DNA from: a virus
Taxonomy: Duplodnaviria; Caudoviricetes
Virus record (IMG/VR): IMGVR_UViG_3300032024_000088
Coordinates: 1 to 45,397 of that record
Length of the DNA stretch: 45,397 bases
Reading direction: 5' to 3' (one strand)
Position 1 is the stretch's first letter; every line of letters starts with the position of its first letter. The notes below the pieces were generated by a model, which made no database searches, had not been told where the DNA came from, and saw only the letters and a list, made by a program, of their open reading frames with translations. The translations under genes and the position numbers were made by a program. Positions 1 to 45,397 of the stretch are shown here, one piece after another.

Positions 1-1
1 G

Positions 2-166
2 CTAGATTTGCAGTTTGCTAATATACGTCTAGCGAGTAACGCGTGCGTCACCTCGTTCACGTCACGCGTCCGAATGCACGACTGGGGAATTGTTCTAGGT
101 CAGCGCGGATTAGCTGGGGGCGGCGGAATAGTCCCACCACAACCGCCGCCACAGGGGGCTATATAA
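2..166 (+). CDS. 3' fragment of a gene truncated by the window edge
   Basis: Frame 2 is open from 2 to TAA at 164-166 (...GGGGIVPPQPPPQGAI*); the next ATG is at 168. Confidence 0.45.
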   Translation, partial: LDLQFANIRLASNACVTSFTSRVRMHDWGIVLGQRGLAGGGGIVPPQPPPQGAI

Positions 167-167
167 T

Positions 168-581
168 ATGGCTTCTGTAGAAAGCGTGCCACTCGTGTTT
201 TTGTCCGGTACCGCAGGAGCGTTGACCGGCGGCTGGCTGTTTTTAAACGGTCAGGGCGTGCTCGTATTCCAGCCGTTCAGTAACGCGCTCGCTGGCACCG
301 GTGGTGGCGTAGCGCGTAGTATCTGGCACGCAGGAAACTTCGCCCCGAGTCCGGCCACTGGCAACGTCCCCACATGGAACGGCTTCAGTTGGGTTGCTCA
401 GGCTCCAGCTACTGGCGGCGGCGTCTGGGGCGCCATCACGGGGACGCTGTCTAGCCAGACAGACTTGCAAGCTGCGCTCAACACGAAGTCCAGCGCCAGC
501 ACGTTGACCAAGGTGTCAATATCCGCAACGGACCCGGTACTGAGTAACTTGGTTGACGGTGAACTGAGGCTGGTGTACTGA
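168..581 (+). CDS. Tail-fibre-like small virion protein
   Basis: Contains IWHAGNF and GGGVWGAITGTLSSQTDLQAALN, segments typical of phage fibre proteins; stop overlaps the next ATG. Confidence 0.6.
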   Translation: MASVESVPLVFLSGTAGALTGGWLFLNGQGVLVFQPFSNALAGTGGGVARSIWHAGNFAPSPATGNVPTWNGFSWVAQAPATGGGVWGAITGTLSSQTDLQAALNTKSSASTLTKVSISATDPVLSNLVDGELRLVY

Positions 582-1168
582 TGGCTGCCAAGATGTTCTT
601 CCGGGATGCTGGGGTGCTGCGCACTGCACGCAAGGTGTTCTTCAGGGATGCTGGGGTGCTGCGCACTGTACGCAAAGCGTTCTACCGCGATGCGGGAGTG
701 CTGCGGGTGGTATACTTGGCAGTAACTGGCGGGATTGTCACGCTAACCAGTAAGAGTCTATCCGTACTTGTACAGTCCCCCGGAACCGCGTCTATTACGT
801 TCCGTCTCGCCACAGGCGGTAAATTAAGAGTGTCCACAAACGGTGGTGCGTTCAGCGAGATTTCCCCGCTAACTGAGTGGCTTGATCCAGAGGATACTAT
901 AGATGCTGAAAACTATGACGCGCAGGCAACCCTGACCTCCAACACTGACAGTGCTACGGTGACCGGCACATTCGGTTCTAGGCTACAGCTAGGGGCCGCT
1001 GGCGGTTCTAGGGACTGGGGGGCTTCCATAACTACTGCTACGAACTCAGATGAGTCTGCGTCCCCTGTTGTGTCTATACAGATAATAAGGAGGTCAGATT
1101 CAGTAACCGTAGCAACAGCGTCAGTCACGTTTAATCTGAAATTGTTCAGCAATCTCGGCAATCTTTAG
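581..1168 (+). CDS. Tail-fibre-associated/adhesin-like protein with 3 N-terminal 14-aa repeats
   Basis: K(M/V/A)F(F/Y)RDAGVLR x3 followed by a Ser/Thr-rich beta-rich domain. Confidence 0.55.
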   Translation: MAAKMFFRDAGVLRTARKVFFRDAGVLRTVRKAFYRDAGVLRVVYLAVTGGIVTLTSKSLSVLVQSPGTASITFRLATGGKLRVSTNGGAFSEISPLTEWLDPEDTIDAENYDAQATLTSNTDSATVTGTFGSRLQLGAAGGSRDWGASITTATNSDESASPVVSIQIIRRSDSVTVATASVTFNLKLFSNLGNL

Positions 1169-1200
1169 CCGCCCACAAGGGCATAGCCAGGAGTATCGTC

Positions 1201-1641
1201 ATGAGCAAGAGCAACACTTTTGAGACCGCACTGTTGAATCTTATCTTCAAGAACTTGGACATCGCCAACATTGGGGACGCCACAGGTATCCGGGGCAGCG
1301 TAGCCGCAGGAAATCTGTACTGGGCACTGCATACGGCTGATCCTGGCGAGGCTGGCTCAGCTGTGACCAGCGAGACTACGTACACGGGTTACGTTCGCAT
1401 GGCCGCTGCACGCGGTGCTGGATTCGTAGTCACGGGTAACTCAGTAGCTCCCGCTGCGGATATCCTGTTCCCAGCGGCCACTGCCGTCTTTGGAGGTCCG
1501 ATCACGCACGCCAGTATTGTGAACACGGCATTGGGCGCGGGCATCATTCTGTACAGCGGAACCATGACTCCGAACGTGACCATCGCTGCCGCAGTGGAGC
1601 CGAAGATCGTGGCTGCTACTACCGCAGTCACTGAAGATTAA
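1201..1641 (+). CDS. Phage tail-fibre-associated structural protein (paralog/allele of 44827-45264)
   Basis: AGGAG RBS; LHTADPGEAG...ETTYTGY motif; colinear with and highly similar to the 145-aa ORF at the window end. Confidence 0.75.
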   Translation: MSKSNTFETALLNLIFKNLDIANIGDATGIRGSVAAGNLYWALHTADPGEAGSAVTSETTYTGYVRMAAARGAGFVVTGNSVAPAADILFPAATAVFGGPITHASIVNTALGAGIILYSGTMTPNVTIAAAVEPKIVAATTAVTED

Positions 1642-1642
1642 T

Positions 1643-1837
1643 GTGAGGAATCTTGGCGGCAGTAGACATGGAAACTCTGAGGGGCTAGTCTGTCAAGAAT
1701 GCGCTGCTAGGGTGGGGTTCGTCCCCACTCCGGCAGTTGTCTGGGTGACTGGAGAATGCTCCAGGTGTGGACTTACTATGGCAGTAGCCAAGAATTCCCA
1801 CTACGTTCACAGAGTTCAGGTTCCAAGGAGTAGCTGA
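1643..1837 (+). CDS. Small CxxC-CxxC zinc-finger-like hypothetical protein
   Basis: CQEC and CSRC pairs; fills the gap between flanking genes. Confidence 0.4.
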   Translation: MRNLGGSRHGNSEGLVCQECAARVGFVPTPAVVWVTGECSRCGLTMAVAKNSHYVHRVQVPRSS

Positions 1838-4023
1838 TGGCTATTACTGCACGACTTGTAGGGAAAGGCGCTGCTGCGGCAGCGTCTACAACCACTGCTG
1901 CCGGCACGTCGTCTGTCAGCGGAAGCACATTCCTTCAGGGGTTTTCGTACGACGCATCGACTGCCGTTACGTCTGTAACGGACAGCAAGTCAAACGCGTA
2001 CATCAAGCTTGGCATCACATACACTGGGGCTGGCCTAAAAACCGAGTGGTGGATAAGTCAGAATGGCGTAGGTGGATCAGCGCACACTGGCACAGCGACA
2101 TTTTCCGGGACAGCGTTCGCGTCTAATGCGTTGATCGAAGTCACCGGAGCAGATGCATCTGGCATTGACGTAACAACTGGTCGCGACAACTCCAGTACAC
2201 ACGACCTCACAATCTCGGTTGGGGCGTTTGCGCAGGCTGACGAAGTTGTCCTCGCCGTTGTGTCTGCCGGAGATGGCGGCACCGTAGTGTATTCCGATAC
2301 AACGGCCACCTTCTCAAAACTGGCGGAGGAGCAGGACGGGAATAATTTCTGGACGTCTGCCGTATGGGCGCGTGTTATATCATCTACTGCTGCGTTTAAT
2401 GTTGGCTTCAGCAATGGCTCCCCAGGGGGGTCATTTCTCGCTGGCTCTATTGTCTCGATAAAGCAGGCGGCAGCCGGGGGATCTATTGCAGCAGATGGTA
2501 TCTCCACCGGGACTGCAACTGTATCGGGAGTATCTGGAGCAATCGCAGGAGTAAGTGGTAGCTCATCTGGACTAGCCATTGCCCTTGGTATTGCTCTTAG
2601 TATCTTCCCCTCCCAGGGGGGCAGTGTAGGTACTAGTAATGTCACGGGACAAGCAGGTAGTGTCGTAGCAACAACTGGCAGTGCTGTAGGTACTAGCATT
2701 GGTACTGGGGTGAGCAATACTATCTTTGCTTCAACCGGCACCAGCGTTGGTACTAGTACGGTAACTGCTGTTGGCAATAGTATTGTTCCCTCCCTTGGTT
2801 CTGTTGATGGCGTTAGTACGGTAACAGGCATTGCTAATGCCGTCTTTCCCAGTGTTGGCACCAGTGTTGGCACCAGTACAGTAACTGGCGCTGGGGAAAC
2901 TATAACGCCTGCGGCTGAAACTGTTGGTACCTCAATAGGTACCAGTGTTGCTCTTGGTATTGGTGCATCCTTTGCAACTACCCAAGGTGACAGCCTTGGA
3001 TTATCAACAGTATCTGGCATTGCCCAAGCAATCTTCCCCTCAACCGGTAGTAGCACTGGCACAAGCACTGTCACTGGCGCTGGTGAGATTGTCACAAACA
3101 TAATAGACACTATTGGTACTGCCGATGGTGGTAGTGTTGTCACTGGTATTGCCGTTGCTATCTTCTCTGCACAAGGTGACTCTGCCGGCTCTACCACTGT
3201 CACGGGGGTAAGTGCCAGTACCTCAGGGAGTGTGGGAAATAGTGTTGGCACATCCACTGCTACGGGTCTGTCTGGCCTGGGTGGAAATGCCCCAGCAGGA
3301 TCGGCGCGGGAAATCTTAATCGTTCGGCAGGCTAAGACTGTCGTAGATGTTCACACTATCATTGAGGGTGTTGAGCGTTTTCTTGGCCCTACTGAAACTA
3401 TCTTCTCCGTGGTCAGCCGAGTGGAAGTCCATCAAGGCATCGACCCTTCCCCCAATGATGTACTAGGCCCATCCTTCGTGCAGTTCGTGGGGACTGAAGT
3501 ACGGCAGCAAATACAGCGGGGCTTGCCAGGAGTAATTTATAATGTCATAATGGACATTACTACCAACCTTGCGAATGTCATTACGTTAGTTTTTCGCCAA
3601 GCTGTCCTCCCCATTGGAGTTGGAACATTTATCTTCCCTGCCCAGTTCGGAATCTTCACTAGCCCCAATTACCCTTATCAGTTTAGCGAATCTATGACGA
3701 TGGGGCATGAGTTAATTGGCGGAAGATTATTTGGTTTGGTGACAGGGTTTGCAGAAACACTGGGTTTGTCCCATAACCTAACGGGGGGATTGTTAAGAGA
3801 TATTCTCCAAACCACTTCTTTTACTGAAACCCTTACATTGTCGCATTCATTAGTAGGTGGTTTGTTAATAGATCTTCTCCAAACCACTTCATTCACAGAA
3901 ACCATGACGCTTTCACACAGTCTCCAAGGTGGTTCCATGCCAGCAGTATTGTTGAGGTATGAAAACTGGCCTCAGGAAACTCTCTCCCTTTCCCATTCAA
4001 TCACTGGAGGAACCCTCGCGTGA
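1837..4023 (+). CDS. Tail fibre/spike-like protein with Gly/Ser/Thr repeats and an internal fibre-adaptor domain
   Basis: About 20-aa G-S-x-G-T-S-T-V-T-G repeats; QQIQRGLPGVIY domain homologous to 44450-44776; five C-terminal ETLxLSHxLxGG repeats. Confidence 0.7.
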   Translation: MAITARLVGKGAAAAASTTTAAGTSSVSGSTFLQGFSYDASTAVTSVTDSKSNAYIKLGITYTGAGLKTEWWISQNGVGGSAHTGTATFSGTAFASNALIEVTGADASGIDVTTGRDNSSTHDLTISVGAFAQADEVVLAVVSAGDGGTVVYSDTTATFSKLAEEQDGNNFWTSAVWARVISSTAAFNVGFSNGSPGGSFLAGSIVSIKQAAAGGSIAADGISTGTATVSGVSGAIAGVSGSSSGLAIALGIALSIFPSQGGSVGTSNVTGQAGSVVATTGSAVGTSIGTGVSNTIFASTGTSVGTSTVTAVGNSIVPSLGSVDGVSTVTGIANAVFPSVGTSVGTSTVTGAGETITPAAETVGTSIGTSVALGIGASFATTQGDSLGLSTVSGIAQAIFPSTGSSTGTSTVTGAGEIVTNIIDTIGTADGGSVVTGIAVAIFSAQGDSAGSTTVTGVSASTSGSVGNSVGTSTATGLSGLGGNAPAGSAREILIVRQAKTVVDVHTIIEGVERFLGPTETIFSVVSRVEVHQGIDPSPNDVLGPSFVQFVGTEVRQQIQRGLPGVIYNVIMDITTNLANVITLVFRQAVLPIGVGTFIFPAQFGIFTSPNYPYQFSESMTMGHELIGGRLFGLVTGFAETLGLSHNLTGGLLRDILQTTSFTETLTLSHSLVGGLLIDLLQTTSFTETMTLSHSLQGGSMPAVLLRYENWPQETLSLSHSITGGTLA

Positions 4024-5066
4024 ACATTCTGAAGTATCGAGATTTTGAACTCCCTTCATTACATTCCAACGTGGGCATTGGTGGGTTCTTTCGGCTGGAG
4101 AAGTTTGTCCGGCACAATGGGAGGGAGATTATCACCTACAGTGGGCCGTGGTTTCATAACCTTATTACCGATGTAGGGATGAATTTCTTCGGGGATGAGC
4201 TACGCCCCCCAGGGGGATTTATGGAGTCTTGCTCCATCGGCACAGGTACGGCTACCCCAAGTGTACTTGACACCTCCTTATCGGCCTTTCTTGCTAGCAC
4301 AGCAGGCTCACAAGTACATACAACTGCCGGGGGCACATCTGCTAATGGTGTCACAGTATCTCCTGTGTCAGTAAACTCCATTCAAGCGGTATCACCTTAC
4401 CGAGCCTCCCTTGCTCGTACCTGGGAATTTCCTCCCGGCATTGGTACAGGTAACATTACAGAGGTTGGTGTATCTAACAACATGGTACCGGCCTCGCAGA
4501 AATTATTCACAAGGGAACTTGTCCGTGATAGCGGAGGTGCGCCTACTACGATTGCAAAACTTGAAGATGAATTTCTCCGTGTGACGTATGACTTCGGTAC
4601 GTTGATTGACTTGGTAGACAAAACAGGTAGTGTGGTGTTACAGTCTATTTCATATGCCTATACAATGCGACCCGCTCTTGTTAATTTGTTAGACGCCTTC
4701 GGTGGCTCCAGTGGTGGGGGTAGGACTATTCCTAACAATGCTTTCCAAGAATGGCAGACTATGATATCGGGCTGGGGAAATGGTTGGACTGGTGCTATTG
4801 GGCCTATTACAGGTATTCCCTCAGGCACATTCATTGGGGATTCCACATCTACAACTGTCGTTAACACTCCCTACTCTGCCGGTACCTTCCTCAAGGATGC
4901 ATCATCTACTCTTTCCCTTACTGCTGGTGTTCACGCATCTGGTATTGGTGCACTTAAAGTTGCTACTCAATACTATACCCTTCAGATTGGATTTGTTCCT
5001 AACATCCCCAAGCTAGGTACTCAGACCCTTACCCTTAACCTTCGCACAACTTGGGCGCGCACATAA
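4020..5066 (+). CDS. Tail/baseplate-tip structural protein
   Basis: NLITDVG, IGTGTATPS, GNITEVGV and LFTRELVRD motifs seen in phage tail proteins; coupled to neighbours. Confidence 0.65.
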   Translation: MNILKYRDFELPSLHSNVGIGGFFRLEKFVRHNGREIITYSGPWFHNLITDVGMNFFGDELRPPGGFMESCSIGTGTATPSVLDTSLSAFLASTAGSQVHTTAGGTSANGVTVSPVSVNSIQAVSPYRASLARTWEFPPGIGTGNITEVGVSNNMVPASQKLFTRELVRDSGGAPTTIAKLEDEFLRVTYDFGTLIDLVDKTGSVVLQSISYAYTMRPALVNLLDAFGGSSGGGRTIPNNAFQEWQTMISGWGNGWTGAIGPITGIPSGTFIGDSTSTTVVNTPYSAGTFLKDASSTLSLTAGVHASGIGALKVATQYYTLQIGFVPNIPKLGTQTLTLNLRTTWART

Positions 5067-6253
5067 TGGCTCTGCCGGAGAATAAACTAAGTACCTTGCC
5101 TGTTCCAGCCCCCTTCCTTTCCCCACGGGATAAGGTAGTTGGTTTCCTAGAAAGTTGGCATATTGGTGGTGTTGGTTTGAGTGATCCAACCCAGGGGTTG
5201 CGATTCCAAGACTGGCACGCTGTCTCCGATGGCAGTTCGGTATTCGTGAGTGCTCCCAACTGGCCCCTTATGCAGTTATTCTTCACTGCCGGGGCAGGAA
5301 TCTCCTTCGTTGACTTGGCATTTGATCAGAACATGCACCCTGCAGTTGCCTATGTTGAGGGTGGTCAGGCCAAGTTGTGGTGGTTTGACCCCTTGCCGAA
5401 TGAGATTACCGTTCTTGACCTTGACCCATTGGACAAGAACCCTCGCATTGCCCTTGATGATAGTCGGGCACTGTCAGTGAATGGTGGCATAAGTGACATG
5501 ATCCTCGCATACACCAGGGGTGGATCACTTTACTATCGTCAGCAGCGTGATCGGTTTACTGTAGAACGTTTGCTGGTTGCCAACACAGGGTTAGTTCGCC
5601 TCCTTACAGTGGGGATGACTGAGGCTAACAGGTTCCAGTTCTTCTTCGGTGGAGACATTCCTCCCTTTATTGCGCCTACTCCAGTTCCAGGAGGTGGAAC
5701 AGGCCCCTTCCAGCCAGCGCCTCCCCCTCCGCCAATCCCACCAAGTCCTCCCGGAGGCCCGGTTGTTCCCACAGTTATTCCAAACCTAGACTTTTCCAGC
5801 GGATTAACTGGATGGAAACTTAATGGAGATGGGGTATTATCTATCTCCGATGGGGCCGCTCGTTATGTGGGTACGCCTGGTAGTTTTGCCAATACGATGA
5901 TTCTCACAGAGGGAGTTCTTGTTTCTACAGATCATCCCGTTAACGTAACTGGCAGAGTGAGGATTGTATCCACTAGCCTTGGCATTACATCTGTTGGTAT
6001 TCGAGTAGGTATTTCCTCAACTGGGCCGGATGGTATTTTCTTTGATGCCCTGAGTATCATAGGGCCCTTTAGTCTTTCCTCTCCCGTGGATGGTACACTT
6101 GCATGGACTGATCTTGCCCCAGTAGGCGCGCCGTCAGCAACGTCTTCTGCATCTCCTGCTTGGATAAGAATTGGTGTTGTCATTCAGAATCCTGTTGGGG
6201 CTGTAGATGTAATGATTGATGACTTTACAGTCACCGCGAGTACCCCTGCCTAA
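5066..6253 (+). CDS. Tail-tip protein with Pro-rich linker and C-terminal carbohydrate-binding-like domain
   Basis: Likely start MALPENKLS; GGVGLSDPTQGL and LAFDQNMHP motifs; poly-Pro linker; NLDFSSGLTGW...IDDF jelly-roll-like end. Confidence 0.65.
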   Translation: MALPENKLSTLPVPAPFLSPRDKVVGFLESWHIGGVGLSDPTQGLRFQDWHAVSDGSSVFVSAPNWPLMQLFFTAGAGISFVDLAFDQNMHPAVAYVEGGQAKLWWFDPLPNEITVLDLDPLDKNPRIALDDSRALSVNGGISDMILAYTRGGSLYYRQQRDRFTVERLLVANTGLVRLLTVGMTEANRFQFFFGGDIPPFIAPTPVPGGGTGPFQPAPPPPPIPPSPPGGPVVPTVIPNLDFSSGLTGWKLNGDGVLSISDGAARYVGTPGSFANTMILTEGVLVSTDHPVNVTGRVRIVSTSLGITSVGIRVGISSTGPDGIFFDALSIIGPFSLSSPVDGTLAWTDLAPVGAPSATSSASPAWIRIGVVIQNPVGAVDVMIDDFTVTASTPA

Positions 6254-7722
6254 TGGCTGTTACCCTCACAGCAGAGTTAATCGAAGCGTTCTCAGGTACA
6301 TTCCTGAGTCCTCGCTTTGATGATGCCAGGTCTGTGCCAGACTTTCATAGGTTGGGATGGAAACTTTACACCTCCTCCCATCCGCAGTGTGAGTTGATCG
6401 CCCCTCGAGATCATGCGAAGTCCACCTCTTTCACCTTCGTATACATCCTTGCGGAGGTATGCTTCCGGGTGTCTGATTATGTCATCCTAATTGGCTCCAC
6501 CGAGGATAAGGCGGCCGAGCAACTCTCCAACATTTCCGAGGAACTCGAATCCAATCCTGACTTGCGAGCAGAGTTTGGTATTGCAGGGTTTGATACATTG
6601 CAGAAAACAGAAATTATCGTGAGGTGTGACGATGGCTTTCGCTTCCGTATCCTTGCCCGTGGTGCAGAGCAGAAAATCCGTGGTGCACTATGGAAGGGTA
6701 AGCGGCCTAACTTGATTGTTTGTGATGACATGGAAGATGATGAACAGGTGGAGAGTAAGGAACGACGCAACAAGTTCCGTCGTTGGTTCTTCCGTGCTGC
6801 CAAGCAAGCTCTTTCCAAGTCTGGCAAGATTCGTGTCCATGGTACTATCTTGCATGATGACTCTTTGTTGTCACGATTGCGGAAGAACAAAACTTGGCAC
6901 CATTTGTTCTTCAAGGCACACCGTAGTTACTCCGACTTCAACGAACTCCTCTGGCCAGCTCGTTGGAGTGAGGCAGACCTTCGTGCCAGGCGGCGGGAGT
7001 TTGAAGAGGATGGTGACTCAGCTGGTTATTCCCAGGAGTTCCTGAATACTCCACTGGACAATGCAGCCAGGTTCATTCGGAAGGAAGACATGCTTCCTAT
7101 GGATGAGGAAAAAGGGGATTATGAGTCCGATAAAATCTATGGCATGGGAGTTGACTTTGCAGTGAGCAAAGCAGACACGGCCAATAGGACTAGTTTCACT
7201 GTAGGTGGTAAGGATGTAGACAACATCATTCACATTGTGGATGAAAGTGTAGGGCGTTGGGACACCTTGGAGTGGTTGGATGAACTCTTCCTGTTGAATG
7301 ACAGGTGGGAGCCGGAAGTTATCTGGGTCGAGGGTGGACAGATTTGGCTCTCTGTGGAACCATTCCTGTACGAGGAGATGCGGGAGAGGGATACTTGGAT
7401 GAACATTCAAGTCATCCAGCCCACAAAGGATAAGGCTATCCGAGGCAGAGCATATCAGCGGCGTAGCCGAGCGGGTGGTATTCGTTACTACAAGGAAGCC
7501 GACTGGTATATTGAATATGAAGAGGAAATCCTCCGCTTCACTGGGGTAACACAAGCCCTTCTGGATGATCAGTTCGATTCTACTGCGCTGCTCATTAAGG
7601 GTTTTGACGTATTCCGGCAGGTGGAGGAAGATGACTTCCTTACCGAGGAAGAAGTTGACTTCATTCAAGAATCCGACGACCTCATGGCAGGAGAAGGCGG
7701 CAGGAATGCCACGGGGTATTAG
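6253..7722 (+). CDS. terL: Terminase large subunit
   Basis: Walker A PRDHAKST, Walker B IVCDDMEDD, RNase H-like GVDFA...DDQFDS; lies directly upstream of portal. Confidence 0.92.
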   Translation: MAVTLTAELIEAFSGTFLSPRFDDARSVPDFHRLGWKLYTSSHPQCELIAPRDHAKSTSFTFVYILAEVCFRVSDYVILIGSTEDKAAEQLSNISEELESNPDLRAEFGIAGFDTLQKTEIIVRCDDGFRFRILARGAEQKIRGALWKGKRPNLIVCDDMEDDEQVESKERRNKFRRWFFRAAKQALSKSGKIRVHGTILHDDSLLSRLRKNKTWHHLFFKAHRSYSDFNELLWPARWSEADLRARRREFEEDGDSAGYSQEFLNTPLDNAARFIRKEDMLPMDEEKGDYESDKIYGMGVDFAVSKADTANRTSFTVGGKDVDNIIHIVDESVGRWDTLEWLDELFLLNDRWEPEVIWVEGGQIWLSVEPFLYEEMRERDTWMNIQVIQPTKDKAIRGRAYQRRSRAGGIRYYKEADWYIEYEEEILRFTGVTQALLDDQFDSTALLIKGFDVFRQVEEDDFLTEEEVDFIQESDDLMAGEGGRNATGY

Positions 7723-7726
7723 TAAT

Positions 7727-7743
7727 TGTTTCATCATGAAACA
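7727..7743. promoter_or_regulatory. parS-like palindrome TGTTTCA-TCA-TGAAACA
   Basis: One of ten related palindromes; sits at the terL/portal junction. Confidence 0.7.
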
Positions 7744-7755
7744 TGGAGATACGAA

Positions 7756-9885
7756 ATGTTAAATCTTGATAATTACATCACTATGGATTCGGACACATTC
7801 CTTAGTCCCAACCTGTGTGATCGGTTTTCTGAGGAAGATCTTGTTGCCATTTCCCTGCAGATAATGGATACCTACAACAATGACGTAGCCAGTCGGGCAA
7901 CATGGTCTCGCAGGACAGAAGCAGGTCTTGACCTCGCTATGCAGTTACAGCAATCCAAGAGTTTTCCTTGGCATAACTGTTCCAACATTGCATTCCCTTT
8001 GATTACCATAGCAGCGCTGCAATTTCACTCCCGTGCATACCCTGCCTTGGTGAATGGTAGTAGCCTTGTTAAGTGCCGAGTGATTGGGGAGGACAAAACT
8101 GGTGCCATTAAGGCCATAGCTGATCGCGTTAGCACTTACATGAGTTGGCAATTGCTGGAGCAAGATGAGAACTGGGAAGCTCAAACTGATATGTCCCTCC
8201 TAAACGTCCCCATCGTTGGAGTTGGGTTTAAGAAAACTTACTTCAATCCCTCGAAGGGGGCTAACACAAGTGAGTTTGTCCATGCCAAGGATTTGGTTAT
8301 CAACTACTGGGCAACCTCCGTGGATGCTTGGCCGGCAAAGACTCACATCATTCCAATGGGGAGGAATGATATCTACGAACGAGTCCGGCGGGGCATTTTC
8401 AAGGATGTTCTGGAAGAAGCGTGGTTCCTGTCAGACGCAACCCCTGATGTAACTGACGAAGATGCACGTGCCGACACTCGCGCTGGCATGTCCCCGCCAA
8501 GTCCTTCCAGCTCTTCCCCCTTCACCCTCCTCGAACAGCATTGTTCACTTGACTTGGACAACGATGGCTACGCGGAGCCTTACATTGTAACAGTTGAAAA
8601 GAGTTCCCACACCATTCTGCGCATTGTTACAAGATTTAGTCGCGCCGAGGACATTGAGCGGGATAGCAAGGGTAACATAATTGCGATTAGGCCCATGGAG
8701 TACTTCACCAAAATTCCTTTCATCCCATCTCCTGACGGAAGCATAATGGATATAGGATTTGGTGTCCTCCTTGGGCCGCTTAATGAGTCAGTGAATTCCT
8801 CCATCAACCAACTGTTTGATGCGGGTACACTGAGTAATACGGCGGGTGGTTTTCTTGGGCGTGGTGCAAAGTTGCGCGGTGGTGTGTATCGGTTTAGTCC
8901 CTTCGCCTGGCAGCGGGTGGACTCAACAGGCGATGATTTGAAGAAGAATATCTTCCCCCTGCCGGTACGTGAGCCAAGTCTGGTGATGTTCAATTTACTT
9001 AATCTGTTGATTAACTACACCAATCGCATCTCCGGCACCACCGACATGATGGTAGGTGATACACCTGGACAGAATACCCCGGCTGAAACGGCTCGCACGG
9101 CTGTAGAGCAAGGGCAAAAGGTCTACTCAGCTATCTTCAAGCGCATCTGGCGCTCGTTCAAACAGGAGTTTAAGAAACTCTCCCACTTAAATAGCATCCA
9201 CATGCCAGATGTAGTATACTTCGGTGATGGCACCATGAAGGTTAACCGAGAAGATTTTACCATTAGTGAATTGTCCATCATCCCTGTGGCTGATCCGGCC
9301 ATCACAAGTGATGCTGCGCAATTTGCAAGGGCTCGTCTAATCAAGGAAGCTGCCCAAGCTAACCCTGGGTACGATACAGATGCCGTGGAGAGGATGTTCT
9401 TGAAGTCTCTCGGCATTGATGGAGTTGATGCGATCTACAAGGGCACTGTCAATCTGCCACCGCCGCCAGATGATCCGATGATTGCGGTAGCTAAGATCAG
9501 GTTGCAGTCTGAGCGGGAAAGTATTGAGTTCCGTAAGATGCAATTCATCACGAAGCTGCGTGAACAGGCCAGTCTTAACAGTGCAAAGGTCTTGGAAATC
9601 AAGGCCCGTACTGCAAAGATTGTGGAAGAGATTGGTGCTATCAAAGGAAAGGAATACCGAGAGCAGATTGATACAGTAACATCGCAACTTGAGGCAATAA
9701 GTGCACAGCAGCTTTCCCAGGCAGATTTAATTCAGAAGGAGTTAGATAATGAACGCGCAGCAAATGAGCAATCACTCCCAACCGGAGTCGCTGACTCCGC
9801 AGGAGGAACTGTTCCAGGAGTGGAAACGGCACCCAGTGACGCAGATGGTCTTGGAGTGGGCACACCAGGAGCGGGAGTCGCTTAA
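7756..9885 (+). CDS. Portal protein
   Basis: About 710 aa after terL; KSFPW..SNIAFPL, VGFKKTYF and DLDNDGYAEPY motifs; coiled-coil C-terminus; GGAG RBS before ATG 7756. Confidence 0.88.
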   Translation: MLNLDNYITMDSDTFLSPNLCDRFSEEDLVAISLQIMDTYNNDVASRATWSRRTEAGLDLAMQLQQSKSFPWHNCSNIAFPLITIAALQFHSRAYPALVNGSSLVKCRVIGEDKTGAIKAIADRVSTYMSWQLLEQDENWEAQTDMSLLNVPIVGVGFKKTYFNPSKGANTSEFVHAKDLVINYWATSVDAWPAKTHIIPMGRNDIYERVRRGIFKDVLEEAWFLSDATPDVTDEDARADTRAGMSPPSPSSSSPFTLLEQHCSLDLDNDGYAEPYIVTVEKSSHTILRIVTRFSRAEDIERDSKGNIIAIRPMEYFTKIPFIPSPDGSIMDIGFGVLLGPLNESVNSSINQLFDAGTLSNTAGGFLGRGAKLRGGVYRFSPFAWQRVDSTGDDLKKNIFPLPVREPSLVMFNLLNLLINYTNRISGTTDMMVGDTPGQNTPAETARTAVEQGQKVYSAIFKRIWRSFKQEFKKLSHLNSIHMPDVVYFGDGTMKVNREDFTISELSIIPVADPAITSDAAQFARARLIKEAAQANPGYDTDAVERMFLKSLGIDGVDAIYKGTVNLPPPPDDPMIAVAKIRLQSERESIEFRKMQFITKLREQASLNSAKVLEIKARTAKIVEEIGAIKGKEYREQIDTVTSQLEAISAQQLSQADLIQKELDNERAANEQSLPTGVADSAGGTVPGVETAPSDADGLGVGTPGAGVA

Positions 9886-10036
9886 AGAACAATGGGCACT
9901 GGGGAACTTCTCTGCTGCCTTTAGTATGGAAATGGCAGTTAAGAACGCGGGCGCAACTGGGTATTGTAGTTGTTTGTCGGCATTGTTAGAAATGGATGCA
10001 CAGACATTAGAGGGGTATCTTCATGATTCAGAATAA
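9749..10036 (+). CDS. Hypothetical head-module protein overlapping the portal 3' end
   Basis: AAGGAG upstream; FQEWKRHPVT helical protein in the usual post-portal position. Confidence 0.6.
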   Translation: MNAQQMSNHSQPESLTPQEELFQEWKRHPVTQMVLEWAHQERESLKEQWALGNFSAAFSMEMAVKNAGATGYCSCLSALLEMDAQTLEGYLHDSE

Positions 10037-10340
10037 TAGCGGACTTCTTCCATTGGGCAGGGCAGTGTTGGTTCGCCCGTACACTCCGGAACGAGTTGGT
10101 TCTATAATTGAACTCCCGGCAGACATTGCTGTACGAGATCAAATGGTGGAGCAGCGAGCAGTGGTAGTTGCAATCGGCCCTACCGCATGGCATGATGAGC
10201 CAATGGCTCGTGCAGCAGTGGGAGATAAAGTGTTGTTGAGTCGATACTCGGGGTATATGGCAGAAGGTACTGCGGATAAGCAACAGTATCGGTTTGTCAA
10301 CGATCGAGATATCTTTGCAAAAATAGAAATGGAGAACTGA
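10023..10340 (+). CDS. GroES-like co-chaperonin
   Basis: PLGRAVLVRP, GSIIELP, VVAIGP, VGDKVL..YSG and DRDIFAKI match the Cpn10 pattern. Confidence 0.85.
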   Translation: MIQNNSGLLPLGRAVLVRPYTPERVGSIIELPADIAVRDQMVEQRAVVVAIGPTAWHDEPMARAAVGDKVLLSRYSGYMAEGTADKQQYRFVNDRDIFAKIEMEN

Positions 10341-10341
10341 T

Positions 10342-11214
10342 ATGACTATCGAAGGTGTACAGCAAGAGTTGGAACTTGGTGATGGCGGTGATGGGGAGGA
10401 CACAGAGCAAGAGGCTCGTAATCTTGGCTGGCAGCCAAAGGAAGATTTCAAAGGTAACCCGAATCAATGGGTAGATCATGCGGAGTTTGTGGAAAGGGGC
10501 CGGCATATTGTTCCAATTCTCAAGGACAACAATAAGCGATTGCAGAAGGAACTGCAAGCCCGTGATGCAAAGATTAATCAACTCGGTGCCAGCCTTGCCA
10601 ACAATGAAGCTGCGGTTGCGAGGATGGAAGCGCACTGGCTGGCAGCAAATAAGCGAGCGGTGAAGCAGGCTAAGCAGGAATTGAAGGAGGAATTGAAGCG
10701 CGCTCGGGAGGCAGAAGATACCGATGCCGAGCTGGATGTGCTGGAACGCCTTAACGATAACAGTGCCCAGGAGAAGGCACTAAATGAACCCGCACCTGCG
10801 AAGGTGGCCCCTGTCAATTCTACTGATCCAAGTCCCGAGTATGTGGAGTTCATCCGGGAGAATCCTTGGTTTGATGTGGATAAGAAACGTACCAAGGCAG
10901 TTGTTCGTATTGCTGAGGACCTTCGGGAAGATGGTAACACATTGGAAGGGAAAGCATTCTTTGATGAGTGTGTTCGTATCTTGGGGGAACAAGAAAGTGG
11001 GAGTGGTTCTGGTCGGGCTGCGTCTAAGGTAGAAAGTGGCAACGCTGGGGCAGGGCGGGCTAATGGTGCCAGGAAGGGATGGGCTGATTTGCCCAAGGAT
11101 GCCCAAACAGCTTGCTTGAGTGATGCAGATGTACTGGTGGGGGCAGATAAACGCTACAAGACCCTTGATGCGTGGAAGAAGAAGTACGCTGAAATCTATT
11201 TTTCTGGAGAATGA
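10342..11214 (+). CDS. Capsid scaffolding protein
   Basis: Acidic coiled-coil protein (ARNLGWQPKEDF, ENPWF) between portal and capsid genes. Confidence 0.7.
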   Translation: MTIEGVQQELELGDGGDGEDTEQEARNLGWQPKEDFKGNPNQWVDHAEFVERGRHIVPILKDNNKRLQKELQARDAKINQLGASLANNEAAVARMEAHWLAANKRAVKQAKQELKEELKRAREAEDTDAELDVLERLNDNSAQEKALNEPAPAKVAPVNSTDPSPEYVEFIRENPWFDVDKKRTKAVVRIAEDLREDGNTLEGKAFFDECVRILGEQESGSGSGRAASKVESGNAGAGRANGARKGWADLPKDAQTACLSDADVLVGADKRYKTLDAWKKKYAEIYFSGE

Positions 11215-11215
11215 C

Positions 11216-11746
11216 ATGAGTAAGAATCCCCTTGTAACTGAGACCAACCCTTCCGTTGCCCCAGGTGACTTTGAGATACCCAAAGATTACCTCCCTATGT
11301 CGTCAGCTACATTACGGCTTGACACGCCGAACATTCCGGGTTACCATTTACACTGGTTCCGTGGAGAGCCAGCCCGAGTTGCTCGCGCTCAACGTGCAGG
11401 GTATCGGTTTGTAGATCAAGACGAAGTAGATGTGAATAACTTCGATCTTGGTGGTGATGCCAAGTCCTCAGGTAACACTGACCTCGGTAGTCGAGTCAGT
11501 CTAATTTCAGGTGATGAAGTAGATCGAAGTGGCCAGCCCACGAGAATGTATCTCATGAAGTGCCCCAATCATCTTTACGAGTTGGGCCAGAAAGATCTAA
11601 ATGAACAAAACGCATCCCTCGCGGATGTGCTCAAGAAGGGAAAAGTAGGTACGAATGCCAATGGAGAGTCGCCGCAAGATGCTAGTGCGCGTTACACCAA
11701 GGGCAATCCATCTGATCTCTTCACCCAAAAACCTCGGAGAACTTAA
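11216..11746 (+). CDS. Hypothetical head-module protein
   Basis: GGAG RBS; PGYHLHWF..AGYRFV motif; conserved pre-capsid position. Confidence 0.6.
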   Translation: MSKNPLVTETNPSVAPGDFEIPKDYLPMSSATLRLDTPNIPGYHLHWFRGEPARVARAQRAGYRFVDQDEVDVNNFDLGGDAKSSGNTDLGSRVSLISGDEVDRSGQPTRMYLMKCPNHLYELGQKDLNEQNASLADVLKKGKVGTNANGESPQDASARYTKGNPSDLFTQKPRRT

Positions 11747-12334
11747 ATGGCAAATGAAAATCGCCCCTGGGGATTGAAGCCCGTAAGTTACATCAGCGGT
11801 GTTTGCTGGACTGGTGGTGCTAACGTGTACATGATCCCGGCTGCAGATACAAATGGCTACGCAATTGGTGACCCTGTGAAGTCTGGCGGTAGTGCAGATG
11901 GTAATGGTGTTCCCACTATTACGTTGGCTGCGGCAACTGGTGCCATCCGTGGTGTGGTAGTTGGTTTGGGTACTCGGGAGTCGTTGATTGCGAACCCCAG
12001 TAATCTTGATTCAACCACTCGCCCAGCGGCTGCACAAACAAAGGACTGGTATGCAATGGTAGTGGACGATCCAAACACTATCTTTGAAATCCAGGAGTCT
12101 GGCACTCCTATGGCTGCTGTTGATACAGGTCTTAATATCAACTTGGCAGTTGCGGCAAACAATGGCTTCACGTCGCAATGGACGGCAGCTGCTGCCACGA
12201 AGGCAACTACTGCCACCCTTCAGTTGCGGTTACTCGGACTTGCCCGACGGCAGGATAACACCTTTGGTGCCTTTGCGAAGTGGTTGGTTAAGATCAACAA
12301 CCATGAACTCACTGCCGGCACTGCTGGCCTTTAA
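11747..12334 (+). CDS. Capsid decoration/cement protein
   Basis: Ala/Gly/Thr-rich, VVDDPNTIFEIQ motif, immediately upstream of the major capsid gene. Confidence 0.65.
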   Translation: MANENRPWGLKPVSYISGVCWTGGANVYMIPAADTNGYAIGDPVKSGGSADGNGVPTITLAAATGAIRGVVVGLGTRESLIANPSNLDSTTRPAAAQTKDWYAMVVDDPNTIFEIQESGTPMAAVDTGLNINLAVAANNGFTSQWTAAAATKATTATLQLRLLGLARRQDNTFGAFAKWLVKINNHELTAGTAGL

Positions 12335-12345
12335 GGAGAAATACT

Positions 12346-13266
12346 ATGGCAGGCGGCGTAATCAATACTGGTTCACATCCCAAACTTCTCTGGCCTGGTG
12401 TGCAGGAAATTTGGGGCCAAGTGTACGATGCTCACCCGGTCGAGTACACTGATCTGTTTGAGGTCAGTTCGTCTCGGAAGGCCTATGAACAAGATGTGCA
12501 GGTAACTGGCTTCGGGCTTGCCCCGGTCAAGGGTCAGGGTGCCCCCATTGAGTTTGATTCCGAAGTGCAGGGTTGGGTCACCACTTACGCGCACATTGCA
12601 TATGCTCTCGGGTATATCGTGACGCATGAGGAGCTGGAGGACAACCTGTATGCGGAAGTGTCTCACCGTCGGGCAAAGGCGAATGCTTTCTCTATCGCCC
12701 AAACCACGGAGAATGTCGGTGCCTTCTTGTACAACAATGCCTTTGTGGGGACGTTCTATACCACTCCAGATGGGCAACCGATTATCTCCGATGCACACGT
12801 CAACGCTACTGGTGGCACCTTCAGTAACAAGCTCACCCCAGGCGCTGATCTGAGTGAGATTGCACTTGAGGATATGTCCATTAAGATCATGAAAACCGTG
12901 ATGGATCGTGGTTTGAAGATCAGCGTCATGCCTGAGTCCCTGCACATCAGCCCGGATGAGTGGTATAACGCGAATCGTATCTTGAAGTCAGTCCTTCAGA
13001 ACGATACTGCCAACAACGCTATCAACGTGTTGAAGGCAACGAACGCCCTTCCCAAGGGTATCAAGATGAATCACTATTTCAATAGTCCGAATGCGTGGTT
13101 TGTCAGGACAAACATCCCGGCAGGTATGAAGTTCTTCTGGCGTGAGAAGCCGAAGTTTCAGCAAGACAATGACTTCGATACCAAGAATGCCAAGGCTGCT
13201 ACCTACATGCGGTTCTCTGTTGGCATTACTGATCCGCGTGGGTTGTTTGCATCGAACGGGCCGTAA
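12346..13266 (+). CDS. Major capsid protein (HK97 fold)
   Basis: 306 aa, strong AAGGAG RBS, TGSHPKLLWPGV N-terminus, DFDTKN..RFSVG..DPRG C-terminus. Confidence 0.88.
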   Translation: MAGGVINTGSHPKLLWPGVQEIWGQVYDAHPVEYTDLFEVSSSRKAYEQDVQVTGFGLAPVKGQGAPIEFDSEVQGWVTTYAHIAYALGYIVTHEELEDNLYAEVSHRRAKANAFSIAQTTENVGAFLYNNAFVGTFYTTPDGQPIISDAHVNATGGTFSNKLTPGADLSEIALEDMSIKIMKTVMDRGLKISVMPESLHISPDEWYNANRILKSVLQNDTANNAINVLKATNALPKGIKMNHYFNSPNAWFVRTNIPAGMKFFWREKPKFQQDNDFDTKNAKAATYMRFSVGITDPRGLFASNGP

Positions 13267-13276
13267 GGAGAATGGT

Positions 13277-13636
13277 ATGGGCTTCCTGAAGAAGATTGGT
13301 AAAGGCCTTGGTAAAGTTGCCAAGGCCGGCCTCAAGGTTGGTTTGAAAGGTGCCACTGGTGGAGGTATTGCCGGTGGAGTTGGTGGTCTTGTCGCAGGTG
13401 CTGCGGCGAAGAAGATCCTTGGTGGGAAGAAGAAAAAAACCCAGCCTGTTCGTTCAGGTGGCACTCGTAGTGATGGTGCGTCTAACATGGAACGTCAGCC
13501 TCGTCGAGTGAATACTTCTCCTGGTAAGGGTGGAATGAGTGAGCGAATGAAGCGAGCGGATAAGTACACAACTCCGCCCAGAAAAGGTAAGAGATTAGAT
13601 AGTGGAATCCGAAAGGCTCAACATTATCCGAAGTAA
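13277..13636 (+). CDS. Basic Gly/Lys-rich protein with N-terminal amphipathic helix
   Basis: AAGGAG then ATG 13277; MGFLKKIGKGLGKVAKAGLKVGLKG. Confidence 0.6.
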   Translation: MGFLKKIGKGLGKVAKAGLKVGLKGATGGGIAGGVGGLVAGAAAKKILGGKKKKTQPVRSGGTRSDGASNMERQPRRVNTSPGKGGMSERMKRADKYTTPPRKGKRLDSGIRKAQHYPK

Positions 13637-13637
13637 T

Positions 13638-13654
13638 TGTTTCACGTTGTAACA
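13638..13654. promoter_or_regulatory. parS-like palindrome TGTTTCA-CGT-TGTAACA
   Basis: Flanked by AAT/ATT; lies directly after a stop codon. Confidence 0.7.
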
Positions 13655-13737
13655 ATTAGGAAACAGGCGGGTAGGCCGCCTCCTTGCATGGTAAAGTGTT
13701 CCCTCACGTCGAAAGACGTTACCTCTTGGAGAATCGA

Positions 13738-14424
13738 ATGAGCACTACCCGTTTTAGTCATGGTGTTACTAACGCCCCGAAAGTATCCACTCTTGGTGAC
13801 ATGGGGCAGTTAGACCCAACAAAGTTTATCACCCGATTTGACGACTTCAATACATTCCTTGCTAGTGAATGGACAAGCACCTTGGTTGGCACTGGTACGA
13901 ATGTGCTGACTGCTGGCGCAGGTGGCTTGTTGCTTGTTACCACTGGGGCCATCTCAGGTAATAGTAACTTCCTGCAAGGTACTCCCGCTGACTTTGCCAT
14001 TACCATTGGTAAGGCGGCTTTCTTCAAGACGAAGTTTACTCTTGAGGATGCTAACCTTGCTACCATTCAAGCCGGCTTGGTTATCACTGACACCACTCCA
14101 CTGGATGCAACGGAAGGTATTTTCTTCCAGAAGGATAGTGGTTCCCTTGACGTGGTGCTCACGTCTGCGCAAGGTGCAGGTGGCAGTGCTCGAACCAGCG
14201 TTACCCTTGCTGGTATTGCGGCTACCAGTATGACCCTTGGATTTGCATACAACGGACGAGACCTCATTCGAGTGTATGTGAATGATCGCTATGCAGCCTC
14301 ACTGAGTGTTGTAGCAGCGACCCTTCCGGTGAGTCTGTTGAACCTGAGTTTTGGCATTCAAACAGGTGCGGCCGCTGCAAAGACAATGACCGTAGACTAC
14401 GTGCTCGCCGCCGTAGAACGGTAA
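13738..14424 (+). CDS. Virion structural protein (beta-sandwich)
   Basis: GGAG RBS before MSTTRFSHGVTN; DDF...VDYV pattern; head-tail region. Confidence 0.65.
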   Translation: MSTTRFSHGVTNAPKVSTLGDMGQLDPTKFITRFDDFNTFLASEWTSTLVGTGTNVLTAGAGGLLLVTTGAISGNSNFLQGTPADFAITIGKAAFFKTKFTLEDANLATIQAGLVITDTTPLDATEGIFFQKDSGSLDVVLTSAQGAGGSARTSVTLAGIAATSMTLGFAYNGRDLIRVYVNDRYAASLSVVAATLPVSLLNLSFGIQTGAAAAKTMTVDYVLAAVER

Positions 14425-14433
14425 GGAGGGGTC

Positions 14434-14769
14434 ATGGCTATTCAAGTATTGAGCGACGGCCCTCGTAATGCCGTGGTGAAGTTCACTAGTGTTGGTGTGT
14501 TGGACATTAGTACACTTGCGGGTGCTCCTGAGTGGGTACGTATCGACTATGTTCACTACAGCGTTGGTGATGCTACCACGGTTCAAGTTGCTTGGGATGC
14601 CACTGCTCCAGAGCCTGTTCTTAATTTGTCCCAATCAGAAGTCGACTGCTTCCAGGCCTTTGGTGGCCTGTGGAACAATGCAGGGGCTGGCGTGACAGGT
14701 GACATTAACGTAACTGCCACAGGCACTGGTACATTCTTCGTGATCCTCGAACTCAAGAAGGTGCGCTAA
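14434..14769 (+). CDS. Small virion structural protein
   Basis: AAGGAGG RBS; DGPRNAVVK...TGDI..ELKK. Confidence 0.65.
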   Translation: MAIQVLSDGPRNAVVKFTSVGVLDISTLAGAPEWVRIDYVHYSVGDATTVQVAWDATAPEPVLNLSQSEVDCFQAFGGLWNNAGAGVTGDINVTATGTGTFFVILELKKVR

Positions 14770-15491
14770 TGCCTAATGCAAGCTCCAATACAGTGTACGG
14801 CATCATCAATGATGCTATGCACGATAGTGGACTGCTGCAGGAAGGTGATGAAGCTAACAGTGAGCAACTAGCCACAAACCATCGTAGGCTAGTTGACATT
14901 GTAAACCTTTGGCAGACACAAGGACTTAAGTTGTTTCTCCACCAGGACATTCCTATCCCTTTGGTGGCAAGCAAGGGTGCGTACACCATTCACTTGGGGG
15001 GTGACATAGACATTACACGTCCTATCCAAGTCATGCAGGCATACATGTTGGAGACGGTTAGTAACTCTCGCCGTCCCCTCATTGTGTTAGGCTGGGAAGA
15101 ATGGTTGCGGTTGTCTCAGGTAGTGGGTAACGATGGAACGGTTAGTTCTTACTTCGTGGATAAGCAAGCCACGTCTACCATTGTTCACTTCTGGAATACT
15201 CCTGACGTGACGGAGGCAGGGAATGTTGCGCATATCTTGATCCGTGCACAGGCTCTCACCACGGCTAACCTGCAAGAGAATGTAGCCTTCCCTCAGGAAT
15301 GGAGAATTGCCCTTCGCTGGGGGCTTGCAGATGACATCTCAACTGGACAGCCACAGGCTATCATGGATAGGTGTGCGCAGAGGGCTGTGTATTATCGGGA
15401 GTTGCTGGAAAACTTTGACATTGAAGATGCAGAGACCCGGTTCGCCCCCGATGAACGATCCACCACTTACTTAGCCGGGAGCTTTAGGTAA
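14769..15491 (+). CDS. Head-tail adaptor (P22 gp4 / tail tubular A-like)
   Basis: IINDAM..G...WQTQGL and FPQEW..ALRWGLA pattern; position before the gp10-like gene. Confidence 0.75.
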   Translation: MPNASSNTVYGIINDAMHDSGLLQEGDEANSEQLATNHRRLVDIVNLWQTQGLKLFLHQDIPIPLVASKGAYTIHLGGDIDITRPIQVMQAYMLETVSNSRRPLIVLGWEEWLRLSQVVGNDGTVSSYFVDKQATSTIVHFWNTPDVTEAGNVAHILIRAQALTTANLQENVAFPQEWRIALRWGLADDISTGQPQAIMDRCAQRAVYYRELLENFDIEDAETRFAPDERSTTYLAGSFR

Positions 15492-16930
15492 TGCCCCAGT
15501 ATCAGTCTGTTCAACTTCCCCCTCGTATTCCTCTTGCGGTTACCACTTCTAACCGTAATACGTCTGTGGATAAAGATGCACGGCTGGTGAATTGCTATGC
15601 AGAAATTGATAAGACAGAAATGCTCAGTGTGTTTAAACGTCCCGGCATGGAGTTGGCGCTATCTCCCCCTGGTGCTGCCTCTCCAGGTCGGGGCGTTTTC
15701 TTTTGGCAAGGCAATGTAATCTCCATCTTTGGCGACAAGATGTATGCGGATGGACTGGAAGTGGCGACAGGATTAGATACCACGGTTGGAGGAACGAATA
15801 CTCCTGTCGGGGGAGTGTATGCGTTCTCTGCTATCCTTGGTGCTACTCCAAAGATTGTGCTTCACAATGGGGCAAAGGCTTACGCATGGGATGGTGTTAC
15901 TCCAATTAGTGCTCCCCTTAATTCACTTGACCCAGACTACCCTGCTGCAACCGTGAAGGGATGGGCATACTTAAATGGTGCGCAGTATGTGATGGAGGCA
16001 GGGTCTTCCATCTGGGGGAGTCGACCAAACTCAGTTACTGCCGCCGATAGCTGGGATCCCATTAACTTCATCAACGCCAACGATGAGCCGGATGAGGGAG
16101 TGGCTATTGTTAAACAACTGGTGTATGTGGTAGCACTGAACCAGTGGTCAACGGAGATACTCTTCGACGCAGGTAATCCAGTTGGATCACCTCTTCAAAA
16201 GGTGCAGGGTTCCAAACTCGACTACGGCTGTGTCCATGCGGATAGTGTACAGAAGATTGATGATAAGACTCTTTGGTTGGCTATCAGCCGGGGTGCGTCC
16301 CCTCAGATTGGCATATTGCAGGGGCTTACGTTTAGTATTGTTTCTACTCCTGCTATTGATCGTTTGCTTCGAGGCGCTGATCTGGCTAGGATTATGTCTT
16401 GGCAGGCGAAGATAGTTGGGCATACCTTCTACGTCATTACCCTACCGTTGAGTAACTTAACGCTGGTGTATGACATTGAGTTAGAACATTGGTATCAGTG
16501 GACGGATGATGAAGGGAATTACATTCCGATTATCGCATCTACCTTTGATAACGCTCGGAATGTTATTTTGCAGCATGAGAGTAATGGGACATTGCTTAAG
16601 TGGTCAGTGGATGCTTTCACTGACGCAGGCAAAGCCATCCAAGTGGATATTATCACACCTAACTTTGATGCACAAACTCGCCGGCGGAAACATTTGAATA
16701 GGATGGAGTTTGTAGCAGATCAGGAAGTTGGTAGTGTTCTGATGGTTCGGAATAGTGATGATGACTACCAGACTTGGAGTAGCTGGCGGAGGGTGGACTT
16801 GGCATCTAATAGGCCTCACTTAATTAACTGTGGCACATTTAATAAGAGAGCCTACCACTTCCGACACCGGCAGAATCTCCCCTTCCGAATACATGCAATC
16901 GAAGTGCAATATGACATTGGAGTACTGTGA
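15491..16930 (+). CDS. Tail hub/nozzle (P22 gp10-like packaged-DNA stabilisation protein)
   Basis: 479 aa; LVNCYAE, KRPG, DYGC, VSTPAID and SDDDYQTWS motifs. Confidence 0.8.
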   Translation: MPQYQSVQLPPRIPLAVTTSNRNTSVDKDARLVNCYAEIDKTEMLSVFKRPGMELALSPPGAASPGRGVFFWQGNVISIFGDKMYADGLEVATGLDTTVGGTNTPVGGVYAFSAILGATPKIVLHNGAKAYAWDGVTPISAPLNSLDPDYPAATVKGWAYLNGAQYVMEAGSSIWGSRPNSVTAADSWDPINFINANDEPDEGVAIVKQLVYVVALNQWSTEILFDAGNPVGSPLQKVQGSKLDYGCVHADSVQKIDDKTLWLAISRGASPQIGILQGLTFSIVSTPAIDRLLRGADLARIMSWQAKIVGHTFYVITLPLSNLTLVYDIELEHWYQWTDDEGNYIPIIASTFDNARNVILQHESNGTLLKWSVDAFTDAGKAIQVDIITPNFDAQTRRRKHLNRMEFVADQEVGSVLMVRNSDDDYQTWSSWRRVDLASNRPHLINCGTFNKRAYHFRHRQNLPFRIHAIEVQYDIGVL

Positions 16931-17337
16931 TGGCTATTGAAGATGCACGAGTCCCTCCTGTTCCGTCGGCGGAGAAACTGGAAGGCCCTGTCGGGATAGG
17001 TGGAAGTAGACTTAGCCCAGCGTGGGTGAATTGGTTTGAGTTAATCAAGCGCAAGGTGGATACACTAACCGCTCTTGTTGTTGGCACTGGGCAGATCACG
17101 GGAGATGGATTTGCTGTCCTGGATGGGGCCAACTGGTCAACGAGAACATTGGTGGCAGGGACGAATATTTCCATTACTAACGCAGATGGTGTGGCAGGGA
17201 ATCCCACTATCAACGCCCATCTTGCAACAACCGGGGTTACTCCTGGCACGTATGGAGATGCCTCAAATATCCCAGTGATCACTGTAGATTCATTTGGAAG
17301 AATCACTGCCATTTCCACCGTACCAAAGGCGCCTTGA
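16927..17337 (+). CDS. Tail needle/short fibre-like protein
   Basis: PAWVNWF, NADGVAGNPT and GVTPGTYG..ITVDSFGRIT fibre repeat. Confidence 0.65.
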   Translation: MMAIEDARVPPVPSAEKLEGPVGIGGSRLSPAWVNWFELIKRKVDTLTALVVGTGQITGDGFAVLDGANWSTRTLVAGTNISITNADGVAGNPTINAHLATTGVTPGTYGDASNIPVITVDSFGRITAISTVPKAP

Positions 17338-17338
17338 T

Positions 17339-17599
17339 ATGAAACAGAATAGGATGAATCTATCAATTGTAATTCCTCTTGGTTTGCTGGCAGTTATTGC
17401 GCTGACTGCACCGCAGCAAGTAGGTGTCCTGTTGTATAAGGTTTCACTTGTCGGTATTGCCTTGTGGCTGGGCTACTGGGCAGATCGTTTAATCTTCCCT
17501 TATGCTCGTCCTGACAAATGTGGACACCCTCATCAAGCAGAGATTCGTCGGGCCATTCTTATTGCATCCATAATCCTCGCAGTGGCCACTGGTCTGTGA
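17339..17599 (+). CDS. Holin (2/3-TM family)
   Basis: LYKVSLV..LGYWADRLIFPYARP...RRAILI motif, hydrophobic segments, upstream of endolysin. Confidence 0.8.
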   Translation: MKQNRMNLSIVIPLGLLAVIALTAPQQVGVLLYKVSLVGIALWLGYWADRLIFPYARPDKCGHPHQAEIRRAILIASIILAVATGL

Positions 17600-18210
17600 A
17601 GATGTTTGCGCTCCTGTTAATGTGTGCCCCTGTACTGGCCCAAGTACCTCGTGAGTCATTGCAGTATAGGAATGACTTGATTAGGGAGGCTCGCTCTGTC
17701 TGGGGGATGGACGCGCCTGTTGCTACCTTTGCAGGGCAGATACACCAGGAGTCAATGTGGAAGGCTAATGCTCGTTCACATGTAGGGGCGTCAGGGATGG
17801 CCCAGTTTATGCCAGCAACTGCCAAGTGGATATGTGGGATGCGCCCTGACCTTCCGAATGGATGTAACACTTTGAATCCTGCATGGGCTATTAGGGCGCT
17901 GGTAGTGTATGACAAGTACCTGTATGACAGGACACCCAAGGAAGGGACTACCTGCGGCAGGACTTGGGCAGCCCTTCGAGGTTACAATGGGGGGCTTGGG
18001 CATTGGAGTAAAGAATGGGCTAACGCTGGACAGCCGAGTGACCTCAGAATTGCTGATAACTTCTGCGGAACTGCCCGACGTTCAGTTAAACATTGTCCGG
18101 AGAACTTGGGTTACCCTGTTAAGATCACAACTCGCTGGCAGCCGTTGTATGTAAGTGCCGGATGGGGGCCTGGGATTTGTACTTACCCTGATGTGGAATG
18201 TCTCCCGTAG
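17596..18210 (+). CDS. Endolysin, SLT-type lytic transglycosylase with N-terminal signal peptide
   Basis: QIHQES catalytic Glu, GASGMAQFMPATA, YNGGLG; N-terminus MKMFALLLMCAPVLA-Q. Confidence 0.88.
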   Translation: MKMFALLLMCAPVLAQVPRESLQYRNDLIREARSVWGMDAPVATFAGQIHQESMWKANARSHVGASGMAQFMPATAKWICGMRPDLPNGCNTLNPAWAIRALVVYDKYLYDRTPKEGTTCGRTWAALRGYNGGLGHWSKEWANAGQPSDLRIADNFCGTARRSVKHCPENLGYPVKITTRWQPLYVSAGWGPGICTYPDVECLP

Positions 18211-18218
18211 GAGGTTGT

Positions 18219-18326
18219 ATGAAAGTAACTTACCGTTACCGAAGTGCTATCACCGGTCGATTTGTTAGCAGGTTGTTTGCTATCAAGAACCCTGACACAA
18301 CTGTACAGGAAAGGGTGGTTAAATGA
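18219..18326 (+). CDS. 35-aa basic microprotein (not in ORF track)
   Basis: AGGAGG RBS; MKVTYRYRSAITGRFVSRLFAIKNPDTTVQERVVK; TGA overlaps the next ATG. Confidence 0.65.
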   Translation: MKVTYRYRSAITGRFVSRLFAIKNPDTTVQERVVK

Positions 18327-18829
18327 TTCCTTTCATTGGTTCCATAACAGGCGCTATGATAACTCGTGGCTTGATAGTGGCGTTGGTGCTTGCCGGAATC
18401 CTTCTGGGAGTGCAGACAAACCGGCTGACTAATGCTCAACGAGACTTGGCAAAGCTGCAAAAAGATTTTGTCACTGCTTCCCTTGAGGCTATGACGGATA
18501 AGATACAATTAGAAATAGATATGCGGACTGAGATTGAATTTGCTCGCACTACTTTTGCAGGAGACCTTTCCAATGCACTGGTTAATAAAGACAAGCTTAT
18601 TGCTGATTTGCGTAGTGGGAATCAGCGGGTGCGGCCTGAGTTCCAGTGTCCGCCCACCAGCAATCTGCCCCTCCCCTCAGTTAGTTCCGCCGGAGATAAT
18701 GCAACCACCAACCTTCGGATTCAAGATGCGGCAGCTATGGCTATCCAACTTGCCGATGCCTGTGACGCCAGCATCACTGCCGCCCAAAGAATAATTACAG
18801 CAGATCGGAGAATTCATGATGTGGAGTAA
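18323..18829 (+). CDS. Inner-membrane spanin (Rz-like)
   Basis: N-terminal TM helix, coiled coil, LRSGNQRVR..C motif; follows endolysin. Confidence 0.8.
   Translation: MIPFIGSITGAMITRGLIVALVLAGILLGVQTNRLTNAQRDLAKLQKDFVTASLEAMTDKIQLEIDMRTEIEFARTTFAGDLSNALVNKDKLIADLRSGNQRVRPEFQCPPTSNLPLPSVSSAGDNATTNLRIQDAAAMAIQLADACDASITAAQRIITADRRIHDVE
18573..18794 (+). CDS. Embedded outer-membrane spanin lipoprotein (Rz1-like)
   Basis: +1 frame inside the i-spanin; AGGAG upstream; MHWLIKTSLLLICVVGISG|C lipobox; Pro-rich mature part. Confidence 0.8.
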   Translation: MHWLIKTSLLLICVVGISGCGLSSSVRPPAICPSPQLVPPEIMQPPTFGFKMRQLWLSNLPMPVTPASLPPKE

Positions 18830-19181
18830 AATTTTATTCCTGCTTGGGCTGCTACTTATTGCAACCGCTGCCTGGGCGCAGGGATTAGGGGATGTAAAGG
18901 AAACTGTGTACTGGCGTGATGTTGCCCTCATGGCAGTTGGTATTGTGTCGGCGTTGATGGGAATAGTATTTCGGATGCACCTTAGTTTAGATAAGGAGAG
19001 ACGAGATACATTCAATAAACGGCTTACAGATACAGAAGCTGATTGTGCAAATATCTTGACTATGCAGGCAAATATAGCTAATACTTGCCAGCTTATGAAA
19101 ATAACAGAGCGGCGTATTAGTAGGATTGAGGGTGTCCTAATTCCATCAGGATGGTCTCCTAGAGAACATACGGGCGATTAG
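18816..19181 (+). CDS. Membrane protein with coiled coil
   Basis: Signal-like N-terminus (AWA-Q), a TM helix, then a coiled coil ending ISRIEG. Confidence 0.6.
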   Translation: MMWSKILFLLGLLLIATAAWAQGLGDVKETVYWRDVALMAVGIVSALMGIVFRMHLSLDKERRDTFNKRLTDTEADCANILTMQANIANTCQLMKITERRISRIEGVLIPSGWSPREHTGD

Positions 19182-19185
19182 GGAT

Positions 19186-19202
19186 TGTTACATGATGAAA
19201 CA
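19186..19202. promoter_or_regulatory. parS-like palindrome TGTTACA-TGA-TGAAACA
   Basis: Junction of lysis and ejection modules. Confidence 0.7.
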
Positions 19203-19215
19203 ATTAGGAGGTTAT

Positions 19216-19758
19216 ATGCGAAATCAAACTGGGCCACGTCTCCCTCATCGACAGTTGGGATTCCTTGGAGCAGCCCTCTCCATTGGTGGGGCAGTGCTGG
19301 GGGCAATCTCAGCAAAGAAAAAGGCCAAGCAGGAAAAGAAGTTAGCCCAACAGGCGGTTGAGGCGGCTGATCCTTTTGCTCCATATCGTAAGGACAATGC
19401 GCAGAAATTGCAGAACCTTATGAATGATCCATCTTCTGTGGAAAATCTTCCCGAGTACAAAACTCGTATTCGTGCTGCGGAAAGAACAATGGCTGCACAG
19501 GGATTCACTGGCAGTGGTAATGCACTGGTAGCTGCGGCAGAGGCTAGCGGTGAAGCATACCAGTCGGCGTTTAATAACTTGGCTCTCACATCTGGTGCGA
19601 ATGCTAACCCAGGCCAGGGCTTCCCTGCTGCATTGCAATCCACTGCAAATGCCAATCAGACAGATTTGAATGGGCAAGGTAATTTGTTTGGGACAATCGC
19701 TCGCGGTGGTCAACAGATTTGGGATTCATTTAACTCTCCTCCTCCGACCGGGCCATAA
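19216..19758 (+). CDS. Small ejection/pilot protein (P22 gp7-like)
   Basis: AGGAGG RBS; hydrophobic GFLGAALSIGGAVLG, then an Ala/Gln-rich region; PEYK..AAQG..GSGN motif. Confidence 0.7.
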   Translation: MRNQTGPRLPHRQLGFLGAALSIGGAVLGAISAKKKAKQEKKLAQQAVEAADPFAPYRKDNAQKLQNLMNDPSSVENLPEYKTRIRAAERTMAAQGFTGSGNALVAAAEASGEAYQSAFNNLALTSGANANPGQGFPAALQSTANANQTDLNGQGNLFGTIARGGQQIWDSFNSPPPTGP

Positions 19759-19761
19759 ATC

Positions 19762-20919
19762 ATGGGACAATGGTATGAAGTTGGTGCTAACACCCTTGAT
19801 GCAATCAACCGGGATAGAGAAAGCCGGTTGAATCAAGCGGCTACGCAGATGAACATGGATACTCTTGCACGTAATCAAAAGGCTGCAGAAGCTGAAGGCG
19901 TGGCCATCCAACGTGCGGGAGAGTTGTTTGGTCAACTGGCATCTGGGCAACACCCGAAGGGGTCGCCGCAAGTTGATGACGATGCTAGCGTGGCTGATCC
20001 CTTTATTCAAACGGGGTCTGCTTTGTTAGCAAGTGGTTATGCCAAGGCGGCTGAGCCGTTCTTCAAGCAAGGTAATGAACTTGCAAAGGAAGAGCGCCTT
20101 CGGATGACGGAGGAAAGGAATGCGGAGAAATTAGAAACAGAACGATCTGATCGGCAGATCTCCTTGACGGATAGGTTTCTTACTAACTCCAATGCTGCTT
20201 CATGGGAATCAGACAAGGCTGCTATGATTGCGGCAGGGGCAGATGGAACAATTAGTGAGAGTGAAGCACAGGCCCTTGCAGCACTCCCTTATGATCCAGA
20301 TGCAGTTGAGCAATTGCGGAAACAGGCGGTGACGGTAGCGGAACAGAATAAGGCCAAGCGATTGGAGTTGTCTGCGCAAGACCTTGCAACTGACAGACGC
20401 TTGAATCGTTCCTTGCGAATGCAGGAACTTGAACTTGCAAAACAAAAGGAACAGAATCGTAGGATAGATGAAGCAAACAAAGCTAAGGATGGGAAAAGTG
20501 CAGGGGCAGCTGACGCTAAAACAGTTGACCTTGCAGAAGCTACTATTCGTACTCGTCTCTTTGGTGGACGTATCCCGGATAAGAGCAAAGGCCTTCGTAT
20601 CCTTCGTGAGATGGCTCCTGTTATTGCATCTCGGGCAATTCAAGGATCTGCAAATCATCCTGGTATTACGATGGAAGTAGCTATTCAAAGAGAAATCACT
20701 AACGCTATCTCCAATGGTGAGCTGGATATGGAAGCAGTGGATGATGTTAAGGAAGCCAAGAAAAAGGCGGAGTTCACTCCTAAGGGTCGTACACGAGATG
20801 CTCCCTTGGTGTACAAGCGTGGAATGGAGATGCAGAAGGGATTGTACTACATGGTACCAACTGCGAATGGGGACAAGTTGGGTATCTGGACTGGCAGCTC
20901 TTTCAAAGAATTGGAGTAA
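19762..20919 (+). CDS. Middle ejection protein (P22 gp20-like position)
   Basis: Ala/Gln/Glu-rich helical protein between the pilot and the large ejection protein. Confidence 0.65.
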   Translation: MGQWYEVGANTLDAINRDRESRLNQAATQMNMDTLARNQKAAEAEGVAIQRAGELFGQLASGQHPKGSPQVDDDASVADPFIQTGSALLASGYAKAAEPFFKQGNELAKEERLRMTEERNAEKLETERSDRQISLTDRFLTNSNAASWESDKAAMIAAGADGTISESEAQALAALPYDPDAVEQLRKQAVTVAEQNKAKRLELSAQDLATDRRLNRSLRMQELELAKQKEQNRRIDEANKAKDGKSAGAADAKTVDLAEATIRTRLFGGRIPDKSKGLRILREMAPVIASRAIQGSANHPGITMEVAIQREITNAISNGELDMEAVDDVKEAKKKAEFTPKGRTRDAPLVYKRGMEMQKGLYYMVPTANGDKLGIWTGSSFKELE

Positions 20920-20922
20920 TGT

Positions 20923-23900
20923 ATGCCTCGTGAGTTTTCCTTGCAAGACTTAGATGCAATGGTAACAGGGGAATCGTCGGAAGGTCTGCCGGAGGAGCGT
21001 GGGCCAGGGAAACAATTCTCACTGGCAGACCTAGATGCAATGGTCGTTCCTGTGCAGCCTGTCCCCAAGGGTCCTTCCAAGATATCTCAGATTGTTGAGG
21101 GTGCGCAAAACCTTGGTAAGGGAGTTGAGAAACATCTCATTATTGATCCTATTGTGGGACTGGGGGAAGTTGCATCTGACACTTGGGATCACTTCCGTAA
21201 GCGCTGGGATGAACGGGGGATTGCTAACATTGATGCGTCGTTTAGTGCGGATCAGGTAGCTACACTGAAGGCACAGAATTTTAAGGGGGCAGATGACTTC
21301 CCGGATTCGGGCGTTAACTTCTTCGGGATGTCTGTTAACCCCAGCGAGCCGCAGGTGGTGGAAGAGGATACATTTGGGAAGTGGGTATCGCCTCTCACAT
21401 TATTGTTGCGTGAGAGTATGCCATCTCAAATGATCCAGTCTGCCTTCCGACAGCCAGAGCTTACTCGTGCTCGCTTTGATGCAGCCAACCGAGTGCTGCA
21501 ACAGTCTTATATTGTGAGTCATCCAGAGGAGTTTCCACAAGTAACTCGTGATGCAGCACAGGCTGCTATTGATACACGCAAGGCACGAGTTGATCCCACA
21601 CTGTGGGAACAAACAAAGGGCATGGCGGCAGGGATTAAGGAAGACCCTGGGGCAGTTGGGCTGGAGTTTGCGAAGGGTATCTTGGCTGACCCTTGGGCTG
21701 TGTCAGCGGCGTTGGAGGGAACTTCCATTAAGGTACTAACAAACCTTGCAAAGCTTGGTAAGGTTGCCAAAGTACCTGTTGCTATTAAGGCAGCCGATCG
21801 TGCTATTGGAGCGGGCATAGCTGGTGGTGGGGTGAACGCTGCTATTACAATAGCCCATCAAGAAAACACTCCCAACGGCAGGGATAGGGCAGAGATTCAA
21901 TTTGCCGCTACTCTTGGAGCAGCTTTAGGTGGCCCTCTTGGATTGGTGTTTGGCAAGGGGGCAAAAGCTCGTGAGACTATTAAGGGAACTACTCGCCCGA
22001 CTGGGGAGAAGGTCGCGGGAGACCTTGGAGAGGTTCTGGATAATGCTATCAAGGACCTTGCCAAGACCGAGGCTGTTATTGATGATCTTGTGGAACCGAT
22101 CATTGAAGGGAAGGGCGCCAGTCGTGTTGCTACTCGAGCGGAAGGTCTGGATGAAGTGTTTGATGTTGTGTCAATGGAACAGTTAGATGATTTCTTTGGT
22201 ATTGGAAAAAGAACCAATCCTAACACAGGGGAACTGGAGGTTGTTACAGATTTAACCAAGTGGCACAAGAAACGTGCGGCAGAACTGCGCGCGTTGTTCA
22301 AGGAAGAAAAGGACTATGCGGATTTCTTGGAGTTCAAGGCGCAAGAACGTGCAGACCTCACTCGGTCAAGGGAGAACCGTGAGGCTATTATGAATGCCAA
22401 ACGGCTTCAGGAGTTTGAGGCCAAGGAGGCAAGGAACATCTCTGAACGGGCGAAGTTTCAGGAAGAGTTTGACAACGCAGTGGAAGCAAGAGACTTGCAG
22501 GAACAACTCTCCATTATTGAACAGGCAAGGAAGCTTAACGAAGATCATATTAGGGAATCGTCCCTTAATGAAGCTGACGCCATGCAAGCTGCGTGGACAG
22601 AAGATGTTCCTGTCATTCGCAATGCTATGCAACAGGCTACGCGAAGGGCGAATAAGATTCGTCAGCGGGGAGTGGAAGGGTTTGCAGATGTAGACTTGTT
22701 GGTTAAACTTGGCCTTGGTGCAGGTGTTATCACGGCAGGGTTAGCTATGTTCCCGGAGGATGGGAAGAAAGGATCGTTGGCGGCGATCTTGCTGGGGGCA
22801 GTTACGAGAAGGGCACCGAGACATTTTGTCGCCAGGGATATTGCGCCCCGTTTGTTGGAAAAAGGCCTTGACAATCCCAATGTGTGGCCTATTCAAAAGA
22901 TGGTGCAGCGATACATCACTAGGCATCTTGGTAAAGACACTGATCCATTACATCAAGTGGAGCTTTTAACGCATCCGGGAAAATCTATTGCTTCCTTAAT
23001 GGATGATGTACTTACAGTACGTACAGTTAATGAAACTGATCTTAGACTTGCTGATGTACGTCTTGCAACTGCTTCAAGGGAAGTTGAACTAGGGGATATG
23101 GTAACTGATATAGTAACAACAAGGGAAAATACAGCATCTTACTTTGCTCTTACTGATTTCATGTCTCACGCCTCTGACTACGCTCTCACACTCCCCGAGG
23201 GTAAGTTAGCCCAGTATGATCTTCCACGTCTACTCCGGGAAACTGTTGAGTGGGATAAGAAGAACGCTGTCATTGCAGAGAAGGCTCGTGCGAAAGCTCG
23301 TACTGGGAAAGACAGTAAGTATAAAGAATACCCTGACGGCACCTACTGGACACGCCTCAATGAGGAGGGCCAGTTCGCTGCGGAGAGTGATATGATGGGG
23401 CATTCTGTTAGGGGGTATGAGAGGAATCCAAGTTTGGGAGGAGCATCTGATTATGGCTTCAATGGATGGAAGGGAATACAAGAAGAACATGCGAAGGTGT
23501 TTTCCCTTCGAGACGCTGATGGGATTAGTCATGTAACGGTGGAGTTATTCTCGCCGGAGAGAGCGTATGGCCTGTCACTCGACGATAAAAGAGCTATAAT
23601 AAACGTACAAGATCTTGTTTCAACGGACGAGTTAACACTGTCCGGAGCTAAAACAACGAAAGATTTTATTGTCGCCGCTCGTGAGGGTAAGTACGGCCCT
23701 ATCATTCGTGGAAAGATTGAACAGATTCTTGCAGACTCGAAAAAGAACAGAGGCGGTTATATCACTGCCCAGGTACGAGGGAAAGGTAACTCTGTCCCCA
23801 TTGAAAAGTACCGGGCTGCCATTGATGACTTGATTCGACAGGAAGCAGACAGTAAGGTAGAAGCAGGCGCCGGCTGGGAAGTTCAGGATCCTGTAAAACT

Positions 23901-26829
23901 TGCCCGTGGTGAACAATCTGGTTTCATTCACCCTGACATGTTGGACATGGTAGCGAAGGGGCTTGTTGTAACAGGCGGAGTAGCCTTGGGTGTTGGGCTA
24001 GCGCCAGACGACAGAAAATTGGCGGGTGGTATCCTCGGTGGATTGGCTGGGTTACTTGTCCCCAGTGGGGGCACTGTTGCAAGTCGTATGCGTCAGTCAG
24101 GGGCCATGTCATTGGATGGTTCCCGTCTTGTAGGGATGATCTTTGACGGCATGTCAGTGGCACAGGAAAAGGCCCTGCTGGATGGTGCCAGGGCGAAGGA
24201 TTCCACTAGCCTACGAAAGCTATTTGAAACGCACAGTGGAAGACTGCGCCGTAGTCTCGGGAGAGATATGCAAGATGTGCATGCCTCTGCTGGGGTAGAT
24301 ATAGATGACATTGTGCAAGAATCTTTCATCACTGCCTTTGAGAAGATTGACAACCTCAGAGACGGTGTGCAGTTCTACACTTGGCTATACGGGATTGGGA
24401 AGGTTAAACTTCGTACGGCAGCTAAGCGAGGGCGTCTACGTAGGACAGAGAGTATTGAACCTTCCATTGTTGCTAACGACATGGCGGAGTTAGGTGAGCC
24501 AGCGGCACGGGTGGAGGAACACTCACCGGGACACTTGGACACACCTGAGAACATTGCTATGGCTCAGGAGATGCAAGAGGCTCTCAATCGTTCTATTAAA
24601 GGAATGAGTGATGACTTGTTGAAGGTGTTTCTTCTGAATGAAGATGGTATGCCTCAGCCAGACATTGCAGCGGCTTTGGGGATTTCCCCTGTCAATGTGC
24701 GAGTGCGATTGTCCCGTGCTAAGGCACACATGGAAGCATCTGTGCAGAAGTATCTTGGCATTAAGGGTGGTGGGAGGAATAGTTTTGTCCGTGACGCTGG
24801 GACAGAAGGGCGAGTTGGGAATATTCCAAAGGTACCACGTAACCAACAGGGGGCGGTTGATCCTCAGTTGTTGCGCATTGCTATGTATGTTGGTGCAGGT
24901 GCGGCGTTGGGTACCTACTTCCGCCGCGAGGATGAACCCTTGTATGGGGCAGGCCTTGGAATGATTGCTGGCTTTGGGTTGGCTAGCCCAGGTGGGAAGA
25001 GATTGTTTAAGGGATTGGATAAAGCTGTTGGCATGGTGGACTATCGGATTAAAAAGATGAGCCCATTGCTATGGAAGAAAACCAAGGAACATGCTATTGG
25101 GGAACTGAAAGGAATTGATGATGGCCTGCATAAGGTTGATCCTTTCCTTGTACTGTTGAACCGTCTACCGCAGGCGCATCAGGCAGTGGTATGGCAGGCA
25201 CTGTCCACTAGTAATGGTACTGTCATCGGGAAGGTTATTGAGGCTGCGGGAGGGGAGGACTTGTTGAAGGCGCATAAGATATTCCGTGCGCACATGAAGG
25301 AACGTGGTGATCGTTTGGTTTCACTTGGTCTCATCAAGACTGCGGACGAATGGCACTTCCCGGCACGAGTAAAAGACCTGGAAGGGTTGCGTACTCATCT
25401 TGATGTTGCCAGCCGAGCATTTCTTGACCGTGTCTTGGATGATGCGGAGAGTAAGAAGATGAAGTCAGTGGGAGAGTCTCTTACGGAAATGGAGAAGAAT
25501 GCCATTATTCGGAATGTTCTTATTGGGTTCAAACATAAGGGAGATCGTCTGCCGGGGTTTGCAAGGAAGAAAGTCATTCCCGAGATCACGCCAGAGTTGC
25601 AACCCTTTTATTATTCCCCTACCGAGTCTGTGCATAGTTTCATTCGTGAGAGTGAGAAGGCTGTGCAGAAGGCTAAGTTCTTCGGTGTGCATAGGAAGGT
25701 TAAGAATGCCGATGGGCAGTTATTCACTGACACAGAGGAGTCAATTAGTAGTCTCACTCGAATGTTACGGGAGCAGGGGAAGTTAACAGACGATGAAGTG
25801 TTTGAACTTGCTGGGATGATCCGGGATAGGTTTGCAGGCGGTGAGCAGTCGATGAATACATTCTTACAAGGAACAAAGAACCTTGTGAGTGCTGGACTGT
25901 TGGGGAATATTTACTCCGCCGTTACCCAGATTGGTGATGGTATCATTCAGACAGGTCTGCAAGGGCCTCAGGCGTCAGTGTTGGCAGCGGCAAAGATGCT
26001 TTCTCGGAATACAGATATTAATGTCAAGAGTATTGGCATCACTGACTACCTCGCCGCCGACTTCATTGGAACAGACTGGACGGCCAAGGTAGCACGAGGG
26101 TCATTCAAGTGGGGTGGGTTCAGGGCAGTTGACTTGGGTATGAAAACCTTTGCTCTGCAGGCATCGTTTGAGAAACTGAAAATCCAAGTGCGTACGCAGA
26201 GTGGAATGAAGAAGCTCACGGAGAAGTACGGGGAAGTGTTTCCGAAGGAAGAATTTGATCAACTGGTGAAGGAGTTAAAGGTTGGAAAGAGGACTGACCT
26301 TATAGAGTTGGTGTCCTTCATGGAGCTGGGCAGAACACAAGTTATGAGTATGTGGGACACTCCGCAGTTGTATCAGAAGCATCCCACGGGGAGATTGTTC
26401 TACCACCTTGCATTGTTCAACCTTCGTGCGGCTAATGTGTTTCGGGAGGCAGCGTTTGCAAAAATGGCATCTGGTAACCCCATGGAGATTGCAAAGGGGT
26501 TGCGGAATCTACTAGGGTTGGGGCTAATGTATGGTATTGCTGGGGCTAGCACGGATAAGATCAAGGCGCTCTTACTGGGCAGGGACGTGGAGTTTGATCC
26601 AATGGACGTTCCCCTTAATACCATTGAGGCACTTGGCCTCAACATGTATGACTATGATAAGATGCAGCGGTCGAGAGACCCTATCAAGGAACTTATCTGG
26701 GCAAGGGGCATTCCGCCAACAGTGAAGGTTATTGGTGGTCTGGCAACAAGGCCAGCGGAGGATAGTGTCCGTCTCCTTCCAGTGGTTGGTCGACCATTAC
26801 ATGAGTTTGTAATAAAGGATGATGAATAA
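20923..26829 (+). CDS. Large ejection (internal virion) polyvalent protein containing PcfJ-like and ECF sigma-factor domains
   Basis: 1968 aa, third gene of the ejection trio; multiple Gly-rich TM-like segments; recognisable internal domains (see findings). Confidence 0.8.
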   Translation: MPREFSLQDLDAMVTGESSEGLPEERGPGKQFSLADLDAMVVPVQPVPKGPSKISQIVEGAQNLGKGVEKHLIIDPIVGLGEVASDTWDHFRKRWDERGIANIDASFSADQVATLKAQNFKGADDFPDSGVNFFGMSVNPSEPQVVEEDTFGKWVSPLTLLLRESMPSQMIQSAFRQPELTRARFDAANRVLQQSYIVSHPEEFPQVTRDAAQAAIDTRKARVDPTLWEQTKGMAAGIKEDPGAVGLEFAKGILADPWAVSAALEGTSIKVLTNLAKLGKVAKVPVAIKAADRAIGAGIAGGGVNAAITIAHQENTPNGRDRAEIQFAATLGAALGGPLGLVFGKGAKARETIKGTTRPTGEKVAGDLGEVLDNAIKDLAKTEAVIDDLVEPIIEGKGASRVATRAEGLDEVFDVVSMEQLDDFFGIGKRTNPNTGELEVVTDLTKWHKKRAAELRALFKEEKDYADFLEFKAQERADLTRSRENREAIMNAKRLQEFEAKEARNISERAKFQEEFDNAVEARDLQEQLSIIEQARKLNEDHIRESSLNEADAMQAAWTEDVPVIRNAMQQATRRANKIRQRGVEGFADVDLLVKLGLGAGVITAGLAMFPEDGKKGSLAAILLGAVTRRAPRHFVARDIAPRLLEKGLDNPNVWPIQKMVQRYITRHLGKDTDPLHQVELLTHPGKSIASLMDDVLTVRTVNETDLRLADVRLATASREVELGDMVTDIVTTRENTASYFALTDFMSHASDYALTLPEGKLAQYDLPRLLRETVEWDKKNAVIAEKARAKARTGKDSKYKEYPDGTYWTRLNEEGQFAAESDMMGHSVRGYERNPSLGGASDYGFNGWKGIQEEHAKVFSLRDADGISHVTVELFSPERAYGLSLDDKRAIINVQDLVSTDELTLSGAKTTKDFIVAAREGKYGPIIRGKIEQILADSKKNRGGYITAQVRGKGNSVPIEKYRAAIDDLIRQEADSKVEAGAGWEVQDPVKLARGEQSGFIHPDMLDMVAKGLVVTGGVALGVGLAPDDRKLAGGILGGLAGLLVPSGGTVASRMRQSGAMSLDGSRLVGMIFDGMSVAQEKALLDGARAKDSTSLRKLFETHSGRLRRSLGRDMQDVHASAGVDIDDIVQESFITAFEKIDNLRDGVQFYTWLYGIGKVKLRTAAKRGRLRRTESIEPSIVANDMAELGEPAARVEEHSPGHLDTPENIAMAQEMQEALNRSIKGMSDDLLKVFLLNEDGMPQPDIAAALGISPVNVRVRLSRAKAHMEASVQKYLGIKGGGRNSFVRDAGTEGRVGNIPKVPRNQQGAVDPQLLRIAMYVGAGAALGTYFRREDEPLYGAGLGMIAGFGLASPGGKRLFKGLDKAVGMVDYRIKKMSPLLWKKTKEHAIGELKGIDDGLHKVDPFLVLLNRLPQAHQAVVWQALSTSNGTVIGKVIEAAGGEDLLKAHKIFRAHMKERGDRLVSLGLIKTADEWHFPARVKDLEGLRTHLDVASRAFLDRVLDDAESKKMKSVGESLTEMEKNAIIRNVLIGFKHKGDRLPGFARKKVIPEITPELQPFYYSPTESVHSFIRESEKAVQKAKFFGVHRKVKNADGQLFTDTEESISSLTRMLREQGKLTDDEVFELAGMIRDRFAGGEQSMNTFLQGTKNLVSAGLLGNIYSAVTQIGDGIIQTGLQGPQASVLAAAKMLSRNTDINVKSIGITDYLAADFIGTDWTAKVARGSFKWGGFRAVDLGMKTFALQASFEKLKIQVRTQSGMKKLTEKYGEVFPKEEFDQLVKELKVGKRTDLIELVSFMELGRTQVMSMWDTPQLYQKHPTGRLFYHLALFNLRAANVFREAAFAKMASGNPMEIAKGLRNLLGLGLMYGIAGASTDKIKALLLGRDVEFDPMDVPLNTIEALGLNMYDYDKMQRSRDPIKELIWARGIPPTVKVIGGLATRPAEDSVRLLPVVGRPLHEFVIKDDE
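24151..24759 (+). other. RpoE/sigma-24-like ECF sigma domain within the 1968-aa protein (aa ~1077-1279)
   Basis: Sigma2 DIDDIVQESFITAF..FYTWLYGIG; linker TPENIAMAQEMQEAL; sigma4 HTH DIAAALGISPVNVRVRLSRAK. Confidence 0.88.
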
Positions 26830-27110
26830 TGAAAGGACCGAAGGACTACCTTGCCCTTGGTGATTGGAATGCAGTTTGTTACTGTTGTGGGCATAAGTAT
26901 AAGGCAAGTGAATTGAAGAGACATTGGCAGGGTTTCTATGTTTGTGACCACTGCTGGGAGCCACGTCATTCACAAGACTTTGTTCGTGGTGGAAAGGATG
27001 ATCAGACACCACCTTGGACACAGGTACGACCGGGAGATGTATTCGTCCCGGATGCACCAGATGTAGGGCCAGTCGTGCAGCCAACGGACTATCCAATTCA
27101 TGATGATTAG
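26829..27110 (+). CDS. Small Cys-rich (Zn-binding) phage protein
   Basis: CYCCG...VCDHCWEPRHSQDFVRG motif. Confidence 0.7.
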   Translation: MKGPKDYLALGDWNAVCYCCGHKYKASELKRHWQGFYVCDHCWEPRHSQDFVRGGKDDQTPPWTQVRPGDVFVPDAPDVGPVVQPTDYPIHDD

Positions 27111-27114
27111 GAAA

Positions 27115-27131
27115 TGTTTCATCGTGTAACA
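27115..27131. promoter_or_regulatory. parS-like palindrome TGTTTCA-TCG-TGTAACA
   Basis: Occupies most of the 22-bp gap where the two genome arms converge. Confidence 0.7.
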
Positions 27132-27132
27132 T

Positions 27133-28341
27133 TTAGTCATCCCCACCAATCCATTCGTAAAGCTTTTCCCCGGTCTCGGGGGAGAGCTTTATTTTTATCA
27201 CTCGCATACCTTCCAGCGTCTGCTCAATGCCGAGGAGGGCTTGTGCATCTACATCACGGTAGAACTTAGTGAGAATGACACGCTTGGTTGTAACTCCCAG
27301 ACGTTGGATGTAGGACTTGATCATCTCAGTGGAGTCAGCATTCCTTGCCCGGCCCAGGCCACCGAAGGTCTTAGCCATGTTACCTTCCACGTTCTCCAAC
27401 AATGTCAAGGCACGTGCAAAGTCCAGGGCAGATAATTCCATTGAGTCACCACGGCTGGCACTGGAGATCATCATCAACTTGCGTAGATGAGTAGCCCGTC
27501 GCTCACAGTAGCCAGCAAATCTTGTGTCTGCAATAACAGGGTTACCGGCGCTGAGGGCTTCATCCTGTTTAATATACCAGGCAATGTAAAGGTCTCGCGC
27601 TTCGGCATCCATAGTCATCTCACCGGCCATCTGACCGATGCGTTCCAGGTCTCTGGTTAGGGCCAACCCTAGTTGGACTTCATGTTCTGATATATTGTGT
27701 TCAGCGATAGTGCGGCGTTTCTTCTCTTCCACCACGAAGATAATACGGCTAGTGAATCCACCACCAACAGCTTCGTGGGGTATCATAGATTGTAACCAGT
27801 CCGGCGCAGTGCCGCCCAGCAGATTCAAGCACAGGCCACTGAGGGAATCCTTACCTCGGGAGACTGTCTCGTACTCCCATTCATCCTTGGAGTCATACCA
27901 GTCAGTGAGATTGGCGAGATACGCAATGTCGCCCTGTCCAAGGAACACCGAGAGCTCTTCACTGAATGCCGTAATAGCACAGTGGAACTTAGTCTTGTTA
28001 TCCGTGGGGTCCTTGAAGTTTGTAATAGCCCGTTTCATGGCAAGGATAAGAGCCTGTCGTCCGCTGGAGGATTCCGGGGCTACACTGATTCCAGGTACCT
28101 GCCGGAGTAGGTCCTTCGCAATGCCGATAGCACCACCCTTACGAGTTCGCCCAGATGCACCAACCAATACTACATACATGTTAGGATAGATTACCTGCCC
28201 AAGACCCCATTTTAGATACACGCGTCGTTGAAGCGCCCCGGCTACAACTGAGATGGAACACCACTCATGGTATGAAAGAGGGGATTCAGTGTTCTCAGTG
28301 TACTCGGTGTAGGCGTCTAACCAATCACTGAGTTCCCTCAT
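27133..28341 (-). CDS. DUF3987-type P-loop ATPase/helicase
   Basis: NMYVVLVGASGRTRKG Walker A-like, FSEELSVF, LTDWYD, GGFTSRIIFV; next to PolA. Confidence 0.7.
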   Translation of the reverse strand: MRELSDWLDAYTEYTENTESPLSYHEWCSISVVAGALQRRVYLKWGLGQVIYPNMYVVLVGASGRTRKGGAIGIAKDLLRQVPGISVAPESSSGRQALILAMKRAITNFKDPTDNKTKFHCAITAFSEELSVFLGQGDIAYLANLTDWYDSKDEWEYETVSRGKDSLSGLCLNLLGGTAPDWLQSMIPHEAVGGGFTSRIIFVVEEKKRRTIAEHNISEHEVQLGLALTRDLERIGQMAGEMTMDAEARDLYIAWYIKQDEALSAGNPVIADTRFAGYCERRATHLRKLMMISSASRGDSMELSALDFARALTLLENVEGNMAKTFGGLGRARNADSTEMIKSYIQRLGVTTKRVILTKFYRDVDAQALLGIEQTLEGMRVIKIKLSPETGEKLYEWIGGDD

Positions 28342-29848
28342 TTACACTCTCCAGAAGGCGTTGAAAATCTTGATACGTGGTTACATCTTGCAGTCCATCT
28401 GGATTACTTTTGTTTGCCTCCCCCCAGTTCCAGCCCATTTTGAAGTCACTGGAAATTCTGAATGTGCGGCCAGAGTAAGATAGTTCCGGGGAAGTGTAAG
28501 TGGTGATTGTTTGCAGGAGGTTGTTGAATTTCTCCTCTGTGTCGATGGAAGTTATTGGAACTTGCATGAGGATGCTGTCATGGACTTGCGCAAGAATATC
28601 AAGATTGTAGCCATCCTTCCCGGTGAGGGCGTCATCAGCGTAGATATATACCATCCCTTGATTCAAGGAATCTACGACGGTAGACTGTGGCATGGAAGCG
28701 TATGCTTCCTTCCAAAGGGAATCACCCCAAGCATCCATGAAGCGAATACGCCTACCCATGCAGTTTACAAGGGTACGATCTTTCTGTAACTGTCGCTTTA
28801 CATTATCATACCAGAGACGAATACCGGGGTAGATTTTGTGATACAGCGCAACGATTCGTTTACCCTCCGACACCAGCATCTCATTGATGAGGGAGAAGTT
28901 TGTGAACCCTTCATCGTAGTTCAGGCCGTGGTTGGATTTCTTTCCACACTGCCGTGCCGACATGTTCCTGGGGAGGCCAGTGAATCGACGGAGTATGTCA
29001 TCAGCATCCCGGATTTCTTTAATCTTATCCGGATCAGATGCGTGGCCGACTAGTTCCTTTTCATAAACAATAACTTCTTCCGGCACATTGAACATAAGGT
29101 GGGCTGTGTGAACGTGTACGTCTTTGCCCTGTTCAATAGCATCAATCATGTTAGCATCGCCACTGATGTAGGCAACCACTACCCACTCCGCCTGTCGCTT
29201 GTCCACGTCAAGGAATACGTAACCAGGATCAGGGACGAGGAATTGTTTGAACTCTTGCGGCAGGTTCTGCATGTTAGCGCCAGTACCGAAAACAGTCTTA
29301 CTGGAGGACAGTCGGCCGAACTTGGTGCCGCGAGGATTGAAGGAAGCACGAAGACGATTGTCTTCGTCGAACTCAATTGTTAAGTAGGTGCCGTAGAGTT
29401 TCTCAAGGCTTCGTACTTCCTGCACCAGCTTAGCTTCATACATGCCAGGACGTGCGGCGGTGCCTCGTGCAATTCTCTGCAAAGCCATGTCGTCCACAGT
29501 AATACCACCCCCCTTACTCTTATACGGAGTGATATTGTTTTCAACGTAAAAGTATTTCTGACAGTCCTTGGGACTGTTGACATTTAAGGAACGGCCACAA
29601 AGGGCATCCAGTTGGGATTGTTTCTCGGACTTTTCCTTGAGGATGTATTCCCTTGTTTTCCCCAACCTTTCTTGGTCAACTCGAATCCCTCGTGTTTGCA
29701 TGAACATAAGAACAGGGAACAGCCGAGTGGTCATCTGATAGGTCTGGGTATATTTTTCTTTTTCCAACATGTCCCAGATTGCCTGCTGTATCTCAAGGGT
29801 ACAGGCAGCGTCAAGGGCATTGTATTCAAGAAACTTCGCACTATGCAC
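28325..29848 (-). CDS. polA: Family A DNA polymerase, ExoIII + polymerase part
   Basis: YNALDA (ExoIII), FGRLSSS, NMQN, motif A DKRQAE, motif B RQCGKKSNHGLNY, motif C QVHDS; own AAGGAG RBS and GTG start. Confidence 0.92.
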   Translation of the reverse strand: MHSAKFLEYNALDAACTLEIQQAIWDMLEKEKYTQTYQMTTRLFPVLMFMQTRGIRVDQERLGKTREYILKEKSEKQSQLDALCGRSLNVNSPKDCQKYFYVENNITPYKSKGGGITVDDMALQRIARGTAARPGMYEAKLVQEVRSLEKLYGTYLTIEFDEDNRLRASFNPRGTKFGRLSSSKTVFGTGANMQNLPQEFKQFLVPDPGYVFLDVDKRQAEWVVVAYISGDANMIDAIEQGKDVHVHTAHLMFNVPEEVIVYEKELVGHASDPDKIKEIRDADDILRRFTGLPRNMSARQCGKKSNHGLNYDEGFTNFSLINEMLVSEGKRIVALYHKIYPGIRLWYDNVKRQLQKDRTLVNCMGRRIRFMDAWGDSLWKEAYASMPQSTVVDSLNQGMVYIYADDALTGKDGYNLDILAQVHDSILMQVPITSIDTEEKFNNLLQTITTYTSPELSYSGRTFRISSDFKMGWNWGEANKSNPDGLQDVTTYQDFQRLLESVNEGTQ

Positions 29849-29849
29849 G

Positions 29850-30047
29850 TTAGTCTCCTTGGCAAGTTGAACAGGCGGGCACGGATGCTAACATATCTGT
29901 GAAGGATGCAAAGGGGCCGGTGTAGGCCTCGTCTTTGATACCCTTTATTCGGTAAGGCTCTACAGCAGGCAACAAACAGTAGTACCATCCATCACTTCTC
30001 CTGGTGGCACATATCCCTTTGAGAGGGACAATAATAGAGTTGGTCAT
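29850..30047 (-). CDS. 65-aa hypothetical protein inserted between the two polA halves
   Basis: AAGGAG RBS; TAATG coupling; C-terminal CSTC. Confidence 0.5.
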   Translation of the reverse strand: MTNSIIVPLKGICATRRSDGWYYCLLPAVEPYRIKGIKDEAYTGPFASFTDMLASVPACSTCQGD

Positions 30048-31084
30048 TATGAATCTCCTTTGATGTTGTCAAACTTAATCATGTCCTTCCAGAATGGTTG
30101 GGTACCTAGGTAGAGACTGCCAAGAAAACCAAGCCCCTTCCGCAATTCTGGATACATAACGGAGTGGGCAATCATGGTGTCATAGATGGGGCCTCTCACT
30201 ACAATGCCGCACCTTGTTAGAAGGAACTGAATGTCGAAGATGAGATTCTGTCCTACCTTGATGATCTTTTCATTTCCCAAGATTCGTTGGACACCTCGGT
30301 AGATTATTGCTTCCTCCTCTACCGACCATCGTTCATCAATGGGGATAGAGCAAGACAAATTGGGAGAACTACTGAACGAAATGGATGCCAGTTCGTAATG
30401 AGTTACTTCAATGTCAAAGGAAACAAGGGGTTCCCCCGTGAAGTAATCCAACCAGTCCATTACCTCACTGAGAGAGTTGAATGTGTAGGCAAGCTTTCGT
30501 TCAGGCAGGACAAGGTTATGGGTGCTGGATTCGATCTTGGCTTTTTGAAGGTCTGCGGAGATCAAGTATCGGCCAAGGTAATTACCCCTTATGGTATCAC
30601 CCGGAGGCAAAGTGGGGATTACCTTACGACAACTTGTTATGTTATCCACTGGAGGGAACACATACCCACGGTAGGTAGCTACACTAGACACACCGCAGAT
30701 TACCTGAGATGCCATAGCACCACAAGCTACTATGATGTTGCAATCCAGGGAGTTTATTTCCTCATAGAAGGCGTCAAGGTGGGGTTGTGCGGCGGGTGTG
30801 AACTTGTGTTTCTTGTCATTGTAGTACACCCCTGGACTGTCCGCGACAATCTTAAACACATTGGTCAGGTAGATGTCACTCTTGATGAAGCCAGCACTAT
30901 GAAAACATTGTTCTAGGACAGACCCAGCGGGGCCATTGAAAGGAGCCATTGTGCGCAAGTCAAAACGAGATGGGAATCCCCCTACGATTGCCACCTTTGC
31001 CTGTGGAGAGCCAGTGGATTTGATTAACTTACTTGGTGCGGTGGGAAGAAACATTATGTTACTCCTCGCTAGCTTGTTCTTCAA
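30047..31084 (-). CDS. UDG-family-4-like domain fused to ExoI/ExoII of the PolA 3'-5' exonuclease
   Basis: G...AKVAIVG, PFNGPAG, IYLTNVFK (UDG fold); SFDIEV, GQNLIFD, YDTMIAH (DnaQ-like exonuclease). Confidence 0.85.
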   Translation of the reverse strand: MKNKLARSNIMFLPTAPSKLIKSTGSPQAKVAIVGGFPSRFDLRTMAPFNGPAGSVLEQCFHSAGFIKSDIYLTNVFKIVADSPGVYYNDKKHKFTPAAQPHLDAFYEEINSLDCNIIVACGAMASQVICGVSSVATYRGYVFPPVDNITSCRKVIPTLPPGDTIRGNYLGRYLISADLQKAKIESSTHNLVLPERKLAYTFNSLSEVMDWLDYFTGEPLVSFDIEVTHYELASISFSSSPNLSCSIPIDERWSVEEEAIIYRGVQRILGNEKIIKVGQNLIFDIQFLLTRCGIVVRGPIYDTMIAHSVMYPELRKGLGFLGSLYLGTQPFWKDMIKFDNIKGDS

Positions 31085-32390
31085 TAACCTTTTGGAAATC
31101 CTTTTCTACCTCAAGCAAGAATCTATTCTTGTACTCGTCGTTGGAGTCAAAGCCAAGTGCCTTGAAACCAAGGGAGTATGCGCTGCGCAAGGTTGCTCCA
31201 CTGCCAAGAAAGGGGACAAGGATTGTCTCATTGCCAAACAAAAAGATGTCAAGGATACGATTGAGAAGCCATGCTGGGCGCTGAGTGGGGTGATACTTAT
31301 CTGCTGGCGGTACGTTCGGGCCGCTAAAGACATTCAATGCAGCAGGCTTGTGAAGGATAGCTTCGCCCTTTCGACAGACAAAAAAGGATTCATACCCACG
31401 GGCAAGGTTAACATTTGGCTGGAGGCACTGACCACCGGGCTTAGTCCACACGGCAGGAATGTCATCCACCTTCCACCCGGCATCCTCAAGGGATTTCTTT
31501 GTTTCCGTGTACCAGGTGTGACCATGCCAGAAAACCATCCAAGCATCTTTGTATGTTACACGGAAGAGCTCCTTGGTCAACTTGTCCAGGAAGGGAATGT
31601 AGTCCTCGCGGGGGATTTCGTTGTAAGAAGAGACCTGACTCCCCTTGTCATCCTTCTGATCAGCCTTCACATTGCGGAGGTCGATGCCGTAAGGAGGATC
31701 ACACTCAACGAAGTGAATCTTCCCACCTGTTCGTAGTCCTGCAAGACCCTCGAATATGTCACTGATGATGTAGTTAGCCTCCGCCATGTGAAGGGCATTT
31801 GCAAGGCCGTTGTTGGCGCTACTACTGGACTTCTCCACTCGAGTGACTTGATGTTTCCGTAGAGCGTCGGTGATTTTATCTTCCTCATATTTCTTCAACA
31901 TACGAAAGGCATCCTGCATTCCTTCACAATCTTCCAGGCCAGGAATTAGTTTCATTCCCTTTGCCAACTGAATGTACCGAGACATGGTAGCGATGGATTC
32001 TTCCAAAAGGAAGGATGCCTTGCGAATGTTCCAGGTGGAGTCCTTCTCCCGGTATAGTTGATCGACTTCATATATCAGTTTGGATTTCTCCTGCCAAGTG
32101 AAGTCCTTCCTGTGAGCGTTTTCAATTAGCTCAACTTCCCGAAGGTCAATCATGCCACAGTTTTCACGAATCAGGGCAGGGATTTCCTTCAACCCCAGCT
32201 GAGTTGCAGCATGGAACCTTCGGCCACCAGCTTGCAGGTTGTAGTCACTGTCCAAAGTAATGGGCTGGAGGATTCCTTTCTCTTCAATGGAGTGGATAAG
32301 TTCATCAATATTACCCATATCCACACGGAAACGAGTACCAACTTTTATGTCCTTCAGGGGGACGAATTTTAACTTTGCTGAGCGCGCCAT
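31059..32390 (-). CDS. ParB-N/HTH fused to N6/N4 DNA methyltransferase (beta-class motif order)
   Basis: SIEEKGILQPI, AGGRRFHA, ELIENAHR (ParB); HTH WNIRKASFLLEESIATMSRYI; DPPY, HPTQRP, PFLGSG (MTase). Confidence 0.88.
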   Translation of the reverse strand: MARSAKLKFVPLKDIKVGTRFRVDMGNIDELIHSIEEKGILQPITLDSDYNLQAGGRRFHAATQLGLKEIPALIRENCGMIDLREVELIENAHRKDFTWQEKSKLIYEVDQLYREKDSTWNIRKASFLLEESIATMSRYIQLAKGMKLIPGLEDCEGMQDAFRMLKKYEEDKITDALRKHQVTRVEKSSSSANNGLANALHMAEANYIISDIFEGLAGLRTGGKIHFVECDPPYGIDLRNVKADQKDDKGSQVSSYNEIPREDYIPFLDKLTKELFRVTYKDAWMVFWHGHTWYTETKKSLEDAGWKVDDIPAVWTKPGGQCLQPNVNLARGYESFFVCRKGEAILHKPAALNVFSGPNVPPADKYHPTQRPAWLLNRILDIFLFGNETILVPFLGSGATLRSAYSLGFKALGFDSNDEYKNRFLLEVEKDFQKVIEEQASEE

Positions 32391-32401
32391 TGTTGTTTCC
32401 C

Positions 32402-32626
32402 TTATAGTTCGGAGAGGAGTTTTTCGAGTTCTTCCGGCGTCAGGTCAGCGAGGAGGGCTTCCACCTTGCTAACACGGGCTTGTCCACCTTTCTGTGCAAC
32501 CCGTTTATTTCTGTTCACAGTAGCAGGTTTAACTACCTCCCGGCGACGACGAATGTTACGGAGGCGTTGGATAAGTTCATCCTCGGTGAGTCCGTCAATG
32601 GGTTCGATTAGATCGTCTAAGTTCAT
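32402..32626 (-). CDS. Small helical hypothetical protein
   Basis: GGAG RBS; ends LLADLTPEELEKLLSEL. Confidence 0.65.
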   Translation of the reverse strand: MNLDDLIEPIDGLTEDELIQRLRNIRRRREVVKPATVNRNKRVAQKGGQARVSKVEALLADLTPEELEKLLSEL

Positions 32627-32642
32627 ATGATGCTCCAGGAAA

Positions 32643-32672
32643 TTGACCCCGGCAGTTACCCACCGGGGTCAA
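32643..32672. terminator. GC-rich hairpin after the SSB-like gene
   Basis: TTGACCCCGG-N10-CCGGGGTCAA perfect 10-bp stem; only a weak U-tract. Confidence 0.5.
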
Positions 32673-32684
32673 CAAGTGAATCAA

Positions 32685-33140
32685 TTACTTCCGACGACGG
32701 GGAGCCTTAACCTTGGACTCCGTGGTCAGCTTGGGAAGGCGGAGACGATTGTAGATGTTACCCGAGTCATCCACGTCACTCACGGTGAGTTCACACTTGG
32801 CTTCTGCCCCCAGAGATTGGACGGCCAATTGCTCCAGGTCGATACCATCTTCCCCGACTTGGAGGGAGAACGCTTGCAGGAAGCGCTTCAAGTTCAGGAG
32901 CTTCATCTGCACAGTGCCCGGTTCATCGTCCTCGTTGGGGAAGGTGATGAAGTGAGACACCATCGGAGCGTTATCGGCATCCAAGATGTTGATGCCAACT
33001 CGCAGCATCGGGCTGCCGGGGTGTTTGCTGTTCGGGCCAGTGGCACGTACTTCACTGTCATCAATCCGGAGGTTGTAAAACCCCGGCTGTACGGGCTTGG
33101 CTTCTTCTACATCGTTGAGGTTGAGAGCAAGAAAGGTCAT
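32685..33140 (-). CDS. DUF669-like phage single-stranded DNA-binding protein
   Basis: PVQPGFYNLRI...GSPML OB-fold pattern; follows AAA ATPase and nuclease. Confidence 0.65.
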   Translation of the reverse strand: MTFLALNLNDVEEAKPVQPGFYNLRIDDSEVRATGPNSKHPGSPMLRVGINILDADNAPMVSHFITFPNEDDEPGTVQMKLLNLKRFLQAFSLQVGEDGIDLEQLAVQSLGAEAKCELTVSDVDDSGNIYNRLRLPKLTTESKVKAPRRRK

Positions 33141-33214
33141 ACGTTTACTCCATAAAAGGGACTTTCGTCCAAAGCCGGTTTCCCGGAGTTAGTGGGTTAC
33201 CCCACGAAAGGGAA

Positions 33215-33231
33215 AGTTTCACGATGAAACA
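33215..33231. promoter_or_regulatory. parS-like palindrome AGTTTCA-CGA-TGAAACA
   Basis: Intergenic member of the repeat family. Confidence 0.65.
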
Positions 33232-33247
33232 ATCCCTTATTCTTGTG

Positions 33248-33505
33248 TCAGAAAGGTATGTCACATTCAGTTGGTAGAGTGTCTTCCCAAGGTATCCCCC
33301 ATATACGAGACTTCCCCCTTTCCATTAACCATGTTTTACTTTCTTCCCGGAGTGTGTCAGATATTCTAATACACTCATAGCGAGCCATATGAAGAGCCCA
33401 CAAAAGATCTTCATCACTCATGAAAGTGGGTTGCATTTCCCTTGCCTTTGTTAAATCAAGGGCAATGAGAACTGCATCACGTTCGGCAACCCATTCTTCA
33501 ACCAT
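33248..33505 (-). CDS. Hypothetical protein
   Basis: AAGGA RBS; in operon; ends DIPF. Confidence 0.6.
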   Translation of the reverse strand: MVEEWVAERDAVLIALDLTKAREMQPTFMSDEDLLWALHMARYECIRISDTLREESKTWLMERGKSRIWGIPWEDTLPTECDIPF

Positions 33506-33517
33506 GTTCGTTCTTCC

Positions 33518-33658
33518 TTACCGAAAGTTAATCGGAGTGCCTTTTCTTGTAGGAATTTTCCCCTTACCATCATGGGTTTTCCCACACCTGAGGCATACAG
33601 TTTTGAAAATTAAGTCATACCACTTGTGCCAACCAAAGTAACAACGGAGGGGCTTCAC
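33518..33658 (-). CDS. 46-aa Cys/His microprotein, DUF1660-like (not in ORF track)
   Basis: GTG overlaps the upstream TGA; CYFGWHKW...CLRCGK. Confidence 0.55.
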   Translation of the reverse strand: MKPLRCYFGWHKWYDLIFKTVCLRCGKTHDGKGKIPTRKGTPINFR

Positions 33659-34452
33659 TTGGAGTTCTCCCGTTCCCACTTCAGGATACCACCAAGCCCT
33701 TGGTCAGACAACGATTTGCTGAAGTCCAATGTCACATCTTCATATGGATCAAGCCCCTTGAAGGAAGTCCGTACAGTGGTGGTCATCTTGTCAGGGACAG
33801 TTTGAAGTTTGTATGACATACCATCCTTGGTGTTCTCGCACTCCGTGAGGAATATATCGGAGAAGAGTAAGGGGATTTTGGTACTCAACCGACCAGTCAT
33901 CATGGGCTTGCGGAACACACGCTGGGTTAGTTGATCTTGTTTCATCTCCAGGTGACCGGTCATGAAGATGGTCTTGCCCAATCCAAGGAGCCCTCGGCAG
34001 ACATTGGTGAAGGTAATCATTTGCGGGCCGTAGTCGTCTTGGTTCGGCCACGCTCCTGGACGCCCATTGATTGCAAGAATGCGATCCATAATCAGGTCAA
34101 GGAAAGTTGTGGCAGAATCCATACCGATCACATCGAAGTCGTCGAAGAAACCATCCTTCAATCGTTCATCGAAGTCCTCTTCCCACCGCTTGTACACATC
34201 GGTAGTGGATGATTTAGTCAGCCCGTCGCCCTTACCCTTTGCCAGTGAACGCACGCTTAGGTTCAAGTCCTCTGGCAGGAATGATTCATACTCCACGTCA
34301 TGACCACGAAGGGAAAGGATTGCATTAGGATCGAATAGGTAGGCAAACTTCTTCCCCGGCAGCGTCAGGAATTGCGTGGTCTTCCCGCTGCCAGTGTCAC
34401 CCAGGAGGAGGAATGCATGATTACTTGTTGTTGCATCTTTAGCATTGGCCAT
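33655..34452 (-). CDS. AAA_24/Sak4-like ATPase (recombination/annealing)
   Basis: GDTGSGKT, VIGMDSAT, IFMTGH; clustered with nuclease and SSB. Confidence 0.8.
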   Translation of the reverse strand: MANAKDATTSNHAFLLLGDTGSGKTTQFLTLPGKKFAYLFDPNAILSLRGHDVEYESFLPEDLNLSVRSLAKGKGDGLTKSSTTDVYKRWEEDFDERLKDGFFDDFDVIGMDSATTFLDLIMDRILAINGRPGAWPNQDDYGPQMITFTNVCRGLLGLGKTIFMTGHLEMKQDQLTQRVFRKPMMTGRLSTKIPLLFSDIFLTECENTKDGMSYKLQTVPDKMTTTVRTSFKGLDPYEDVTLDFSKSLSDQGLGGILKWERENSK

Positions 34453-35407
34453 CTTCGGTCTCCAGTAGTTTGTTCAGTCCAAGAATTGAGAAGGGTTCCC
34501 ATGCTTCTTTGATGAACCCCGGCGGAGGCTCGGTCAGTTTACTTGGATCAGCACATGTGCGGCAGATGTCAAGGAAGGGGCAGCTGCCGAACTTACCATA
34601 ACAACTATCCTCGTTGCGTTTAAAGATACCACCAGTGAGTTCTCCAGACTTGACGAACTCCTCTTTGTCTTTCTTAATGTCCTGAATCCACCGAGTTGTG
34701 TCAATGAGCCATTCTTGCAGGAGCACTGAGGAATGGTTGATGGGGATTAGTTTGAATGCATCATGAATCTTTTTGTGTACCAATGACGCGTCTACCCATA
34801 CTTGTGGCGCAGTTTTGTCTGGATAGTACAGGCTACCTGCGAACTGGTAACCCTTGACTTGACTGCTGGAGTACCAGCTGTCCACGTAATCATTGCGGAA
34901 GTTACCAATGGTGGCATAGGCCGTGGTGGTCTTGTGCTCGAGGATGATTGTGTTGCCTTGGTAGTGGACGGTTTTATCCAGCCGACCAATGTACCAGGTG
35001 TCTTGCAAAGTGGGCATGGGGACAGCCACGGGCTGCTCACAACTGATGAGGTCACATTCATTCAGCAGTCTACCACGAGCACGAATGTAGTTGTCCAACA
35101 TCTCCTTCGCCACCGTTGGAGTGCGCGGAAGGTATTCAGCATTTTGAGAAAGGCTCGGCACAGGATTCATACCGTTCTTCTCCCACTCACCCAGGAAGGC
35201 GGTGTAGCCAAGTTCCACTACATCCCGATGCTGTTCATCCTTGTGTGTATATACAGCATCCATTGCCTCATGCCAAGACAGGCCGAACACGAGGGGAATT
35301 GCAGTGCCTGTACCACGCCACTCCATTACATGACGGATGAAGTAAGAACGAGGGCAAGATTTGTATGCACTTACTTGGGTGTTATCGTAGCATTGCTGGG
35401 GGTTCAT
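34439..35407 (-). CDS. PD-(D/E)xK Cas4/RecB-like exonuclease with 4-Cys cluster
   Basis: CPRSY, GLSWH, GRLDK..EHKT, QVKGY, C...CPFLDIC. Confidence 0.85.
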   Translation of the reverse strand: MNPQQCYDNTQVSAYKSCPRSYFIRHVMEWRGTGTAIPLVFGLSWHEAMDAVYTHKDEQHRDVVELGYTAFLGEWEKNGMNPVPSLSQNAEYLPRTPTVAKEMLDNYIRARGRLLNECDLISCEQPVAVPMPTLQDTWYIGRLDKTVHYQGNTIILEHKTTTAYATIGNFRNDYVDSWYSSSQVKGYQFAGSLYYPDKTAPQVWVDASLVHKKIHDAFKLIPINHSSVLLQEWLIDTTRWIQDIKKDKEEFVKSGELTGGIFKRNEDSCYGKFGSCPFLDICRTCADPSKLTEPPPGFIKEAWEPFSILGLNKLLETEDGQC

Positions 35408-35721
35408 TCTTGTTCTCCCAGTGTATCATTCGTGAGGATGAGGTCATGCTTCTTATACACTCCACCTTGATAGAGGAGATAATGCACTTCCCCAAAGCGG
35501 TCAGCAAGGATTGCAGTGGCAACGCAGCAGAGGCTGGTTAGTCCACTAATAAGGATCATGTCATCTGGTTGGGCATCTGCAAGGGCAACCTTGAGCTCAC
35601 GAAACATCTGTGATACGTCACTTCGTTTCGGCGGCGCTTCCAGGCAGAACTGCACATTACCATATCGGAGGGCATCGGAGTAGTCTTGACCCCCGTCAAT
35701 TAGAACGTATACCTTTGGCAT
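35404..35721 (-). CDS. Hypothetical protein
   Basis: AAGGA RBS; DYSDALRYG...DMILISG pattern; coupled to the nuclease. Confidence 0.65.
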   Translation of the reverse strand: MPKVYVLIDGGQDYSDALRYGNVQFCLEAPPKRSDVSQMFRELKVALADAQPDDMILISGLTSLCCVATAILADRFGEVHYLLYQGGVYKKHDLILTNDTLGEQE

Positions 35722-35793
35722 TGGAAGTCCTTGTTAATTGTAAAGTGGGGCACCCACCCAATGTAGGTGCCCCCTTCGCACTCCCCAGTGGGA

Positions 35794-36135
35794 TTATGTT
35801 GCGGCGCGAAGAGCCTTGATGCGAGCCAAGAGTTCCTTCTGCTCTTCCGGCGACAGCTTCGACAGGCTCTCTGAAACCTTGTCGAGGGTGGACTTCTTGC
35901 TGCGCGGCTTACGAGCACCGGGCACAAACTCATTGACAGCAGTCTGTGCGGTAGCTGCATCTTCAATGTTCGCCCGGATGATGTTCTGAAGGGTGATAGT
36001 GAAGCTTGCTTCAGCTGCACTGAACACGGCTTCTTCACCGAACTTCCCTACTAAACCGGCAAGGTCAGTTGGCATATCGTATTCGACGGTAACAACTTCC
36101 GGGTGTGCCTTGGTCTTTGCAGAAATCTGTGCCAT
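35794..36135 (-). CDS. Small protein with basic linker and C-terminal helix
   Basis: AGGAG RBS; ends LSKLSPEEQKELLARIKALRAAT. Confidence 0.7.
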   Translation of the reverse strand: MAQISAKTKAHPEVVTVEYDMPTDLAGLVGKFGEEAVFSAAEASFTITLQNIIRANIEDAATAQTAVNEFVPGARKPRSKKSTLDKVSESLSKLSPEEQKELLARIKALRAAT

Positions 36136-36182
36136 TTTGATGCTCCTAGGATTGTGTGCAGAATTGCACGGACGCCACGCAT

Positions 36183-36199
36183 TGTTTCATCGTGAAACA
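36183..36199. promoter_or_regulatory. parS-like palindrome TGTTTCA-TCG-TGAAACA
   Basis: Perfect arms extended by AT..AT; intergenic. Confidence 0.72.
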
Positions 36200-36299
36200 A
36201 TTACGTGGATTTGGTTCCCCGTTAGGGGGTGGGTGAATGAAATAGTTTTCGTTGTTCAACATTGCAATGATAACACCAACGGAACCGTGGCGCAACTTC

Positions 36300-37193
36300 T
36301 TACATATCCATTTTATGCCGAAAGCGGACAAACACGGGCTGACGGGGGAGGATTTTTTGTCCAAATTCCTTGGACTTGTATGTTAGAATTTGATTCTGAT
36401 ACAAGGATCGGTAGTCCCAGATGTGTTTACGCATTCCTTCGGTAAATCCTGTCCCAATGGAGAATCGCCAGCCATTCTTCAAGTCCTCCACATCAATGGA
36501 ACCAAGAGTATTCAAGGAAACCTTGCCTTCTTGATAATGTGAGCGCTCGGATAAACCAAGGGCGTTTGTAGTCTGGACATTTTGGTTCTCCCAGATCGGA
36601 TTGAATCCAGTGATGCGAGCTTCAGCCGTGGTGAAACGAACTACCTTCACCATCCAAGCCTGCCGGGCGGTGCTACGTCCGTACTTGTATGGACTATCAG
36701 GATGGCGGAGCATCACACCTTCCCGACCATCTTGAAGTTGAAGATCTTCATAGAACGCCAACTCATCCGCATCAAACAGGAGAGTTTGGGGAACTACTTG
36801 AATGAGTTCATACGGGAACAGGTTAGCGGCGGCGTGAAGGGATGCAGAACGGGCACTGAAAGGGGCATCCTTGAGGGCAAGGGAAGTGTTCTCGAAGACG
36901 TGCAGTTTCAGTGGGGCAGTGCTCCCTCTTGTCATGACAATAGAGAATGTATCCCCTGAGCCATCGGAGATTAGTTCACCCTCAAAACCATTGTAGGCAC
37001 GAGGGGCTTGCCGAGCGATTGTCTGAGCGGCCTCACTGGGGAGTAGTTTTAAGGATCGGCTGTACATCTTACCGTCCTGAATGATTCCTCGGATGCCATC
37101 CAGTTTCGGGGAGGCAAGCATGGGCCAAGGGAGTTTGGTTAGGTCACTTGGTGTTGGTGCAGCGAGCATGGGGCGGAAAATGGTAGGGTTCAT
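36300..37193 (-). CDS. lig: ATP-dependent DNA ligase (minimal type)
   Basis: PMLA, SPKLDGIR (motif I), FEGEL, EGVMLR, YKYGRS, IGTGF, PRQPVF. Confidence 0.92.
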   Translation of the reverse strand: MNPTIFRPMLAAPTPSDLTKLPWPMLASPKLDGIRGIIQDGKMYSRSLKLLPSEAAQTIARQAPRAYNGFEGELISDGSGDTFSIVMTRGSTAPLKLHVFENTSLALKDAPFSARSASLHAAANLFPYELIQVVPQTLLFDADELAFYEDLQLQDGREGVMLRHPDSPYKYGRSTARQAWMVKVVRFTTAEARITGFNPIWENQNVQTTNALGLSERSHYQEGKVSLNTLGSIDVEDLKNGWRFSIGTGFTEGMRKHIWDYRSLYQNQILTYKSKEFGQKILPRQPVFVRFRHKMDM

Positions 37194-37345
37194 TGTCCTT
37201 CCTTGTGTATGTCTGAAAGGTAGAAGAGAATGTACAATCCTCCGCAGGTTAGGAATATCCCCAACCAGACAGAAGGAGTGAGAATGAAGACTGTACCAGC
37301 GGATGTGAGGGATAGACCAAGGAGGAAAAGGAGGTAGTTACGCAT
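37190..37345 (-). CDS. Small two-TM membrane protein
   Basis: GGAG RBS; MRNYLLFLLGLSL...WLGIFLTCGGLYILFY. Confidence 0.55.
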   Translation of the reverse strand: MRNYLLFLLGLSLTSAGTVFILTPSVWLGIFLTCGGLYILFYLSDIHKEGQ

Positions 37346-37550
37346 TTTCTTCTCCCGGTCGATTACCATTTTTGTATTCGGCAAACACTTTTCGAATCTG
37401 CCGCTGTACTGCAAGGTGGGATGGGATAGTATCAATCCAGTCATCCCAGATGGCGTCAAGGTCTACCTTGGCTGGGTCGAAACCAAGGGACTCAAGGCGA
37501 GTGAAGATAGCCTTTTCATATTCAGCAAGCGTCTTTTCAATTGAGCACAT
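37338..37550 (-). CDS. Hypothetical protein
   Basis: AAAGGA RBS before MCSIEK; fits the operon. Confidence 0.55.
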   Translation of the reverse strand: MCSIEKTLAEYEKAIFTRLESLGFDPAKVDLDAIWDDWIDTIPSHLAVQRQIRKVFAEYKNGNRPGEENA

Positions 37551-37560
37551 TTGGATTCCT

Positions 37561-37764
37561 TTAGTAACGGTTTCCTGCATCTGGGTCATGTTGATCTTCG
37601 TCGAGTTGCATTCCACAGTGGATGCACTCCCAGTAACGCTCGCGGTGTGTGCCGAAGGCATGGTCAAAGGAGTTATCAACAAACTCCCATACATGCTTGT
37701 CCGCTGGGCAGACAGGCAAGGTATCTTCATCGTCATCGTCATAGTCATCGTGTGAATCTACCAT
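37561..37764 (-). CDS. Acidic Cys/His hypothetical protein
   Basis: AGGAG RBS; acidic N-terminus; C..H..CIHC. Confidence 0.55.
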   Translation of the reverse strand: MVDSHDDYDDDDEDTLPVCPADKHVWEFVDNSFDHAFGTHRERYWECIHCGMQLDEDQHDPDAGNRY

Positions 37765-37776
37765 CTTACTCTCCTG

Positions 37777-38223
37777 TTAATCCAAGAACCTTGCAATAGC
37801 CACGCCGTCCAACAGGGGCGAGGATAGTGCAGCATTCAACATACTGTAGTAGTGGTCGGACTGATATGATACGTCGTATTTGCTGTCAGAGAACTTCCAC
37901 ACTCGGTGATTGTAGAGCATAAGGGTGATGGCGGCGCCGAAGGTGAACTCGTTCATTGTGCCAGTGTACCAATTGGATGCAACATGTACTTTGTATGTGC
38001 CAACTGGGGCAATTAAGAACTGGCAGCCATCAATTGTTTGAGTTTTCCAGTCTACTGCTTGTATTTTGTTGCTGTAGGCCCTCTCAGACACAATGTAATC
38101 TTTTGAATACATTGAAGCTGCGTTGAAGATGTCTTGTTGCAACTCTACCAGCTCAAAGGGAGTATTATCTCCCCGTGGATGAGGGAACATTTGCTGTAGA
38201 TCAAGTAAGGTAAGTCGTTTCAT
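37777..38223 (-). CDS. ArdB/KlcA-like antirestriction protein
   Basis: DY...W...G.QF.AP...NWYTGTMN..FGAAITL..Y...HYY.ML..A...AIARFLD matches the KlcA/ArdB pattern. Confidence 0.65.
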   Translation of the reverse strand: MKRLTLLDLQQMFPHPRGDNTPFELVELQQDIFNAASMYSKDYIVSERAYSNKIQAVDWKTQTIDGCQFLIAPVGTYKVHVASNWYTGTMNEFTFGAAITLMLYNHRVWKFSDSKYDVSYQSDHYYSMLNAALSSPLLDGVAIARFLD

Positions 38224-38224
38224 G

Positions 38225-38662
38225 TTATTCTCCCTTCCGTATGTTTGACCAGACTACATCACTGGGAAGCACAATCCGTTCCATCTCTTTCAGGAATGTT
38301 GAAAGATGAATGGGTGTATTGAGAGATACGAGTTCCATATCAGCTCTCAGGTCAGGGATGAGAGAGTGCCAGTATGGATTAAGGATGACGTCACTGTTGA
38401 GGTGAAAGTCATGTCGGGCAATCTCATACCGGTATGATGTACGATGCCGAGCTGCCTCAAGCATTGTCATGTAGCCTTTTTCAAGAGCCTTCAAGACTTT
38501 GTCCTTCCCGTGAATGTTTACGTACTCGCCAAGTACCCACTTCCCTCTTGGCTGTTGCCAGATAGCAATACAGAACAGCCGGGTTAGGTTCTTGTCGTAG
38601 ATAATCCAATCTTTCTGGCTACCACCAGTGAATTCAAGTTGCAAGGCGGAAGGAATTTTCAT
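38225..38662 (-). CDS. Hypothetical protein
   Basis: AAGGA RBS; 145-aa ORF in the early operon. Confidence 0.6.
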   Translation of the reverse strand: MKIPSALQLEFTGGSQKDWIIYDKNLTRLFCIAIWQQPRGKWVLGEYVNIHGKDKVLKALEKGYMTMLEAARHRTSYRYEIARHDFHLNSDVILNPYWHSLIPDLRADMELVSLNTPIHLSTFLKEMERIVLPSDVVWSNIRKGE

Positions 38663-38679
38663 TTTTATGGGTTCCTTTT

Positions 38680-38696
38680 TGTTACACGATGAAACA
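38680..38696. promoter_or_regulatory. parS-like palindrome TGTTACA-CGA-TGAAACA
   Basis: Intergenic member of the repeat family. Confidence 0.7.
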
Positions 38697-38701
38697 ATCA
38701 G

Positions 38702-38941
38702 TTATATTGTCACAATGACAGCGAACTTTCGCCGTAACCTTTGCACGCAGCCCAACAGGGAAGTGGGGGAGGTCGTGACGACTTTGCAAGGGTGACATTC
38801 CAATCGGTGCTCTGTGGCTTCCTCCAATGTGGGAACGCCTACGCCGAAGATGTAGTATTTCATGTCACGGCCACACTTAGGGCACTCAGGGATGTTTGTC
38901 CCCATGAGGGGGAGGTTGGCTGAGGTTAGCTGCCTTTGCAT
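38702..38941 (-). CDS. Zn-ribbon hypothetical protein
   Basis: CPKC...CHPC; GGAG RBS. Confidence 0.6.
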   Translation of the reverse strand: MQRQLTSANLPLMGTNIPECPKCGRDMKYYIFGVGVPTLEEATEHRLECHPCKVVTTSPTSLLGCVQRLRRKFAVIVTI

Positions 38942-38963
38942 TATTGTTCTCCCGTTGCCGCCA

Positions 38964-39212
38964 TCACGGCGTAAACCTCTTGCGGTATTCGGCGAGCCCG
39001 TCGTCTGCCCATTTCACCGAATGCCCATAAGGTGTCCGATCAGATGCCACGGCATGGCAGTAGATCATCAGCCACACCTCATGGTCTGGTCTCGGATGGA
39101 TTGCAGCATCAGCGAGTCGCTGCATACTTTCTGCAGCTGATCTATACGCCGCAATATGTTCTTCGGCGGCAGCGGCGCTGTTTTCAGTTTGTGCATTCTC
39201 CATCTTCATCAC
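38964..39212 (-). CDS. Hypothetical protein (cassette region)
   Basis: AAGGAG RBS; W..IY..A...WAD..L..Y.KRF pattern. Confidence 0.6.
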   Translation of the reverse strand: MMKMENAQTENSAAAAEEHIAAYRSAAESMQRLADAAIHPRPDHEVWLMIYCHAVASDRTPYGHSVKWADDGLAEYRKRFTP

Positions 39213-39496
39213 TCCTTGTTCGTTTCGTGGTGCGGGGCGCCGGTTACTTCGGCGTTAGAAGGCGTCCTTCGTGCCAATTCAGCATCCATTGCTACGATGT
39301 GCCCATTGAACACATGCGCGCTCTTACGTCGCAGCATCGCCACAGTGTTAGCCAAATGGCTATCCGCCATGTCGGTCAGTTTCATAAATCGTCCGTCGCG
39401 GCACTTCCAGACGGAAAAATCTTTTTCTGCTTTGAACGGGCATTCTAAATCCATCTCCCGCTCAATTGCCATTTCTGCGTATTCACCCATTTCCAT
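39209..39496 (-). CDS. Hypothetical protein carried in an attC-bounded cassette
   Basis: W..RDG...LTDMADSHLAN motif; C-terminus reads through an attC arm (PSNAEVTG). Confidence 0.7.
   Translation of the reverse strand: MEMGEYAEMAIEREMDLECPFKAEKDFSVWKCRDGRFMKLTDMADSHLANTVAMLRRKSAHVFNGHIVAMDAELARRTPSNAEVTGAPHHETNKE
39232..39263 (+). mobile_element. Right half of an attC-like site (L' GGTTACT-N5-R' GTTAGAA)
   Basis: GTTAGAAGGC at 39254-39263 is the exact reverse complement of GCCTTCTAAC at 39511-39520. Confidence 0.6.
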
Positions 39497-39510
39497 CTCC
39501 TTATCAACCA

Positions 39511-39531
39511 GCCTTCTAACGTGCGTTAGCC
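39511..39531 (+). mobile_element. Internally deleted attC remnant (TTCTAAC-gtgc-GTTAGCC)
   Basis: R'' and R' boxes separated by only 4 nt, at a gene boundary. Confidence 0.5.
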
Positions 39532-39532
39532 G

Positions 39533-40003
39533 TCATGTGTTGCTCGTCGGCCACAGTGCGCGCCCAAGATCAATCTCTGTGTACTCGCGTAGGCAGTTGT
39601 GGTCGGCGTCATAGATCGCCGGCACGTTCACCGTCATTCGCACGTCCTCGCCCCACTCCGGGTAGCCTTGGTAGTGGTCTTTGGCTTCAAGCTCCGCGCC
39701 GTACTTGTCCAGCAGTGCTTGCAGCTCGGCCTTAAACGCCTGCGCAACTTGTTCTTTTGTCTGCATCTTCAATCTCCACGCGTTGGTACTCCCGGTGCAG
39801 CCAGGCCAAATGTACGGGCTTGCTGTCACATGCCCGGTATACGCCTCGATCTTCTGGAGCAGGCGCGTGATGCGCGGCACACCCTCACTGAGCGGAGACC
39901 TGCTCAGGTACTCCCGGTGCAGCCAGGCCAATTCGTCTGCCGCCTCGGTCAGCAGCCCAACAGTTACGTCAACCGGACCTTGCGCAATAGGCGTTGTGCT
40001 CAT
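39533..40003 (-). CDS. Hypothetical protein (possibly two fused genes; internal RBS before MQTKEQ)
   Basis: Its start codon and AAGGAG lie in the loop of the attC at 39955-40048. Confidence 0.6.
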   Translation of the reverse strand: MSTTPIAQGPVDVTVGLLTEAADELAWLHREYLSRSPLSEGVPRITRLLQKIEAYTGHVTASPYIWPGCTGSTNAWRLKMQTKEQVAQAFKAELQALLDKYGAELEAKDHYQGYPEWGEDVRMTVNVPAIYDADHNCLREYTEIDLGRALWPTSNT

Positions 40004-40048
40004 GATTTATCTCCTTCCGGCGCAAGGCCGGTTACGTTAGTGTTAGGG
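39955..40048 (+). mobile_element. Complete integron attC-like site
   Basis: GCCCAAC-AGTTA-CGTCAACC-GGACCTTGCGC..loop..GCGCAAGGCC-GGTTACG-TTAGT-GTTAGGG, with unpaired C and A on the left arm. Confidence 0.8.
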
Positions 40049-40257
40049 GCGTGCGGTTTGCCACCATCATCAAAGCAAAACAATGTCGGCCCATTCGCCA
40101 TCAATTCCCAATTGCGCCCCAAGTCCATTCCAGCCATAAACTGCATTCTCTGCCTGTCCAACCATTCAGTGACAGCGCCGCGATCAAACGCATCGGCAAT
40201 CGTTTTTCTGTTGTTGGTAATCACAGTGCCGATCTTCGCTCCAACAATTTCCCTCAT
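40000..40257 (-). CDS. Hypothetical protein carried in an attC-bounded cassette
   Basis: Bounded by GTTAGGG (40042) and CCCTAAC (40265); C-terminus PNTNVTGLAP is encoded by the attC arm. Confidence 0.6.
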   Translation of the reverse strand: MREIVGAKIGTVITNNRKTIADAFDRGAVTEWLDRQRMQFMAGMDLGRNWELMANGPTLFCFDDGGKPHAPNTNVTGLAPEGDKS

Positions 40258-40264
40258 AATTTCA

Positions 40265-40354
40265 CCCTAACTATGGGTTCAAGGCGACGCCGGGGACGGG
40301 CTATCGCTTGTCTGATCTTTCGGCGGCCCGTCGCGCCTTAACCCGGCGTCCGCC
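40265..40354 (+). mobile_element. attC-like site with degenerate R'
   Basis: CCCTAAC-TATGG-GTTCAAGG-CGACG..GACGGGC..GCCCGTC-GCG-CCTTAAC-CCGGC-GTCCGCC. Confidence 0.72.
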
Positions 40355-40366
40355 ATCGTGCCACCG

Positions 40367-40483
40367 TCATAAGTCGCCTCTTTCGCCGAGGATGTTTGCC
40401 GCAACCACAACGGCTGCCATCATGGCGTAAATCCAGAGCCAGATCGGCTTCTCAGCCCATCGGCCACGCGGCCAAATCTTCAT
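40367..40483 (-). CDS. 38-aa single-TM microprotein (not in ORF track)
   Basis: GGAGG RBS; ATGA coupling; MKIWPRGRWAEKPIWLWIYAMMAAVVVAANIL. Confidence 0.5.
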   Translation of the reverse strand: MKIWPRGRWAEKPIWLWIYAMMAAVVVAANILGERGDL

Positions 40484-40614
40484 GGATTCACCTCCGGCTC
40501 CTGCTCACCGCGCTCTTCCATGCGCTTTAGCGTCGCCAAGATTTCATCGCACTTGGCAATGCTCGCGTCGCACGATGCGATCACCTTTGCTACAAGTTCT
40601 TCAATACTTGTCAT
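40480..40614 (-). CDS. 44-aa helical microprotein (not in ORF track)
   Basis: GGAG RBS; MTSIEELVAKVIASCDASIAKCDEIL. Confidence 0.5.
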   Translation of the reverse strand: MTSIEELVAKVIASCDASIAKCDEILATLKRMEERGEQEPEVNP

Positions 40615-40615
40615 G

Positions 40616-40846
40616 TCAATCTCCCCATTTGGCTATTACCTTGTAATAGTAACGATCCGCCTTAGCAAGTCTTCGTTGTTGCCGTGCTGACACAATGCCC
40701 TTGCGCCGTTCGCGGCGGAGTGCTGCTCGTTGAGGGTTAGTGCTGGCTTGTTGGCGAGCCAACAAGGATGGCGGGGCCGGCGGCGCACTCTTACGACGAC
40801 TGGTAAGTGATGCGGCAAGTGTGTCGAATAGTTCGTTGATGTCCAT
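40616..40846 (-). CDS. Arg-rich hypothetical protein
   Basis: AAAGGA RBS before MDINEL; SARQQRRLAK. Confidence 0.55.
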   Translation of the reverse strand: MDINELFDTLAASLTSRRKSAPPAPPSLLARQQASTNPQRAALRRERRKGIVSARQQRRLAKADRYYYKVIAKWGD

Positions 40847-40847
40847 T

Positions 40848-41237
40848 TTATATCCTTTCTGGGTTGCAGTCGGAGTGGCCAAGTAACACACGTTGCTCTT
40901 CTTCCGGCAAACTCGCAATCGCCGCGATTATGTCATTCCAGCGTTCTTTCTTCGTTTTGCAAGATTGCGCGCGCACTTCCCGTGTTGCCATAACAACTGG
41001 GTCATTGTGCAAGGGATGGGCGGCACATTCAAAGATGTGTGTTTCTGGCACATGAGGTGGGTCACTGTGCTGCCAGGCTGCGCGACATAGTTCAATTATG
41101 TGCGCTTGCGCGTAGTGTTTGAGTTGCTCCGCTGTCACGCCATCCCAGTCGATTGTTAGCATAGTGGGCTGATGGGTGCGCTTGGGAGATGGTTGTGTGA
41201 GGAGGCGGATGGTGGTTCTGCCTGATGGGAGGGTCAT
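40848..41237 (-). CDS. Hypothetical protein, paralog of 43052-43387
   Basis: LTIDWDGVTAEQL...AWQ resembles LELDWEGVERDSL...AWQ. Confidence 0.6.
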   Translation of the reverse strand: MTLPSGRTTIRLLTQPSPKRTHQPTMLTIDWDGVTAEQLKHYAQAHIIELCRAAWQHSDPPHVPETHIFECAAHPLHNDPVVMATREVRAQSCKTKKERWNDIIAAIASLPEEEQRVLLGHSDCNPERI

Positions 41238-41238
41238 G

Positions 41239-41409
41239 TTAGATAACCCCCAGCACCACCATAAGTGTAACGGCAGCCTCATTGGCGGGGTAGACATATG
41301 TGGTATCCCCCAAATGCCAGTCTGGCGAATCTACACGGATAATTACTGCCAAGTTGGAGGGAAATTGGGAAAGAAGTGTTTGCAATTGGCCAACAGTGAT
41401 GTTGCTCAT
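41239..41409 (-). CDS. Hypothetical protein
   Basis: AAGGA RBS; ITVGQLQTLLSQFPSNLAV is a common phage small-protein start. Confidence 0.6.
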   Translation of the reverse strand: MSNITVGQLQTLLSQFPSNLAVIIRVDSPDWHLGDTTYVYPANEAAVTLMVVLGVI

Positions 41410-41538
41410 GTTAATTTCCTTGATTGTTTGGTTAGATGAACCCAACATGATTGCATGGGTTCACCCTGTTAATGTCCCAACCGGGGCGAATGTTACCGGT
41501 CTAATGGTGGTCTAACCAACCGGGGTTCCCCATCGAAT

Positions 41539-41555
41539 TGTTTCACGATGAAACA
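41539..41555. promoter_or_regulatory. parS-like palindrome TGTTTCA-CGA-TGAAACA
   Basis: Overlaps the stop codon of 41543-42094. Confidence 0.7.
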
Positions 41556-42094
41556 TCAACGTATCGTTCACCGTTAGGTAGCCGTATCGGCTCACCGGGG
41601 TAGACCACGGGGAAGAGGGCCAACCATTCCTTCTCCCACCGTTCCCTTGCTGCCCCCGTCATGTCACTGGCCCATTCCCTTTGCAACCCCGCCAGTCGCT
41701 TGCCAGCCTCCGTTGGCCGTGGCGTAACTGGAGCATCCACTCGGTTGGACACAGGAACGGATGGGAGGGATGATTGTTGCTCCGGCTGCACCGGCTGCCT
41801 TAGTCCATTCACACCAAAGGATGATCCTGCCAATTCCACCTGTTTAGTAATGGCGAGTTTGCGACCCTGTCCTTGTGTGCTGGGCAGGAATTGCTGCATT
41901 AGTTCATTGTACTCGAAGCCATCCCGTTCTGGAATCATCCCAGCAGTGCGGGCTGTCTCCAACAACACCGCGAGGGTGTACGAAACTGACTGGCTGAATC
42001 CCATAGCTGGCATTGCATGTGCCTTACACACATCCGCCACTGCCATGGCATCCTTCGGAGATACCCGCATCCTCACCACTCGCCCAGCCTTCAT
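41543..42094 (-). CDS. Hypothetical protein, possible ribbon-helix-helix N-terminus
   Basis: GGAG RBS; RVVRMRVS strand followed by helices. Confidence 0.6.
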   Translation of the reverse strand: MKAGRVVRMRVSPKDAMAVADVCKAHAMPAMGFSQSVSYTLAVLLETARTAGMIPERDGFEYNELMQQFLPSTQGQGRKLAITKQVELAGSSFGVNGLRQPVQPEQQSSLPSVPVSNRVDAPVTPRPTEAGKRLAGLQREWASDMTGAARERWEKEWLALFPVVYPGEPIRLPNGERYVDVSS

Positions 42095-42369
42095 GTCCGC
42101 TCCCCTAGCTGTAATTTACTGACCTGTAACATAACCGTGCGCAGGTCGGCCGCCACCCTTGCCAATTCCATCACTGCCGGAACGCTGCCGGCGAGTGGAT
42201 TTAGTTCAAGTGCCATACTATGTGCAATGGTTAGTGATTCAATCGCACTCCCGATGTTATCCATAATGCGATCTTTGCTTGGCCGGAAGACCAATTCTGT
42301 TTTACCATTATCTTGCATATTTATTTCCTTATCCAATTGCCTATTCAATGGCCTAGTTTCCCATGACAT
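42091..42369 (-). CDS. Hypothetical protein
   Basis: Coupled to the downstream gene; start uncertain. Confidence 0.45.
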   Translation of the reverse strand: MSWETRPLNRQLDKEINMQDNGKTELVFRPSKDRIMDNIGSAIESLTIAHSMALELNPLAGSVPAVMELARVAADLRTVMLQVSKLQLGERT

Positions 42370-42454
42370 TAGTTGCCCCCGTGTGTGCGTGTGCGTGAAC
42401 ATACGTACGTGCTGTGCCGGTCATTGCCCGGTTGGTCATTATACCGGTTTTGTT

Positions 42455-42672
42455 CACCCGTTGCCATGTTGCCACATTGCCATGTTTCCATGTTTCAATG
42501 TTTGTATCCCCCATCCATCCATCTAATTTTTTTTTTTCAGTTTTTTTAGGAACGGGCATGGCCCATTGAAACATTGAAACATTGAAACATAACAACATGA
42601 TAACAAAGCAACATAACAACATGTGAACATGTGAACACAATCGACCAAACCCAAACCGTTTCACGTGAAACA
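42455..42672. repeat. Iteron-like short repeats flanking a poly-T tract (candidate origin/centromere)
   Basis: CATGTT/CATGTTTC repeats, T11+T7 tract, (ATTGAAAC)x3, (CATGTGAA)x2, ending in CGTTTCACGTGAAACA. Confidence 0.65.
42657..42672. promoter_or_regulatory. parS: Canonical bacterial parS site (15/16 match)
   Basis: CGTTTCACGTGAAACA vs consensus TGTTTCACGTGAAACA. Confidence 0.7.
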
Positions 42673-42676
42673 CGCA

Positions 42677-42702
42677 CAACAAAAAACCGGCACTAGGCCG
42701 GC
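42677..42702 (-). terminator. Rho-independent terminator
   Basis: Minus strand CCGGC-CTAGT-GCCGG followed by TTTTTTGTT, downstream of 42732-42989. Confidence 0.7.
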
Positions 42703-42731
42703 TCTTTGTCTACGTTGGTTACCCCTTGTTG

Positions 42732-42989
42732 CTACACTAAATCAAAGTGAATGGATTTTACCACCAGCTTTGATCGGCCGTACAGTTCGTCTACAAACAC
42801 TAGACGATCCGTTGGTTTGACGCCCAACCAGAAATTATCACAATCCTCGTCGGGAACAATTCTCGTCATTGTTCCTAAGCCAGAACAATCTAACTTTAGC
42901 ATGAGTTGGATAGTGTTTGTTTTTGCATGGCGCATGGTTACCGTCGTGGTTACCTCGTCGTATTCCATGTAACAAGGAATTCTTTGCAT
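42732..42989 (-). CDS. Hypothetical early protein
   Basis: GGAG RBS; 85 aa. Confidence 0.55.
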   Translation of the reverse strand: MQRIPCYMEYDEVTTTVTMRHAKTNTIQLMLKLDCSGLGTMTRIVPDEDCDNFWLGVKPTDRLVFVDELYGRSKLVVKSIHFDLV

Positions 42990-43051
42990 GTTTGTTACTC
43001 CGGTTGTGAAATGGAAAGAGCCGGCACGGAATTGTACCGGCTCATGTTACA

Positions 43052-43387
43052 TTACTTGCCAGCCCGCAATGCCGCAATGCGCGCTTCCAGTGCGGCCAGC
43101 GCGTCATCATCCATGCCAGCCAGCGCAGCATTGGCTCGTTGTGCGGGTGTGGCTTTCGTACGCGTCCGGTTGCCGAGTTCCAGCACGGATACGGTATCGC
43201 TGGCTGGGATTGTGCCAGCTTTGCGCGCCGTAGCTTGCCATGCGATCACTACCGCCTTTGTCGCCCACTCAATCAGCGAGTCCCTTTCCACACCTTCCCA
43301 ATCCAGTTCCAATTTGGTTTCAACCTTGTTTTTGTCGGTTTCATTAACGCGAGTTTTGCACGTTACATTGGTGATGTTAGCATTCAT
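43052..43387 (-). CDS. First early protein, paralog of 40848-41237
   Basis: LDWEGV..L..WA....IAWQ; ends LEARIAALRAGK. Confidence 0.7.
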   Translation of the reverse strand: MNANITNVTCKTRVNETDKNKVETKLELDWEGVERDSLIEWATKAVVIAWQATARKAGTIPASDTVSVLELGNRTRTKATPAQRANAALAGMDDDALAALEARIAALRAGK

Positions 43388-43733
43388 GTTCGTTTGTCCG
43401 TTGTACGTACCCGATTGGTACATACATTAATGTCCCAATCGGGTACGTTGTTACAATCTAATTTCACCAATCACTAACCAATTCAGTTAGTGTTCATGCT
43501 GTGCTGCCCAGCTTTGCGCGCCAAACATAGTGCACCGCAGCACTAACAAAATCCCATGCCATGCCGTATAGGATCCACACCAAAGAGGCTGGGGGGAAAA
43601 TTGACGCGCGTGTGTCCGGGGGGAAAAGGCACTTTCTCACCCGCGAATCAACTGAAACATGTTAGTGCCGTTCGTTCTGTTAGGGGCGGTTGTACTGACC
43701 ACGGTTGGGGATGGTCATTTGGCCTGCCCGGCA

Positions 43734-43742
43734 TGGTATAAT
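43734..43742 (+). promoter_or_regulatory. Extended -10 sigma70 promoter (TGgTATAAT) for the packaging/structural arm
   Basis: Perfect TGnTATAAT about 30 bp upstream of the first + strand ORF; no good -35. Confidence 0.55.
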
Positions 43743-43773
43743 GCGCACTGGAAGGTGAGATGGGAGAGGGAAG

Positions 43774-43923
43774 ATGAAGGTGCAAGAGGATGTGCCCCTG
43801 CAGGCGTTTGTGCAAGGGATGCTGGACGAACGGCAGCGGAGGCATCTTGATATTGTGAGGGAAACTCTGTTGGAGAATACTTCTGCCTTGGATCGGCAAG
43901 CGGCAGAGGAAGTGCGGGAATGA
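43774..43923 (+). CDS. 49-aa hypothetical protein (not in ORF track)
   Basis: GAGGG RBS; MKVQEDVPLQ...EEVRE*; TGA overlaps the terS ATG. Confidence 0.5.
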   Translation: MKVQEDVPLQAFVQGMLDERQRRHLDIVRETLLENTSALDRQAAEEVRE

Positions 43924-44441
43924 TTGCAGTTCCTGCCGTGATGGAATGGGAGGAGAAGGGGGAAACTGGGCAGCCATTTGAGTTGAAGAAACTCTCTGGG
44001 AAACACAAACAAGTATGTGCCCTCCTAGCGCAGGGGATTGATCGAACGACTATTGCATCACTTGTGGATTTCACGCCCGAGTACATCACCATGCTTGCAA
44101 AGGAGCCTCTTTGCAAACAGTACATTATGGACATGAATGAGTTGGCAGGTCTTCAGCTCTCGGCCATGTTTACCAAGAGTGTTGAAGTCATTGCAGATGC
44201 AATGGACAACGGAAATATGCAGGAGAAACTGAAAGGTGCCCGACTGCAATTGGAAGCCACACACAGAATTGGCGCAGCCGACCCTAACCCTGCCCCTACT
44301 CAGACCACGGATGACCGCCTTGAGAGGCTGGCAAACCGCTTGGTTGACCTCCTCGCCAGGAATACTCCCAAAGAACCCATCGAAGGTTTCCTTGCAGTTG
44401 ACGAGGAACCAACTCCCTCCCCGCAGTTGGCACTTTTTTAG
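43920..44441 (+). CDS. terS: Terminase small subunit (putative)
   Basis: N-terminal HTH (LLAQGIDRTTIASLVDFTPEYIT), EKLKGARLQLE helix; first large gene of the packaging arm. Confidence 0.6.
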   Translation: MIAVPAVMEWEEKGETGQPFELKKLSGKHKQVCALLAQGIDRTTIASLVDFTPEYITMLAKEPLCKQYIMDMNELAGLQLSAMFTKSVEVIADAMDNGNMQEKLKGARLQLEATHRIGAADPNPAPTQTTDDRLERLANRLVDLLARNTPKEPIEGFLAVDEEPTPSPQLALF

Positions 44442-44449
44442 GATTCCGC

Positions 44450-44776
44450 ATGGCAGTTTTATTGTTCCCCTCCAAGGTTCCCGGCAGCACCATCACCCTG
44501 ACGTTCCCGTTTGCTGGGCAGATGATCTTTGGGGAACTCGCCATCGGTCTGTCAGTCAATGTAGATGTATTCACCGGCACAGATGCCAGCCCAACCGCCC
44601 TGCTGCTGGGGACGCCTGCATTTGATGCGAGTAACACCAAGGTACTTCAACAAATACAAGGTGGCTTGCCCGGCGTAACTTACACTGTTATTGGCGCGAT
44701 GACTACAGATGCTGGTAATATCTACACTGTAACTGGTCGGTTGGCAGTTGTGGAAAGTCTTGGGCAATTTGCCTAA
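44450..44776 (+). CDS. Fibre-tail adaptor-like protein
   Basis: QQIQGGLPGVTY..TT..GN motif; homologous to the internal domain of 1837-4023. Confidence 0.65.
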   Translation: MAVLLFPSKVPGSTITLTFPFAGQMIFGELAIGLSVNVDVFTGTDASPTALLLGTPAFDASNTKVLQQIQGGLPGVTYTVIGAMTTDAGNIYTVTGRLAVVESLGQFA

Positions 44777-44777
44777 A

Positions 44778-44794
44778 CGTTTCATCCTGAAACA
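44778..44794. promoter_or_regulatory. parS-like palindrome CGTTTCA-TCC-TGAAACA
   Basis: Directly after a stop codon. Confidence 0.65.
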
Positions 44795-44826
44795 ATTTCT
44801 AACGGCAACATGATAGGAGTGGGAAA

Positions 44827-45264
44827 ATGAGCAAAAGTGACGTTTGGGAAAATGACCTGCTGAAGTTGATCTTTACCAATGTGGATATTGCTACTATTGG
44901 CGATGCTGGAGGACTGCGAGGTAGTGTTGCTGCTGGGAATCTTTGGATATCCCTCCATACGGCTGACCCTGGAGAGGCTGGCACGGCAGTTACCAACGAA
45001 ACCGCCTACACCGGGTATGCTCGGCAGGCCCTCGTTCGAGGGGCGGGTTTTACTGTCACTGCCAACTCTGTTAGTCCCTCCGCAGATGTGGACTTCCCGG
45101 CTGCTACCGCATCCCCTGGCGCAGCTATTACTCACTTCGGTGTGGTAGCAACAGCCAGTGGTGCAGGTAAACTCTTGTACAGCGGCACCCTCACCCCTAA
45201 CATCACAATGGCTATTGGGGTGATTCCAAGGGTGAAGGCTACCACCACAATCACTGAAGATTAA
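44827..45264 (+). CDS. Phage tail-fibre-associated structural protein (paralog/allele of 1201-1641)
   Basis: AGGAG RBS; LHTADPGEAG..ETAYTGYAR; ends TITED. Confidence 0.75.
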   Translation: MSKSDVWENDLLKLIFTNVDIATIGDAGGLRGSVAAGNLWISLHTADPGEAGTAVTNETAYTGYARQALVRGAGFTVTANSVSPSADVDFPAATASPGAAITHFGVVATASGAGKLLYSGTLTPNITMAIGVIPRVKATTTITED

Positions 45265-45300
45265 GAACGTGATAAGCTCCTACATACAGGAACGTAGCTG

Positions 45301-45397
45301 ATGGCTATTGCTGCGCGACTTGTAGGAAAGGGTGCTGCCGCAGCAGCGTCTACAACCACTGCTGCCGGCACGTCGTCTGTCAGCGGAAGCACATTCC
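45301..45397 (+). CDS. 5' fragment of a tail-fibre gene (variant of 1837-4023)
   Basis: MAIAARLVGKGAAAAASTTTAAG; the last 55 nt are identical to 1879-1933. Confidence 0.75.
   Translation, partial: MAIAARLVGKGAAAAASTTTAAGTSSVSGSTF

What the first reader, a model, noticed from the sequence alone, without database searches (positions are those of the whole stretch)
24088..24860. Complete ECF sigma factor embedded in the large ejection (internal virion) protein
Seen: aa ~1077-1279 of the 1968-aa ORF read ALLDGARAKD..LFETH..DIDDIVQESFITAFEKIDNLRDGVQFYTWLYGIG..TPENIAMAQEMQEALNRSIKGMSDDLLKVFLLNEDGMPQPDIAAALGISPVNVRVRLSRAK. Known: this is colinear with RpoE/sigma-24 regions 2 and 4. The third gene of the post-tail trio in P22/T7-like podophages is packaged and ejected into the host. 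Inference: the virion delivers its own sigma factor, or a sigma decoy that titrates core RNAP or anti-sigma RseA, at infection. This would be a compact alternative to N4-type virion RNA polymerases, and no phage RNAP is visible in the genome. Specificity residues differ from RpoE (YGIGKVKL, VNVRVRLS), suggesting new promoter specificity.
Basis: partly seen in the sequence, partly recalled or inferred. Interest (0 to 1): 0.92.

Follow-up and report, generated by a model that had tools for sequence, protein, structure and literature searches.

The report
Phage-injected sigma factor with private promoters
An uncultured phage carries a whole ECF-type sigma factor inside a giant protein that it likely injects with its DNA, and it and six relatives have their own repeated promoter-like motifs in the early region that sigma-less relatives lack, so the particle would redirect the host's RNA polymerase to phage genes from the first moment of infection.

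Summary
Confirmed. Residues 1077-1278 of the 1968-aa ORF hold sigma regions 2 and 4 above Pfam cut-offs, fold like E. coli sigma-E and are predicted to dock on the beta' clamp helices (0.78, best control 0.01; a textbook pair). It is a family trait: 49 of 151 homologues carry the sigma, many beside a wall-lytic domain, between short QxG joints that are likely cut sites. New here: the top repeated two-block motif in early-strand non-coding DNA is promoter-like in 7 of 7 sigma-carrying genomes with an early region (beating shuffles in 6) and in 0 of 4 syntenic sigma-less relatives. Motifs differ between phages and follow each sigma's DNA-reading residues under a published ECF code (16 of 5040 permutations as good; weaker with related genomes collapsed, and only partly met for this phage). 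Best reading: a virion-delivered sigma that starts early transcription with host core polymerase. Packaging, cleavage and transcription are untested. The scan noted this idea before on other DNA; eight literature searches found no report of it.

The parts
20923..26829 (+). Third, largest gene of the predicted ejection trio; 1968-aa modular protein
   Evidence: C-terminal family search; synteny
24151..24756 (+). ECF sigma domain, aa 1077-1278 (regions 1.2/2, linker, region 4)
24094..24102 (+). QxG joint upstream of the sigma (aa 1058-1060, RQSG-AMSLDG); candidate cut site
   Evidence: cleavage inferred
24844..24852 (+). QxG joint downstream of the sigma (aa 1308-1310, NQQG-AVDP), followed by a Gly-rich hydrophobic hairpin; candidate cut site
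   Evidence: cleavage inferred
23914..23922 (+). Further QxG joint (aa 998-1000) before a Gly-rich hydrophobic hairpin; a degenerate fourth joint lies near aa 581-586
22870..23892 (+). Second cargo module (about aa 650-990), matching stretches that Pfam labels PcfJ-like in homologues; no Pfam hit in this protein itself
25003..26826 (+). Conserved C-terminal domain that defines the family (2290 clusters at 50% identity, E<=0.001); nearest named Atlas clusters carry LPD39 (55% of members) or LPD38 (25%)
19216..19758 (+). First trio gene, P22 gp7-like, with an N-terminal leader ending in QLG that 9 of 11 close homologues lack
19762..20919 (+). Second trio gene (385 aa), no family hit; gp20-like by position only
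43427..43454 (-). Candidate sigma-dependent promoter 1 (GTAAC, 18 nt, ATTAA), first in the early region, AT-rich upstream, overlapping an inverted repeat
41469..41496 (-). Candidate sigma-dependent promoter 2, same two blocks and spacing, upstream not AT-rich

Best explanation
The 1968-aa protein is likely an internal virion (ejection) protein whose ECF sigma domain would enter the cell with the DNA, bind host core RNA polymerase and likely start transcription at two phage-specific promoter-like motifs in the early region. Shown: the sigma domain, its fold, its spread in the family, the QxG joints and the repeated motifs. Predicted: docking of region 2 on the beta' clamp helices. Inferred: packaging, ejection, cutting at the QxG joints to free a piece of about 250 aa (aa 1061-1310), and use of the motifs as promoters. 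The gene is late and the motifs are early, so the sigma made in one infection would act in the next. If it is not cut, it could work tethered at the cytoplasmic end of the ejection channel.
For: Domain and fold. Core binding: D1129 and Q1132 of region 2.2 are the majority residue in 85% and 79% of 49 embedded sigmas; complex with E. coli beta' 210-345 scores 0.78, best control 0.01, runs agree in 93% or more of contacts, partner pLDDT 84 or more; the mark was reached by 116 of 157 solved and 2 of 215 mismatched pairs, and this pair may pass from memory. Selection: region 2 is 84% identical to the relative in L001, pN/pS 0.17 against 0.33 for the whole gene. Family: 49 of 151 homologues by my profile; Pfam found a sigma region in 20 of 28 scanned and SLT or M15 domains in 15 of 28; the 56 embedded sigmas fall on one side of a branch against 25 free ECFs (SH-aLRT 99, quick tree). 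Promoters: top motif pair reached by 0, 1, 0, 22, 0, 1 and 0 of 40 shuffles in the window, G001, G002, C47, C50, G009, G010, against 4, 15, 31 and 13 of 40 in sigma-less G012, G013, G014, G016; window 7 of 300 dinucleotide shuffles. For the window, G001, G002, C47 and C50 the strict motif occurs only on the early strand of its own genome among six scanned. ECF code: true pairing matched or beaten by 16 of 5040 permutations. Joints: Q.G.[AVIS][DSH] 177 times in 151 proteins, shuffled mean 28.8, max 39; 9 of 11 gp7-like homologues begin where the window's QxG leader ends. Only one sigma match in the genome.
Against: No virion, cleavage or transcript data. This phage's own residues score the G002 and C47 motifs (3.6) above its own (2.3), because T84 prefers CG; the -35 part alone is not significant (fraction 0.16). 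With the related C47/C50/G002 collapsed, the true pairing ranks 1-2 of 24 or 2-3 of 120. I saw the matches by eye before coding the test. G001 and G009 share a sigma-E-like motif though their sigmas are 30% identical and not sisters, which a host ECF would also explain. N80, kept in 87% of the family, is V here. The recognition helix is less conserved (57% identity, pN/pS 0.37) and the closest relative has lost R171 and R173. Only 25 of 49 sigmas have a QxG joint on both sides (26 upstream, 46 downstream). Promoter 1 overlaps a strong inverted repeat and promoter 2 lacks an AT-rich upstream tract. The C47 motif alone does not beat shuffles. This protein has no wall-lytic domain of its own.
Confidence: 0.7

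Rival explanations
1. The domain is an injected decoy or competitor: it binds core polymerase or an RseA/MucA-type anti-sigma, and the early motifs are read by a host ECF sigma.
For: Motifs of G001, G009 and G010 resemble the RpoE -35 box GGAACTT (PMC8103513). Region 2 is better conserved than the recognition helix. G001 and G009 share a motif with dissimilar sigmas.
Against: The seven genomes have several different motifs that follow their own sigma's residues at -13/-12/-11 (fraction of permutations 0.007). Sigma-less relatives have no such motif. A decoy would not need both DNA-reading domains, yet the 49 profile hits were required to span at least 60% of the two-domain region.
Confidence: 0.12
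2. The sigma is active, but it works in the cell that makes it (freed from the polyprotein late in infection) and is not delivered by the particle.
For: QxG joints could be cut before packaging (P22 gp7 is processed; bioRxiv 2026.09.03.749273). Known phage sigmas serve middle and late genes (phiEco32 gp36; PMC12276001).
Against: The motifs lie only in the early region on the early strand, which a late-made factor has little reason to read. The sigma stays inside the ejection gene in all 8 whole genomes that carry it.
Confidence: 0.1
3. The domain is a captured, decaying passenger or binds phage DNA only to help pull the genome in, without starting transcription.
For: This copy departs from the family at several conserved positions (N80>V, G66>D, E>D at 1241 and 1247). 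It is 26-36% identical to the nearest free ECFs.
Against: Purifying selection, kept core-binding surface, matched two-block motifs with fixed spacing.
Confidence: 0.08

Closest known systems
ECF (group 4) sigma factors of the RpoE/AlgU type (PDB 1or7, 6jbq, 6in7)
   Same: Regions 2 and 4 only, same fold, kept core-binding residues, two-block target motifs 17-18 nt apart from -31 to -12.
   Different: Embedded in a 1968-aa phage protein; far below the RpoE equivalog cut-off (51.9 against 236); DNA-reading residues changed; no anti-sigma found beside it.
Free-standing phage sigma factors (phiEco32 gp36; jumbo-phage sigmas)
   Same: Phage-encoded sigma that redirects host core polymerase.
   Different: Those are separate genes made during infection; gp36 serves middle and late genes while early genes use sigma-70 (PMC12276001). 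This one sits in a late structural gene and its candidate targets are early.
Virion RNA polymerases of N4-like phages
   Same: Large ejected protein carrying the means for the earliest transcription (PMC5512222 section 18).
   Different: A 200-aa specificity factor that borrows host core polymerase, not a polymerase.
Phage-type polyvalent proteins (Iyer et al. 2017, PMC5512222)
   Same: Large multi-cargo proteins beside virion genes; homologues carry LPD23, PcfJ-like, SLT, M15 and methylase domains.
   Different: The word sigma occurs 0 times in that paper's main text (supplements not readable). No HExxH zincin motif here (11 of 151 homologues have one); joints are QxG motifs.
P22 ejection trio gp7/gp20/gp16
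   Same: Three genes of rising size after the tail hub; first gene gp7-like with a likely removable leader; P22 gp16 reaches the cytoplasm.
   Different: No sequence match of the large protein to a solved ejection protein or to ejection genes of deposited phages.

Membership tests
ECF sigma factors (sigma-70 group 4) | Sigma70_r2 and Sigma70_r4_2 in order, above curated cut-offs | tested here: met
ECF sigma factors (sigma-70 group 4) | No region 3; two helical domains joined by a short flexible linker, about 200 aa | tested here: met
ECF sigma factors (sigma-70 group 4) | Region 2.2 surface that binds the beta' clamp helices | tested here: met
   residues kept; predicted complex 0.78 against control 0.01, possibly from memory; binding not measured
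ECF sigma factors (sigma-70 group 4) | Cognate two-block promoter that fits its DNA-reading residues | tested here: inconclusive
   fits across seven genomes (16 of 5040); here R171-C and V172-T fit, T84 only third choice
ECF sigma factors (sigma-70 group 4) | Directs transcription initiation by core polymerase | not testable with these tools
   needs in vitro transcription or 5'-end mapping
RpoE (ECF02) equivalog | TIGR02939 score above cut-off; RpoE DNA-reading residues | tested here: not met
   51.9 against 236.15 bits; K56, N80, N84, S172, F175 changed
P22/T7-type ejection proteins | Three-gene block after the tail hub, first gene gp7/gp14-like | tested here: met
   gene order; Atlas features 0.95, 177 shared, P22_gp7 on 25% of that cluster
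P22/T7-type ejection proteins | Wall-lytic domain on the largest protein | tested here: inconclusive
   absent here; present in 15 of 28 homologues
P22/T7-type ejection proteins | Present in the virion and ejected | not testable with these tools
   no close cultured relative; nearest isolate 48% identical in capsid protein
Phage polyvalent proteins (Iyer 2017) | Several unrelated cargo domains in one late-gene polypeptide, with LPD domains | tested here: inconclusive
   sigma plus PcfJ-like module here; LPD23 in relatives; LPD38/39 only as nearest Atlas clusters
Phage polyvalent proteins (Iyer 2017) | Zincin-like processing peptidase (HExxH), common but not universal | tested here: not met
Prepilin peptidase substrates | [GAS]-x4-[DE] followed by an uncharged run (PMC3244431) | tested here: not met
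   1 of 4 joints has the core motif, 0 of 4 the uncharged run

The most novel reading that the evidence does not exclude
A widespread clade of uncultured podophages starts infection with a particle-delivered, proteolytically freed ECF sigma, each lineage pairing a diverged sigma with its own private early promoters: a third route to immediate-early transcription beside strong host-sigma promoters and virion RNA polymerases, and a natural library of orthogonal sigma-promoter pairs.
Probability: 0.6. Interest if true: 0.92.

Novelty: new variant of a known kind. Interest (0 to 1): 0.85.

Why it matters
Phage sigma factors in the papers read are made after entry and serve middle or late genes; phages that bring their own early transcription bring a whole polymerase. 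A sigma in the particle would give early transcription independent of the host's sigma pool at about 200 residues. The finding comes with exact, cheap tests: a bounded fragment and two named promoters, plus six more sigma-motif pairs with different predicted specificity that need only core polymerase and a reporter, no phage culture. The QxG joints give defined sites to test processing of polyvalent virion proteins.

Tried and rejected
Single-sequence folding gave a poor model (pLDDT 42) and was not used. Viral-contig scans with the sigma or C-terminal region alone found no relatives. tblastn of the protein against 50,697 deposited phage records found only a sigma-like stretch in one unannotated 1.9-kb record. 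A sigma-70 promoter scan did not separate sigma-carrying from sigma-less genomes. The window's motif scanned over viral contigs gave 24 single matches, none in an early region of this phage group by tblastn, about what chance gives. The T7-type polymerase search rang in none of 5 genomes but also in no control, so it shows nothing; PHROG scans of 58 window ORFs named no polymerase. No RNA holder was listed. Prepilin-peptidase cleavage was considered and failed its motif test. The zinc-ribbon gene after the ejection gene was considered as an anti-sigma and rejected: it is also in sigma-less genomes. G003 (sigma-carrying) and G022 (sigma-less) lack the start of the early region and were left out of the 7-against-4 count, as were more distant or partial genomes (G004, G005, G011, G015, G017, G018, G019, G021). 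The early region of the closest relative was not obtained. The careful tree did not finish; the quick tree was used, without a true RpoE among the free rows. Host not determined: relatives sit in assembled-genome bins labelled Shewanella and Cellvibrionaceae, which may be mis-binned.
Full report
Observation. The window is a podophage-like genome rated 100% complete: late genes on the plus strand (terminase, portal, capsid, tail hub, lysis, a three-gene block at 19216-26829) and early and replication genes on the minus strand. The third gene of the block encodes 1968 aa. Residues 1077-1278 carry Sigma70_r2 (26.6 bits, cut-off 24) and Sigma70_r4_2 (36.7, cut-off 25.7) and pass TIGR02937. E. coli sigma-E is the best solved match by sequence and by fold. 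It is not RpoE itself (51.9 against a cut-off of 236). It is the only sigma match in the genome. Contigs from two runs span the gene without differences, though they may be this DNA's source, and a relative 62-64% identical has the same fusion. Against that relative, region 2 is 84% identical with pN/pS 0.17, the recognition helix 57% with 0.37, the whole gene 0.33; synonymous sites are saturated, so these ratios are rough.

The protein family. The C-terminal 619 aa find 2290 clusters at 50% identity. I examined the best 150 plus the close relative (151 proteins). A profile built from the window's domain finds a full sigma in 49 of 151. Pfam, run on 28 of them, found a sigma region in 20, an N-terminal SLT or M15 wall-lytic domain in 15, and PcfJ-like, LPD23 and methylase modules in some. 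In a quick tree the 56 embedded sigmas lie on one side of a branch against 25 free ECFs (SH-aLRT 99; no true RpoE among the free rows, so one origin is not ruled out rather than shown). The first gene of the block is P22 gp7-like by Atlas features and predicted structure. In P22 the third ejected protein completes the channel into the cytoplasm (bioRxiv 2026.09.03.749273, passages). Virion location here is therefore inferred from position and relatives, not shown.

Joints. Modules are separated by Q-x-G-x-[AVI]-D motifs, mostly followed by Gly-rich hydrophobic hairpins: at the last joint Q is in 66% and G in 93% of 148 rows, and the motif occurs 177 times against a shuffled mean of 28.8. The window's sigma lies between joints at aa 1058-1060 and 1308-1310. 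Of 49 sigmas, 46 have a joint downstream, 26 upstream and 25 both, bounding pieces of 229-286 aa. The gp7-like protein has a leader ending in QLG here and QGG in G009, while 9 of 11 close homologues start at the next position, as expected if the motif is a cut site. The protease is unknown: no HExxH in this protein, and the joints fail the prepilin motif of PMC3244431 (passages).

Core binding. Region 2 was folded with E. coli beta' 210-345: score 0.78, best of three controls 0.01, 93% or more contact agreement, partner pLDDT 84 or more; the best contacts are D1129, Q1132, E1133, F1135 and I1136 against beta' 275-298. The mark was reached by 116 of 157 solved and 2 of 215 mismatched pairs; sigma-beta' complexes are solved, so the pass may be from memory.

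Promoters. I fetched whole syntenic relatives (primase 59-67% identical to the window's). Eight genomes including the window carry the sigma in this gene; G012, G013, G014, G016 and G022 have a large gene in the same slot without it (the proteins of G013, G014 and G016 are not detectably homologous to the window's by blastp). In early-strand non-coding DNA I ranked repeated two-block motifs with a free spacer. The method was set on the first six genomes and rerun with narrower region limits and a wider palindrome filter on eleven. The top pair was promoter-like in all 7 sigma-carrying genomes with an early region: window GTAAC-N18-ATTAA (2 copies), G001 and G009 TGAAC-N17-ATC[CA]AA (3 and 2), G010 C[AT]AAC-N18-GTCTAA (3), G002 TTTCC-N18-GATAT (3), C47 GTCAC-N17-GACATA and C50 TGTCC-N18-GACATA (2 each), mostly behind AT-rich tracts. 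Shuffles reached the top score 0-1 times in 40 for six of them and 22 times for C47; for the four sigma-less genomes 4, 15, 31 and 13 times (6 of 7 against 0 of 4; Fisher p about 0.015 by hand, threshold chosen afterwards, genomes not independent). For the window, 7 of 300 dinucleotide shuffles reached it. For five genomes tested, the strict motif occurs only on the early strand of its own genome, and the first copy lies near the start of the early region.

Who reads the motifs. Todor et al. (bioRxiv 2020.06.23.168245, parts 1-3 of 8 read; PMC7776599 dataset S3, parts 1-2) measured base preference for residues at RpoE positions 171, 172 and 84. Scoring every sigma against every motif in its best register, 16 of 5040 permutations matched or beat the true pairing, with or without a fourth rule that I weighted myself. 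D84 goes with CG at -13/-12 in G002, C47 and C50, Q84 with CA in G009, N84 with -12G in G010; here R171 fits -31C and V172 fits -34T. Against this: the signal comes from the -10 side (0.007; -35 alone 0.16); three of the seven sigmas are one clade, and collapsed sets rank 1-2 of 24 or 2-3 of 120; this phage's T84 prefers CG, so its residues score two foreign motifs above its own; I had seen the pattern before coding the test; and G001 and G009 share a sigma-E-like motif with sigmas only 30% identical. In G003, predicted to want CGA, one of three CGAYAT sites in the first 6.3 kb lies behind an AT-rich tract, a weak hint.

Mechanism. Most likely (0.7): the late gene product is packaged, ejected, probably cut at the joints, and the freed sigma recruits host core polymerase to the private early promoters. 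Rivals are a decoy with host-ECF promoters (0.12), action only in the producing cell (0.1) and a non-transcribing role (0.08).

Known systems and novelty. phiEco32 gp36 is a free-standing phage sigma for middle and late genes (PMC12276001, abstract, introduction and start of methods). Jumbo-phage sigmas are described as separate factors (PMC7824862, passages). Polyvalent virion proteins include N4-type polymerases for early transcription, but the word sigma does not occur in that paper's main text (PMC5512222, passages and section 18); its supplements could not be read and may list such a domain. Eight searches of an open-access library (listings and abstract starts) showed no report of a virion-carried sigma; subscription papers are largely missing. 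This scan noted the idea earlier in other genomes, including one unreviewed note of a sigma-E-like copy with matching promoters; I did not check those genomes and take no support from them. I file this as a new variant of known kinds (ECF sigma, polyvalent ejection protein), with a strategy that would be new if the bench tests pass.

Noticed in passing
window 7728, 13639, 19187, 27116, 33216, 36184, 38681, 41540, 44779: A palindrome GTTTCA-N3-TGAAAC (0-1 mismatch) nine times, mostly between genes; 11 matches at up to 2 mismatches against 2.8 expected. G002, G003, C47 and C50 have 7-9 copies of their own 17-bp version with the same outer arms. Operator-like; resemblance to parS is recalled, not tested; the genome has a ParB-methylase fusion at 31059-32390.
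   Followed up: partly
window 43405-43448: Inverted repeat overlapping candidate promoter 1; DNA hairpin -21.1 kcal/mol, z -7.0. Could be regulatory, an origin or a packaging site.
   Followed up: partly
window 26829-27110 (+): 93-aa gene with two CxxC pairs, found in 16 genomes examined, usually just after the ejection gene, with or without the sigma.
   Followed up: partly
window 45294-45397 and 1830-1933; 44827-45264 and 1201-1641: The contig end repeats 1830-1933 at 93%, and a tail/head gene occurs twice; another assembly of 43,494 bp starts near 1879. Bases 1-1829 may be an alternative tail-gene segment of a co-assembled strain.
   Followed up: no
window 10023-10340 (+): GroES-like co-chaperonin between portal and head genes, kept in relatives and in Alcaligenes phage vB_Af_QDWS535.
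   Followed up: no
window 28325-31054 (-): Family A DNA polymerase is in two ORFs with a small ORF between; the same split is in most relatives.
   Followed up: no
P0023-P0026, P0034, P0040, P0055, P0058, P0071, P0072: An AT-hook-like RGRGRPRK stretch (label recalled) follows region 4 in these sigmas, just before the joint; it could read the AT-rich tracts upstream of the motifs.
   Followed up: no
window 42480-42620: Short tandem repeats and an A-run in a low-GC non-coding stretch of the early region; G006:C50 has a long A-run at a similar place.
   Followed up: no
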